Below, in pieces: positions 1-64,000 of a stretch of 64,000 bases of DNA. Below the pieces are notes generated by a model that searched no databases, was not told the origin of the DNA, and worked only from the letters and a program-made list of their open reading frames with translations. The stretch covers positions 868,001 through 932,000 of the forward strand of contig ML996688.1 of assembly GCA_010356995.1 (NCBI GenBank), written 5' to 3'. Numbering within the stretch: position 1 is the stretch's first letter; every line of letters starts with the position of its first letter. This DNA is from Trichodelitschia bisporula (Eukaryota). The translations under genes were made by a program, and so were the position numbers.

Positions 1-1219
1 GATCAGCATGCACCGCCTGCACGCTCGCCGTGATCCCCAGCTGCCCAAGCCGCCGCGCGTCCTCGGGCGATGCCAGCTCGAGGTGCTCGACGCGGTGCCG
101 CCTCCCGGGCGTGCAGGTCGCCAGCGCATCGATGGACATGTGGATCGCCGCATCGCCAATCGCATGCAGCGCAACCTGCAGGCCCGCAGCATCGGCAGCC
201 GCGACGACGGGTCCGAGCATCTCGGCGGTCCAGAGAGGCGGGCAGTGCGTGACCGGGTCGGCGTAGGGCTTGGACAGTGCGGCGGTGCACGCGTCGATCA
301 CGCCGTCGGTAATGATTTTGATTCCCGCGATGCGCAGATTCGGACTGGTTTGCTGACTGTATAGCTCGTTCAGCGCGACGGCCACGCGGACCTGGGCTAG
401 TCCGTCGTCGGGGGTGGACGGCGTGATGAGCCAGTGCGCGGCGATGCGTACGGGGAGTTTCTGGCGAGAGCGTAGTAAGAGGAGTGCATCCCACGCTGCC
501 TGGTCCATGGCCATGTCCACAAGCCCGGTGTACCCGGCGGCGGAGTACTCGTCGATAGCCGTGGACAGCGCAGCGAGCTTGTCTTCTTCCGAGGCGACAG
601 ACGCCAGGTGCGGCCAGACGAGCGTGAGAACGCTGGCCTCGGCGATCAAGCCCGTAGGGTTGCCTGCCTCATCGCGCTCGATGAACCCGCCTGGTTGCGA
701 AGGTAGCTCGGCGACACGCATCTCCTCCAGCGCGGAGGTGGAGCACCACGTGCTGTGCAGGTCTTTAGCGTCGATGAAGATGGGGCGCGGATCCAGATCG
801 TCGATCATCGATGCTAGGGCTTTGCCATCCGTCATGCTGTGCATCCAGCCGCGGCAGAGGATGCGGGGCAGGTGCGGGTGGGCGGCGGCGTAGGCGGTGA
901 TGCTGGACCGGATGGAGGGCAGGTCTGTGCAGGTGCTCAGGTCGAGCTTGGTGAGTGAGAGGCCGAGGAGGAGGAGGTGCATGTGGCTGTCTATAAAGCC
1001 GGGGAGGATGATTTTGTTGTCCAGTGAGAGGGTTTGGAAGCCGTTTTCACGGGCGGAGGTGACGACAGCACCGGTGCTGGGCCCGATGTGGGTGATCAGG
1101 CGGTTTTGGATGATCATGCATTCTTGGAAGGCATTTTGGTCCACCTTAATGGGATCTTGGGGTGCGAAGAAGCGGCCATTTTGCAGGATAAGGCCCGGTT
1201 CAGGGGATGATGTCGCCAT
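1..1219 (-). CDS. Amidohydrolase 3 (YtcJ-like) metal-dependent hydrolase, 3' end runs off the window
   Basis: Hand translation from ATG 1219 gives MATSSPEPGLILQNGRFF...KIILPGFIDSHMHLL...RILCRGW...DLHSTWCS...IERDEAGNPTGLIAE...GYTGLVDM. PGFIDxHxH metal motif present; no intron in the translated part. Confidence 0.85.
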   Translation of the reverse strand, partial: MATSSPEPGLILQNGRFFAPQDPIKVDQNAFQECMIIQNRLITHIGPSTGAVVTSARENGFQTLSLDNKIILPGFIDSHMHLLLLGLSLTKLDLSTCTDLPSIRSSITAYAAAHPHLPRILCRGWMHSMTDGKALASMIDDLDPRPIFIDAKDLHSTWCSTSALEEMRVAELPSQPGGFIERDEAGNPTGLIAEASVLTLVWPHLASVASEEDKLAALSTAIDEYSAAGYTGLVDMAMDQAAWDALLLLRSRQKLPVRIAAHWLITPSTPDDGLAQVRVAVALNELYSQQTSPNLRIAGIKIITDGVIDACTAALSKPYADPVTHCPPLWTAEMLGPVVAAADAAGLQVALHAIGDAAIHMSIDALATCTPGRRHRVEHLELASPEDARRLGQLGITASVQAVHAD

Positions 1220-1578
1220 GATGGTGGTGGGAAGGCCTGTTCGAAGCGCGATGTTGAGATAAGGCTGCGAAGCTTCGGCCGCCAGATCGTCAACTCGCAT
1301 AACATCCCTGTTCACGTGTATTGATCTTATTGATCGCTTAGGGAGGCAAAGCAAAATTCAGCAGATCCGCTTTTATGGGCTTTCTATGCATACCAAATGG
1401 TCAAGCCAAAGTTCTTTCGGGACTATGCAAAAGGGACTATTGCAAAACCATAGGTTCATGATGATACGGAGCTAGACTAGGGTACCCGAGTAGACGCCCA
1501 TGGCATTGCTTCGCGCCTCTGGCAGATAGAAGTATCAGAAATGAAATTCTCGAAACTCGTAAACACATGCCTAGTTAC

Positions 1579-3175
1579 TCAGAGGATAAGCTCCGCCTCA
1601 CGAGTGTGTCGAGCGTATTCGACTACATCATGAGCGTACAGATAATCCTGAAGGAGCTTCGCTGGAATTCGAGCCGAGTCAGTGAGCGATAAGGGCAAGC
1701 ATAAAGTATTAAAAACGGTGCGAGGAGCGAGGCAAAGAGATGAGATTGAAGACGCAAAACTCACCATCCAGCGTTGTCTTCCCGATTAACTGCGTCCTGG
1801 ACAATTCTTCCACCACCGAGGCCCTCCCATACCGAACCTGGTGCCACAGTTTAAGCAGTGCCGGAACCTGATCCGCCGCTGTACCACGCCTAAACAGTGG
1901 TCCTAGGGCACCAGCATCTTCAATTGCCTGGGAACCACCCTGTGCTCGATCTATAGCCATCAGTTACTTAGCTGGCAAAAGGCCGGCGGACCTACGGGGT
2001 AAAGTGGGATGTGCCGCATCTCCGATCAAACACACACGTCCGCGGATCCATGATGGAATCGGCTCTCGCTGTAGAAACGGGAAATGGCGGATGTTGTGCG
2101 CCTTGCGGAGACATGCTAGTATCCCAGGTGGGAATTCTGAGAACTCGGAGAGGAGAGCATCTGTTGAAGAAACCGAATACCAGGATTCCGGGGACGAAGA
2201 AGGCTTCCCGTCTGCTGTTTTAGAAGCGGGCTCCGGATGGATGCAAACGAAGTTGATCAACTCGTTATTACGGCACGGATAGGCGACAACGCGCTTGGTG
2301 GGAGTGGCGAAGATGTGGTTTCCGCCGTCGATGAAGACTGCGTCACAGTCAATATCATCGCCTATCTCTTTGGCCTCGATAATGAATCGATAACAAGCCT
2401 CGCCAATGTGATATGGTTTGGAGCCGCCAAAAACCAGATCGCGTGTGCGGGACTTCCGATGATCAGCCAGGCCCGCTTTCCGTTATTCGGACCGCCTTAC
2501 ATGTACGCCGTCAGCTGCTATGACCATATCTGCCTGATACTCTTCACCATTCACCAGCGTCAGCTTCCCATGATCCGGATCGATACTGACAACTTTGGAA
2601 CGAAGGTGTAGCTCTGGGACTGGATCCTGGGATGTTGTAGGATTGAAAGCGAGATGCTTCAACTCATTATGGAGGTCGACGCGGTGAGTGAGGTACCATT
2701 CCTACTCTATTAGCAGCAGCAAAGCGAACGCCATGAGACCCTACAGCTCCATAGAGCGCGCGCATATCGTGGAACACCTTGCTGATGGTTTCTCCAGTCG
2801 TGCCATTATGCAATGCTAGCTGCTCAATCATAAGTCTCGCTACTAAGCTACCTGGGTGCTTTATGCCACGCAACTTACACTGTAACAAGAGACGGCCTTC
2901 ATACGTTCTGGGTCGTACTGAAGCCATTCCAAGACTCGCGTAGCATTCGGTGTCACGTGAATGGCCGCTCCGATTTCGTTCTGAAAATCCGATTGTTCAA
3001 AAATGTATTATCGTTCAGTCAGGTTTAACATAGAGAGCATCAAGGAACATATCTTGACATTGTGGCCGCTCCTCCGTAGCGCGACAGCCGCAGAAAGGCC
3101 AGCAATGCCGGCTCCAATGACAGCAACATTGAGTGTCGGCTTTGGATCAAGCGCAGAAGCGCTGAGCTGGGCCAT
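1579..3175 (-). CDS. FAD-dependent monooxygenase (salicylate hydroxylase-like, FAD_binding_3), 7 exons
   Basis: VAVIGAGIAGL Rossmann motif, then IFEQ...EIGAAI, HRVDLH, IAADGVHS, YPCR, LIGDAAHPTLPHRAQGGSQAIEDA. Frame is intact after removing six introns; the first (3005-3052) is AT-AC. Confidence 0.9.
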
Positions 3176-3597
3176 GATGATGAAGTTGACGGAACGGTTT
3201 CTCGGAAAACATAGCTCCCCGCATTTCTTTATAGGGACCCGCTGTGATAGAAGTGAATGTCCCGACGTTGTGTAACATCCCAAGGGAAGCCTCCACCCGA
3301 CCCCTGCTGGTAAGGCGCACTGGACGAAAATGAGCCAATGGAGTACGGATGTATGCATATCGGAATAACCATGCGGCAACTTCATGGCTCTGTATGCTCT
3401 GTGGGAGGTTGGTTGAATTGGACAGGAGAGCTGTACAGACGGATCGGGAGGCCTGAACGAGATCGCAATTGGATTTGGGGGCTTCATGTTTCTCCAGCAA
3501 GCAGTGAATATGATGGTCCATGGCAAGATGTTCCATGGTCATTTCATTCGTATATGTCCGCTTGCTCTCACAGCATTCCCGTTCCTATCGGCAAACA

Positions 3598-4641
3598 TTA
3601 CACGCGGACAGGGTGCGAGTCCCTCCGCACCAGCAAGTGACCATTCTTGAGCAGTGAATTCGGACAGGGCTGTCCCTGTAGGAAGTCTTCCAGGTTGTGT
3701 AGTGTAGTACCTGATATCTCCTCCAGCGCCTCCTCTGTGAAGAATGCCTGGTGCCCACAGATGATAACATTCGGAAACGTCAGCAGCCGCATCAGCACGT
3801 CGTCGTGGATGATCTCGCCAGAATGGTCGCCATAGAAGACGGCCGCTTCAGCCTCATAAACGTCCAACGCGAGCCCTCCGAGATGTTGAGCTTTCAGCGA
3901 CGCAACTACGGCATTGGTGTCGATCAACCCGCCACGTGAAGTATTGACCAACATGGCGCCCTTCTTCATCTGCGACAGTGTCTTCTCGTTGATGATATGC
4001 CAGGTGCTCTCGATGAGTGGGCAGTGTAGGCTGATGATGTCGCTTTGCCCAAGCACTTGCTCCAACTCCATGAACTCGACAAAAGACTCAAGCTCGGCAG
4101 CAGGATAGGGATCGTAGGCGAGCAGACGGCAGCCGAAACCACGCATGATATGCGCAAAAGCGACGCCAATCTTCCCTGTTCCCACGATACCCACGGTCTT
4201 GCCTCGGATGGTAAAGCCCAGAAGGCCTTCCAGATTGAAGTTGCCTTCACGTACGCGGTTGAAGGCCCGATGCGTCTTGCGGTTTAGGGTCTGGATGAGC
4301 GCGACAGCGAACTCGGCCACAGCAGCCGGCGAATAGGACGGCACATTGGCTACGAAGAGACCCAAGGCTTCGGCTGCCACGAGGTCGACATTGTTGTAAC
4401 CGGCGCAGCGCAGGAGCACGGCTCGAACACCATGCCCAACCAAGGCTGTGAGGACGTCTGCGTTCAGGACATCGTTGACGAAGACGCAGACAGCTTCGTT
4501 ATCGGCGGCGAGGATAGCGGTTTCGGTGTTGAGGGCGAAGGTGTGGTAGGTGACTTCCAGAGACGGGTGCTTCTCGCCGCGGACAAGCTCGAGAAACTTT
4601 TTGTCGTGCGGCTGGACGCTGAAGACGGCGAGCTTCGGCAT
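3598..4641 (-). CDS. NAD-dependent D-lactate dehydrogenase (LdhA-like D-2-hydroxyacid dehydrogenase)
   Basis: MPKLAVFS...LLRCAGYNNVD...VPSYSPAAVAE...GIVGTGKIG...SLHCPL...VNTSRGGLID...LDVYEAE...GHQAFFTEEAL. Intronless; best start is ATG 4641. Confidence 0.92.
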   Translation of the reverse strand: MPKLAVFSVQPHDKKFLELVRGEKHPSLEVTYHTFALNTETAILAADNEAVCVFVNDVLNADVLTALVGHGVRAVLLRCAGYNNVDLVAAEALGLFVANVPSYSPAAVAEFAVALIQTLNRKTHRAFNRVREGNFNLEGLLGFTIRGKTVGIVGTGKIGVAFAHIMRGFGCRLLAYDPYPAAELESFVEFMELEQVLGQSDIISLHCPLIESTWHIINEKTLSQMKKGAMLVNTSRGGLIDTNAVVASLKAQHLGGLALDVYEAEAAVFYGDHSGEIIHDDVLMRLLTFPNVIICGHQAFFTEEALEEISGTTLHNLEDFLQGQPCPNSLLKNGHLLVRRDSHPVRV

Positions 4642-5643
4642 GGCGGATGATGGAATTACTACGTAGAGGGGTTGCTGAGGTACGCAGTGGTACGGTACCG
4701 TAGTGGGGAACCTGGGGAGTTGTGGGGCAAACGACAAGCGTTTCAGCAAAGCCGCCTTGGGGTATGCCCAGAATCACGCATCCACTGTGAACAGAAGTCG
4801 ACTGTCACAAAGGGTTGGCGCGCTCAGCCTCACTGCCTTGGAAGGTGTGGTTTGAGATTTGGAGGCCATGGCGAACCGCGAATGGCCAGTCGAAGTTGTT
4901 TGAGTTGTCGGCATTTGGATGCAAACATGACTGCACTCAAGACAACGACAGAAGTGTCCGAATGGAGAGAATTGCAGGCTGGGAGCAGTGATTACGTTCT
5001 TGAGCTTACTACCTATCGGTGGAATCCCATGGATACCGGATGTGACGGTAGGCCCGATAATAATAGTGGTGGTACTACTACTACGTAGTTCTAACGAAGA
5101 GTTCGGAATAGAAGTTCGGAGTCTCTCACCAGCGGCCGACACGTGCATCAGCCGTCGGAGCCCGCCGACAAGCCACGCCACCAGCCCCGAGTTCCCCGAG
5201 CTCGACCGAGTGCGCCGGTCCAACCAGCGCCTGTCGTCCTCGATATCTCCAACCTCATCACTCCACCACAACAATTCCACTACCGACCATTGGCTCCCTG
5301 TGTTCCTTTCCACGAACCTTCTGCTTTTGGCAATGATGGCATATGTGCTCACTAACTGTGCTAGCCGCTTCATGATGCCGTTACTGGCATCGCCTGACCT
5401 TTTGGCTGCGAAAATAGGAAAACGAGCTCGGCTAGACGTTCCCCTCAGTTCATGTTGAAGCAGCTAACGGTATGTCGGATGGGTGAGAGGTCTCATCGTA
5501 TATAAGAAAGGAATTCCACTCTCCAGTTTCCTCCATCCAGTCAATCATCAGCATCCAGCATCCAGTCACATCTCGACTTCCTCAGCCTCAAATCTCCATC
5601 CTCACAGCCCTTTCTCCCCAAACTTTTCATCCCATCAACAACA

Positions 5644-5902
5644 ATGCCTTCCTCGTCTCCTGTCCGCCGCTTCATGGCCTCGGCCGGTCTACACTTTAAT
5701 GGCCCGGCACGTCTGCCTACCCACCCGCACGACATGAGGTTCTTTGCTCGCCGCCTCGGTCGCACAGCCGGAACGTACGCTTTCCCCACATCCTTCACTC
5801 CGCTTACCCTTCTGACATTAACTCAGTTTCGTTCCTGCTGCCGCCCTCTTCCTTGGCTGGCCCTTAATGGCTTCGGCCTTCTTTAGCCGCTCGGGCATTT
5901 GA
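5644..5902 (+). CDS. 68-aa single-TM mitochondrial microprotein, Cox26-like
   Basis: Exons 5644-5774 and 5827-5902; intron GTACGC...CTGAC...CAG. Product MPSSSPVRRFMASAGLHFNGPARLPTHPHDMRFFARRLGRTAGTFVPAAALFLGWPLMASAFFSRSGI. TATATAA near 5499; the LGWP TM motif recalls yeast Cox26. Confidence 0.6.
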
Positions 5903-7259
5903 CTCTTCTCACCCCTCCTCTATTTTGTCGACGGCCTCGAGGTGTCGCCCGAGCCAGCACCTTCCAATGCCTGGGAAATCACCAGCATGGAACCGGAGCA
6001 GCTCGAGCGGCTGAATCGTGACAGTCGATACAGCCAGTACGCGAACGAGGTTATCGAATTCATCATCATGGAGGAGGGGATGCTTGGGTGATAGAGCCAC
6101 AAGCTGACCAGCTTTTTATGGTACATGAGGCCGATGTGCCTGGGACGACTTGCATTTTTTGGAGTTTTGTAAGGATTGGCGGGGAGTTTTTGAGCTTTAC
6201 GAATTGCCTTTGGATGGCGAAATGGCCCATGGGCAAATAGCCTTGAGCCTTCGGAGGCCATCATGGATGAGAGGCCTCACTAGAACATCTCACATCTGAA
6301 TTGAAAAGCATTTGGAAAAGACCTTCATGCCGCTTGTGGATGCCTACCGTACATGCATCAGAGAGTGGTTTCATGTCACGTGAAACGATTCCGAGCCTTC
6401 CACAACGTCATGAACGGGGATACTTCAGCAGCTCCACTTCGTTGCAAGCCTTAAACGAGGGAACGAGTCCCAGGGCATCCATTTCGCTCCCGTGTCTTAC
6501 GGCACAGAAGGTTCAGACGATCTACGACATGTGCGCTAATATCGCCGGGGGCCAGCCCGACCTTCATGCCTGAAACCTTCGATGCCGGCAGTGCTCCCGT
6601 CATTGCTAGCGAACGCTGGATCGAGGTAGGGTCAATAGGCTTGTCAATATCTATCCCTCTGCATGCCGACAGCTGACACTGGATTGGACAACATAGTGAT
6701 CTTCAGAATGACAAAGCGTATAATTTGCCGCACATACTTCCCGGCTCAGTGGCCACAGACAGGGCTGCGACTTGTTCAGCCACGACTTACCCCGGTTCCC
6801 AGCTTGACAAGCGAGATGCACTTCATCTATACAGTCGAGATGGCAGAGCGCTCAGACAGTAGATCTCCTCCCAGACCAGCCCTAGCCCTAGCCGATTTCC
6901 GATCCCGAGCTTTTCATCATCGCACCTGCACTTCGCATATAGCGACCCTCCAATCTGCCACCTATCGTTCGCCCTAGAATGTTCATGTCCCCTTTGACTC
7001 GTGCATTTTTTATAGCGCTGCCGAGCTCTGGCACGCGGCGCCATATTAAGCGGACGAGGTTGAGTGACGACCTCTGCGCGCCAGGTGAAAACTAGCGAAT
7101 GTTGCGAGACCTAAATTTTAGCCATCTCAGTATTTGGCAATCGTGAAATCGATGAACCTTATAACACAGAGATCCGCAGTTTCATGATGACTTCTCTTCC
7201 CACGGTGCCACCAGGACAGGCCCCTACCACTCGTTTCTCGACGACTCCGTACGCCCACC

Positions 7260-8344
7260 ATGAAGTCGACCTTCAGCATCCTCGCTCTCGCGGCCCTCGG
7301 GTCAGCGCAGAAAGGGAACTTTCCCGCCAAAGGCGACGGCGACTTCGCCGGCGGCATCTTCGGCATCAGCCTTACCGACCTGTCCGGCGTGATGATGAAA
7401 TCCGGCATGGACAAGTTCTTCGGCACGGGCTCGGAATCGCCCAAGGGCGCGAAACAGGGTACCATTCAGTCGACACCCGGCTCCGGACCGTACCCGGCGA
7501 AATGGTTCACTGACCCGTCGCTTCCACGTCACGTCATCTACGCGCCTAAGACTCCACCTCCCGTCAAGATGCCCGTTGTCGCGTGGGGTAATGGCGCCTG
7601 CGGCATGGACGGCACTGGCTTCGCCAACTTCCTGCTCGAGATCGCGTCGCACGGCTACTTGGTCATTGCAGACGGGCCGCCCGGCGGGGGCAGCGGTGGC
7701 TCAGCCAAGGGGGGGTCGGCGAAGGGTGGATCGGGTGGCGTACTCGGTGCACTTTCCGGTGGAAACGGCGGAGGCGGGCAGAGCAAGGTGCAGGACATGC
7801 GCGACTCATTCGAGTGGGCGATCAAGGGCAATGCTGCCAAGCTCGGCGACATCGACACGAGCAAGATTGCGGCTGCGGGCCAGAGCTGCGGTGGTCATGA
7901 GGCCTACTCCGTTAGCTATCACGACCCGCGCGTCAAGTTGACGATGCTGTTCAACATGGGCATTTACCAGGACAACAAGCGCTATTTGCTGCAGGAACTC
8001 AAGGCGCCTGTCGCCTACTTCCTGGGCGGGCCGAAGGACACCGGCTACCCGAATGTGAGTCGAGCCGTGACGGCGGTATGGGCCGCGAACTAACGTATTG
8101 CCAGGGTGAGAAAGACTACCCGCTTCTGCCCAAGGGCCTGCCGGCCTTCAAGGCCGTCCTCGACACTGGCCATCTCGGAACGTACTGGGCCACCAACGGC
8201 GGCAAGTCCGGCAAGGCTGCGGTAGCGTATCTGGAGTGGCAATTCCGAGGTGATGCCAAGTCGAAAGCCATTTGCCTTGATCCCGCGTCGCCGGGCAGCT
8301 TGGTGTCAGATCACTGGAATGTCACGTACAAGAACTGGACTTAG
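7260..8344 (+). CDS. Secreted alpha/beta hydrolase (chlorophyllase/cutinase-like)
   Basis: Signal peptide MKSTFSILALAALGSA; WGNGAC, EIASHGYLVIA, nucleophile elbow GQSCGG, GGPKD, TGHLGTY. Intron 8055-8104. Confidence 0.85.
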
Positions 8345-8675
8345 GAGAGAGGTCATAATGTGCGGGCGGCGCCATAGGGTTGCATTATGTAGCCGTTGAT
8401 AAGAAATGACGCCGGTTTTCGGTTTCCAAAGCATGAGTATCGTAAGCACCGAAAGATGCACTGTAGATGTAGTGTGACAGCCATCCACACTGGATTGGGG
8501 TTAGTCATAAATCTGACCTCAATGTAGTCCGATCTCACCTCTTTAAGACCAGACGATCGTCGCATAGCGCCTGCTGTATCTCCTATGCCATACCAAGGTC
8601 TTGAGGTGTCCAAGGCGGAAGGCTTGGAGATACCGCCGACAGTATAGCCGGGTTGGTCTTCCCCCCGGTAGCCGC

Positions 8676-9256
8676 TCAATCCAGTTCGCCCTTCTCCACA
8701 ATCGAGGCCTGCACAATTCTGACCTCCTCAATCGGTCGATCGTCCTTGTCCGTCCTGACCAATCCCATTCTCTGCACAACCTTCATCCCACTCTTCACCC
8801 GTCCAAAAATCGTATGCTTCCCATCCAGCCAGGGCGTCGGCGCAAGTGTGATGAAGAACTAGCCCACGATCAGCAACCACTCCCACTCACACCATCAACC
8901 AGTCAACCCACCTGACTCCCATTCGTATTCGGCCCACTATTCGCCATACTCAGAATGCCAGCGCCAGTATGCTTCAACGACACGCTGATCTCATCCTCAA
9001 ACTTGTCGCCGTAGATCGATCGCCCGCCGCGGCCGGTGCCCGTCGGATCACCGCCCTGGATCATGAAGCTCGGGATGATGCGGTGGAAGGCGACGCCGTT
9101 GTAGAAGCCGCGTTGCGCGAGCTGGGCGAAGTTCTTGCATGTTTTCGGCGCGTGGTTCTCGTAGAGTTCGACGGTCAAAGTGCCCTGCGGTGGTAAGAGA
9201 GATTGAATGCGCGGGAGTGTTCGTACCAAGTTGGTTTCAATCTGGACTTCGGTCAT
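8676..9256 (-). CDS. Cyclophilin peptidyl-prolyl isomerase, PPIL1/Cyp1-like
   Basis: [57 protein letters not shown]; two GT-AG introns. Confidence 0.93.
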
Positions 9257-9640
9257 CATGGTGGCGGAGGGCCCCGTTTAGCTTCGGTAACTATGGGCTC
9301 TGAGCGTGGCGAGTAGAGCTGGAGCGCTTGAGATGGGTTGAGGTTCAATGCACCTTTGACGCGTTTGAGATGGCACTCTTGGCAACCGAATACAGATACG
9401 TCATTCACAGACAGTTACAGCTCAATTCATACGCTTTCTCTTCACATTTAGAATTATCTGTTCTTCAAGCCGCAGCCGGCGACCTGTTCGCTGTCCGGCA
9501 AAACTAGGATGCCAAGCATTTAAGCCATTTCCGCTCCGCCCTCCGCTCCACCCCTCCAGGTCCGGACCTTTCAAGACAAAGACCACCGAGCATCACCCGT
9601 ACATCAGCGGTCTTTACGGTCGCCAATTCTCACCGTCATA

Positions 9641-10089
9641 ATGCCGAGTCTAGGAACATGGGCAAAGATGCTTGTGGGGTAAGTATCTTTCCTTCCCTGA
9701 TACTCACTCCCTCGCCCAGGCCGGAGGCTCACCTTGTGCCCAGAGGCGCGGCCATCTGCATTGGTGGCCCGGCGTTCGTGATATGGGTTTCGCCAACTGA
9801 AGAGGAGCTGGTCAAGGTAAAATTCTGCGAGCTCCAAGCTTACGACAGCGTTTACTTATTTTACGTAGAAGTACAATCCCGACCTTCAGAGGCGGTCACG
9901 CGAAAACCGGGAGCAGAGGCAGCAGGAGTTTGACGACTTTGTCACGAGGCTGAAGGAGTATTCGAAGTCCGATAAGCCAAGTAAGAATCTTTCCGGTATT
10001 CCTCTTCATATGTACTTACCTCTACAGTCTGGACCGTCGCCGCCGAAGCTGAAGCAGCAGCGAAGAGCAAGGCAAAGAAGGCGGAGTGA
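9641..10089 (+). CDS. CBP4: Cytochrome b assembly factor Cbp4
   Basis: Spliced (3 introns) [76 protein letters not shown]..., a typical Cbp4 signature. Confidence 0.88.
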
Positions 10090-10221
10090 TTTGGGAAATG
10101 TGATTACATTACCCAGTACAATGAGAACAGATTCCTAGCAGCCATCCAGTACATATCCATCCATGTTCCCAAGCGATCACTTAACAGCTAGCACCATTTA
10201 TCCATGCTCTCAAGTGATCAC

Positions 10222-13200
10222 CTAATAGCCTTCATCCTCCAGCCACGTCCACTCGGCCGTTTTAGACGTTTTCTGCGACTCTGGCGCCTTGATAGGAATA
10301 TCGATTTCAGGTGATCCGCGGAGTGACATCGAAGGGGATCGAGAGCCGTCGGTAAACGACGGCGACTCCTGGGGAGTCAGTATGAAATTTTACGAGATTG
10401 AGCACGGGGCATTTACGCTCAAGTTATCGGCGCCACCCTTCACCTCTGTTTCCATGGCAGCTTTCTTCGCCTTCTTTTTTTCATACTTCTTTCTGTTCTT
10501 CTTAGCATTGGAGGTCGACTTGGCTGTTCCGCCACCACTATCCGCCGTCACCGAGCCTGGGAGACCGCCTACAGGTTGGCCCGGCTGCTTTGCAGCGTCG
10601 TCAGAAGCTGTGGTAGCATCCACCTGCTTCGCCGCTTCAGTGAAGGCGATCTTATTTCCACTAGTCCCGGGTACTGCGGCCTTTTCTTGCATGGAAGTCA
10701 GATCTGGAATCAAGTTGTTAGCTGTATTGAGAGCGTGATTGCGGGGCATATCGTGAGATGATGAAGGCTCCATGACCTTCGCTGCGCCCGTCGGCTGCTC
10801 CGCATTAGCTTTCGCAGTGGTAGCGGAGTCCATTCCAACGGGCTTGATAGGAGCTCCAGGCAGCTTTGACCGGACAGTTGAAGAATCCTGAGCAGGCGAA
10901 ATGTCATTGCCCCGAGGAACTACCGCAGGCAAAGACATCTCCGACTCGGAGCTGTTCTTTGATGACTTTTCAGCCTGAGACAACTTAGGGTTATGCTTCT
11001 TGTTACGCCGCTCCTTCTTCTTTTGCGCAGTCAAGGCCTTCTGAGCTGCCTTTTGAGCAGCTTTTTGATGAGCAAAAGGATTGAGCGACTCGGTCACGGC
11101 CGCGGGCTTCTTGGTTCCGGCTTCGGAAGCATCCTGCTTTTCCTGTGGAACGTCATTCGACTTGCTGCCAGTCATCTGGCCCTCCGCGGTCTCCGGCTCC
11201 GTGATCAGTGGATTCTGCGAAGCCACCGACGTCTCAAGCTTCGTAGTTTCAACACGTGCAATGGTAGCAAGAAGTTCCGAAATTGTAGGAGCCAAGGACG
11301 ATGGCTGGGCGACCGGAGATTTCTTCTCCGTGACTTCAGACTTCTGAGGTCCTTCCAGGCCTTCGAGCTTCGGAGTGACTACAGGCTCCTGAGGTCCTTG
11401 CTGGCCTTCGAGCTTCGGAGTGACTACAGGCTCCTGCACGTCGAGCTTCTTCGGCTCACCAGACTTTTGAGGGGCCGGCTTCTGGTCGACTGAGGTTGTA
11501 GGAGCAGGAACGATAACATTTCCGGAAGGCTCGTTCGGGACTTGAGTGTCCTTTTCATTCTCGGTGGTGGTCTTTAAAGTTTGGGTCGGGGACTTTTCAA
11601 AGCCAGCGGGCTTGACTTCAGCGTGAACCAGATCGTCAGGAAGAGACTCGTCCTGATTGATCGTTGTCTCCTTCGAATCATGCCCGCCTTTCGAATTCTC
11701 CTTCAGAATCTCGGGCTTCTTAGAAATTTGCGGCGCACGACCCTTGAACTCATCCCAAGGCTCCGAGCTTAAGTATGAAGATGCGCACACTGAGATTCCT
11801 GGGGCCATAGCGCCTCCGATTCCGCCTGTAAAGGAGGAAACTTTAGGCTTCAAGACCTCAGACCACTTCTGACCGCCTTGGTTCTGAGCGGGGGTCGGAA
11901 CATGGACCTTATTCCCAGAATCCTTCGAGCCGTTGGTCTTCTGCTTCGAAGTCGAAGTTTCACCCTCCTTCAGGGCTTCAGTCTTCTTGAAGTTCTGGTT
12001 CTTCTTTTGTGTTCCAGTCTTCTTTTGGGCATCCGCAGCTGATTCGGACTTCGAAGGACCGTGATCAACGGAAGTGCTCTGGCGATGAGGACCACCACGC
12101 TTTGAATCGCCTTCCTTTTTGGAGGCAGATGCCTTCTGGGCGCCATCAGGCGTGGATATCTCCCGGTTCGAAGATTTCTGACGCTTTGAGTTCTTCTTCT
12201 TCGACGCCTTCGGCGCTGGCTTCGAATCATTAGCTTCCACTTGCTTGACGTGCTGGATAGCCTCCGCTATCTTCTTCTCCCCTGTTGTGACGTTCGAAGC
12301 AGGAGGCTCCTTGTACGGGGTCGAGGTCTTCCCACCGGGAGGCTGACTGGTTGCGCTACCCGCGGCCTCACTCGGCTTCGGCCATGTTACAGGATCGGGA
12401 AGTTGAGAGCGAACATCTTGGGATGAGTACTTCTTGTTCAAGTACATGTTTTGCTCTTTGGAAGTGGACCCATGGTCGTGCGCTGTCCAGGTGCTCCCGC
12501 GCTGGCGCCGCCGCTCGAGGTCGTCTGGGAAAAACTTTCGACAAATCTCGACCTGGAGCCGCATGCCCTTGAAGGGATAGTTCCGAAGCTGCTCCAGCGC
12601 ATTGCGGGCGCTGACCATCTCTTTGAACCTGCAACCATAATTAGTTTCGGCATAGTTTCTCCATCAAGATCACTCACTGGATAAACGTGTACTGAAAATG
12701 GCCTGAGTCTTGAAGCGGAGTAGGAATGTGAACCAAAGGACCGTAAGTGCCGAAAAGGCGCTCCACATCAGCAATTGTCACGCCCTCCGCCAGACCACCG
12801 ACCCTAAGGGTGTCCACATGCTTCTTCACAAACTTTCCGACGTAGTGCCGATCATAAATGTACTCGTCCCTAACGGGGGTTGGAGCGCCATTGCCGACAC
12901 CCTCAGGAAGCATCAGCTTCTCTTCAGGGTTTATGGCAGAGAGCGGAGAGACGGCGTCAGAGAAGCTGCGACGGCCCGGCACCCTATAAGAACCGCGGAC
13001 CAACCCCTGCCGAGGAGGGTGAGGAGTGAAGAAGGTCGGCTGCTCAGGAGCAAACCCGCCGTTACCCCAAGGCCGCGCGCTCGCTTCAGGGCCTTGAAAC
13101 AGATCGCCGTACTTTTCGTAAGGAGCTGGACCCAGAGTGGTAATTTTACCGGGGTAGCGACACAGCGTGACATTGGGACCTGAAGGAAGCATGCGAGGGA

Positions 13201-13864
13201 CAGACGCCATTTTCTCGGCATTCGCGAGCTGAGTATTCCCTTCCGTCGGAGCAGCAGTCGGAGGACCAGAGGCGAAACAAGAGTCATCTTCGGTTTCAGG
13301 AGCTATCAGGAGAGTTAACATTTAAGCTCAATGTTATCAGCGGATTCATGAAAACTCACCTCCGCCATGAGGGAATTTTTCCGCCAGAACAGACGGCGAG
13401 TTTTGGAGCTCTGGGATTTCGCCAGCCGCGGTCAGACGGCAAGCCTTCAGAACCAGTGCGAGAAATTTTTTTCCCTTATCGGCAATCTCCTTAACAGAGA
13501 AGACTGCCTCTACAGGACGGCAAGCATCGTCGTAAAGTCTCTGCCAGTTTTCGTCATAGTGGCACGCCCAGTTTATGGCATATGGAATGACTTCATCATG
13601 GTTGCTGATAGCCAGGGCCATTACGAGCTCCTTGCCGAACTCAGGGCCGCGTGACCCGATGATCTCCGGGGGAAAGACATCTTCGGGTTTCGACCAGTAG
13701 GTCACATCGATGTACTTCTCGTGCTCGTGCTGCTTGAGATACATGGCCAAAGCGATGGCAGTGCGGCGCATGTCTTCAACGTTGCTGGAGACAACGATAG
13801 GAGGTCCATTGGTAGGCAGGGTGCTGCCAGTCGCAGGCAGAGCGTTCCTAACGTTGGTATCCAT
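10222..13864 (-). CDS. Large low-complexity protein with one RRM-like domain (hypothetical RNA-binding protein)
   Basis: ORF blocks 13346-13864, 12674-13321 and 10390-12618 plus a last exon ending at 10222, joined by GT-AG introns. RRM-like TLRVGGLAEGVTIADVERLFGTYG...YTFIQFKEMVSARNALEQLRNYPFKGMRLQVE spans an intron; long K/S/T/P-rich tail. Confidence 0.65.
11344..11436. repeat. 45-bp tandem duplication inside the CDS (QEPVVTPKLEGxxGP x2)
   Basis: ctgaggtccttccaggccttcgagcttcggagtgactacaggctc is followed by a near-identical copy. Confidence 0.9.
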
Positions 13865-14819
13865 GACGGGAAAAGATGGATAGTGGCAAAGATGCTGGGG
13901 GGCTGAAGGACGTTGGAGAATGAGAGAGACGTCGGGAATGGTAGAGGAACTGGAAATTGGTAGATGGAGAGGTGTAGAGAGTGAAAGGACGAGCACCAGT
14001 GGGCGAGGTCAACAGGGTCAACAGCAGCGTGGTCTGTGTGCTTGTACAGGTTTTCCGAGAAGCTGTCTGAGCAGTTGAGGAAGGAGCGGCAGTGGGGCGG
14101 TCGATGGTGTTTGCTAGGTGCGACTTCCCCATTTGGTGGAAAGAAACAGACCTCCACTGCGGCTGCTCTTTCCCTATGAAGCGGCGCAAACAGCAGAATA
14201 TAGTTGCCCAGCTTTCCACATTGTCCAACAGGGTACTCAATTGAACACACACTCATAGCTCAAAGCTGTCAAGTTCTGATATCTTTTTCCGTCTTAAAGG
14301 CTAATACCAAGTGGTGATGAGAAGGGAGGGACGAGACGAAAGCGGAATTACCGCTAAAGCTTATGGATGGCCAGGTCAAGCCCGCTTTCCTATTCTATTT
14401 TCTAGTAAGACCATTAGTGTCGGTCTTTGATGAGCTAGGAATCCTTACTTCAGCTTTCGGAAAGGGAGATATCACTTCGACAAAGGACGCGGCAAACTGA
14501 CAAGCCAACTTCCGCCACTCTAAACATTTCACATAATGTATATGAGCCGCAAAGATGCACACACAAGTCTTATTGATACAAGGCCTCTACTGGTCATGGA
14601 ATATGTTGGACAATCGTCTGCCTGACCTCGAGTACCGATTGGAGTGGAGGTGAACAATCCGTGGCCCCCACGCTCCGCGGCGAGCAAACGGCACAGCTTG
14701 CATTGCTATACTCAAACAGTTTGTGTATGTAGTAGCCGGTTCATAGACAGTTGAAGCTGAGATTTGAATTGTGACTTAGATGTGGTTTTCTCGGCCCCCG
14801 GTCATTCCAAAAAGAGAGA

Positions 14820-15409
14820 CTAAGCGTCCTTAGAAAGCGCTTTCACGAGGCTCAGAATCTGTGACTGATCATCGCCAACCACCACCTTCCCTTGATGCCA
14901 GTTCACAATCTGTGGGGCGGTTAGTAAAGCTTTCACTAAACTACGACGACAACAACATGGAAGACCACTGACTATCGGCCGCTGGAACCTCCCGCTGTCC
15001 TCCTTCAGAATTTGCAGAGCACTCGTGGTATCCCTCGCTCCGGAGATGATGCTCCCTGCATTTTGGCTTCCGACATACTCCAAGATGTTCTTCAACTGGT
15101 CAACTGTCGGCGGAGCTTCGGTTACATCGAGTTCGAACTGCGGGTCGGTCTTGCTCTGCGTCTCGTGCTGGCTAGCCTGATCTTCAGTCGCAGTAGACTC
15201 GGAATTTGCACTCCACTGTTTCAACAGCGTAAGTGTGCGCGTAGAGGCGGCATTGTTTGGCTTGTGGAAGAGCGTGATCACGTCCTTAGCACCGTGCTGT
15301 AACCTTTGTCAGCCGAGGGTTCTGGGAGCGATTCCTGGGCTATCCTGATCCGGGCTAAAGAGTAAAATGACCAAGGATCAAGTACCTCAGTGAAGAGTTT
15401 CCTGAACAT
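14820..15409 (-). CDS. FMP46: Mitochondrial thioredoxin-like protein Fmp46 (DUF1687)
   Basis: MFRKLFTE|..DVITLFHKP...STRTLTLLKQ...FELDVTEAPPTVDQLKNILEYVG...FQRPI|IVNW; two introns. Confidence 0.82.
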
Positions 15410-16192
15410 TGTGAAAGGCCTGTTGTTGGAGTTTACCGGTTGCTGAAGCTAATTCAATTACATTGATAGCAGACGATGGTCGTTCATTCACCTTGTCTTG
15501 GCAGGTGACGTTGAGGTCGCGACCCCTGCACATCAATTACTTACGCCACTCAGGCCAAGCGCCATGCACCACGCATAAGCCACCATCCTATCCGACAACT
15601 GAACCCCTTACAGAGTGCTTCACCTGAAGAAGGTCGTGAGGGTTGCTGATGTCTGAGCACAGCCGGCACAAGTCTGGTGAAGCTATGATATATGCCTTTG
15701 GCGGTGCCTATTCAGCATCTGTAAGTTACGGAAACAGTTTCACATTGTTACCTCTCAAAGGAGTGGGTTGGAAGTTTGCCAGCATGGGAATGCGTATGGG
15801 CTACTAGCAGGCAGAACATGTACAAATGAGACTAGAAATCAGGCGAATGCATATCCTAAGAATACCCAGGCCGTTCTAGAACACCAAGTGCGATCCCGCA
15901 TTCAAGCCACGCTCTCAAAGAAACTACGCATCTCCATTCACTTGCAAAATCCTCAGGCAGTTGAGACTGCCGAGAAAGTACCGGGCACGTTGAACGGAGG
16001 GTGCTTATTGGAGCCTGAAGAGTGTACAAAGCCGCATAGTAACGCCATTGCCATGTCCCACCGCACTACGGGTTTCCACCCAACTGAGCCACCAATCCAT
16101 CATACCTCATGCCACGCCATGCCTTCATGAGGTTGGCGCAAGATACCTCCACCTACAAGCTAACGCCATGACACCCGTCTGACGAAAGCTAT

Positions 16193-16518
<326 letters not shown>

Positions 16519-17348
16519 TTATGGGGTTGACGATTGTAGATCGAACGGTTCGAGAGACGCAGGGACTGTGGCAAAGCGAAAGTCAGCGCAAGTGATGAGA
16601 AAAGGTCGCAAAATGCAGAAAACACCAATTCATCAGGGCAGGCCGATAGAGATGTGTGGATTGCGATGGGTTTTTGATGGACGTACAGTTTGAGGGTGGC
16701 GAGTGTGTTGCGTAGCGCTTGGTGAGTTGTTGTGAAGGAGGAGAAATTGGGTTGTGGTCAGTGACTCGGCTAGTCTGTCTGGGATCACGTGATCGGACTT
16801 CATTCGGAATGTTTCACCAGAGCGATTGAGTGCGACTGTGCGTGGAACCGTCAGGGTCACCGCCAAATCGTTTAGGCTCAGGTTGTGCTTAAGTAGAAAT
16901 GGTGTCAAAAGCTTCACTAAAGAGGCTTTATCTCAGCTTCTCGCGGTGCATTTCACAAGTATGCACCATCTATCATGGGGAACGCATCGGAACTCTCGCA
17001 GCCAACCAAGACCCCCGCAACTTCCCCTCTTCTCGGCGGTGCGCTGCCCTGCCAACAAGGGAAACATTCGCCGGGCTCAAAGTCAATTGCGGCTCTGAAG
17101 CGCTGTGAACTTTGAAAGCACGTCCTATCATCTTAAGCTATCCATCTAAGACAACTCACTTCTTAGCTCCTTTGCTGTTTCCAGCCGTGCCATCCTCCAT
17201 CTTCCGCCACTCTCAACTCCCCCGCTTCCCCTCGCCCTCCCAACCTGCATCCGACATCTAGATAAGCTTAGAACTTCATTCAATACAGTGGGCATCACCA
17301 GCATCACCTCATAATCTGACTGACAAGCGCTCCAAGCAATATATCAAG

Positions 17349-18050
17349 ATGCATCTTTTCAGTTTCCTCCCCCTCCTCCTCGCCACCCCGGCCCTCACCA
17401 CCACCCTCCCCCACCGCATCCCCACTGTGCGTGAATCCGCCGCCATGGCGCGCCGCATGCTCCGCCTCGAGAAGCTGGGCACCCTCTCAACCGTCTTCCC
17501 CACGAACGACACGCCGCACAAAGAAGCATCGCGACCCGACAGCGTTGCAGGCACCCCGCTGGGTTTGATGGAGTACTTCGGGGACTGCGAGCCCTCGACG
17601 GGGAACCCAACACTGCTGGCCATCACCATCGCGTCGTCGTTCCGCAACGTCGAGGCAGGGAGCAATATCACGCTCAGCATGCGCTGGCACCCCCCGCACC
17701 CGGCTGATAAGCGATTGAGTCCTGCGTCGCTGCCGCGGTTTGCGCTGGTTGGCACGATTGAGGATATGGATGCGGCCGAGGTGCGCGCGCAGGGCATTAG
17801 GTCGTGCTTTGCCACATACCACCCAGACTCGGTGGTCTGGATGCCCGGAAACCACATCCATGAGAGCCGCTGGGTGCGGCTCGTTGTCAAGGAGGTGTAT
17901 TGGTTTGGCGGATTTGGAGATCGCGCTTATATCGGTTGGATTCCACTGGATGTGTGGCAAAACATCACGGAGAAGGAGATCAAGGAGACTAAGCTGCCCG
18001 GTGAGAAGACGGGAGGATTCTTCAGTTGGCTGCCATCAGTGGAGCTCTGA
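17349..18050 (+). CDS. CREG-like pyridoxamine 5'-phosphate oxidase-type split-barrel protein with signal peptide
   Basis: IPTVRESAAMARR...GTLSTVFP...GLMEYFGDCE...SLPRFALVG...HPDS..WMPGNHIH...YWFGGFGDRAYIGWIP. Confidence 0.85.
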   Translation: MHLFSFLPLLLATPALTTTLPHRIPTVRESAAMARRMLRLEKLGTLSTVFPTNDTPHKEASRPDSVAGTPLGLMEYFGDCEPSTGNPTLLAITIASSFRNVEAGSNITLSMRWHPPHPADKRLSPASLPRFALVGTIEDMDAAEVRAQGIRSCFATYHPDSVVWMPGNHIHESRWVRLVVKEVYWFGGFGDRAYIGWIPLDVWQNITEKEIKETKLPGEKTGGFFSWLPSVEL

Positions 18051-18392
18051 GACTTCGGCTATCGACCTATTGAATTAGCCTGTCAGCATATGCGGCGAAC
18101 TCCATGGCTTTGGCGCCTCACATTTTCGGATCTGTTCTCTGTCTGTAGATGAGTATTATATAGTAGGTAAACGACAGGATCAGGCAACGACAGGATCCTT
18201 TCGCAGTGCTTGAATGCGCAAAGCCTTAAAAACCGCATGAATTTTGTTCCTTCCCTGACGCTCCAACCCAAATTCCGCCACCAGTACACCTTCATAGATA
18301 ACCGCGGCCCAGCCGACAAACTAAGAGCGCCATACACCAGGGTCGCGGATATACAACTCGTAACGGACCAAAAGACAATTCCACCAACCACC

Positions 18393-20591
18393 CTACCGAT
18401 CCGAACTCCCAGAGCCATCTGTGCGCATAATGTCATCAATCATAGCCGACGCCCGAAGCAAAACTTCCCACTCCTTCTCGCCCGCCTCCTGCGATGTATC
18501 CTCGTCTGCCACAACCCTGAGGGTCGTCGAGTCCCACATGCCTAAGTGAAGCTTCTGAGATATATCCGTGACCAGCTCAAGGACGAACTGTCCACAGCGG
18601 AAGCGCGAGCGGAACAGCTTCAACACCGTAAACAGATGCCTCAGTCGCGTTTTTGTTATGTTTTGAGTAGCTGGTGGAGCTGGCGAACCAGAGGACTGGC
18701 TATCGGACGAGGCAGGAGAGGCGGCGGAATTAGGAGAGTCGGGGTTGGAGGTAGGTGTTGGGCCATGATGGAATTTAAGATCGATAAGGAGGGCTATTAT
18801 CGGAAGGGGAAGCCAAACGGACCTAAGATTGAACCGTTAGTGTACGGGAAGAGGAGCGAGTGTGCGATGGTACTCACATGAAAGGCGGCATCTCCTCTGC
18901 CCGAACTTCCTGGAGCATATCGCGTACCGTATCGGCGATCTTCCCTGCTGCCGCTTTGACTTTGGCCAAAGCCGTGATGGCGAACTTGTCCACGAGATCT
19001 CCGTTGCCGGAGGGCTTGATGTATGGCAGGTAAAGCGTGGCAGTGGAAGACCTAGACAGATCAGCCGCGGTCCAGGCGGTCAAAGACGCTGTACTCACTC
19101 CGAGACCACACATCTCAGGTAATAGCTTCCTCGGCTGTCCTGAATGGTCGAGTTCTTGGGGCCAGCTTTCCAGATTTGAAATCCTCGCTTCCACTCCCTC
19201 AACCGAATATCAAATTGCGATACTCGCAGAACCTCCTTCCGCCCCACTTTCCTCTCCCCATCTCGTTGCTTCTGTTCAAACTCGTTGATGTCCGCCAGTA
19301 TCTCGCTCAGTCGGCAGAGTAGCAAAAAGGCATCGACAAGGCCGTTTCGCGAATCCGGATCTGAGTACCTGGGCATGCATATCTCCAAGCCAAAATCTTC
19401 TCTACTAACACGGACGCCGTTCGTACACGACGACATCGGATTTAATGCTCGACGGGAACTGTAGCTGATGATGCGATCGCGTACCAAACAGCAACACCAG
19501 ATCAGCCGGCTGCGGTCCGTAAGCGTTTCGCTCGTCATTTCGCGCAGACCTGCGGCCTCGGCGTGAACAAAGGCACGGGCAAGCCAGGCGCTGTTGATAT
19601 GCGCTTGCTCCTGGTAGCAAGGACTCCAGTACGAGAGGAGCATGCACGCTTGGGTAAGGGCGGTTTGATTACCGGTTTCCGAGGCGGCGTTGTACAGGTC
19701 CTGAAGAAATCAGCTCGACTCTGCTATTCTTGAACGTGAAATATACCTTGGTAGCAGCAAAGACGGCAATTTGGAGTTTCTTTTGCGTCCATTGCCCATA
19801 CCCGTACGACTTGTTCGTGTTCAGATACTACCAGTGTCAGAACGTGGGTGTCCGATGGAGATATTGGCATACCATAGAGGCGCAGAGGAGCATGGAGGTG
19901 AGTACTAATGCCCGGCTTTGACGCAAGTTGCCATCGTCGCTAAATCCTGAGAAGCTCTGCTCAAAATCGAACTCGTCGATGACAGGATAGTAGGCATGGA
20001 TATTTTGGAAATATAGGCGCAAAAGATCATCAAGCAGTGGTCCAAGCATCAGCCCATAGCCCAGTTCGAGCAATCCGATGGGACTGTCGACATTGTAGTT
20101 GGAGAGTAGAGGAAATTGCGGGGTATTGAACCCCAGGCCTTTGCGACGTCAACATTCCGCTTCGTCATGACAAGGAACAGGTGAAAATGGCGGTGACGTA
20201 CCATCAACGACGGAGTCCACATTGCCAGAAGGCTGAAAGCTGGCGAACTGTTGAGGCGTAAACTGCCACTTCGGTGATGGTTTGTTGGGGCCCCCGGGGC
20301 TCCCGGCATTTTCGGCAATTCCACCAAAGCTCTCTGAACCTTCGGCGATACTCGGCAATTTCGTCTTGGGCGCTTCATTGAGGAAGTCAAGGCTGAGACC
20401 GAGCCAGCTGTGCACCTAGAATCAGCAGCCTCGTTAGCAGTGCTTCAGATCGAAGTGCTGTGAACTCGCTCCGGGAAGTATAGAAGTTGTTCTGGGACAC
20501 GAACCTCGTCAAGTACGGAGTTTTCAGCATTGCCCTGCGCGACCGAAGGGTGAGCAAGCTGCGGAAGAGGAAGATTGCGTGAAGCGATCAT
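18393..20591 (-). CDS. Fungal-specific transcription factor domain protein (Ctf1-like middle homology region); no zinc cluster seen
   Basis: LDDLLRLYFQNIHAYYPVIDEFDF, QACMLLSYW, RSRLIWCCCLVRDRIIS; about 6 GT-AG introns. Start codon uncertain. Confidence 0.75.
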
Positions 20592-22586
20592 GATGTTCAG
20601 TTCCTAGAAGATTCAAGGAATGGAGTCACGAAAGCTGGCGCAAAGGTAGTTGGGTGAAACCGTCAGATAAAAGAAGGGGACGGCCTGGTGATGCTCGGTA
20701 TTTGGCTTTTTGGAGATCCATCTGACCTCTCGTCAGCCATGGGGTGGAGGCGAAAAGGGAGCGGGTCAAGCTAGCGCTGACGACTTGTGGCGTCTAAAAG
20801 GCACGCCTGTTGGCTGTCGCAGCTGAGGCAGCGTTGAGCTGTCAGTGGCTTTTTGTGGGGAATCTGGGGAAGTGTCCTAAAATCCGGGGAAATGCTGTGA
20901 TGGCAATTGGCTCGCGGTTATGCGTCACAGGGGGGTCAAGCTAAGTCAGGAATGATGAAGGCGAAAGGCCCTACGGCTTGAACTACTGCACATCACCAGG
21001 GAATGCATAGTCGCGTAGGTGGCTTTGCCGAGTACTTGCGCTTTCCATTTGCCCGGGGACGGTTCTAGCAACGTATGCGCTGTGCTCAAGCGGCACCTTC
21101 GCTTGATATGTGGGGGTAAGCATTAACATTACTCTCTGGTCCTATCAACTTCGAATTACTGGAATTCAGGAAGTCTCTAGCGGGAAGTCCATCATCTGAA
21201 GTGTCGATTAGCATCGTTCGATCTTCTGCCGATCTTGGTGTGGATCTGTCACCCCAGTAAGGACGGAAACACGCCGCGCGGGCAACATCGTGATGAGACG
21301 GTGGTCTCCACACCATCCTGGAGGCCCCACGGTGATAAGTTGCGTATATGAAGAGCTACTCTAAGATGATTTGGTTAGCGGTGCCAACGAAATAAGTAAG
21401 GCGCATGGAAAGTGGAAGGTAACGAAGGACATGTTGTCATTTGCTATGTGGAGAACTTGGGATATGGTTCACGGGAGGGAGCGACGCGGTTCGCGATATC
21501 CGGGTTGCGATGCGGAGTTTACCCCGCAAATAATGCCCCAGGCAACTCGTCTGGCCTCAGGCGTGCAGTTTTGCGCCTTAGAATTTGGGCTTCATTCACA
21601 TGGGATCGAGAAATGCTCAGCCACACATGACGCCCAGCCGCCCCTCGAACATGGCATCAATCACGTCTACTTACCGTACGGATGTACAAATTATTGCAGG
21701 GAGGAGCTGGATTGCATGCCAGGCTGAAACCCTACAACCAAGCCATAGCCTCTACAACAAGCATTTTTGGGGGCTAAATGGCGTCGCTCAAATCGTTCAG
21801 ATCCCCGTTCTTGCTTCCGAGTGGTCGTCGATGTTGAAACCATGCATCCTCATCTGGCGCGGCCTCTGCTCCTCCTGCATCGCGGACGCTCACCCTTTGT
21901 GAGTAAAGAAAGACAGATAGTAAGTTTCTTTTATCTCTTTACGAGAAGTCTAGGACTCGTATCTCTTCGCCACCGCTCTCTCCGTCTCACTCTACCGTAT
22001 GTGGGAGGCGTCAATATATGTACTGTGCTAACGAGCCGACTCCTAGCGAATCGGAAAACTTTGGTTGTTCGGTGGAAGCTCCGGGTGAGAGCTGCAACTG
22101 CTGCGCCTCCTTTTCACTAGCACATGTTTGCGCCTAGCATGGATTAATGCTCCGCGGCGACGAATACGGAGGCGGGGCAAAAGAGAATATGGACACCGGA
22201 GACTGTGAAGGGTAGAGGTTTGGCGACACACACTAGAGCTACTGGACCATGGCCCACATGACGACTTGATGGTGGACTCAGCTGTTGAATTTCGGGAGTG
22301 TCAGGCACCCTTCAGCCTCGTTCGTGGCTTCGACCTCTTTGTTCATGCGGACCAGTCTTTGCACGTCATCGCCTTGTACCTGCGTACCTCGACGGGAAAC
22401 TCCGACTATCCTCAAGGATGCTATATTTGGCCCCTCACTTCCTTGCATCGAGGAGAGGTAAAGACGCTGGCCAGGTCTTTGCCTGTCGTCAATCCTTTCG
22501 CTCTGGATTCATCGTATTTTCTCAAACTGCGCATTTCCTTTCTGACTGTCGTTGCTCTGTTGTGATTCTTCTCCCCAGATGTTGAT

Positions 22587-25199
22587 ATGAATTTACGCCG
22601 ACTTTTTTTCTTAGCGCTTTGCGCATTGCCTCTCATGGCAGGTAAGCTGACCCATATCGGGAAACAAATGATGCGGAGCAGCGTTAATCAGTTCACAGCC
22701 TCTTCACCTTCGTTGGCCGCATCCGCTTCACTATCTCCTCCAGCTTCAGTCGCCTCCCTTGGTGGCCTCAAAGCAGCAGTAACCGCCCCGGCTTGCGTAA
22801 ACTGCCTGCTGGAGGCCTTCAATCCCGTAACTTTGACGTTTCCAGATTCTGTCCGTGGCAACGTGACAAGCACGACAGCAACGGTCATTGGCCAACCTTT
22901 TGTTGATCAAGAAGGACGAACCATTTCTATCAGCTATAAAACTATCACTTCAACCTTCGTTGCTCCTGGTAACGGTACTTTTCTCTTTACTGGAACTTGG
23001 TCGACACTCGGCACTGTCTTGTAAGTATTTCCATATGTCCCCTGAAGAAGCCCTCACCCTAGTAGGACATGGCCCACCACATATCTTGCCTTCTCTCAGT
23101 TTGGAGTTGTACCAAAGTGCACCGGAGCAACAAGCACGCTGGACCTCCCGCAGCAGACGGACCCAGCGCATCTCATATTTCCCATGGTGGGCGATATGTC
23201 CGGAGTCTCCAACGATGTTGCAGCGTATCTGAACTCCCTCCATCTCACCAGCAACGCAACCGACTTAACTCAATGTGCCTGGGCAATAGAGCAAGAAGCC
23301 AAACTGCCGATACCATTCGGACCGCGAAAGCGGGCGCTCTCCGTCCCAAAGCGGCTCAGACCTCGTCTCCGACCGCGAGCAACTGGTCCACATAACACGG
23401 CCGAGATCGCATTCGCTCCCCATATAACATTTGCCCCTGAATTCCTCCCTTCAAACTCCTCGAACAATACCAACAGCTTCCGCAGCTCACCGGAAGAGGA
23501 ACCAACGCCGGCAGTGACCCATGTCACGCAAGTCGTGCTCACTGATGTCACGAGCATGCGCCAACCGATCGTCGTCTCCACTCCCGCCCCCGGTGGTCCA
23601 AACACTGTACGAATACCGGCCCAAGGAGGACCAACGAACGCGCTCGCTCCGCCAGGCGGCGGCACAAGCGGGGACGGCACTACCGGTGGAGACCCGGCCA
23701 ATGGGGGTGGTAACCGCGGCCAAAATCCATCAGGCGGCTCGGGGTCTCAGGTTATTACCATCGGGGATACTCCAGTCACTGTTGCACCTGTGGTGCCCGG
23801 TAATGCTGGGGGTGGAGGTGGAGGCGGCAATAGCGCCGGTAGTGATGGCGGGAATGGGAATGGGAACGGTAATGGCGGGGGCGGCGGGGGCGGCGAGGGT
23901 GGCGGGAATAATGGTGGGAGCAGCGGGAGCGGAAACAACGGTGGAGGTAGTGGGAGCGGAAACAACGGGGGAGGCAGTGGGAGCGGAAACAACGGCGGAG
24001 GAAGTGGGAGCGGAAACAACGGTGGAGGCAGCGGGGGCGGGAACGGGAATAACGGGAACGAGAACAGCAACGGTAATGGCGGCTCTGGAAATGGCAACGG
24101 CAATAATGCCAACGACAACTTGGTCAACAACATCCTCGGCGCGCTCGGTATAAGTAATACCGGCTCGGGGTCGGGGTCGGGTTCGGGTTCTGGTTCGGGA
24201 TCCGGCTCAGGGTCCGGCTCCGGTTCAGGTTCAGGGTCGGGCTCCGGCAGCAGCAATAGCAACAACGGAGCAGGCAACGGCGCCGTCGTAGTCGCAGGCA
24301 CAACCATCCAACCCGGCCAAGTCGCAACAATCAACGGCGTGCCCGTCTCCGTGCCCCCCTCCGGCGGCAGCATCATAATCGACGGCTCCCGTACGGTACC
24401 AGTCAATACCCCCTCCAACGCCCGGCCGACCCTCAACCTTGGTGGCTCAACCATTACCGCCAACGCCGACGGCGCCTTCTCCATCGCGCCTGGTGCAACG
24501 CTCTCCCCGGGCGGTCCTGCTCTCACCGTGGATGGCACGACGCTCAGCCTCGCGCCTGGCGGGTCGATTGCCTTGGTTAACGGTGTGACGCGCACGCTTG
24601 CGCCTGGCACGGGGAGTACGGCCCTGCCTGTGCTGACGATTGGAGATACGCGGGTTACGGCTAGTGTCTCGGGGGGCAGTACGGCATTTGTGATTGCGCC
24701 TGGGACGACGCTGACTCCAGGCGGATCGGTGTTAGTATCTGGGACGATGTTCAGTCTCCCGGCCACGGGATCGGGCGTTGTGGTTGTCAATGGACAGACC
24801 TCGACGCTGGGTCAGGGGGCGGTGATTACGCCGGCGCCGCTAACGGTGGGGGGACATACGTATTCGGCACGGGTAGTGGATGGGACGACGGTGTATTCTA
24901 TTGCTCCGGGGGTTGTGCTTACGCCTGGAGGGGTGGTGACGGTGGATGGGACGAGGGTGAGCTTGGAGAGTGATGGGGGGGCGGTTGTTATTGGGAGTAG
25001 TACGTCGAGGGTCGGAACGGGAACGTTGAAGAGTACGAGTGCGACGAGCACGAGTGAGGTTAGGACGGGAGATTCGATTGCTAGTGGGTTGGGGGCGACG
25101 GGGACGGGGAAGGGGAAGAAGGGTGCTGGGAGTGTGGTGGAGGTGCGGGTTGCTGGTGTGGGGTTGGGGTTGATGATTGGGCTTGTTGGGCTTCTTTGA
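22587..25199 (+). CDS. Secreted, probably GPI-anchored Gly/Ser/Thr-rich cell-wall protein
   Basis: Signal peptide MNLRRLFFLALCALPLMA; intron from ~23021; repeated TLTPGG-x-V-x-GT-x-SL units; hydrophobic C-terminus after KGAG. Confidence 0.8.
23800..24270 (+). repeat. Coding low-complexity repeats: about four GSGNNGGGS units and a (GS)n tract
   Basis: 27-bp units gggagcggaaacaacgg... at ~23920-24035; ggctcggggtcg/ggttcg tract at ~24162-24250. Confidence 0.9.
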
Positions 25200-26003
25200 T
25201 ACTGAGTTCGATGACTGCTTGCATGGCGCAGGCGTCTGGAGTCTTTCTTTGGTCTCATGGTCGCATAATGTTTTCACTGCTGGGTTTCATTGATGTAAAA
25301 GCCAGGCACTGGCTTCTCTTCCGGTTGTTGATGTCTCTCTCTCGATCATTCTTGGATACCCACTTCTGTTTTCTAGCATTTTTTCATCTCTGTTTTCAAC
25401 TTGTACCATCCGAGCACCTACTTTCCCTCTTCCCCTCTTCGACACGAAAGCACGGCATCTACTGTTCATGCGCTAGACGTGCTAATTCTCTTCTCATACG
25501 GTTTTGTCCGCCCATTCCCCAGTTCTCCATAGCACCAAACAAGGCCCGGCGCCTATGTTCAACCACAAGGATTAAAGTGTCCATGACAGTTTCCAAGCCT
25601 CATATAGTGTCAGCTAATTTAGCGCTTCCTGCCGCCTGTGATATCGATCGGCGACCGGGCCAATATATCAGCTTAGCCGCGGAGGGCTGAGGATCGGCAC
25701 TATACACCTCTTTAGGGTGCCAGGTGGTAAGAAACACTGTGGCCCTGTACTCGGTGCGGTTATGCATGAAATTCAGGGGAAAATCCCAGATGCCGGACGT
25801 CAAGGTCGCTAGCATGATGTAATGGGCCACCAACCGGTGATGTAGACATGGAAAGCTATCCGGCAAATCCGAGCAAAGCCCCGATCGTTGTGCCTTTCGC
25901 TCACGCCCAAACATCATCTCCGACTCGCAGACCTTTCACCATCAACGAGTTATACAGATTACGCTTCGCTCAATGCCTTCTCCATTTTCAACCCCCACAT
26001 ACT

Positions 26004-26583
26004 CTACACCCTCCCCCCCATCCCCGGATGCGGCCCGACCCCCCCCAGAGCCGTCGTCCCCACAGCCCCAGGCAGCTGAACACCCGTCGGCTTCGCACTC
26101 CCCGCCGTCTTCGTCCCATTCCACCCCTTAGTCCCCACACCTCCCAAATCCCAAGGCCCCTTCCTCCGACACGGCTGCAACACATCCTCAAACACAACCT
26201 TCGCAGCACTCAAATCATTCTCATTAATCCAGCACCCCGTATCATAGCTCTTAACCCAAATATCCCACGGCTGACTCAGGCCCGGGCCGTTATCCGGCTC
26301 GGGGACATCGGTTGGTGACCAGCAGGTGAGGTTGAGCACTGTGCCGCGGTACAGCTTGAGGTGGTTCGCCGGCCAGTAGGCGGTGTTGGGCCAGGGGCGG
26401 CACCAGGTTACGTCGGCGTCGGTGACGAGAGTTATGAAGGGTAGGAAGGCGGGGGGTGGTGTGCTGAGTGCGGCTGCGGCAATGTTAGAAGGGTCGTTCC
26501 TGCGGATTTCGGGAACAGAGCTTACGCAGCGAGGCCGCGGCAGTGAGTACCGTGAGCCCGACGGCCAGAGAAGAGAAATACAT
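26004..26583 (-). CDS. Small secreted protein (175 aa) with an SH3b-like beta domain
   Basis: Exons 26583-26526 and 26473-26004; intron GTAAGC...CTAAC...CAG. MYFSSLAVGLTVLTAAASLPALS...VTWCRPWPNT...LNLTCW...DIWVKSYDTGCWINENDL. Confidence 0.7.
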
Positions 26584-27531
26584 CGCGGCTCCAAAAACGT
26601 CTGTTTATCCCTCCCAACAAAGAGCGACAGACAGCGGACGGCAAGCAAGCGAGCGACGTCGAATCCAGCCCCACACAAACCGCGGACGCTCTTCCTTATT
26701 ACCACCACCGCACCGCAGACCACGTGCACACCTCCACCAGGCACATATTAGCCATCCCAAACATCCACACTTCACCCAAATGTCCTCCCGAACCCGACCA
26801 ATCACCCATTCCGGCGTCCATTCACCATGGCCCCATCGGCACTCTATCTGGCGCACAAGTAAAGTACCCGGAGACCGCAATCCTCGCCAGCGGTACAGTT
26901 GCGCGCATTCGGACCGCTGCCTGCACAGTGCGGCCCGCGGGGCGCTTGTTCTGCGTGAAACGGGGCCGGCAAGCCCCCAACCGGCAGCGGTGATCCCGGT
27001 CGGGTTGTTTATAATCCCGGGCCGGGGGAAAAGCTTGAGTGGAGCTAGATCAGGGGAGCGGTACGGTTTCCACATTGTGTTTGGCACATTGCCGGCGCCC
27101 GGCTCGAGGGCCAGTGACGGCGGTGCTGAATGTTTGGTGGTTGGGTGTCCCCATCGCATCACGTGTTGGCCAACTTGGCGATCACTCATAGCAGAGAGCG
27201 TGATATCGTGAGGGGTGAAACGGACGCCAGAGGGTCCGTTTAGTAATTACTCTTTGTAGTCCCGTCTCTCTTCTACGTCTTGTGAGCCGCCAAGCTCTAC
27301 CGCAAAAGTAGTGGTTCCCATCCACGCCGCCCAAAACTAGGATTACGAGGCTGCCCGTCGCCCACGTCTACCACAGAGGTCTTTCCCCAGTCCCCAAAAA
27401 TTCCCGAGAACTCCATGCCCGCTGAAAGAAAGTTGCCGAATCCTACGGCAACCATAACGCCGCCAAAATGCAAGAATGAGCCGTGAAATAAGAATACAAT
27501 TATTTGCGGTGTAGGTTGCGTGCCGAGCTGA

Positions 27532-28691
27532 TTAAACGCGGTGATCCGACTCTCGGTCGAGTAGCTCGTAATCGATTTTGCCCGATGATTGTGTTCGCCA
27601 GAACCGGAGGCGGCGCAAGGACGCACGTTTCTTGGGACTTCCGGCCCCGAGGCAGAAGCGTGCGTAGACCCAGAAGCCGGCGAAGATGACGCTGAGTCCA
27701 ATGACAGTGCCGAGCACGAAAAGCATTATCCAGTTGCGAGCCATCTACAGCAGTTAGCAGTGTCCCAGCAGGCCAACAGAGTTCCACATTACGCACCCAC
27801 ATGATGAGCTTCACGTCGCTTTGGTGCCACGAACTTCCCTCGTGGTGCGTGAAAAAGCTCCAAGAGTGCGCGTTGTACTCGTCCGGGAACAAAATGCGTA
27901 CGCGATCCTTCTCAGCGTGACTGCCTTCGCTGTTGTAATGGCGCCAGATGACGCTAAGGAAGAGCGGTCCAGTTGAACCCATCACAGTGACGTACGGCAG
28001 CACCCAGTTGCGGTCGTAGCGAGGAAGCGCATCGATGACCCGAAGGAAGAAGGGGTGGTGAGGAACACTGCCCATGACATCGTTGGAGATGCCAGTGGGA
28101 ACAGTGCGACGGACCCAGGCTGGATAGGCGAGTAATGCATCGAGACGGCGGTTGCAACCCTAGCTATGTCAGTATGCCTCGATGGAAGCATGAGAATCAA
28201 ACATACGTCGTCCATGTCAATGTAGATTCCGCCAAAGTGAGCTAGCACAAAGTAACGGATGGCATCGGCGCGTTGGATCGGGTAGGTGTAGCTGTCGAAG
28301 GTCTCAAGGAACCACGGGTATCTGAGACAGTGTAAACAGCTGAAGGCAATCGGATAAGGCGTGCAACGTACTCCTGAGAGATGAACTCGCGCGAAGACTT
28401 GTCAGTCCAAAGCTTGTACTCGTAGTCCTCATGCAAATCCAGGCAGCTGCGTTGTGCCTCCTTCCAACGCTCAGGGATACTCGTATTGCTGTAGGTTTGG
28501 TGGATGATCTTAGGGATCACAGCCTGGCGTTGTTTGGGTAAGGGAGAATTGGGCCCGGGCAGCTCTGCGCGTGAAATGGCATCGCTCCGGCCCGTGACCA
28601 CTAGCAGCGAGAGAAGGGTCCAGACATAGTTGACTATGAAGCCTAGAATCAAGAGGTTGACGATCAGATAGATCGCGTACGCTCTCCGCAT
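27532..28691 (-). CDS. SUR1: Mannosyl-inositol-phosphorylceramide synthase Sur1/Csg1 (GT32)
   Basis: IPKIIHQTY, YKLWTD, YPIQRADAIRYFVLAHFGGIYIDMDD (DxD), GISND, TVMGSTGPLFLS; three introns. Confidence 0.92.
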
Positions 28692-31600
28692 CTTCGATGA
28701 GGTCGGTGCGCGATTTACGTCGAGCGGAGGCTGGTGGGGTAACGAGCCGAATTGGCGGAAACGCGGAGGTTCGGATAGCAGGATAAGGTGTTGAGGTATT
28801 TGGTGGACGTGGTGATGGTCGAAGTCGTGCCGAAGGCTGTCTATCCGCTGCTCAACATGCGGGAGTCGGTCGGTGATGAGTGTACAAAGGTTTGGCGATG
28901 AAGGGAGGGATTCGAAGAAGACGAGGAAGAAAGAAGGGAGGGAGGGGTTCAAAGGACGAAAGGAAGAGAAGGAGGCGCAGCTTTTGGATGTGGATAAGGA
29001 GAGAATGGGGTCCCCGTTGAATTGGGGGTTAGAGGGGATTTGGGGGGGAGAGATTGGAGACGAGAAGAGGCGTTGAGTGGGCGGTGCTAAGGGCTTGGAT
29101 AGGGAGCGTTCAAACGGGGGGGCGGGCGCGGCTGCGCGGGTCGAACGACGCGCGACCGCGTTTCTAACAGGTGCTGGCGTTGAATCGAACGTCTGAAGGA
29201 AACGAAGTGGGGAAATTAAAGTTTTGTTGTCGCGACTCTTACAAGAACACCTGAGAGAAGGGCAGTCTCTTTCATTGATGAGAGTTAGGCCGGACGCCGT
29301 TTCGGCCTTCTGAGCTTCGGTGGAATCGGTGCACCCGCCGCGGAAATTAATGCCAAGGGAAGAAGCCCTCTCGGCTCTTGTCGTCCTTTCTGCTTTGTTC
29401 GTCTATCCAACGAGCATAGTGAGGGAGGTTAAGTGGGATTAGCACTTCTACCCAGAGAGTAATGAAAATGCGCAAAGCTGCCAAGTGTGCCTTGTAGTGG
29501 CTGTCTTCGTCTGCTTCTACGGTAACGGTAACGGTAACGATGATCTTCATCAAGCGACCTGCTCCTTCCCACCACTTTGGCGCGCGTCTCTTGTCTCTCG
29601 ACCCCCACGTTCCCCGTCAAACTGGAAGCCACCGAACCCCAAAATGCGCCACAATCCTGACTACGGAGGTAAGTAACTGCTACTCTCTTGTGCCAGTCAA
29701 ACTCCAAGAAAAAGTCCCAAGAACAACGGAAGGCCAGCCAGCGCTCGTGGTGGGGTCGACTAGAAGACGGCGTAGAGGCGGGCATGCCGCCGAGACTATC
29801 TGTCGTTGCCCCTACTTCACTAATCAACCTATCCTTCCCTTAGCCGTTGAGCTAGTATCTCACATCTCGCATTCCCCTCCCATTTATCCGAACACCCCAA
29901 CAGTGACACTCTTTCATTCGTTGTGGAGGGACGCGCAAGTCTTGTGGACTCCGGTCGTCATCATCTGCATTTACAAAATGCAACTCAAATCTCCATCTGA
30001 CCATCAAAGATGTTAAGTGCCCTCTCCCGCGGTTGTCGCGCCCGTCCACTTCCCACTTCATGAGTGACCGGAGACAAAACCACGCCTCAAATGAAGTATG
30101 CTGGTGCTGGCATTGGCGCGATTGGCTGGTTCTTGCAGGACTCATGACGACGCATCCATCGCTTGCATCGCCAGGGCCCCAAGGACCCCACGAGTGTTAC
30201 TGTAACATCTGCATTGGATAGGCGAAACTGGGCCATATTCCCGCTTTTGCATAAGCAATACGCACTCTTGCTGCAGACCGTCGTCATCTATCCTCGTGAT
30301 TTATCCCGCATGGCTAGAGAGGATCAGTATCGAGTACCTTTCTATCCACAATCTCGGAAATCTAATTTTGTCTACTTGTCAGATCCCACATAGTGGGGGC
30401 TCGTGCCCCGCACGCTGTGGCTGGAGCAGTTGAACCGACGCTGCAGCATTCTCGCGCAATTCGTCCTGCGGAGCGAACCATAACAGCAAGTGTTAACATT
30501 AGCGACAAGGACCGGATAGGCTTGAATCCCGGGCTGTTTAGACAAATGCCGGCCAAGCAGAGAAGAAGCAGCCTTCTCAAATGCACGGGAGGATGAGCTG
30601 GATTGCCGAGGTCGGGTGATGGACATCATCCACACAGTACAACCTCATGCCGAGGGCTTCCAAGACGCCTAGCGCTCCCGGCTGCATACTACGTACGGAA
30701 GAATGCGAGATTGTAGGGATGATTTGTTGTTGAAAAGCTGCGGCGAGGAGTGGAAAGAGAGGATCGCTTCAGATGGTGGATGACGACGCTGTCTCCAGAT
30801 GGCAGGAGCGCCTTCGTGTCCGACCAGAATATGACCACTCGGTGTCAAGTCTTATTGCGGATTAGCGATAATCCAGCAGCAATCCACAGCCGCTGCAGCT
30901 TGTCAGTTTTATCTTCGCCCTCTTTCCCATATGTTACACGGAGCCGTTGGCATCAATCTGAGCCCTTAGCTGAAAGTCACCGGACTGCATTCGGCTTATA
31001 ACTTTAATATGGCCACTTCTTCGGGACCTGATGTGGGCAGGAACCCACCACCAGTCGATCTCTGGGATGTCTGAGCCTCGTTATACTGCATTGACCTTCC
31101 AAGGAACAAACGTTTTTGTCTCGGGCCTGCTGTCGTTCTGATTCCGGAGTGGGACTCGCAAACTCAGCGTACGAACATGCTCGGAGGAGGAACTCGGACA
31201 CATACACTGTCTCTTTGACTATCATAGTGACCATGAACGATGTAGCCCTTCCGTAATGGTGATAAAACATTACGGCAGCCGAGCATCAGCAGTGCTTTCA
31301 GTGCCAGGAGTGGCCGAACAACGCAGTCAAGTCAAAGAGTGGTACCCCTCTCAACTCAACCAACGTCGGTGCGACCGCATCACAAGGCGGCAGCCTTACC
31401 CGACGCCACATAGCGCCACGATGTCAAGATCGCGACTTCAGCCTTCGGCCAGGCACATAAGCGCGGGATGTCCCCGTCCAGACTAGCCCTCAACCTTCAG
31501 TGGCGCAATCCCGAGTCCACTGTCTTACAACAGCGATATGCCGGGAAACGCAGCCTCGTCGGTCGAGCGCCGACCCGGTTCCACGGCCGCGGGGTGGCGT

Positions 31601-32229
31601 TGCACGCCGTTGGGCGGCTTCGCTGGCCGAGCACGGCATCGCTGGCGGCTGCGAGGCGGTTGATGCTGTATTCGACCTTTAGCTGGGTTGCTGGCTCGAT
31701 CCAGCTGCCTCAGTTGGCAGGTACGCCGGCGCTCAGTCGCGTAGAGTCCGGCAGATGGGCTGATATGCGACGGCAAAGCCTACGGGCCGGTCGTAATGTC
31801 GGCAGCGGCGGAGGTACAATGGGTATGAGCGTCCCACGCCTTCCTCATCGTCGTTTTGCTAGCGGCCTTCAAGCTAAAGACGGCAGGATGAACTGATGCT
31901 CACGCCGCCGGCTGAGGCAGTCGCGGGGTTCGACCCAAGCGGCAATGTTAGCGGGGTTGAAGTATCATAGCTTCTGCATCACGCCCTATTTTTTACTCCT
32001 CTTCGGCTTCTTCTCCTTGGGGTTGCTTACCTCGACCTAGAATGCAGCCTTTGGCTCACTACCACCGCCTTAACCTTCAGGTAGTCGATGTCTCGCCTCG
32101 CCACATCGCTATCCCTACTGCATGGCGCCGTTATCGTCTGGGTTACTGGAGTTTCGCAAAGAACAACACCAAGTGGGGCCCAATTCGCGGTGTCCTCGCA
32201 TTGCCCTGCTGCGACGTGTAGTTCTCAAG

Positions 32230-33425
32230 ATGGACGCCGGTCCGGATACGCAAAGCACAGAGTCCGGCGACAGCCATGAGTCAAACACGCAGGAAAGGGC
32301 CGGCCCTAGAGGTGGCAATCCGAGTATGGCTGCCATCGTCTATACGATCGTGTCCATTTCAGGACTGTTGATTGTGGCCCTCCTGCTCGGTAAGTCGAAC
32401 CTGTCAGATTGGCGAAAAGGAAAAAGTCGTACCAGATTCCTCGGCTAAAACAAGCAGGTTCACGTGCGAAGCACCTCAGGTTCAACCACCTTCTCGCCAT
32501 GAATACAATCCGGAAGCTCGTTGTTCTACTCTATGTCTCGTCAATCGGCTTCATTGTGTCCACTGTCGTCATGGGAAATGCCGTTGGCATAACGTCCCTA
32601 CGCACCTGCAAAGCTGGCATATATCTCTGCTTGGGATTCTACATGGCGCATAAGTCGATAATGTATTTCTTCCTCACGGAACGCGCGCACTCAATCCGCG
32701 CGCCATACCAGAAACGCCTCCATGATCGCGTCTGGTGCTTTTTCGCTTCTATCATGACGGTCGGATTTACGGTACTCGCTGTCATGGTATTCATACATCC
32801 GTTAGCCACGTACGACAAGGAGCACGGATGTGCTGTCGGTCTCCCAATCCAGTCCACTTTGGCGCTGTTAGGGTTCGACCTTACGATCAATTTTGCACTT
32901 ACTGGTGTATTCGTCTGGTTGCTTCAGCCCATGCTAGCATTCAATCGACCGATGGGTGTAGCGCCCGGGAGGCGCCGTGTCGCCGCGGTATGGGGCCGCA
33001 TAATCCGCAGTCCCAAGCCGTTGGCAATATCAGCGGTTATCGTGCCGTCCCGTCAATCGAACACGCACGCCAGCCAAGCAGTGGAGCGTCTGGTCTGGAA
33101 AACGATGCTTGCGACGATCTTGGTCATTCTGCCAACCATCACCAACCTGGGCGTCCTAGTAGGCTTTGGGGATCGGGAAAAGGGGTGGTTTTGCTACACC
33201 ATGTGCATCATCGACGGTATGTTCCACCGTTTGTCATGCTCGCGGCGTTATTATCTCTCACTTTCGTAACGTATTACTGATTCCGGTTGGACAGTTACTT
33301 GGGCCGTTGTGGTTATCCACTGGATCACGACGGATCCACTTGAGGTCGAAGACCGCCCTGGTCGTGCCCAGTCGTCCACGGCAACACCTTGTTCGTGCGA
33401 TACGAGATGCTCTGCAACGGTCTAA
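32230..33425 (+). CDS. Multi-pass (about 7 TM) fungal membrane protein, GPCR-like
   Basis: Hydrophobic helices with CKAGIYLCLGFYMAHK..YFFLTERAH, CAVGLP, FDLTINFALTGVF, GWFCYTMCIID|VTWAVVVIHW; two introns. An alternative in-frame ATG lies at 32122. Confidence 0.75.
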
Positions 33426-33922
33426 CGTTCCACGCGGGCTCCAATTACTCCCAACGCCGGTCATGTCGTGTAAAGAAGTGTCGGGGGTGCCACTGAACCG
33501 AAATGGTCAGAATGTTTACGGGTATGCGATTTCAGGCTTGTGGCGAGCAGACTGTCCTTGAAATTTTCTAGTTAGAATGGCTTCGTTTTCTCCTCATGGC
33601 CTGTCTGGAGTTTACATTGTGGCACTTCTGACGGCCCTCTGTGACACAGTTAGCGCGTGGACGGAGACCCGGCTTGAATGGAAAATACGTTGACCCGCGC
33701 ATCGGATGATTTATATCTTAATATGTGTGCAATGCAGGTTTCTTCCTTCCTTCCTCATCGTTCCATCCTCATCATGTTGATGAGTGCACACCTCTCCTTC
33801 ACCAGCATGCTGATTGCTTTGCAATGAGCGGTTGATCAGGAATTAGAACGGGATGACACTCACGCATTGATTCACGGTGTGTTCGATTCTACCATTTGGT
33901 TGGTGATCTGATTGAGATTCAC

Positions 33923-34683
33923 TCAGTATGACTCGGAGTCGTCCTCCTCGAGGATGGGTCGCGCAGATACCGACAGTGGTCGATGCTTTGCCCACGCCCG
34001 TGACATGTTGCGATTGTCGTCGTCGCTGGCTTTCCTTGTTTTCAGCTTGCGCTCCAGGTCCTTTCGTTTCAGTCCTCGTCTTGACTCTTCCCGTTGGACT
34101 AAAGCTGGATTTGGTTCCTGCTTGATCTCCACTTGTCGGTCTTCACGAAACACGGGGTTGAAGGGAGGTCGAACAGGTTGCTCGGAGTCAATGCCCAGGA
34201 TGGCGGATAATTGGTTCGAGATAAGGGAAACGATATATGCGGATCCGACACCGATAATGGCTGCGGCGAAAAAGTAGGCGTAGAGGGGCTAGTAGGTTGG
34301 CATGTAATCGGCATTGGCTCGCATGACACAGATGTAATGGGAATTGGGACAATGACATGCTTTGGTTCTTCGCCCTCTTCTTCTTCCACACTGGCATTGT
34401 TCAAAACAGCGGATGCGTCTGAGACAGGGAACACAGAGAAATAACGGCCATTGGGGCTAGAATCTGGGGCAATGAGACACGGCATACGCACCTCGAACTG
34501 GGCCAGGAAGGATGCGCACCGGGCCACGATAGCAAGCGGCAGGCGCGCGAAATAGACGAATGGCGAAGCGAGGATGCAGAAGAGGCGCCAGAATGGGCCT
34601 AGAACGGTGCTCAAGACGGTAAAGGTCCAAAGGAGGGGAGTGACAAGGCTGGTGTAGAGTAGGCGGAGGGACACGTGCGCCAT
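33923..34683 (-). CDS. Hypothetical fungal membrane protein
   Basis: MAHVSLRLLYTSLV...FLAQFE|PLYAYFFAAAIIGVG...RPILEEDDSESY; 203-nt intron 34289-34491. Confidence 0.65.
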
Positions 34684-35910
34684 GATGCAGTGGACCGAGG
34701 CCTTTCCGCAGCCCAGGTTTGGAGGGTGAGATGCTGCTGTCCGGAGGAAACAGCGATTGGGGACGGGTGAGATCCGGGATAGCGAGATCTGCAATCGCAA
34801 GGGGAAGGATGGGAAAGAACGATGAAGGGGGGTCGGAGCATTTTAGGAGGAAGATAGAGACAAGGCGAAGACGAGTGGCCTGTATGGCAGGCGGCCAGGC
34901 AGTAAGGCAGAAAGTTACTTACCGTAGGTTCAGGTCCGATCTGATCAAGGAACAAGGCGATGGCGCACTGACCTCCCAGGGATCAAAGCGCAAGGCCAAG
35001 ATATCTTTTTCAGGCTCTCGTCCCTTTTGAGGAATGCACGAAATCTCAAGGGAACCCCCGAACGGGGAAGGACGGAAGACACTGTGACTGGTGAACGGGC
35101 GCTTAGCCACGAGCTTGCCGCTGAAGAGGGCGGGACCTAGAACTAAGAGAGAACAAGGGCAAGGGCAGCTCTTTCCTTCTGGCTAGTCGCTCTGGTTGTA
35201 CCGTAATAATGGTTGTTGACTCTCTCTCTTCCTCACAGCTTCACCCCTCTTCTTTGCTGCTCTCGGGGCGAGACAAACGTAAGATTGATGACAGAGGCGG
35301 ATAACTTCCTCCATAACAATACTAGAGAAGACGAAGCAAAAGGGGAATGTTTGTTATTGTGTTGCTGCTGCTCTTGCAAGCAAACTGGTTCGACAAGCCA
35401 TCATCGTTCCCTTTTTCCCCTCGTTTCTTCCTTCCCCTACCCCACTTTTTTTGGGGGTTCCACTCAGACCACAAACCACTAAACCACCATCACGACCCTC
35501 GTCACTTCCTAAAAAATCCTCAACAGCAGAAGCGTCGCTTCCCTCGCTGCTTTGATATCCCCGCACTCCGCTCATCTCCCGACGACCCCCTCCCTCCTTT
35601 CCTCCCCCCCCCCCATCTTCCGCCCCGCTGCTCTATGGGCGGAGAGTTAAGGCATCCTTTCCCTCTAACCCTCGGACGTGCCCAACGCCCAGACCAACAC
35701 TTTTGCTTGCTAAACTTCCCCACCTCTCCCCCAGCCCCACCATCACCCATCAACCTACCTTCTCCGCACTTCTAAATATCACACATATCCCGCTCTCTCA
35801 CCTTCACTCCTCTCAGCGTATCGGTCATCTGAAGCAATCAACCACTTTGGCTTTCGTCTCAAAGTGTTCTCCATCGTCTACCATTCTCCAACCACCCCCC
35901 GTCCCGTCCC

Positions 35911-37634
35911 ATGGGCAACAACACGTCCAAAGGCTCGGCGGGGAACGCTGCACAATCCCCACCCCCATCCACTCCCGTTCCAGGGTCGCAAACTGCCGCC
36001 AGCAATGCGCAGTCAGAACGTAGGCAGCCTCGTCGCCGCGAGTCCCTGGTCGGCCTGACGTCAAACCGCACGGCGAAGCCGTCGGCAAACCTCCAGAGCA
36101 CCATAGCTCATCCGACCACAGCACAATCTTCGTCACGCTCGGCCCGTGAAGCTCTTCGAAGTCAGACAGCCGCTGTGCCCTTCTTCTCGCAGCCCCCTCC
36201 TCCACAGAGTTCTCAGACCCCGCACTTGCGACCTCATACCGAGCGTGGAGAGAAACCAGAGCCGGAAAGGCCGGAGCAACGGTCCCCGCTGCCCGTGAGC
36301 CCTCCATCGGCACCTCAACCTTCCCAGCCCATAGCCGTAGCCACCACTGCTGCCGCTGCAGCCGCACAACATGCACCACTCTCGCCAGCCAGCACCACTG
36401 AGACCCCTTCTTTACTCGAAGATGAGACGTACGAGCTACCACCCGCGCAGTTTACGCGTCCACCCCGCCTGCCGCTCCCCATTGAAGAGGAGATGCGCAC
36501 TCCGGGATCGCCCATATTATCTCCAGATGACGTTGCGGCGCCAATTGGCCCTATGGCGGATGACGTTGGGTTGCCGCGTAGAACATCGGTGCTGAGTAGT
36601 GCGACTGCGGATGACGAGGACCTTGGAGACGACTTAGACTACTTGGAAGGCCCGCACAAGGCAGTGCCTACGATGATTGAATGGAGACAAGGTGGAGAGA
36701 AGGTCTACGTGACGGGTACCTTTGCTGGATGGGATCGTAAGTTCAGGTTGCATAAAGGGTAGGTTGATTACACCCTTTTGGTCATCTCTAGACACTGAGC
36801 TTGGGTCTTCTTCGTCTCATACTAACTCGTCTCAGGGGCCCGAGCAAGCACAAGGACGCCCTTTCAGCCGTGATCAACTTGCAGCCGGGGACACATCACA
36901 TTCGCTTCATCGTTGATGGTGACATGAAGCTGTCCAATACGCTCCCAACTGCCGTCGATTTCACAAACTTCCTTGTGAACTACATAGAAGTCTCAGCCGA
37001 CGACCTTCTACCCCACGACCCCACCAAGGCTGTTGATCAAACGGCGAAACCACTTCCTGCACTTGCTGCTCAGCCCGCCCCCGCTCCGCCACAGGTGGAA
37101 TTGCGCGCCCCACCAGGCGTGTTTCCTCCCCAGCTTCTCCCTCCAACGCCCGAGCTCATTCCCATTGTGATACCGCCGCGCGAGGCTACGCCACGTGCTT
37201 CTGCCACACGTGACTCTCCTAGGACGACGAGGCCAACGCCGGTAGCCCCGACAAAGCCGAAGAAGTATCACAACGTCATTCCTCAGTTTTTGGTGGATTT
37301 GGACGAATCGGAAGATTCCCCGCGCTTCGCAAGAGCGAGTGCTGTCGTCAGCACTGCACCTGCCCCACCAAGTCTGCCCCTGTTCCTTGGAAAGAGTATC
37401 CTCAACGGTAATACACCGATGAAGGATGATGCTAGCGTGCTCAATATGCCGAACCATACCGTCTTGAACCACCTCGCCACGAGCAGCATTCGCAACAAGG
37501 TGCTTGCCACGTCGGCCACGACGCGGTACAAGCGCAAGGCAAGTCATCACTGGCGTAGGATCAGCGTAGTGCTAACCGATTACTAGTTCCTCACGACCAT
37601 AATGTATAAGCCGACGTCGACCGACGTCCAATGA
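35911..37634 (+). CDS. GAL83: Snf1/AMPK kinase complex beta subunit (Gal83/Sip2 family)
   Basis: Myristoylation start MGNNTS; CBM48 motif EWRQGGEKVYVTGTFAGWD; ASC domain PPSLPLFL...PNHTVLNHLATSSI...TTRYKRK|FLTTIMYKP; last intron is GC-AG. Confidence 0.93.
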
Positions 37635-38185
37635 AAACGTGCGCCATTAACATGGCTGTAAGCTAACGCTCTTAATGCAACCTTGGAATTTGGGCGGAAG
37701 TTTGCCGGTTACGTGCTTTTTACGGATACCATACGGTTTGTTGCTGCCTTTTGCAGCCTGGGCGCTCGATAAAAGTGCTACAATGACGAAGGAAGCCGTT
37801 AGTCCTTGTCTCGGCTTTGATGCTTCTTGCATCACCTCTCGATGAGCTTCCTTGGTGTCAGCAAAAGTCTGTAGATAATCATGTCGCTGGTCGCAGGTGG
37901 ACAAACGCTCTAAATCGTCTTCTCCGCCACGGCGGCGTTTGAGCGCGAGTTCCCCAACAAAAGGGTCTCTCTCGGGTTCATCCCCCTTGCTCGGATATCT
38001 GATCTGATTTGGTTGGGAAAATGGGTTATCTGGGCGGACATGCTGGCGTGGCATACTGAGGGTTTGGATGTGTGGTAATTTCGCCCCTTAGACCTGATGC
38101 TTTGTCGTTCTTTGTTCTGGTAGACGGGCGGAATAGATTGCATGGCGCTTGTGGGTCAATGGTGCTTTTTAATGCTGTGTCCGCT

Positions 38186-39345
38186 TCATCCGTCCCGACC
38201 CCGCCATCCCACATACACGGCATCCGTCCGGAAGCGCTGCGTAGTGAAGCTTCCCTCTATAGACCCGCGCACGCCGGTGTTGTACTCCAGCAGCCCAGCA
38301 TGCGCAATCATAATGCCGTTGTCAATGCAAAACCGCTCATCCGTCGCAAACACGCTGCCGCCACGCTCGTGCGCCATACTCCCCATCATCTCCTGCAACC
38401 GCTCATTGCACCCCACCCCCCCGACAATAAGCACCTGCGTCGCGCCCACATGCGCCATCGCCCGCTCCGTAATCTCAACCAGCATCGCAAACGCCGTCTC
38501 CTGCAAACTGAAACACAGATCCGCCGGCGTGACCCGCTTACCATCCACCTCCATCCCCTCGGGACTCAGCACCCGCGAAGCAATTATCTCAGTAGCAGCC
38601 AACACGCCGCTGAACGAGCAATCCATTCCTTTAACCGCGTAGGGCAGGTCGACGAGGATACCACCGCCCTGCTTGGCGAGTTGCTCGACGTTATACCCTG
38701 GCGCTGGGTCGTTGGGTATGCACAGCGCGCGCGCGAAGCGGTCGAGGCAGTTTCCTACCGCGATGTCGAGGGCTTCGCCGAAGATGCGGTATCGGTGCGC
38801 GGCGTAGGCGATTACTTGGGTGTTGCCCCCCGACACGTAGAGGACGACGGGGTGGCTGGCGCCGGTTATGGCGCGGCCCATTTCGATGTCTATGTCGCCC
38901 ATTAGTTGTGATCGGGAGGGAGGAAGCAGAGGAGGCACGCACGTCCAACGCAGTGATTAACCCCCACCAAACCCCCCTCCCCCAGTCCCCACAGCGCCGC
39001 CAGCGTCCTAGCCACAACCGCCACGGCCTGCAGCGGCGCGCCCATGCCCGGCCCCCTTGTGTAGGATATGCATGTTATATCGCAGGGCCGGACGCGCGCC
39101 TGCTGCATGGCGCGTTTGACGAGCCGGACTATCCAAGCTCTATGGTGGGCCGCTGTGTCCTTGGGGAGGAAGCCGGCGCCGGGGGGGGAGTGGTAGGTAT
39201 GGCGGAGGTTGGCGAGGATGGTGGGGGGAGCTGCCGGGGAGGAGTGCGAGATGATGCCGATGCCGAGTTTGTTGGCGGAGCCTTCGAGGCCGAGGGATAT
39301 GGTCCGCTTCCCGCTGGGGGACGGCGGAGGGGGGTTTTCGGACAT
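38186..39345 (-). CDS. KAE1: tRNA N6-threonylcarbamoyladenosine biosynthesis protein Kae1 (KEOPS)
   Basis: [72 protein letters not shown]. Confidence 0.96.
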
Positions 39346-40495
39346 GGTGGTGGATTATTTGAAGGTTGAGATGGGAATGTGGGGGAGGTGTGTGGTGGGG
39401 TTGAGGTTTGAGGCGGAAGGGGCGTGCCAAGGATGCAGCCTTGTGGCTGGGCTGAGGGGTTTTTGCTGACGATGACGAGCGAGGGGCGCGGGCTTGTGGT
39501 TGGCTGTTGGGATATGAAGCTTTTTGGAGGGGCAGCCTTGCGGTCTTGTGCTCGTAAGTCGAAAAGAGGGTAGAGCGATGGGTCATTCTCGATTTGAGTA
39601 GGATATCAATCATTGAAGTTTCACTAAGCTGCTTTCAATATTTTCTCGGCAAGGAGCCCGTTCGAGCCTCGATCCCCTTTACGAAGGGTTGAACGAGTAT
39701 GCTGATAATCGTGAGTTGGAGGCGAGAAAGTAGAGCTCTCATACCTGACGAGCTGGGAGGATATGGCTAGAGAAGTCTAATGCTCATAATATCCACGGTA
39801 AGCCATCTCGAAAGATGCTTGGACTCCATCGTGCAGGTGAGGTTGTGGCAAATTCAAGGTCCTCAAGCGACTCACCATAGATGATGCTCAGCTACCGCGT
39901 CATCCAACAGGCATACGCAACGCAGGGCAGGGCAGGGTGTAAAAGGCTCTACCGTTCCACCCTCATGTTGATCGAACTCAGCTGGGGGTTGTTGCAAGCT
40001 TGATATTCAAAAAGCTCCCATCTAGAGTAAACACTGCATCTGATTTGTCAAGTGATAATCAACCGCCCACTAACGGTTGGTGTGCATAAAGCTGATTGAA
40101 CGAGATTCGAGCAAATCCATCAGACAGCCTTGCAAACCTTCTAGCACCCCTTTCGAACCCCCTTCGCAGCAGCAAGACAGCTGTAACGGACTTGCAAAAG
40201 GCTGTCCACCATCAGCACTGTACTCGCTACAAATCAGGCCTCTTAGAACATAGAAGGTGCGGGCCCTCCATATCCAGACGCAACAAGCCATAAGAGAGGC
40301 TTAGCAAAGAAAAGGAAAAGTCGCATCTTGTTCCGAAAACGCCCCAACCATCCAAGCAAAGCTCGGTATCCTCGCCTCCCAGCCAGCACCGAAACACCAT
40401 AGAGTACAAACATTCAGAGCAATGGATGCTTGAGCGCCAGTGCCGCTCTGCCAATCGATGAAGCGTTGCATCTCATACCCACGTCCCAGGAATAC

Positions 40496-41129
40496 TTATC
40501 CCAACCCACCCCAAGCGCCACGGATACGTCGTGCAAGCTGAATGTCCTTCTGCATGATAGTGACACGCTTCGCATGGATGGCGCAAAGGTTGGTATCCTC
40601 GAAGAGATGCACTAGGAAAGCTTCCGTCGCCTCCTGGAGCGCCATAATGGCCTGTGATTGCCAGCGCAGGACCTCACCATGGGGCACGAAGCTGAGGGCA
40701 ACCTCCCTGACCTGTTCATCAACTTAGACATGCGCCATATAGAAACCCAGAATATGCTCACAAGACGCGCAAAGGGAAGTTTAGTCAGCAACAGCTCCGT
40801 CGAGCGCTGGAAGTGCCGAATCTCGCGCAGTGCGACTGTGCCAGGCTTGTACCGGCGCTTCTTGCTGGGGGTTGGGGGTTCAGCTGCCGTCGGTTAGTAC
40901 AGTGTACATAACATGCGCCCTGCACGATGCAGCAGCTCAACGATGGATTGATCATACTCCTGCGAACCGTTTTGACCGGCGCCGCAACAGGTCTCTTGCC
41001 GCCCGGTTGGCGCACACCGCTCGCGCTGCTGCTGGAGAGTCGACCGCCCGAGGGGCGCGCACGTCCGGTACCACGTCCAGCACCGCGCGTGGGACCGTGG
41101 ACGGCGGTTTGTTTAGTGCGAGGTGCCAT
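40496..41129 (-). CDS. CSE4: Centromeric histone H3 variant CENP-A (CenH3)
   Basis: Divergent N-tail; [107 protein letters not shown] and the W-containing C-terminus are CenH3-type. Confidence 0.92.
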
Positions 41130-41495
41130 GTTGTTGCGAAAGAGTGACCGAGCCGATGCGACCGTAGGAGTTTTGGCGCAATTGCACCCGCATGCACGGT
41201 AGGGTGGTCGGACGAAGGAGGAGAAATGTGGGAGGCTGGTAGCGCGGGGATGGAGTTGAGGGTGGGTGGTCGTGGAGGATGATCGCGGGGGTGGGTGTGA
41301 TGCCTCAGTATCCGAGTCGTGGCTTCCCAGAGGGCCGTACGTACGCCCGGAGTTCTTGGGTTGGCGTGAGTTTGGGGTTGAGTGGTTGTCGCGAAGGTCG
41401 GGGCCTTGTTGTTGCTCTCAGGTTCGCGGCGCGTTGAAGGGCAGAGGCTGGTCGTGTGGCTGGTGCTTTGCTTTGTTGATGTGTGGCTGAAGCAG

Positions 41496-41519
41496 GGAGC
41501 GGAGCGGAGCGGAGCGGAG
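41496..41519. repeat. GGAGC pentanucleotide microsatellite (about 5 units) in the CENP-A/Der1 divergent promoter
   Basis: ggagcggagcggagcggagcggag. Confidence 0.8.
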
Positions 41520-41860
41520 AGGTGCGAAAACAGCCAAGGCCAAGGCAAAGGGTTATGGCTAAGCTATGACGCCCTTACCGCATTTGACCCAGCGAAGATT
41601 GGACGGAAGCCACTTCGCTGGCCTTCTCCGATCCATGCTCGAGGCAATTCGCATTTCCAACCACTTCTCCGTCTTGGTGCAACTTGGCCTCGTCTGGCAG
41701 CTTGTATATGAGGAATCTACTTCCACGCTAGCATTCAACTCCGTAGCATAACTCATTGCTTGCTCTCTTGCATCTACTCCATTCCCGTCCCGCTCTTTGT
41801 CTCCATCCCGAGCTCTCCACCTCACCACCACCCAGCCTCCGCCCCTTATCCCCGCGCATC

Positions 41861-42638
41861 ATGAACGCAATGGCCGACCAAATCCCACTAGAGCAGTGGT
41901 TCTGGGAAATGCCCCTCCTAACCCGCTGGTGGACAAGCTCAGCCATCGCATGCGCCGTCCTCGTCCAATGCCGCATCCTCTCCCCCTTCAACCTCTTCTA
42001 CAGCTACCGTGCCGTCATGAAGGGGCAATACTGGCGCCTCTTCACACCATTCATATACTTCGGTCCACTCTCACTGGACCTCCTCTTCCACGTCTTCTTC
42101 CTCGCTCGCTACTCCCGCCTCATCGAGGAATCCTCCGGTCGCTCCCCAGCGCACTACAGCTACATGCTCGCTTTCGCCGCTGCCTTCCTCCTCTGCCTCG
42201 CCCCGCTCTTCTCTATCACTTTCCTCGGCTCCGCGGCTAGTAGCACCATGGTCTACGTCTGGAGTCGCCGGAATCCGGATACCTTGCTCAGCTTCTTCGG
42301 TCTGCTGGTCTTCCGCGCGCCCTGGCTGCCGTGGGTGCTCATGGCCGTGAGCGTCGCGATGCATGGCATCATTCCGCGGGATGAGATTTGCGGGGTTGTG
42401 GTTGGGCACGGTGAGTTCCGTTTCTCACGGATGCTTGAGGCGCAGTTACTGATTCCTCGCAGTCTGGTACTACTTCAATGACATCTACCCTCCGACCCAC
42501 AATGGTCACCGCCCGCTCGACCCGCCAGGGTGGTGGGTCCGTCTATGGGAAGATCGCCCCGCCGAAACGGAGGTGGACGATGTGCAGCATGACGTGGCAG
42601 TGGCAGCGGCACCAGTACCAGCAGCCGAGGTTCGGTAG
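41861..42638 (+). CDS. DER1: Derlin Der1 (ER-associated degradation)
   Basis: PLEQWFWEMP...QYWRLFTPFIYFG...YSRLIEES...VYVWSRRNP...APWLPW...GVVVGH|VWYYFNDIYP; intron ~42411-42462. Confidence 0.92.
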
Positions 42639-42901
42639 GCCATGATAGGACATGGTGAAAGCTCGCTACATGGGCAGGCGTTTTGGTTGTGGCTGGATGG
42701 CATGTATTCACAAGTGATACCCGGATAAAATCGAATTTAGGCATGATTCCTTCCTTTGCATCTCTTCGCTTCTATTACTACCTTAGAATTCCTCCACGGC
42801 TGCAGACTATGCGCGGTATCAGTATGTACTGACCCTCTGTCCAGTGATATCCCCCCCATCCGACGCCGGAAATGCCGTCAATGAACCCAATCATCACACA
42901 C

Positions 42902-45002
42902 TCAAGCACCGAGCAACTCCTTGGGCAGGCAAGCAAACACAGTGCTCACACTCGCCATAGCAGCGCTAATCACAATGAGCACCCAATTCATCCACCACTC
43001 ACCCCTACCCAGTTCCTTGCCAAACAGCTTGAGATGAAACGCAAGCGGCAAGATGATGCAAATGGTGAAGCAGCACACAGCGCCCAGAAACGTCATGATG
43101 CGATCAAAACTCGGGAACACAATCGCAATCGCCACAAACACAATAGTCGTGATAACGCGGATCGCGCCCTTTAGCAACCCACGCGATAACGCCGATAACC
43201 CGACGCAGCCGGAATTGCTAGCAATCGCGCGCGAGTCGAGTCCGACCATGACTTCGATGGTGGTGACGATGGGACGGGCGTTGAGGGGGATCTTAGTGAG
43301 CGGAATGATGGCGATGAAGGCGACAATCATGACGGAGAGGAAGTTGGGGTAGCCGGCTGTGCGGAGGATGTTAGATGTGATTTCCTCGCTGACTTCGTCG
43401 CCGAACATAAGGAGGCCTGCGACGGCCATGCTGGTGTCGAGCAGGTAGGTGAAGGCGTAGGTGATGTCGACGCCGCGGTGGTACTTGTATGGATGGCGCA
43501 TGTCCCGGTAGATGTTGGGGAACACGCTGTGGCCGCCCCAGGGAGCTGAGGATGATTAGCGGGTGATATACTAGCTGTGGGGGATACTTACACATGAGTA
43601 GACCGAATGCTAGCGGCAGGGTAAGCCAGCTCTGGGGGAAAAGATAGGTTTTGGCAGGGCTCCGAAGGGAGCCTGGGGCCTCGGCCTTGACGAGCCCGTC
43701 GATGAACACAGCGGCCACAACTGTGATGGTCAGCCTCGTGATCATGCTTCAGAAGGAATTACACTTACTGCCAAAGCAGCACATGACGCCCAGGATGCTA
43801 GTAAAGCTCAACAAACGAAGTGGAAGAAAACTGAGGGGTATCAAAACGACGCAGCAGATGAGTTTCCATGTAAGCGCTCCAACTCCGGGAATTAGGGCAT
43901 CTAGGCTGTCTGCAAAGAGAACCACCAATGCTACACAAGCAGCAACAAGCTCAATGGTGAACAAAAGGCTGGTTGCAAGACGAGCCTTGGAGCCAAAAGA
44001 GACAAACGCGAGATCCGCAAACGTGATCAGCGAGTTGTCCACATCAAGACACTTTGCAAGCAGTTTAGCGGTGTACTTAGTCGTGATGGCCGAGTAGGCA
44101 AAGAAGATCATGCCCACGACCCAACCCGAGTACTTCAGCCCCAACGGGAGACTGAGCAGACCAACACCAATGAGGACGTTTACGGAGTTGAAGATGGTCT
44201 GCGGCAGAGTGGATTGTCCCACCACAACATTGTAGATCACGCCGTCTTCTTCCACTTGCTTCACGATTAGCGGAGTCCGCTCCTTATCCGGGGTAGCGTC
44301 CTTGATCTGCTGCTCCGCAACAAGACGCGCGGCATGTCTCCTGATGGGCTCGGCTAAGCGCGAGTTCATGCTCCCGTACATGGTGCCGTAACTGCCGCCA
44401 AAGGCTGATGCTAGCGAGGGTTCGACGCTGAAGAGTTCGTCTCTGGCGGCCAGCCTCTGCTCACTGAGACGCCTCTGCAGTGCTGACTGTTCGCCAGACC
44501 CCTCAGCGTCATCATCGTGGACAGCACCGTCAGATGCATGTCGGGGTTCGTTATCGAAAGCATCACGAAGTAAAGATCTAGAGGCCTCCGGGCTCTCAGC
44601 AATGTCCTCGCGGGCGTACGTATGGGCGTCATCCTCGGACTCGAAACGAAAAGCCGGTCGTACGGGAGTGATTTCGTGGAAACCTGCAGCACGTTGCCAG
44701 GAGCGCGCAAAGTTGTCGATGCTATTGACACCGCCAGCCTGACGCAGGGCACTGAGGCGCATAGTCATGGAGGACCTGTGACGACGCGTAGATTAGCTTA
44801 CTGTTCGCGTCGAGAAGGGTCAAAACACAAACCGTCTGCGCCGCATTCCGCCATAGTATCCATCCTCCTCGTCGTCTCTAGAGTGTACTGAATGAGCATC
44901 CTCGCTCCATTGGATGTGGCTACCCGTTGTATCAACGGATCCCACACGCCCTCCTCTTTCATAATCGTCCCAATTTGGCGGGGGTTTGTTCGGCACGTTC
45001 AT
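42902..45002 (-). CDS. AVT1: Vacuolar amino acid transporter Avt1 family (Aa_trans)
   Basis: QAGGVNSIDNFARSWQRAAGF, GQSTLPQTIFNSVNVLIGVGLLSLP, PWGGHSVFPNIYRDMRHP, PLTKIPLNARP; three introns. Confidence 0.9.
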
Positions 45003-46412
45003 GGTCTCGCAGTTCGACGACCGATGGCAGGGCGAACAGAGTTCGATGTGGAGGAAGGGTGAGAGGATGTCGAGGATACTCGGAGCGGGAATCAACAACT
45101 GTTTGGTATGATCATGCGAGCACCAAACTCACGAAGACGCGCTGCAGGGAATTAGGTAGGCGTTAGCGAAAAACTATGGCGTTCGTAGCGGCGTCTCCAA
45201 GATAAACAAAGTTTAGTGTATCAAGTGGGGGTGAGGCTTGACCTAGAAAGCGAGGGGGAGGGGGAGGGGGAGGGGAAGGGTAAATGGCGAGGGCGGAGTT
45301 TTGACGAGGAAGTTGCGGGGTGCAGCACTGGACACGGACAGGACAAGAGCTGAAGCAGGAGGTTATATCGAACTCGCGATGGTCAGTAAGCGTCACATGG
45401 ACAGCATTTAGCAAGGCAAAGACCCATGATGATTTTGAGGTCAATGATAACGGGTTCCGCTTCGCAGGGTGCAGGTGGGGATGGGGGACCTTGACATTAC
45501 TACGCAGAGACGGCTCGGTGCCCAGGGAACGATGAGGGGGGACTGCGGCTCGGCGGATGCCAATTGCCCCATTCTCTTGCAAACGGTTATTGACGGCAAA
45601 GGCAGGTTGGCGGTGGTAGTGGCGGCTGCAAGCCGTGAGGATAGACGACAAGCAAAATTTGATGCTTGGCTTCACAATATCTGACTTGTCTGGTGAGAGA
45701 TAGAAAAAGATGAAGGTGGAGAAGATGAAATTGGCGATGTGTGACAGCATGGAGCAAGAAGCAGGTGATAATACCGCTGTCAGCCGTAACTGATATCAGA
45801 TGGCTACATACGGTATGTCCTTGACATACGTAATTGAGCATGAAAGCTTCCGTAGAGTAGGCCAGAACTGTGCAGATAGAACAATTCCCAGCTATGCGGC
45901 CATTGGTTGCTGCTGTTGGTGCAGCTTGTGCAAGCGAACAAAGCCACAATGCATGTGACAGTCGAGCATTTACGGTTGTATTAGAGTCAAGCCACACAAC
46001 CACGTCCCTACGCCACAACCGTGTTCTCAGGCGTATATCGGGCACCTCAGGCAGTATTCATCAATTTCTCTCCCCGCATACACGTGACGGGACCGAGGGC
46101 AGCCACTGACCCAAGCCTAAACTCCCACTGTCTGCTTCCAAGCTGTGCCTGTCAAACTCGCCTCGCAAGAAATTCTGCTCTTCCTTCCGAGCACCCTCCC
46201 CCAACGACTTCCCACCGAACCACACTTAACCAACCCATTACGTGTCCACCTCCATTCACTCGGAACAGTCATTTGCCTAACGGCGGTTCACTTTTGCCGC
46301 TGTCTGCAGAAGCCCTATTTAAAGACCTCGCTGCGAGGCACTCTCTCTAAGAGAACCCCGCACTTTGACAGTTTTTGGTCTCTACGCACTAGACCCCGCA
46401 CCAAACACAGGC

Positions 46413-47821
<1,409 letters not shown>

Positions 47822-47824
<3 letters not shown>

Positions 47825-48076
47825 CGGTTTTGCAACCTCGCCATAAGCGAGGCTGCCGCTCCAGAGAACCACTGCGCTGGTTCTTTGACGGCACCTCGTG
47901 GCCTTGAAGGGGAGAGGGTTGTCGTAGAAGCGCCATCGATGGAGACTGGGGAAGGACAAGTTGCGGCCGATCGCGCTCGTTTGTAAGTCGGTCATGGAGG
48001 TGCGGTTCGCCATGTGACATGGTACGTTTTCTGCGTGTCGTTCTTCTGACCAAAAGCTGATGCTAGACACAGCCAG
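47822..48076 (+). promoter_or_regulatory. Putative eRF1 stop-readthrough plus 3'UTR-intron (NMD) autoregulatory element
   Basis: TGA-CGG stop; hairpin CCTCGC-CATAA-GCGAGG at 47836-47852; 53 open codons to TAA 47984-47986; donors GTAAGT 47983 and GTACGT 48022; branch CTGAC 48046; acceptors at 48066, 48072 and 48076. Confidence 0.7.
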
Positions 48077-48690
48077 AGAGCGAAGGCGACGTTCAAGACC
48101 CGCCAGTTCAATGACCCAACTATCGTGGGGATTGTCCTCCAGTCCACATGAAGAGAGGGGGGCGGATTATGAGTGGTATTGATAGGCTATTGCTCTTGTT
48201 TTCTGGCATCTCACTACGGCTTTCAAAAAAGTTGAGAGTAATCTCGCCATTCTGGCGCTGATGCTAGAGGGCGCAAATTGAATCTGCTTTTACTTGAATT
48301 TTGGCACATTAATACGGTCCTTACCACTATTCTAGGAATAGTCAGAACAACTCACATTCCTGCAAAGTTCTGTCCGACCAGTGAAGTTATGTAGTACAGT
48401 GATTAAATGGTGAGCTATAGGCCCGAGCGCTATAATTTGGATGATCAGATGTTTGTCTTGAAACCGGAGGTGGATAGGGCCGACATCGCTTCGACCTGGC
48501 CCCTACTAAAGTAAGCCCAACTTCACCATTGACTTCCACGACCTCCACAAATCCCACATCCTTATCGCCTGCCCATTGGATTCTGCACGTTGCTTCTGTT
48601 ATTAATGACATCATAAAGGTGACATCCAAAAGACTTGCCTCTACTTCGGCGCGAACGGCCGCCGTCTTCGCCTCGGGCCGCATCACAAAA

Positions 48691-49916
48691 ATGGCGGAGG
48701 TCAAGGTAGCATATCTCGGGCCGCCCGCGACTTACACCCATCAGGTAAGCACATGATAGCTATAGTTTGGCGCTCTTTTGAAAGCCTCCATGGTGTGTGG
48801 ATATTTTTTGATCTCGCTACGTCATTTTCTAAAGGCACAACTTTGTACTTTTCGCTCTCCTTCAACCACAGCATGAATATAAATTCCATCCTCCATCCCC
48901 TCCACCCATGACCAACCCATTATAAAGAAAACCCAATCTCACCCTCCCAGGCCGCCCTCCAAGTCTTCCGCCCAACAGCCACCCTGGTCCCCTACGCCAC
49001 CTTCCCCTCCATCTTCGCCGCCCTCCGCTCCGGCAGCGCAACCCACGCCGTCGTGCCCGTCGAGAACAGCACCAACGGGCCGGTCATCGCCGCCCTCGAC
49101 CTGCTCCTCGTCTTCAGCAGGTCCCCTCCCACCCATGCCATCGTGCGTGAAACCTACGTCCCGGTCACGCACTGCCTTCTCGGACGCCCCAATCCCTTGT
49201 CATCAGAAACTCCATCCCCGGACCTCAGCCATATCCGCGCCTTGTATTCCCACCCTCAGGCTTGGTCGCAGTGTACTCCGTTCTTGGACACACATTTCCC
49301 GCCAGGCAAAGGTGTGAGCCGGCATGATACGGACTCCACGGCCCGCGCGGCGGAGATCGTGGCTGCGGATGAGAGTGGCGCGAGTGCGGCGATTTGTTCG
49401 CCGCTGGCGGCGGAGGTGTATGGGCTGAGTGTTCTAGCGCCGGGGATTCAGGCACGGGAGAGAAATCAGACGCGGTTTGTTGTCCTTGGGCCACGGAGTC
49501 AGGGAGGCGGGGAGAAAGGGAGGGGAAACTGGAGGGTTAAGACCGGATTTACGATTGGGGTGAAGGGGCATCGGAATGTAGGGTTGCTGTCGAGGATGCT
49601 GGTAGTGCTGGAGAGGAGGGGGGTGGAGGTTGCATTTTTGAATTTGAGGCCGGGCGGGCAGGGCGGGTTCAATTATGCTGTTGTGCTGGAGGTTTTTGCG
49701 AGGAGGGGGGAGGGAAGCTTTGATACCGCTGTAAGGGAAATTGAGGGGATGGGAGGGGTTATCTCGTGGGTTGGGGAGTGGGAAGCGGCGGGAATCGCGT
49801 CGAGAGAGGTGCAGAGGGAGAGGGGGGCTGGTAGTAGGTCGCTGTTGTGGGCTGGGTTGGCTGCTGGTGGACTGCTGATACTGCTTCAACAACGGCTGTC
49901 GGTATGGAGACGATGA
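48691..49916 (+). CDS. PHA2: Prephenate dehydratase
   Basis: VAYLGPPATYTHQ|AA, VVPVENSTNGPV, LYSHPQAWSQC, DSTARAA, NQTRFVVL; 206-nt intron 48745-48950. Confidence 0.92.
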
Positions 49917-50301
49917 TGTGATTCGAAAATACGGCAAGCTGGGCGTCGAAAAAGGAGATCGTACGGGCAAGCGGAGACAGTGGAAAATGGGCAAGGCGTT
50001 CGATAATTGGTGACATAAATTCCGTTTCCGGACGAGGCCCGTTCTTCGCAGCGAAGGTCATCAAAAATAACAATAAAAGACATGGAGTGCATCGCAGAAA
50101 CCTCAGAATCAGGTTGATATTTCATCTCCAGAGCAGAACTCGCGGTATGCAAGGCCGAGCCGTCTCCACCCAACCCCAGCCGAGGCTAAGCTTCACGCCA
50201 GCCGCTTACCGGTACCTGGACATCAGCCACAGATAGCATCACGGGAAAACATCTTCAATATCAACCACCACCACTCCCCTTTACGACATCATCATCCCAA
50301 A

Positions 50302-50931
50302 ATGCCCCCCTCAAACACCCCCCCACCCCCGGCCGACCTCGCCCACTTCCGCACCCACCCCTGGTGCGCCACCCTCCTCGACGACCCCTCCTACACAATA
50401 AGCGACATGACCAGTCGCCACGCAAAGCCCTCAACCGAAGACCTCCTCTTCGGCCTCATCCTCAAAACCCCCTCCACAATTTCCCACTGCGTAATCCAAA
50501 TCCCCCACCCGAAGTCTCCCACAGCTCAAGTCCCTTCCCTCCGCGCGCTGCTCGCACTGGGTAAGGACTTGAATGGGTATCCGCACGTATGCCACGGGGG
50601 CATCGTCGCCACCATCCTGGACGAGGCGATGGGTGTGCTGATCGGGGCGCGGCAGGCGCGGGCGGAGGAATTGGCTGTTAGGGAAGGGAAGGAGCCGGGC
50701 CGGGTGCCGACGAGTCTTACCGGGGAGTTGAGTGTGCGGTATTTGCGGCCTGTGGCGACGCCGCAGGCGGTGCTGGTGAGGGTGGAGGTGGAACGGGAGG
50801 AGGGGAGGAAGATTTGGCTTGTGGCGCGGATGGAGGATGGCGAGGGGGTGAGGTTGGCGGAGGGACGGGCGGTATTTATTCAGATGAGGGAGGAGAGGGA
50901 TAAGGGGAGGCCGATGAGGCCGAGGATTTAA
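50302..50931 (+). CDS. Hot-dog fold acyl-CoA thioesterase (PaaI/THEM4-like)
   Basis: DLNGYPHVCHGGIVATILDEAMG, TGELSVRYLRPVATP, LAEGRAVF. Confidence 0.88.
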   Translation: MPPSNTPPPPADLAHFRTHPWCATLLDDPSYTISDMTSRHAKPSTEDLLFGLILKTPSTISHCVIQIPHPKSPTAQVPSLRALLALGKDLNGYPHVCHGGIVATILDEAMGVLIGARQARAEELAVREGKEPGRVPTSLTGELSVRYLRPVATPQAVLVRVEVEREEGRKIWLVARMEDGEGVRLAEGRAVFIQMREERDKGRPMRPRI

Positions 50932-51164
50932 GGATTAGCGGGGTGTTTGGAGTTAGACGCGATAGACGGGGTGGAGATGGGTAGATATTGTGAAGATCGA
51001 GCAAGAGCTGCTAGATCCCGGTGGAGTCATTGAATCAGCAGGAGAGGGAATACTTCATTAGCCTCCTGGACTTGATGATACTCAGACATAATATACAGGC
51101 ATCCAAGAGCATCACTGCTCTCGGTATGCTCATGGATTTACAGGCTAAAGTACAGTCGCAACCC

Positions 51165-53584
51165 TCAAGGTCTTCCCTCCGAATACTTCTTGATGGCATT
51201 GCGGAACAGCTCTCTGCATCTCACCTTACTTCCCAGATTGGCGCACAGCAAGAATGCACCACTCAGCTTCCGATGTAGGCTGTACGTCTCCTCCGGCGGA
51301 GGCGCCAGCCGCTCCTTCACCATCAAGGGAATCAGACTCCGCACTCTGTCCGTAATGGTTTGGTCCCTGAAATCGTACTCTTCAGGAGCCTGATTCGTAA
51401 ATGGCTCAGCGAGCGTAAGAACCGAGTCAATGTGCGCATTCCGCATGTGCATGCTCTCAGCACCAGTCAGATATCCGAGCTGGATGGATAGCTCCGCAAC
51501 GGCATTGCGGTCATGTCGGGAGGCAGCCTCCAAAACCTTGATATATGGATCCACAAATTCATCCGGGTATTCTCTGCTTGCGCCAAAGTCCAACAGCTCC
51601 AATTTGTTGTTTTCCGGGTTGTACAGGAAATTTGTCCAGTTGGGGTCAGTTTGCATGAACTTGAATTCGCAAATTTCCCGTAAGCAGAGACGGAGAATCT
51701 GCATTCCGATCCAGTCTCGCTGTTCTTGGGTGAGGGAGGGTAGCTTCGTGACGGCAGATCCCTGCATCAGCTCAGCTGTGAGGACCTCGCGTCCAGACGC
51801 CTCCGGAATTATCTCCGGCACAGTGAAGACGTCAGTGTCATCTTCAAGAAGTTTCTTAAACCGTCTGGCACAGTCCGCTTCGCGCAAATAATCGCATTCC
51901 CAGGCTAGTTCGGTTTGCGCATTCGCAATGGTTTTGTCGAGGAAGAGGCCTTTCGGAAGCAACCTCGAGGCTGTCAGGAGAATCGAAAGGTTATTCAGGT
52001 CCGAGTTGATGGACTGAGCAACCCCGGGATATTGGACCTTGACGGCCACTTCCATCCCAGTCGACTTGAGGACTGCGCGGTGCACTTGTCCAATGGATGC
52101 TGCGGCTATGGGGACCTCGTCAAAGGACGAAAATATATCTCTCCAGTCCGACCCTAGGTTACTCGCCAGAACCTTGTCTCGTTGGAATGCGGGCATGTAG
52201 TCTGCAGAGTCCTGCACGCGTCGGAGAACCTCATGTATCGATGGGGGCAGCATCTTGAGATCTGCAAAATGAGCCTCACAAAGCTGTACGATGGGTGGAC
52301 AAACCTTGAAAGGAGATCATCTGCCCAAGCTTCAGCGCCGCTCCGCGCATTCGGGAGAGCTTGGCCACAAGTCTTTCCATGTTGCCGGGGCTCAACATCA
52401 TTGATCCTCCAGAGTCACCACCTCCGGTAACCCTGCGGAGGCCCTCTCCGACGACGCCGAACGCCATTCCGGTGGCGAGGCTGCCATATTGCCATAATCT
52501 GCCCAGACGGGTGGAGGGGACCCTTGACTCCTTAAGCTGATAGCCCGATCCCAGAGGGCTTGCTGCTAGCCCAGAGGGTATCTGTAGTATGTCTGTCAGC
52601 TATCAGTGCTTGCCGGGCACCCATGGTTCATGAGCTAACCTCAACCGCTGAGCTCTGGAGCGTTTCCTGAGCAATATCCGAGGCTAATTGCCGCATATCT
52701 GATGCTGAATGAGCCTCCAAGGCACCAGACTTGGTCGACTTGAAGGTCTCTTGACCTGAAATTGGCTTTTGTGCCCCAGTGGGAGTGTAAAACACATCTT
52801 GGTTGAGTCCTTCTGCACTCGTGCTCCCTTGAAAGCCCGATGTGTTTTTGGGTATCTTTGTTCGAGGGAGGGAAGAGAAATTTGTGTTGACTTCAGTAGA
52901 AGGAGCATAGTATACATCTTGGTCGTGGCCGTTCTCGAGCTCCGACTGCCCTGTCCGGGTGCCAGCAGTTGTAACTGAAGGGATTTGGGCTTCGGCCTGA
53001 CGCTGAAACCCTTTGGCAGCCGTCGAGGTGGTTGCTTTGGAAAATGATGGGGTCGCCGCAGGTGAGACCGAGCTGGGAATCGCAGTGGACTGCTTCCCAC
53101 TCCCTTCGGCGGCGGAAGCCAGCGCGTCTTCGACATTCGGAGGAATGAAGGTGCCATCAGGCAATGTGTTTCCTGATTCTTCTGCTTGCTCCGGGATAAA
53201 CTCTCTTTGCGGAACTGGATCCGCTGTTGAATTTCCCACCGATGCCGCCGTTTTGTACTCTTTTTCAAAGGCCTGCCCTACGTCGTTTTCCTTTTGTGGT
53301 CCTCCATATGTCGCGTGTTGTGCAGAGCGGTCTTTCTGGACTCCATCCTGTTCCCCGGGCGCCGAAGGATAAACCGGTCCGGACTCGTCGAGACGCTTCG
53401 CAAGCTCTATTGCTGCCTTCGCCGTGAGTGTGACGCGGTCCGTCTGGTCCTTGACCGCCTTCGCTAGAGACGAAGTCTTGTTGTAGACATCAATTTGGTT
53501 GGAGCGGAGCACTATGTGCTGTTTCGCGATCGACCGGGAGGCATTGAAGAGTTTTGCGACGTCCAAAAGACGTCTACCGGCCAT
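51165..53584 (-). CDS. COQ8: ABC1/UbiB atypical kinase Coq8
   Basis: Mitochondrial-type N-terminus; ESRVPSTRLGRLWQYG, RMRGAALKLGQMISFQ, AAASIGQVH, VAVKVQYPGV, MQTDPNWTNF, LLDFGA, PPEETYSLHRKLSG. Confidence 0.95.
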
Positions 53585-54088
53585 TGAGTGCTCGAAGCTA
53601 TGGCAAGGACGTGTACATCACGCTGTGCGGTGGTGGCGGGGTCGATGGGTGGTGGGGCAAGGCGATGGTTCAAACAAAGGTTGTGGACGCCCAACACTTC
53701 GTGAAGCTCCATCGGAGCTGGCTACCGGGAGCTCCGGACCTGCAACAGTGGCGCTTAACTTACCAGCATCAAACCGCCCCCAATCACCACGCTATTCGGA
53801 CGAGATGCGGGCCCAGTGTCTACTAAAGCTTACACAAATGAGATAGCGTAGCGCGCATCGGGGAAAGCAGAGTCAGCCTCTGCAAGCAGTGCGGTTCACC
53901 AGTGCTCGTCAAACCACATCACTTCGTCTCGATATAAAAGGGCCAAAGAATCGGAAGCCGCAACCATATTACAGCTGAGGACTTGCTGAGCTCATCATCT
54001 CGGTTATCTGCTGAATTTTTGGATCATCCATCCTCACAACGTCCAAAACTTTGCTTCGCCCTGGCGTCTTTTAGACCACGTTGAAACG

Positions 54089-55093
54089 ATGAAGATAGCA
54101 TGCCTTCAGTTCGCTCCGGCCCTCGGCCAGCTGGATGAGAACATGGAAAAGGCTAAGAAGATCCTCGAGAATACACCCGACCTGAAAGCACCCACCGATA
54201 GTCGACCGCTGTGGCTTATCCTCCCTGAGCTGGCATTCTCGGGTGAGTCCCTTGGGTCAAAATTAAAATCCAATCCACAAGCTCACGTTACATAAAAGGA
54301 TACAACTTCCCATCCCTGGAAGCCATTAAACCGTTCCTGGAACCGACATGCGCGGGGCCATCCACGCAATGGGCCATTGCAATTGCCCGTCAGTACGGAT
54401 GCCATGTAACTGTTGGTTACCCGGAATGTGCGCAAGTCACGACTGATGCTGGAACTAAACGCATCAACTACAACAGTAGCGTCACGATTGCCCCTAATGG
54501 CCGTATTCTCGGTGCTTACCGTAAACGTTTCCTCTACTACACCGACGAAACTTGGGCGGCAGAAGGCGACAGTCCAACCGGATTCTTCGCGGGAGAGCTC
54601 GGGGCCCTGGGTAAGGTGTCCATGGGAATCTGCATGGATATAAACCCCTACAAATTCATGAGTCCGTGGCGGGACTACGAGTTCGCAACCCATGTGCTCG
54701 ATAGGTGCACTCCGGTAGCGGTTGTATCAATGGCCTTCTTAACTCGCCTCACTCTGCATGAGCTCGGTGAGCTACCATTACGTCCGGACGAAGAGACATT
54801 TGCGTATTGGATCGAGCGGTTCCAGCCGCTTGTGGAATCTGTGGATACTACCACTGTCGTTGTCTTCGCAAACAGGTGTGGCACAGAAGGAAGTGCGTGC
54901 TATGCGGGAACCAGTAGTGTCATATTGGTCCAGAACGGCAAAGTCAGCATCTATGATGTTGTTGGGAAAATGGAAGAGAAGTGCCTCGTCGTGGATTTGA
55001 CCAGAGTATGCAACTTGCCCATCCTTAGACCATGCTAACACTTGGTAGGCGCCAAAGTATGCGCTTCAGAGGGACAGACCAAGCTATGCTTAA
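54089..55093 (+). CDS. NTA1: Protein N-terminal amidase Nta1 (nitrilase superfamily)
   Basis: MKIACLQFAP, LILPELAFS|GYNF, VTVGYPE, YRKRFLYYTDETWA, MGICMDINPYKF, FANRCGTEG...YAGTS; two introns. Confidence 0.9.
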
Positions 55094-55414
55094 TCATGTT
55101 GAATGTGATCCGGGAGTTCCCTGGAGGGCCTGGGGGTTGCGAAGCGTAATCTGGGTGTTTTCCGTGCGCTGTTTAGCGGAGCTGGACCAAAGAACATGAG
55201 TCACGCGAAGCACTGTGAACCAGAAGATGCGTTTCAATCGTTTATTCTTGCACACTGTGAAGCCGGACTCCTATTGCGACCCAGAGATGAAACCCATCCA
55301 TCGCACCAGTGACCCCACCATGGCTGCTGCGAAGACAGTGCCGTGCTCGTCAAAAGCCATGCCGCAAGGATTCCATGTTTCGCAGTGAGCAGCCCAACAC
55401 CGAAGGCGAATAAT

Positions 55415-55693
55415 CTAGATGCCGATGCGGGTCTTGCGCCAATGCCGACGCTTCGCGTTGTAGCTGGGGGACGTCAGTATCTTGTTCGCGCGACTCCAAG
55501 TTTTGTTTGGCGGTTGAGGTTCGTTACTCACCGGATAGTGTTGTTGGTCCGGAGACGAATCCACTGAGGAATGGGGCGATTCTGCTTCTGAGCTTTGGCA
55601 AGCTTCTGCTTGGTGCGGAAAGACTTGTGAGACTGCAAATAATTCCTGTTAGCATAATTCATCGGATATTATCGCAATAAGACGTACCGGCAT
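55415..55693 (-). CDS. RPL39: 60S ribosomal protein L39 (eL39), absent from the ORF track
   Basis: Exons 55693-55688, 55632-55532 and 55463-55415 give [51 protein letters not shown] (51 aa). Confidence 0.97.
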
Positions 55694-56752
55694 CGTGACA
55701 GATTCTCGGGGTTGCCGGTTGTTGCTTTGCCTGACGTTGGTGCAAGTATTTTGGGGTGCGGAATTGAATTTGGCGAGCTTCGGCACCAGGACTAACCTTT
55801 TTCCACACTATTCCCATTGGTGCCTCAGGCAGAAAAGCCAGAGACTTGGCATTCGAGACCCTGGGGTGAACGGAACTTCCACTCTTCACGCAAGCGAACC
55901 AACCTTCACGAGATTCGAGGTCAATTCTGATTGTCATCTTCAAGCCTGAATCCTTGGTACTCATAAGAGCGGGATATGCCCAGAAAAGCGACGTTACGGA
56001 GCAAAAATGGGAATAGAGAAATAGATATGGCCTGGCTCCCGATGTGCCTTCTTACAACCAGCAACCGGCGCTGGCTTCGTTGGCCAGTTGAGGATTTGTT
56101 ACCTTTTCCTCTCATTCCGTGATGCTAAGTCTGAGTTTAGGGTACTGTAGCGAAGTCAGTTTAGAACCCACGTTGAGAATGTGCATGGCTTGGATGCAGG
56201 ATACCTCCGAAGCATTCCAGCATTTCCCTTTTCAGGAGACCATCATCTGAATTATTCCTTTGTCTCCGTTTTCTAGTCACCGTGGCGTTCGCAGAAGTCA
56301 TCCACCTTGGACCCAAACCCTCATAGTGCCTTTTGCCTCTCGCTATCCAATACCCCTTCCGGCCGTCAGTGTATCCATAGTGAACATATGCCACCCAACC
56401 CCCCCCTCGACGAGTCACAAGCAATCGCCCATTTTCCGGAAGTGGAGGCCGAAGATGATGTCTAGTACCTCTCGTCGAACGATACCCTCCTTTGTACAAC
56501 TGACTAGAATCGCTTCCGCCCGTTGCTTGACCGTATGCGCAACCAAGTCCTGTGCACATACCAGGAACGTGCTAAATGAACGCTGTGGGATGTCGACGTG
56601 TATTTAGCTATGCCTTCGTCCTTCATCCTCTGCTTTTTGTACCATCTTGAGCAATCATACAAGCAAATCACATGTCTGGCTAGCCACTATTTGACTTGAA
56701 TGAATACGGTGCTAACTTTGACCAGATCGGACTTCAACTATAATTTGTTGAC

Positions 56753-58615
56753 ATGTCACGGAGATCCTCCACAACCTTTGCCCTCGTGGCCTGTCTCTTG
56801 GGGGAAGTCGGCGGGTTTTGGCGGATGAACTGTGCCAATATCCAGCTCGGCCGCATAGATCCTATTGTGGCTCCTGGAAAGGTCGCGGGACATGTGCACA
56901 CAGCCCAGGGCGGCGCAAGTCAGTACCGTTACATTGTCCCTGATATGATCCTAATGATCCTTCGGATTTCGGTGTCAACTCAACATTCGACAGCTTGTTG
57001 AATTCGGAATGCACTAGCTGCGAGATCCAAGATGACAAGTCCACTTACTGGACCCCTCTGCTCTACTATCAGTTTGCCAACGGATCTCTCATCAACGTCA
57101 AGCAGACGGGTAGTGTGCTGTACTACATTGGCAGGGGTACCAACAAGTCGAATATTGTTCCATTCCCTCCTGGATTTCGGATGATTTCGGGCAGCGCAGC
57201 TGCACGTAGGTATGACAGCGTAGATTTGACCTACAAAAACGTTCGGCCTATTGCCGACCGAATCAGCTGGGCTTGTCTTTCAACCACTCCGAGCGCCGAA
57301 ACTCCTTACATCAACAATACGGATTGCTATGCTGGACTCCGTGCACAGTTGCACTTCCAATCTTGCTGGGATGGAGTCAATGTTTACAAGCCGGATCAGA
57401 GCCACGTTGCGTACATGAGCCAAATTGACAATGGAGATTGTCCACCAACCCATCCCTACCAACTTGTGCATATTTTTATTGAGACCAGCTATCAGGTGAA
57501 CAATGTCCCTAAGGAGCCTGGTGGCCGTTTTGTCCTCAGCACCGGAGATCCGACAGGGTACTCTTTCCACGGAGATTTTCAGAATGGATGGTAAGTAACG
57601 GACACAGCATGACAGACTTTGAAGCTAACGTGAGCACAGGAATCAGACAACTTTAGCCGCTGCTCTGCAGTCCTGTGCCAGTAATCCCAACTCCTCGGGA
57701 GACATCAACGAATGCCCTACACTCGTCAACAGCTATGTCAAGAACTACAACCAACGCTGCCCCTTGCGACCACAGCAGGTTGTTGAACCCGTTACGGGAC
57801 TGATGCCTAAGCTTCCCGGGTGCATCAACATCGTGAACGGCCCGGCCCCAGCTCAGCCAAGCGATATGAACTGCCCGAACACTGTCGTGCCGCCCACCCT
57901 CCTAGAAACTCCAGAATCAACCCCTCTCCCCGTTGTGGTTCCCAACAGGGGGCAACCGTTCGGCCTGCAGGACTGGACTTACGTCGGCTGCTCCAACGAC
58001 ACTCTCAATGGGCAGCGCGTCTTGAGCGCCTTGACCTTCACCAACACCACTAACATGACCGTCCAAATGTGTCAGGCGTACTGCACAGCCGGGGGCTACA
58101 AGTATGCTGGCCTGGAGATCGGCAACCAATGCTTCTGCGACAATTACCTGCTCAACAACCCCGTCATCAACACCGGCAGCGTGAACCAGGGCATGTGTTA
58201 CTATCAGTGCCCCGGCAACAAGTTGAACTACTGCGGCGGCCAGGCGCGCCTCGATATCTACAACAATACCGCTTCAGCACAGCTGCCTTTCCCATCAGTG
58301 CAACCGGTTTCCGGGACGTACACTACCAAAGGCTGTTATAAGGAAGCGGCCTCGGGGTATCGCGCACTGAGTGGGGCCTCGTTGGCGAACAATAACATGA
58401 CGGTCGATGTATGCGCCAAGTATTGTCTAGGCAGGCTGTTCAATTTCTTTGGAGTTGAGTATGGACGTGAATGCTACTGCGGGGCGAGCTTGAACTCGAC
58501 CGGCGCTGCGCCGGATTCGGACTGCGTGACGAGATGCATGGGGAACTCGGGGCAGACACAATCTTACTGCGGTGGCAATTCACGGTTGATTTTGTACTAT
58601 TCATCTACACTGTAA
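56753..58615 (+). CDS. Secreted DUF1996 protein with two C-terminal WSC domains
   Basis: GRIDPIVAPG..HVH, CTSCEIQDDKSTYWTPLLY, FPPGFRMISG, GLRAQLHFQSCWDG, GDPTGYSFHGDFQNGW; WSC motifs YAGLEIGNQCFC and FGVEYGRECYCG. First intron has a non-AG acceptor. Confidence 0.88.
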
Positions 58616-58780
58616 CGGCCTCACGAATTGATAGCTGATGAAGATGCCACTTTCCTTTTGCTTAATGTTTAATTATACCGCTTGCATGGTTATGTTACAT
58701 TCGCTTCGATTACAGGGATCGAGCCCCACTCACACTTCTCATGCTAAGTAAAAGAAGACGAAAAAAATACTAGCACATCT

Positions 58781-58866
58781 TGCCCCCACGCCGATTTGAA
58801 CGACGGACCTTCGCATTAACTGTTGGACAGTACGAGTGCGACGCTCTACCCCTGAGCCATGAGGGC
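58781..58866 (-). tRNA. tRNA-Thr(CGT) with 14-nt intron (58817-58830)
   Basis: Minus strand GCCCTCATGGCTCAGGGGTAGAGCGTCGCA-CT-CGT-A[CTGTCCAACAGTTA]A-TGCGAAGGTCCGTCGTTCAAATCGGCGTGGGGGCA folds as a cloverleaf; T7 Pol III terminator at 58761-58767. Confidence 0.93.
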
Positions 58867-59008
58867 TTATTTGGTGCTGTGGGGCGATGCGAGGTGTTAC
58901 CGGCAAACGGCTAGTGGCTCAGCAGCTAGTTTAGCTGAGCATTGCACATGCAGAAGCACACTTGGGGCTATGCATTTACGTAGTACTGGCTTGGACCCAT
59001 TGCTAATT

Positions 59009-60700
59009 TCATTTAGGAAAGAACTCTCCCGAAACCCAAAGCTCGCTATCCGAAAACGACGTGCCCTCAAGTTCCAGTGCCGCCGCAAGAAACATGGCGA
59101 TGCGTAGGCCCAACCTGAGTCCAATCTGGTGCAGCTTTGAGGCAATCCACTGCCGTTGCTCTCTGCAAGTTGTGCGCAGCATGCCTGCCATGTAAAGAGG
59201 CCACATGAGGAGATATCCTCCCGGCATAGCAGTTCCCTCGTCCATCGACCTGTCCTCCAGAGCCCCGTGTTGATTCTTCGCATATCCAAGATAAAATGGA
59301 ACGCTGTGGCAGACCTTGTTTGCCATCTCTACCAAAATCTCCATGCTGTACAGCTGTTCCTTTCGCATGATGCCCGGATCGTCGTGGAGGATTGCCGAGA
59401 GTATCGCGTCGTTGATCAGGATGCGACATGAATGGTAGTTGTTCCACATTGACGCCACCCAGAGATCTGGAAAGACGTCGTACTGAGCAGCCCAATCGGC
59501 CCGACCAGCCGGTGACAAGTCCAGCGAACGATACGACTTTGGCATCCACGACTCCGGCAAGTTCTGCCTCCACAAGTGCAGCTTTTTGTCGATGGGGCTC
59601 AAAAGCGCATGTATCTTCAGGGCCGATGTGATCTTCTCCTCCTTTATCTTCACCCGTATCAGAGCCAAGTCTTCATTGAGCTCGGAAAACCGGTTTGCAG
59701 CGAGCTCGTCCTTCCTCTGTGCGGGTTCAGCCCACGTAGACCATTTCTTGACCGCGTAAGGCATCGGTCTGTGGAGTTGGAGGCAATGTAAGACCTGGAA
59801 TTGGTGAGCAGTCAACGGAGGACTTGAGCCCAAGACTTACAATAAGCCGCCGCAGCTGCAGAAAGATTCTCAGCCCGACTTCTCGCTGAAACTGGTCCGG
59901 CCCCCGTAATTCGATCAGCCTTGCCGCCGCTATGATGTGATGGCTGAGTGCCCTCAGGGAGTTTCTGTCCGGGCAAGTTATCGCCTACTAAGGTTCAGCA
60001 TCAAGCCAACAGGAAGCATCAACCAAATACGCCGACCGAAACGCACCTCGAAGATTCCCATGAGCATAATGGCAGCAAGGGTCTTATCCGATTTCATCTC
60101 GACCGGATCCTGTAGTTCGGCTCGCAGCTGTTTGATCGCTTTGCCGTACAGACTGAAAGCCGCGGGGGTCCAGGGCGAGGCATTTCCAGCGTTGGCCAAA
60201 CTGGCCAAACCTGTGGCCGCAGTGATGGTGGCGAGTGCTGAATTCGGGGAGCTCTCTTGCAAGAGGGCGGGGAGGTACTCATGGTATCCCCGTGCGGGCA
60301 CTTTGGACTCACCAGCACGACCGACAAAATGATGAATGAAGAATGAGATGGCGCGATCGATAACAGATGGAGGGAGACTTTGGGGCTGGCCGGCCTGATG
60401 ATTTGCATTCCATTGCGTCTTCGTCAGCCATACGTGATCAGTGCGGCGCGTCTGCGCCTTTCTGACCACCAGCTGAGTTTGGTTTCGGAAATTGAGGTCG
60501 GCCTCATCTTTGTAGCCAGGACAGACCCAACCTGATTTCAGGCACCTTGCGCAAGCGGGCTCCTGTTCATCGCACTAAGCACTATCGTCAGCTTACTGAC
60601 ACCATCGGGCATCCATTCATCTATCCGCCTGAGCGTGAGATACCTTGATTTTTCGCTTTTTGCAGGACGCGCATCCTCTGCTAGGCTTAGTGTACACCAT
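59009..60700 (-). CDS. Zn(II)2Cys6 transcription factor (Fungal_trans_2-type C-terminal region)
   Basis: MVYTKPSRGCASCKKRKIK|CDEQEPACARCLKSGWVCPGY; LYGKAIKQLRAELQDP...DKTLAAIMLMGIFE; WNNYHSCRILI; GGYLLMWPL. Confidence 0.92.
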
Positions 60701-61354
60701 ACTGTTGAACAAGTTTGCATATTAACATCTCCATGATAGCCACCACCGAGGATTGGAGTCACCAAGCCGCCCCTCATATGCACCGCTGCAGGACTTGACT
60801 TTAAATACCTGACCCTAGCCAGGCTGTGCTTTATTGACTCTAGCGCGGCGTCTTGCCCATACTAGCGCGCTTACAAATGGTACACCATGCTTATTCGAGT
60901 AGGAGATCGTCGCCGTTCTCGTATCGTGCCTGGGCTTCTCGATCAGCCCTATCAACTTTTGTGAGAATAAGTAAGCTGAAGATATATAGTTCATGACGTA
61001 GTTTTAAACTGGAATGCAAAGCTACTGGCCAGATGTTCGACCGCCCAAGAGGAATGAGCCATGGTGTGCGTTGCGGTCAGGAGTGAGTGCAGTAGTCGGG
61101 GAATGCAATCGGCGCCACTGAGCTGCAGCAGATCTGCCGATGAGTAGGCGCCTCCAAGATGAACAAGCACATTCATTGGACAGTCAGGGAGCATAAGAGG
61201 CCCGGGTCAAGCCGTGGATGATTAGAGTAGTGGTATCGCGTGTTCAAATGCAGGTGATCGCTACCGCCATGCCTTCATCCCAATGCCCTCCACCTAGAAC
61301 TAGTGCGTTCAATGCCCTCGCGATAGCAAGTCAACTCCCATCATGTGGCGGATA

Positions 61355-63456
61355 TTAGACAGGCTCAGATGATTGCAAGCCCAAGCAAGTCCGGGGGCGT
61401 TTTGGGCTTATCAGCTTGTTCCTCAGGGTGACGTCGGTCGGATATTCACCGCTCTTATCGACCGCAGCAAGTTCCTCCTCCGAGGCAGATATCCGCTTGC
61501 GAGAGATAGAGGACATTGCTGCAGGATCTATCGCTGACGATATACTTAGAGAAGACACTCCGTCAAACTCCTCCTCGATTATTGGGAGTGGCATGCGGTG
61601 TGATTCAGCGGGAATGATGATTCCGGCAAAAGGCTTGTCATGATTGGTGTTCTTGAAGAAGGGAGAGTGGTCAACCCTCTCCGAAACTGGATCCGGCATA
61701 TAACCTCCCCGCTCTCGAATTCGGCTCAGGTCAAGTGCCTCGATGGGTCGGGATGCCCTAGGCAGTGGCTCCCAGTCCGCAATGGCGCGTTGATACACTG
61801 CATCAAACTCCTGGACATGATGTGGATTTGTAAACCATTCATGCGCCAAAGCCTGTTGTACATTCATGCGAAGGGATTCGTCCAGTACTAAGAGGCGTTC
61901 AACGAAGTCTTTGGGCCGTCTACTCACTCCTTTCCATGCCGTGCCATAGTCAATGTCAATGAAGTGGCGCTCCCCTACTTGGGCGTCTACGACGTGTCCG
62001 GGATGAAACTTGTTCAGATGAATGACGTCTCCAGTTAGCATCGCAGTCGTTACTGCCCCGATCGACCACATGTCCACAGCCTTGGAATACCCTTGGTCAG
62101 ATCCGGCGGCCTTATTTATGCCATGTATCTCGCTAGAGAAAGTTTAGCGATCAGCTTATTCTTGACATAAGGTTTGTCGACTTACGGCGCAGCGTAGCCG
62201 TGTGTTCCAACGAGAGAGAACATCCGATGGGACGCAGCATGACCCACGGTTCCTGCAGAGGCTCGGGAGTTGGCAAGATGCCGAGCATTGCCAAAGTCAG
62301 TGATAACAATCCGAGCACCATCCACAAGGGAAGTCATGAGAATGTTATCAGGCTTCAAGTCACGATGCACGATGTCATGTGCATGCAGATATTCCACGGC
62401 CTTGAGAATTTGTCGGACGAAGACTGCAGCTTGAGGGTCAGAAAGCCTCCCTCCCTTGGATTGGATGAAGGAAAAGAGATCACCACCTGTGATTAGCTCC
62501 TGGAATATGAAGATTGATTTTGGGCTCCAGAACACCTTCTCTAAGTGAATTATGTTCGGATGGCTGAGGTCCTGGAGTACCTCAAACTCCCGGAATGCGC
62601 GGTGAGTATGAACGGGGTCGGTCCGGAAATTTTGTGCGTTGTGAGCCTTGGAGACCAGGATCTGTGGGCTGTTGGCCGACTTAGATTGGAGTCCGCGGGA
62701 AGCTTCCAGTTCATTGCGAGGTAAGGCTATGTCGACAATTTTGCAAGCCAGCTGCCGATTCGTCTTGACATGGTAGGCAGCAAACACACTTCCTTGACCA
62801 CCGGCTCCAAGCTGCTGGTTAGTGATGACGTACCGGTCTCTGAAGAGCTGCTCAACAGTCAGCAGAGGTTGAAGTGACTGGAGTCTGGTTCACTTGTGCT
62901 TGCAGCTTATGGTCTGCGCTGAGTTGCGAGGACTTCTCTGAGCTGGCATACTGAAAACAGAGCATAAGGTATGGACTAATACGCAGCTCGTCGTTTTGCT
63001 CCAGAAGGACGCTTCCTTGCTTTCGACTGAGGCGCGTTTCAGCAACATTACCAGCTTTGCTGAGAAAGGTGCCATTGGTAGAGAGATCTTGGACGTAAAC
63101 CAATGGCGGTATGGTGCTCTCCGGATCCTCTTCGAACAGGATGCAGTGGACACGGAGATGCTTATTCGAAAGGGTACGGTCGGCAGCGTGGAATTTACTG
63201 AACACTTAAGCGATGTGACTAGCCACGCGATTAACAGGACTCTACCAGGCAGGGCTTCTGCCAATGAAGAAGTTGTCATTAGTGTAAATTGGGATGCGAT
63301 CTTCAGTAGCTTGTAGCACAAGTCAGCCTCGAGCACTGGGACTGAATTGAGCAACTCACTCTTGAATGGTTGTCCTGGTGTAGTGAACCGAATATCACTG
63401 CAGTAAACATCGAAAAATGCCACTGGTCTATTGCTGCTGCTTCCACACGCCATCAT
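61355..63456 (-). CDS. MEK1: FHA-domain Ser/Thr kinase, Mek1-like (CAMK/Rad53 group)
   Basis: FHA motifs FFIGRSPAC..LSNKHLRVHCI...QDLSTNGTF; kinase LGAGGQGSV, QLACKIVD, HRDLKPDNIL, TDFG, VGTHGYAAPE, VDMWSIG; four introns. Confidence 0.8.
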
Positions 63457-63852
63457 TGACCTGGTAATGGGCTCACGATATGCACGAGCTGTTTCGGTGT
63501 TTCGGGATGCTGCAACTGGAGTTATATTTGAACTGGTGATGACGCTGCCCAGAACCCAGCCTTTGGGCTCCACACAAACACGGAAAATCAAGTCTCCGGA
63601 GGCCCGAGCTCCACATCCTTGGCATCGCTTAGCGAGGGGCCTCCCCTCACCCACCTACAAAATGGGAGCTACACCTGCTCCTCTTCTCAACATCGCATCA
63701 CTTTCATTTTCGAAGACAAGATGTAAGTATCTTCCACTGCAACCCTTCCTTCTAGCAATTGTCATAGACAATTCTCTCTACCTTCTGCCGTTCACTATTC
63801 ATTATCTGAGCACCAACACTGACAACCTCGACAGCTCTCTGACTTTTCGAAA

Positions 63853-63980
63853 ATGAGAGCGAAGTGGCGCAAGAAGCGCGTTCGTCGGCTTAAGCGTAAG
63901 AGAAGAAAGACTCGCGCTCGCAGGTACGATCATCGCATGTGGAGCTCAAGTTCATTACTCATTCTTTGAACAGCAAGTAA
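63853..63980 (+). CDS. RPL41: 60S ribosomal protein L41 (eL41), absent from the ORF track
   Basis: Exons 63853-63923 and 63974-63980 give MRAKWRKKRVRRLKRKRRKTRARSK; upstream 5'UTR intron 63723-63834. Confidence 0.96.
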
Positions 63981-64000
63981 ACGTCTCCCTCCTTGACGCC

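Follow-up and report, generated by a model that had tools for sequence, protein, structure and literature searches.

An AT-AC intron with U2-type splice signals in a salicylate-hydroxylase-like FAD monooxygenase gene of Trichodelitschia bisporula

The window analysed here is a stretch of 64,000 nucleotides from Trichodelitschia bisporula (GenBank assembly GCA_010356995.1, contig ML996688.1, positions 868,001 to 932,000 of the forward strand); all coordinates below count from its first letter. Close to its start, the minus strand carries a FAD monooxygenase gene with six introns, of which the first has AT and AC as its termini in the placement that we prefer (Table 1). A scripted splice of the window at six joints yields a 416-aa translation that is identical to the public protein P0001, which one source assigns to Trichodelitschia bisporula under the name of an FAD/NAD(P)-binding domain protein. 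The public gene model thus already contains the splice of 48 nt that is the subject of this analysis.

Group A flavin monooxygenases combine a GxGxxG motif in a beta-alpha-beta unit, an acidic residue that ends beta-2, a DG motif and a GDAAH motif. P0001 displays this set, as evidenced by the residues that are invariant in alignment A1 (G21, G23, G26, D172, G173, G319, D320, A322, H323 and P324) and by the conservation of E44. The Pfam family PF01494 (FAD_binding_3) scores 53 bits on P0001, above the gathering score of 22, and several Rossmann-type Pfam families match over residues 16-50, across the K41|I42 junction. Homologues at 37-53% identity are salicylate hydroxylases according to their source names. 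Judged by its motifs and Pfam score, the predicted product is a salicylate-hydroxylase-like FAD monooxygenase of group A.

The gene is the middle one of three closely spaced genes on the minus strand (window 2-4641), for which Pfam predicts an Amidohydro_3 protein (2-1168, leaving the window edge), the FAD monooxygenase (1579-3175) and a D-isomer 2-hydroxyacid dehydrogenase (3601-4641). The trio may be a small catabolic cluster. Contigs from the two sequencing runs that we take to be transcript-derived (X3 and X4, see below) run unbroken from beyond 3500 over the spacer at 3176-3600 (minus strand) into the monooxygenase gene. They hold 748 and 1,459 letters beyond 3500, so that their far end would lie inside the dehydrogenase gene if they are collinear with the window. 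This is a sign of either overlapping UTRs or transcriptional read-through, with the caveat that one contig need not equal one transcript.

Table 1. Features of the FAD monooxygenase gene and of its first intron in the window.
Feature	Position	Strand	Remarks
FAD monooxygenase gene, whole coding region	1579..3175	-	7 exons, 416 codons; stop TGA 1581..1579
Exon 1, coding part, M1-K41	3053..3175	-	ATG at 3175; holds GxGxxG strand-helix of the FAD fold
Intron 1, 48 nt	3005..3052	-	phase 0, between codons K41/I42; termini AT...AC, preferred placement
5' splice site of intron 1, ATATGT	3047..3052	-	5/6 match to GTATGT; +1 alone changed, G to A
Putative branch site of intron 1, CCTGAC	3018..3023	-	branch A 3019; 14 nt from there to the 3' junction
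3' splice site of intron 1, TAC	3005..3007	-	TAG or CAG usual
In-frame TAA stop within intron 1	3008..3010	-	unspliced mRNA would end after 56 codons
Surrogate GT..AG, unused, GTCAAG...TTTCAG, 78 nt	2981..3058	-	its removal would delete VKIFEQSDFQ
Exon 2, I42-S83	2879..3004	-	beta-2 strand IFEQ with conserved E44, plus NEIGAAIH
Intron 2, GT..AG, 59 nt	2820..2878	-	X3/X4 contig joint and spliced translation
Intron 3, GT..AG, 43 nt	2702..2744	-	contig joint given as 2701-2743, cut +1
Intron 4, GT..AG, 48 nt	2453..2500	-	X3/X4 contig joint and spliced translation
Intron 5, GT..AG, 45 nt	1951..1995	-	X3/X4 contig joint and spliced translation
Intron 6, GT..AG, 103 nt	1662..1764	-	X3/X4 contig joint and spliced translation

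Read on the minus strand, the locus has the order CACAATGTCAAG | ATATGTTCCTTGATGCTCTCTATGTTAAACCTGACTGAACGATAATAC | ATTTTTGAACAA, where the insert ATATGTTCCTTGATGCTCTCTATGTTAAACCTGACTGAACGATAATAC runs from 3052 down to 3005. Without splicing the frame continues as GHNVKICSLMLSMLNLTER and then meets TAA (ORF 3008..3538, ending ...NLTER). A 48-nt insert with an in-frame stop had been described in the original prediction, and we confirm its letters, its coordinates and the stop at 3010..3008. The fungal branch-site consensus is CTRAC, which the CCTGAC of intron 1 contains; the other five introns of the gene hold CTGAC, CTGAT or CTAAT-like motifs. At the 5' end, ATATGT keeps five of six positions of GTATGT, in agreement with the criterion of Sheth et al. 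2006 (PMC1557818) for type II AT-AC introns, a 5' site that follows the U2-type consensus except at +1.

Four sequencing runs bear on the splicing of the gene. X1 and X2 are DNA runs from one sample (S1) and possibly the source of the assembly, while X3 and X4 stem from one other sample (S2) and are guessed to be RNA, no run being recorded as such. We take X3 and X4 to be cDNA-derived because six stretches resembling introns are missing from their contigs but present in the DNA contigs. Over 1400-3500, five of the skipped stretches have CT..AC ends on the plus strand, corresponding to GT..AG on the gene strand. The sixth comprises 48 nt at 3003-3050 (joint 3002->3051), with two letters that fit both sides; since these fit either side, skipping 3003-3050 gives the same mRNA as removing 3005-3052. 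The surrogate joint GTCAAG...TTTCAG is absent among the six joints of the X3 and X4 contigs. Overall, the 48-nt intron is removed from the transcript, in frame and with a family-conform product. The transcript junction proposed as a check is therefore found in the runs guessed to be RNA, and the joints together with the 416-aa translation agree with the earlier statement of five GT-AG introns besides this one and a reading frame that is otherwise clean.

The DNA contigs of X1 and X2 fully cover 1400-3500 with zero differing letters and contain none of the six gaps. Because they agree with the window, the terminal A and C of the intron are present in the reads as re-assembled, which speaks against the earlier concern that one or both bases might be an assembly error. 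No X3 or X4 contig falls within an intron of the gene; contigs, as assembled products, drop rare forms. Each of these contigs comes with one depth figure, which cannot measure splicing efficiency. X3 and X4 are probably the data behind the public gene model and hence not independent of the P0001 model.

We hold with high confidence that intron 1 is a genuine, constitutively removed, U2-type AT-AC intron, most likely spliced by the major spliceosome and derived from a GT-AG intron by two substitutions. This upholds the core of the original prediction, a natural AT-AC intron with U2-type signals: the insert is absent from the X3 and X4 transcript contigs, and ATATGT and CCTGAC are both of U2 type. 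Two points refine the earlier reading, namely an ambiguity of 2 nt in the boundaries and the presence of the splice in the public gene model.

To place the junction in its protein family, 125 homologous proteins were aligned with MAFFT, three of them lacking the N-terminus. Residues 34-58 show no indel relative to P0001 in 117 of the 122 homologues with an N-terminus, and 119 of the 125 aligned homologues retain E44, the residue that ends beta-2. Removing exactly 48 nt therefore gives a family-conform protein. The nearest homologues by E-value, P0008 to P0013 (44-53% identity), come from Talaromyces, Eremomyces, Pseudogymnoascus, Stipitochalara, Sporothrix and Cudoniella according to their source names. 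In three of these six (P0009, P0012 and P0013) a gap of 6-7 residues (xVxIFE or xVxIFEQ) coincides precisely with the junction. Such a gap occurs in none of the 115 other homologues with an N-terminus; P0108 and P0109 have an unrelated gap of two residues upstream. The models of P0009, P0012 and P0013 were probably mis-predicted at a non-canonical intron, because a real loss of beta-2 and E44 is unlikely and a gene finder restricted to GT-AG would yield just such a gap. Comparison of the protein models thus gives a hint that the odd termini may be common to the orthologue group.

A search for short proteins with residues 1-85 of P0001 returned 67 ORF fragments. Most of them (59/67) cross the K41|I42 site without insertion, and P0189 diverges after beta-2. 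Four fragments carry an in-frame insertion exactly at K41|I42, with 22 codons in P0170, 18 in P0174 and 20 each in P0175 and P0178, and three more (P0190, P0191 and P0192) break off at this site. In all seven interrupted fragments the first interrupting codon is Val (GTN). The last inserted codon in the four complete read-throughs is Gln, Gln, Lys and Gln (CAR/AAR), followed by I/LYERS. Relatives therefore appear to share the position of the intron, in phase 0 and with a GT start and possibly an AG end. This reading is taken from amino acids rather than DNA, in fragments of a different subfamily with about 45% identity in the N-terminal part. The pattern supports a switch of subtype from GT-AG to AT-AC in the line that led to this gene, with the relatives' GT taken from translated codons. 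Of the comparison with relatives that had been suggested earlier, the GT start is borne out in seven of seven fragments, but it was read from amino acids and in another subfamily.

Further fragments (P0137, P0145, P0158, P0173 and others) end after ...ADGxH with Val-Arg, Val-Ser or Val-Gly. Going by these residues, the ends are GT-intron read-throughs at the site of intron 4 (2453-2500). As they recur in many fragments, the position of intron 4 appears widely shared and the 41|42 position patchy. A metagenome scan with P0001 matched 56 stretches, none of which was a relative. With alignment A1, 80 loci were kept at 28-36% identity; most match in one range of some 250-400 residues, as in intron-less, probably bacterial genes.

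We infer the mechanism, the direction of change and its neutrality as follows. U1 and U6 would recognise the 5' site AUAUGU, which is intact at +2 to +6. Branching would take place at CCUGAC, whose branch A is separated from the 3' junction by 14 nt; position -3 is a pyrimidine. In the second step, A(+1)/C(last) would replace the non-Watson-Crick pair G(+1)/G(last) that docks the 3' splice site. The most likely ancestor of the intron is a GT-AG intron in this position, changed by two substitutions that compensate for each other; thereafter the AT-AC form would have persisted as a reversion at a single end would block exon ligation. The earlier statement that A and C termini compensate for each other in yeast agrees with two sources. 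Passages of Sheth et al. 2006 (PMC1557818) describe that a U2-type change of G1 to A is rescued by a change of the last G to C in yeast and human, 'although less efficiently', and a preprint on the yeast P complex (10.1101/212811) states that the pairing of the 3' splice site might accommodate an AU at the 5' site together with an AC at the 3' end.

This reduced efficiency of the A/C double mutant (passage in PMC1557818) is one of two observations in favor of the idea that the AT-AC termini were selected as a kinetic brake, in which a slow second step limits or regulates expression of the enzyme. The other is the possibility that a non-canonical intron is shared at this site by three near homologues, which could mean that it is conserved. 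Against it, X3 and X4 contain no retained-intron or alternative contig, though contigs drop rare forms; a trap of two mutations without function explains the persistence equally well; and nothing links an accessory monooxygenase gene to regulated splicing. We consider such a brake unlikely. The expression throttle put forward in the original prediction is thus left unsupported, as the spliced form stands alone in contigs that cannot measure efficiency. A wider conjecture would be that Dikarya, reported to be without a minor spliceosome, maintain a few AT-AC introns of the major spliceosome as a small set that is stable in evolution and extends to accessory genes, and that the A/C termini of this monooxygenase orthologue group are conserved across Dothideomycetes, Sordariomycetes and Leotiomycetes and selected because slower exon ligation tunes expression, beyond the mere need for two simultaneous mutations in a reversion. 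Conservation across classes is hinted at by the three public models without beta-2, and we regard the conjecture as a whole as improbable.

The exact ends of intron 1 can be drawn in three ways that leave one and the same mRNA: AT..AC (3005-3052), TA..CA (3004-3051) and AT..AT (3003-3050). Counted by eye, the corresponding 5' sites match GTATGT at five (ATATGT), one (TATGTT) and two (ATGTTC) of six positions. Only in the AT..AC placement is the last base the sole difference between the 3' end (TAC) and TAG, and only this placement has A(+1) and C(last), which are described as a compensating pair in passages of PMC1557818 and 10.1101/212811. The two letters that fit either side would equally allow a real intron with its true boundaries at TA..CA or AT..AT. 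Nevertheless, this is very unlikely, given the poor match of the shifted 5' sites and that neither shifted placement has a known compatible pair of first and last nucleotides, the documented pair being A/C. We accept the AT-AC placement on signal fit, because of its 5' site, the closeness of TAC to TAG and the documented A/C pair.

In unconventional splicing of the HAC1/Ire1 type, a G stands before each cut. We rejected this type for intron 1, where the 3' cut follows C.

The U12 5' splice site has the consensus [AG]TATCCTT, also given as ATATCCTT, and the U12 branch site has the consensus TCCTTRAY, placed about 10-26 nt before the 3' end of the intron. Several features of intron 1 would suit removal by the minor spliceosome as a U12-type AT-AC intron, namely its AT-AC termini, a start with ATAT as in the U12 5' site, a branch site near the 3' end and one match to the U12 branch consensus, TTCCTTGAT. 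However, the 5' site ATATGTTC departs from the U12 consensus at +5, +6 and +8, with GT instead of CC at +5/+6, in agreement with the earlier statement that the 5' site is not the U12 one. The match TTCCTTGAT lies at 3039-3047 on the minus strand, near the 5' end of the intron; it is the sole match to TTCCTTRAY in the intron and, at 35 nt from the 3' end, misplaced for a U12 branch site. In the whole window, TTCCTTRAY has 3 matches against 1.75 expected, and at least 3 matches occur in 25 of 100 shuffles. We rejected TTCCTTGAT as a relic of a U12 signal on account of this chance-level frequency.

The phylum of the host also speaks against a U12-type intron. Larue and Roy 2023 (PMC10639083) saw no convincing case of a minor intron in either Ascomycota or Basidiomycota and describe a complete absence from Dikarya, and Bartschat and Samuelsson 2010 (PMC2846911) conclude that Ascomycota and Pezizomycotina lack U12 splicing. 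Both agree with the earlier statement that ascomycetes lack the minor spliceosome, with regard to introns and snRNAs alike. A scan of the 64-kb window with Rfam gave one tRNA and no other match, a result whose scope is the window and not the genome. Taken together, a U12-type intron is highly improbable, and the major spliceosome most likely removes intron 1, the absence of the minor machinery being taken from literature at the level of the phylum. Compared with U12-type AT-AC introns, intron 1 shares the terminal dinucleotides and the location of the branch site near the 3' end; it differs in having neither the ATATCCTT 5' site nor a correctly placed TCCTTRAY, and in a host phylum reported to be without minor machinery.

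Finally, the chance that there is no splicing at all, and that the gap is an artefact such as template switching by reverse transcriptase, a deletion allele in the RNA culture or an error in the DNA assembly, is close to negligible. The 2-nt microhomology at the joint, the different origin of RNA (S2) and DNA (S1) and the single RNA sample would be compatible with it. Against it, the contigs of X3 and X4 show the gapped form and no other, and taking out the 48 nt brings back both the reading frame and an exact fit to the family alignment. The insert also has all the parts of an intron, and the contigs that lack it lack the other five introns of the gene as well. In addition, the DNA contigs re-assembled from two runs match the window, and an intron occupies this position in relatives.

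As a spliced U2-type AT-AC intron, intron 1 belongs to a known rare class whose presence in fungi and whose mechanism are already in print. According to passages of Sheth et al. 2006 (PMC1557818), 24 U2-type ('type II') AT-AC introns were found in five species, with examples in human SCN4A and SCN5A and in TAF2 of human and Drosophila, and AT-AC introns had been hypothesised in xylanase genes of filamentous fungi. Zhao et al. 2013 (PMC3577648) include AT-AC among the non-canonical sites that RNA-seq revealed in Fusarium graminearum, where seven genes were also checked by Sanger sequencing. A survey of 2,302,340 fungal splice-site combinations by Frey and Pucker 2020 (PMC7072748) has AT-AC as a minor non-canonical type in fungi; 46 fungal AT-AC introns make up 10.7% in their Table 2, from which we calculate a total of about 430.

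Animal U2-type AT-AC introns resemble intron 1 in that AT...AC termini flank an otherwise U2-type 5' site and are rare, and the animal ones are preserved in orthologues. In contrast, intron 1 comes from a filamentous ascomycete, is very short (48 nt) and lies in an accessory gene of catabolic type. Dependence on the major snRNAs is experimental for SCN4A and SCN5A, whereas for intron 1 we only infer it. The engineered G(+1)A plus G(last)C mutants of yeast and human share with intron 1 the terminal pair and presumably the mechanism by which A/C stands in for G/G in exon ligation; those mutants splice less efficiently, while here a natural allele has the spliced form as its sole form in transcript contigs. 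The published ascomycete AT-AC introns (those hypothesised in xylanase genes, those of Fusarium graminearum and those in PMC7072748) have in common with intron 1 the phylum and the rare class, with RNA-seq and Sanger support in Fusarium. They are listed without a comparison at the level of the site, unlike intron 1, for which we describe the GT start in relatives and the signature of mis-prediction in homologues. New here, going by translated fragments, is that the relatives' intron at the same codon boundary starts with GTN in 7/7 cases.

The intron provides an RNA-supported natural A(+1)/C(last) pair at work in a lineage reported to have the major spliceosome only, and the GT start at the same site in relatives would make it a switch of subtype. 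The understanding of splicing remains unchanged, as the class, its mechanism and its occurrence in filamentous fungi have already been published. For annotation it is a warning: gene finders restricted to GT-AG and GC-AG delete beta-2 of the FAD-binding fold, apparently in three of the six nearest homologues.

The one tRNA of the window, identified by Rfam and ARAGORN, is a tRNA-Thr (CGT) gene at 58781-58866 on the minus strand. With 86 nt it is longer than a plain tRNA and may therefore hold an intron.
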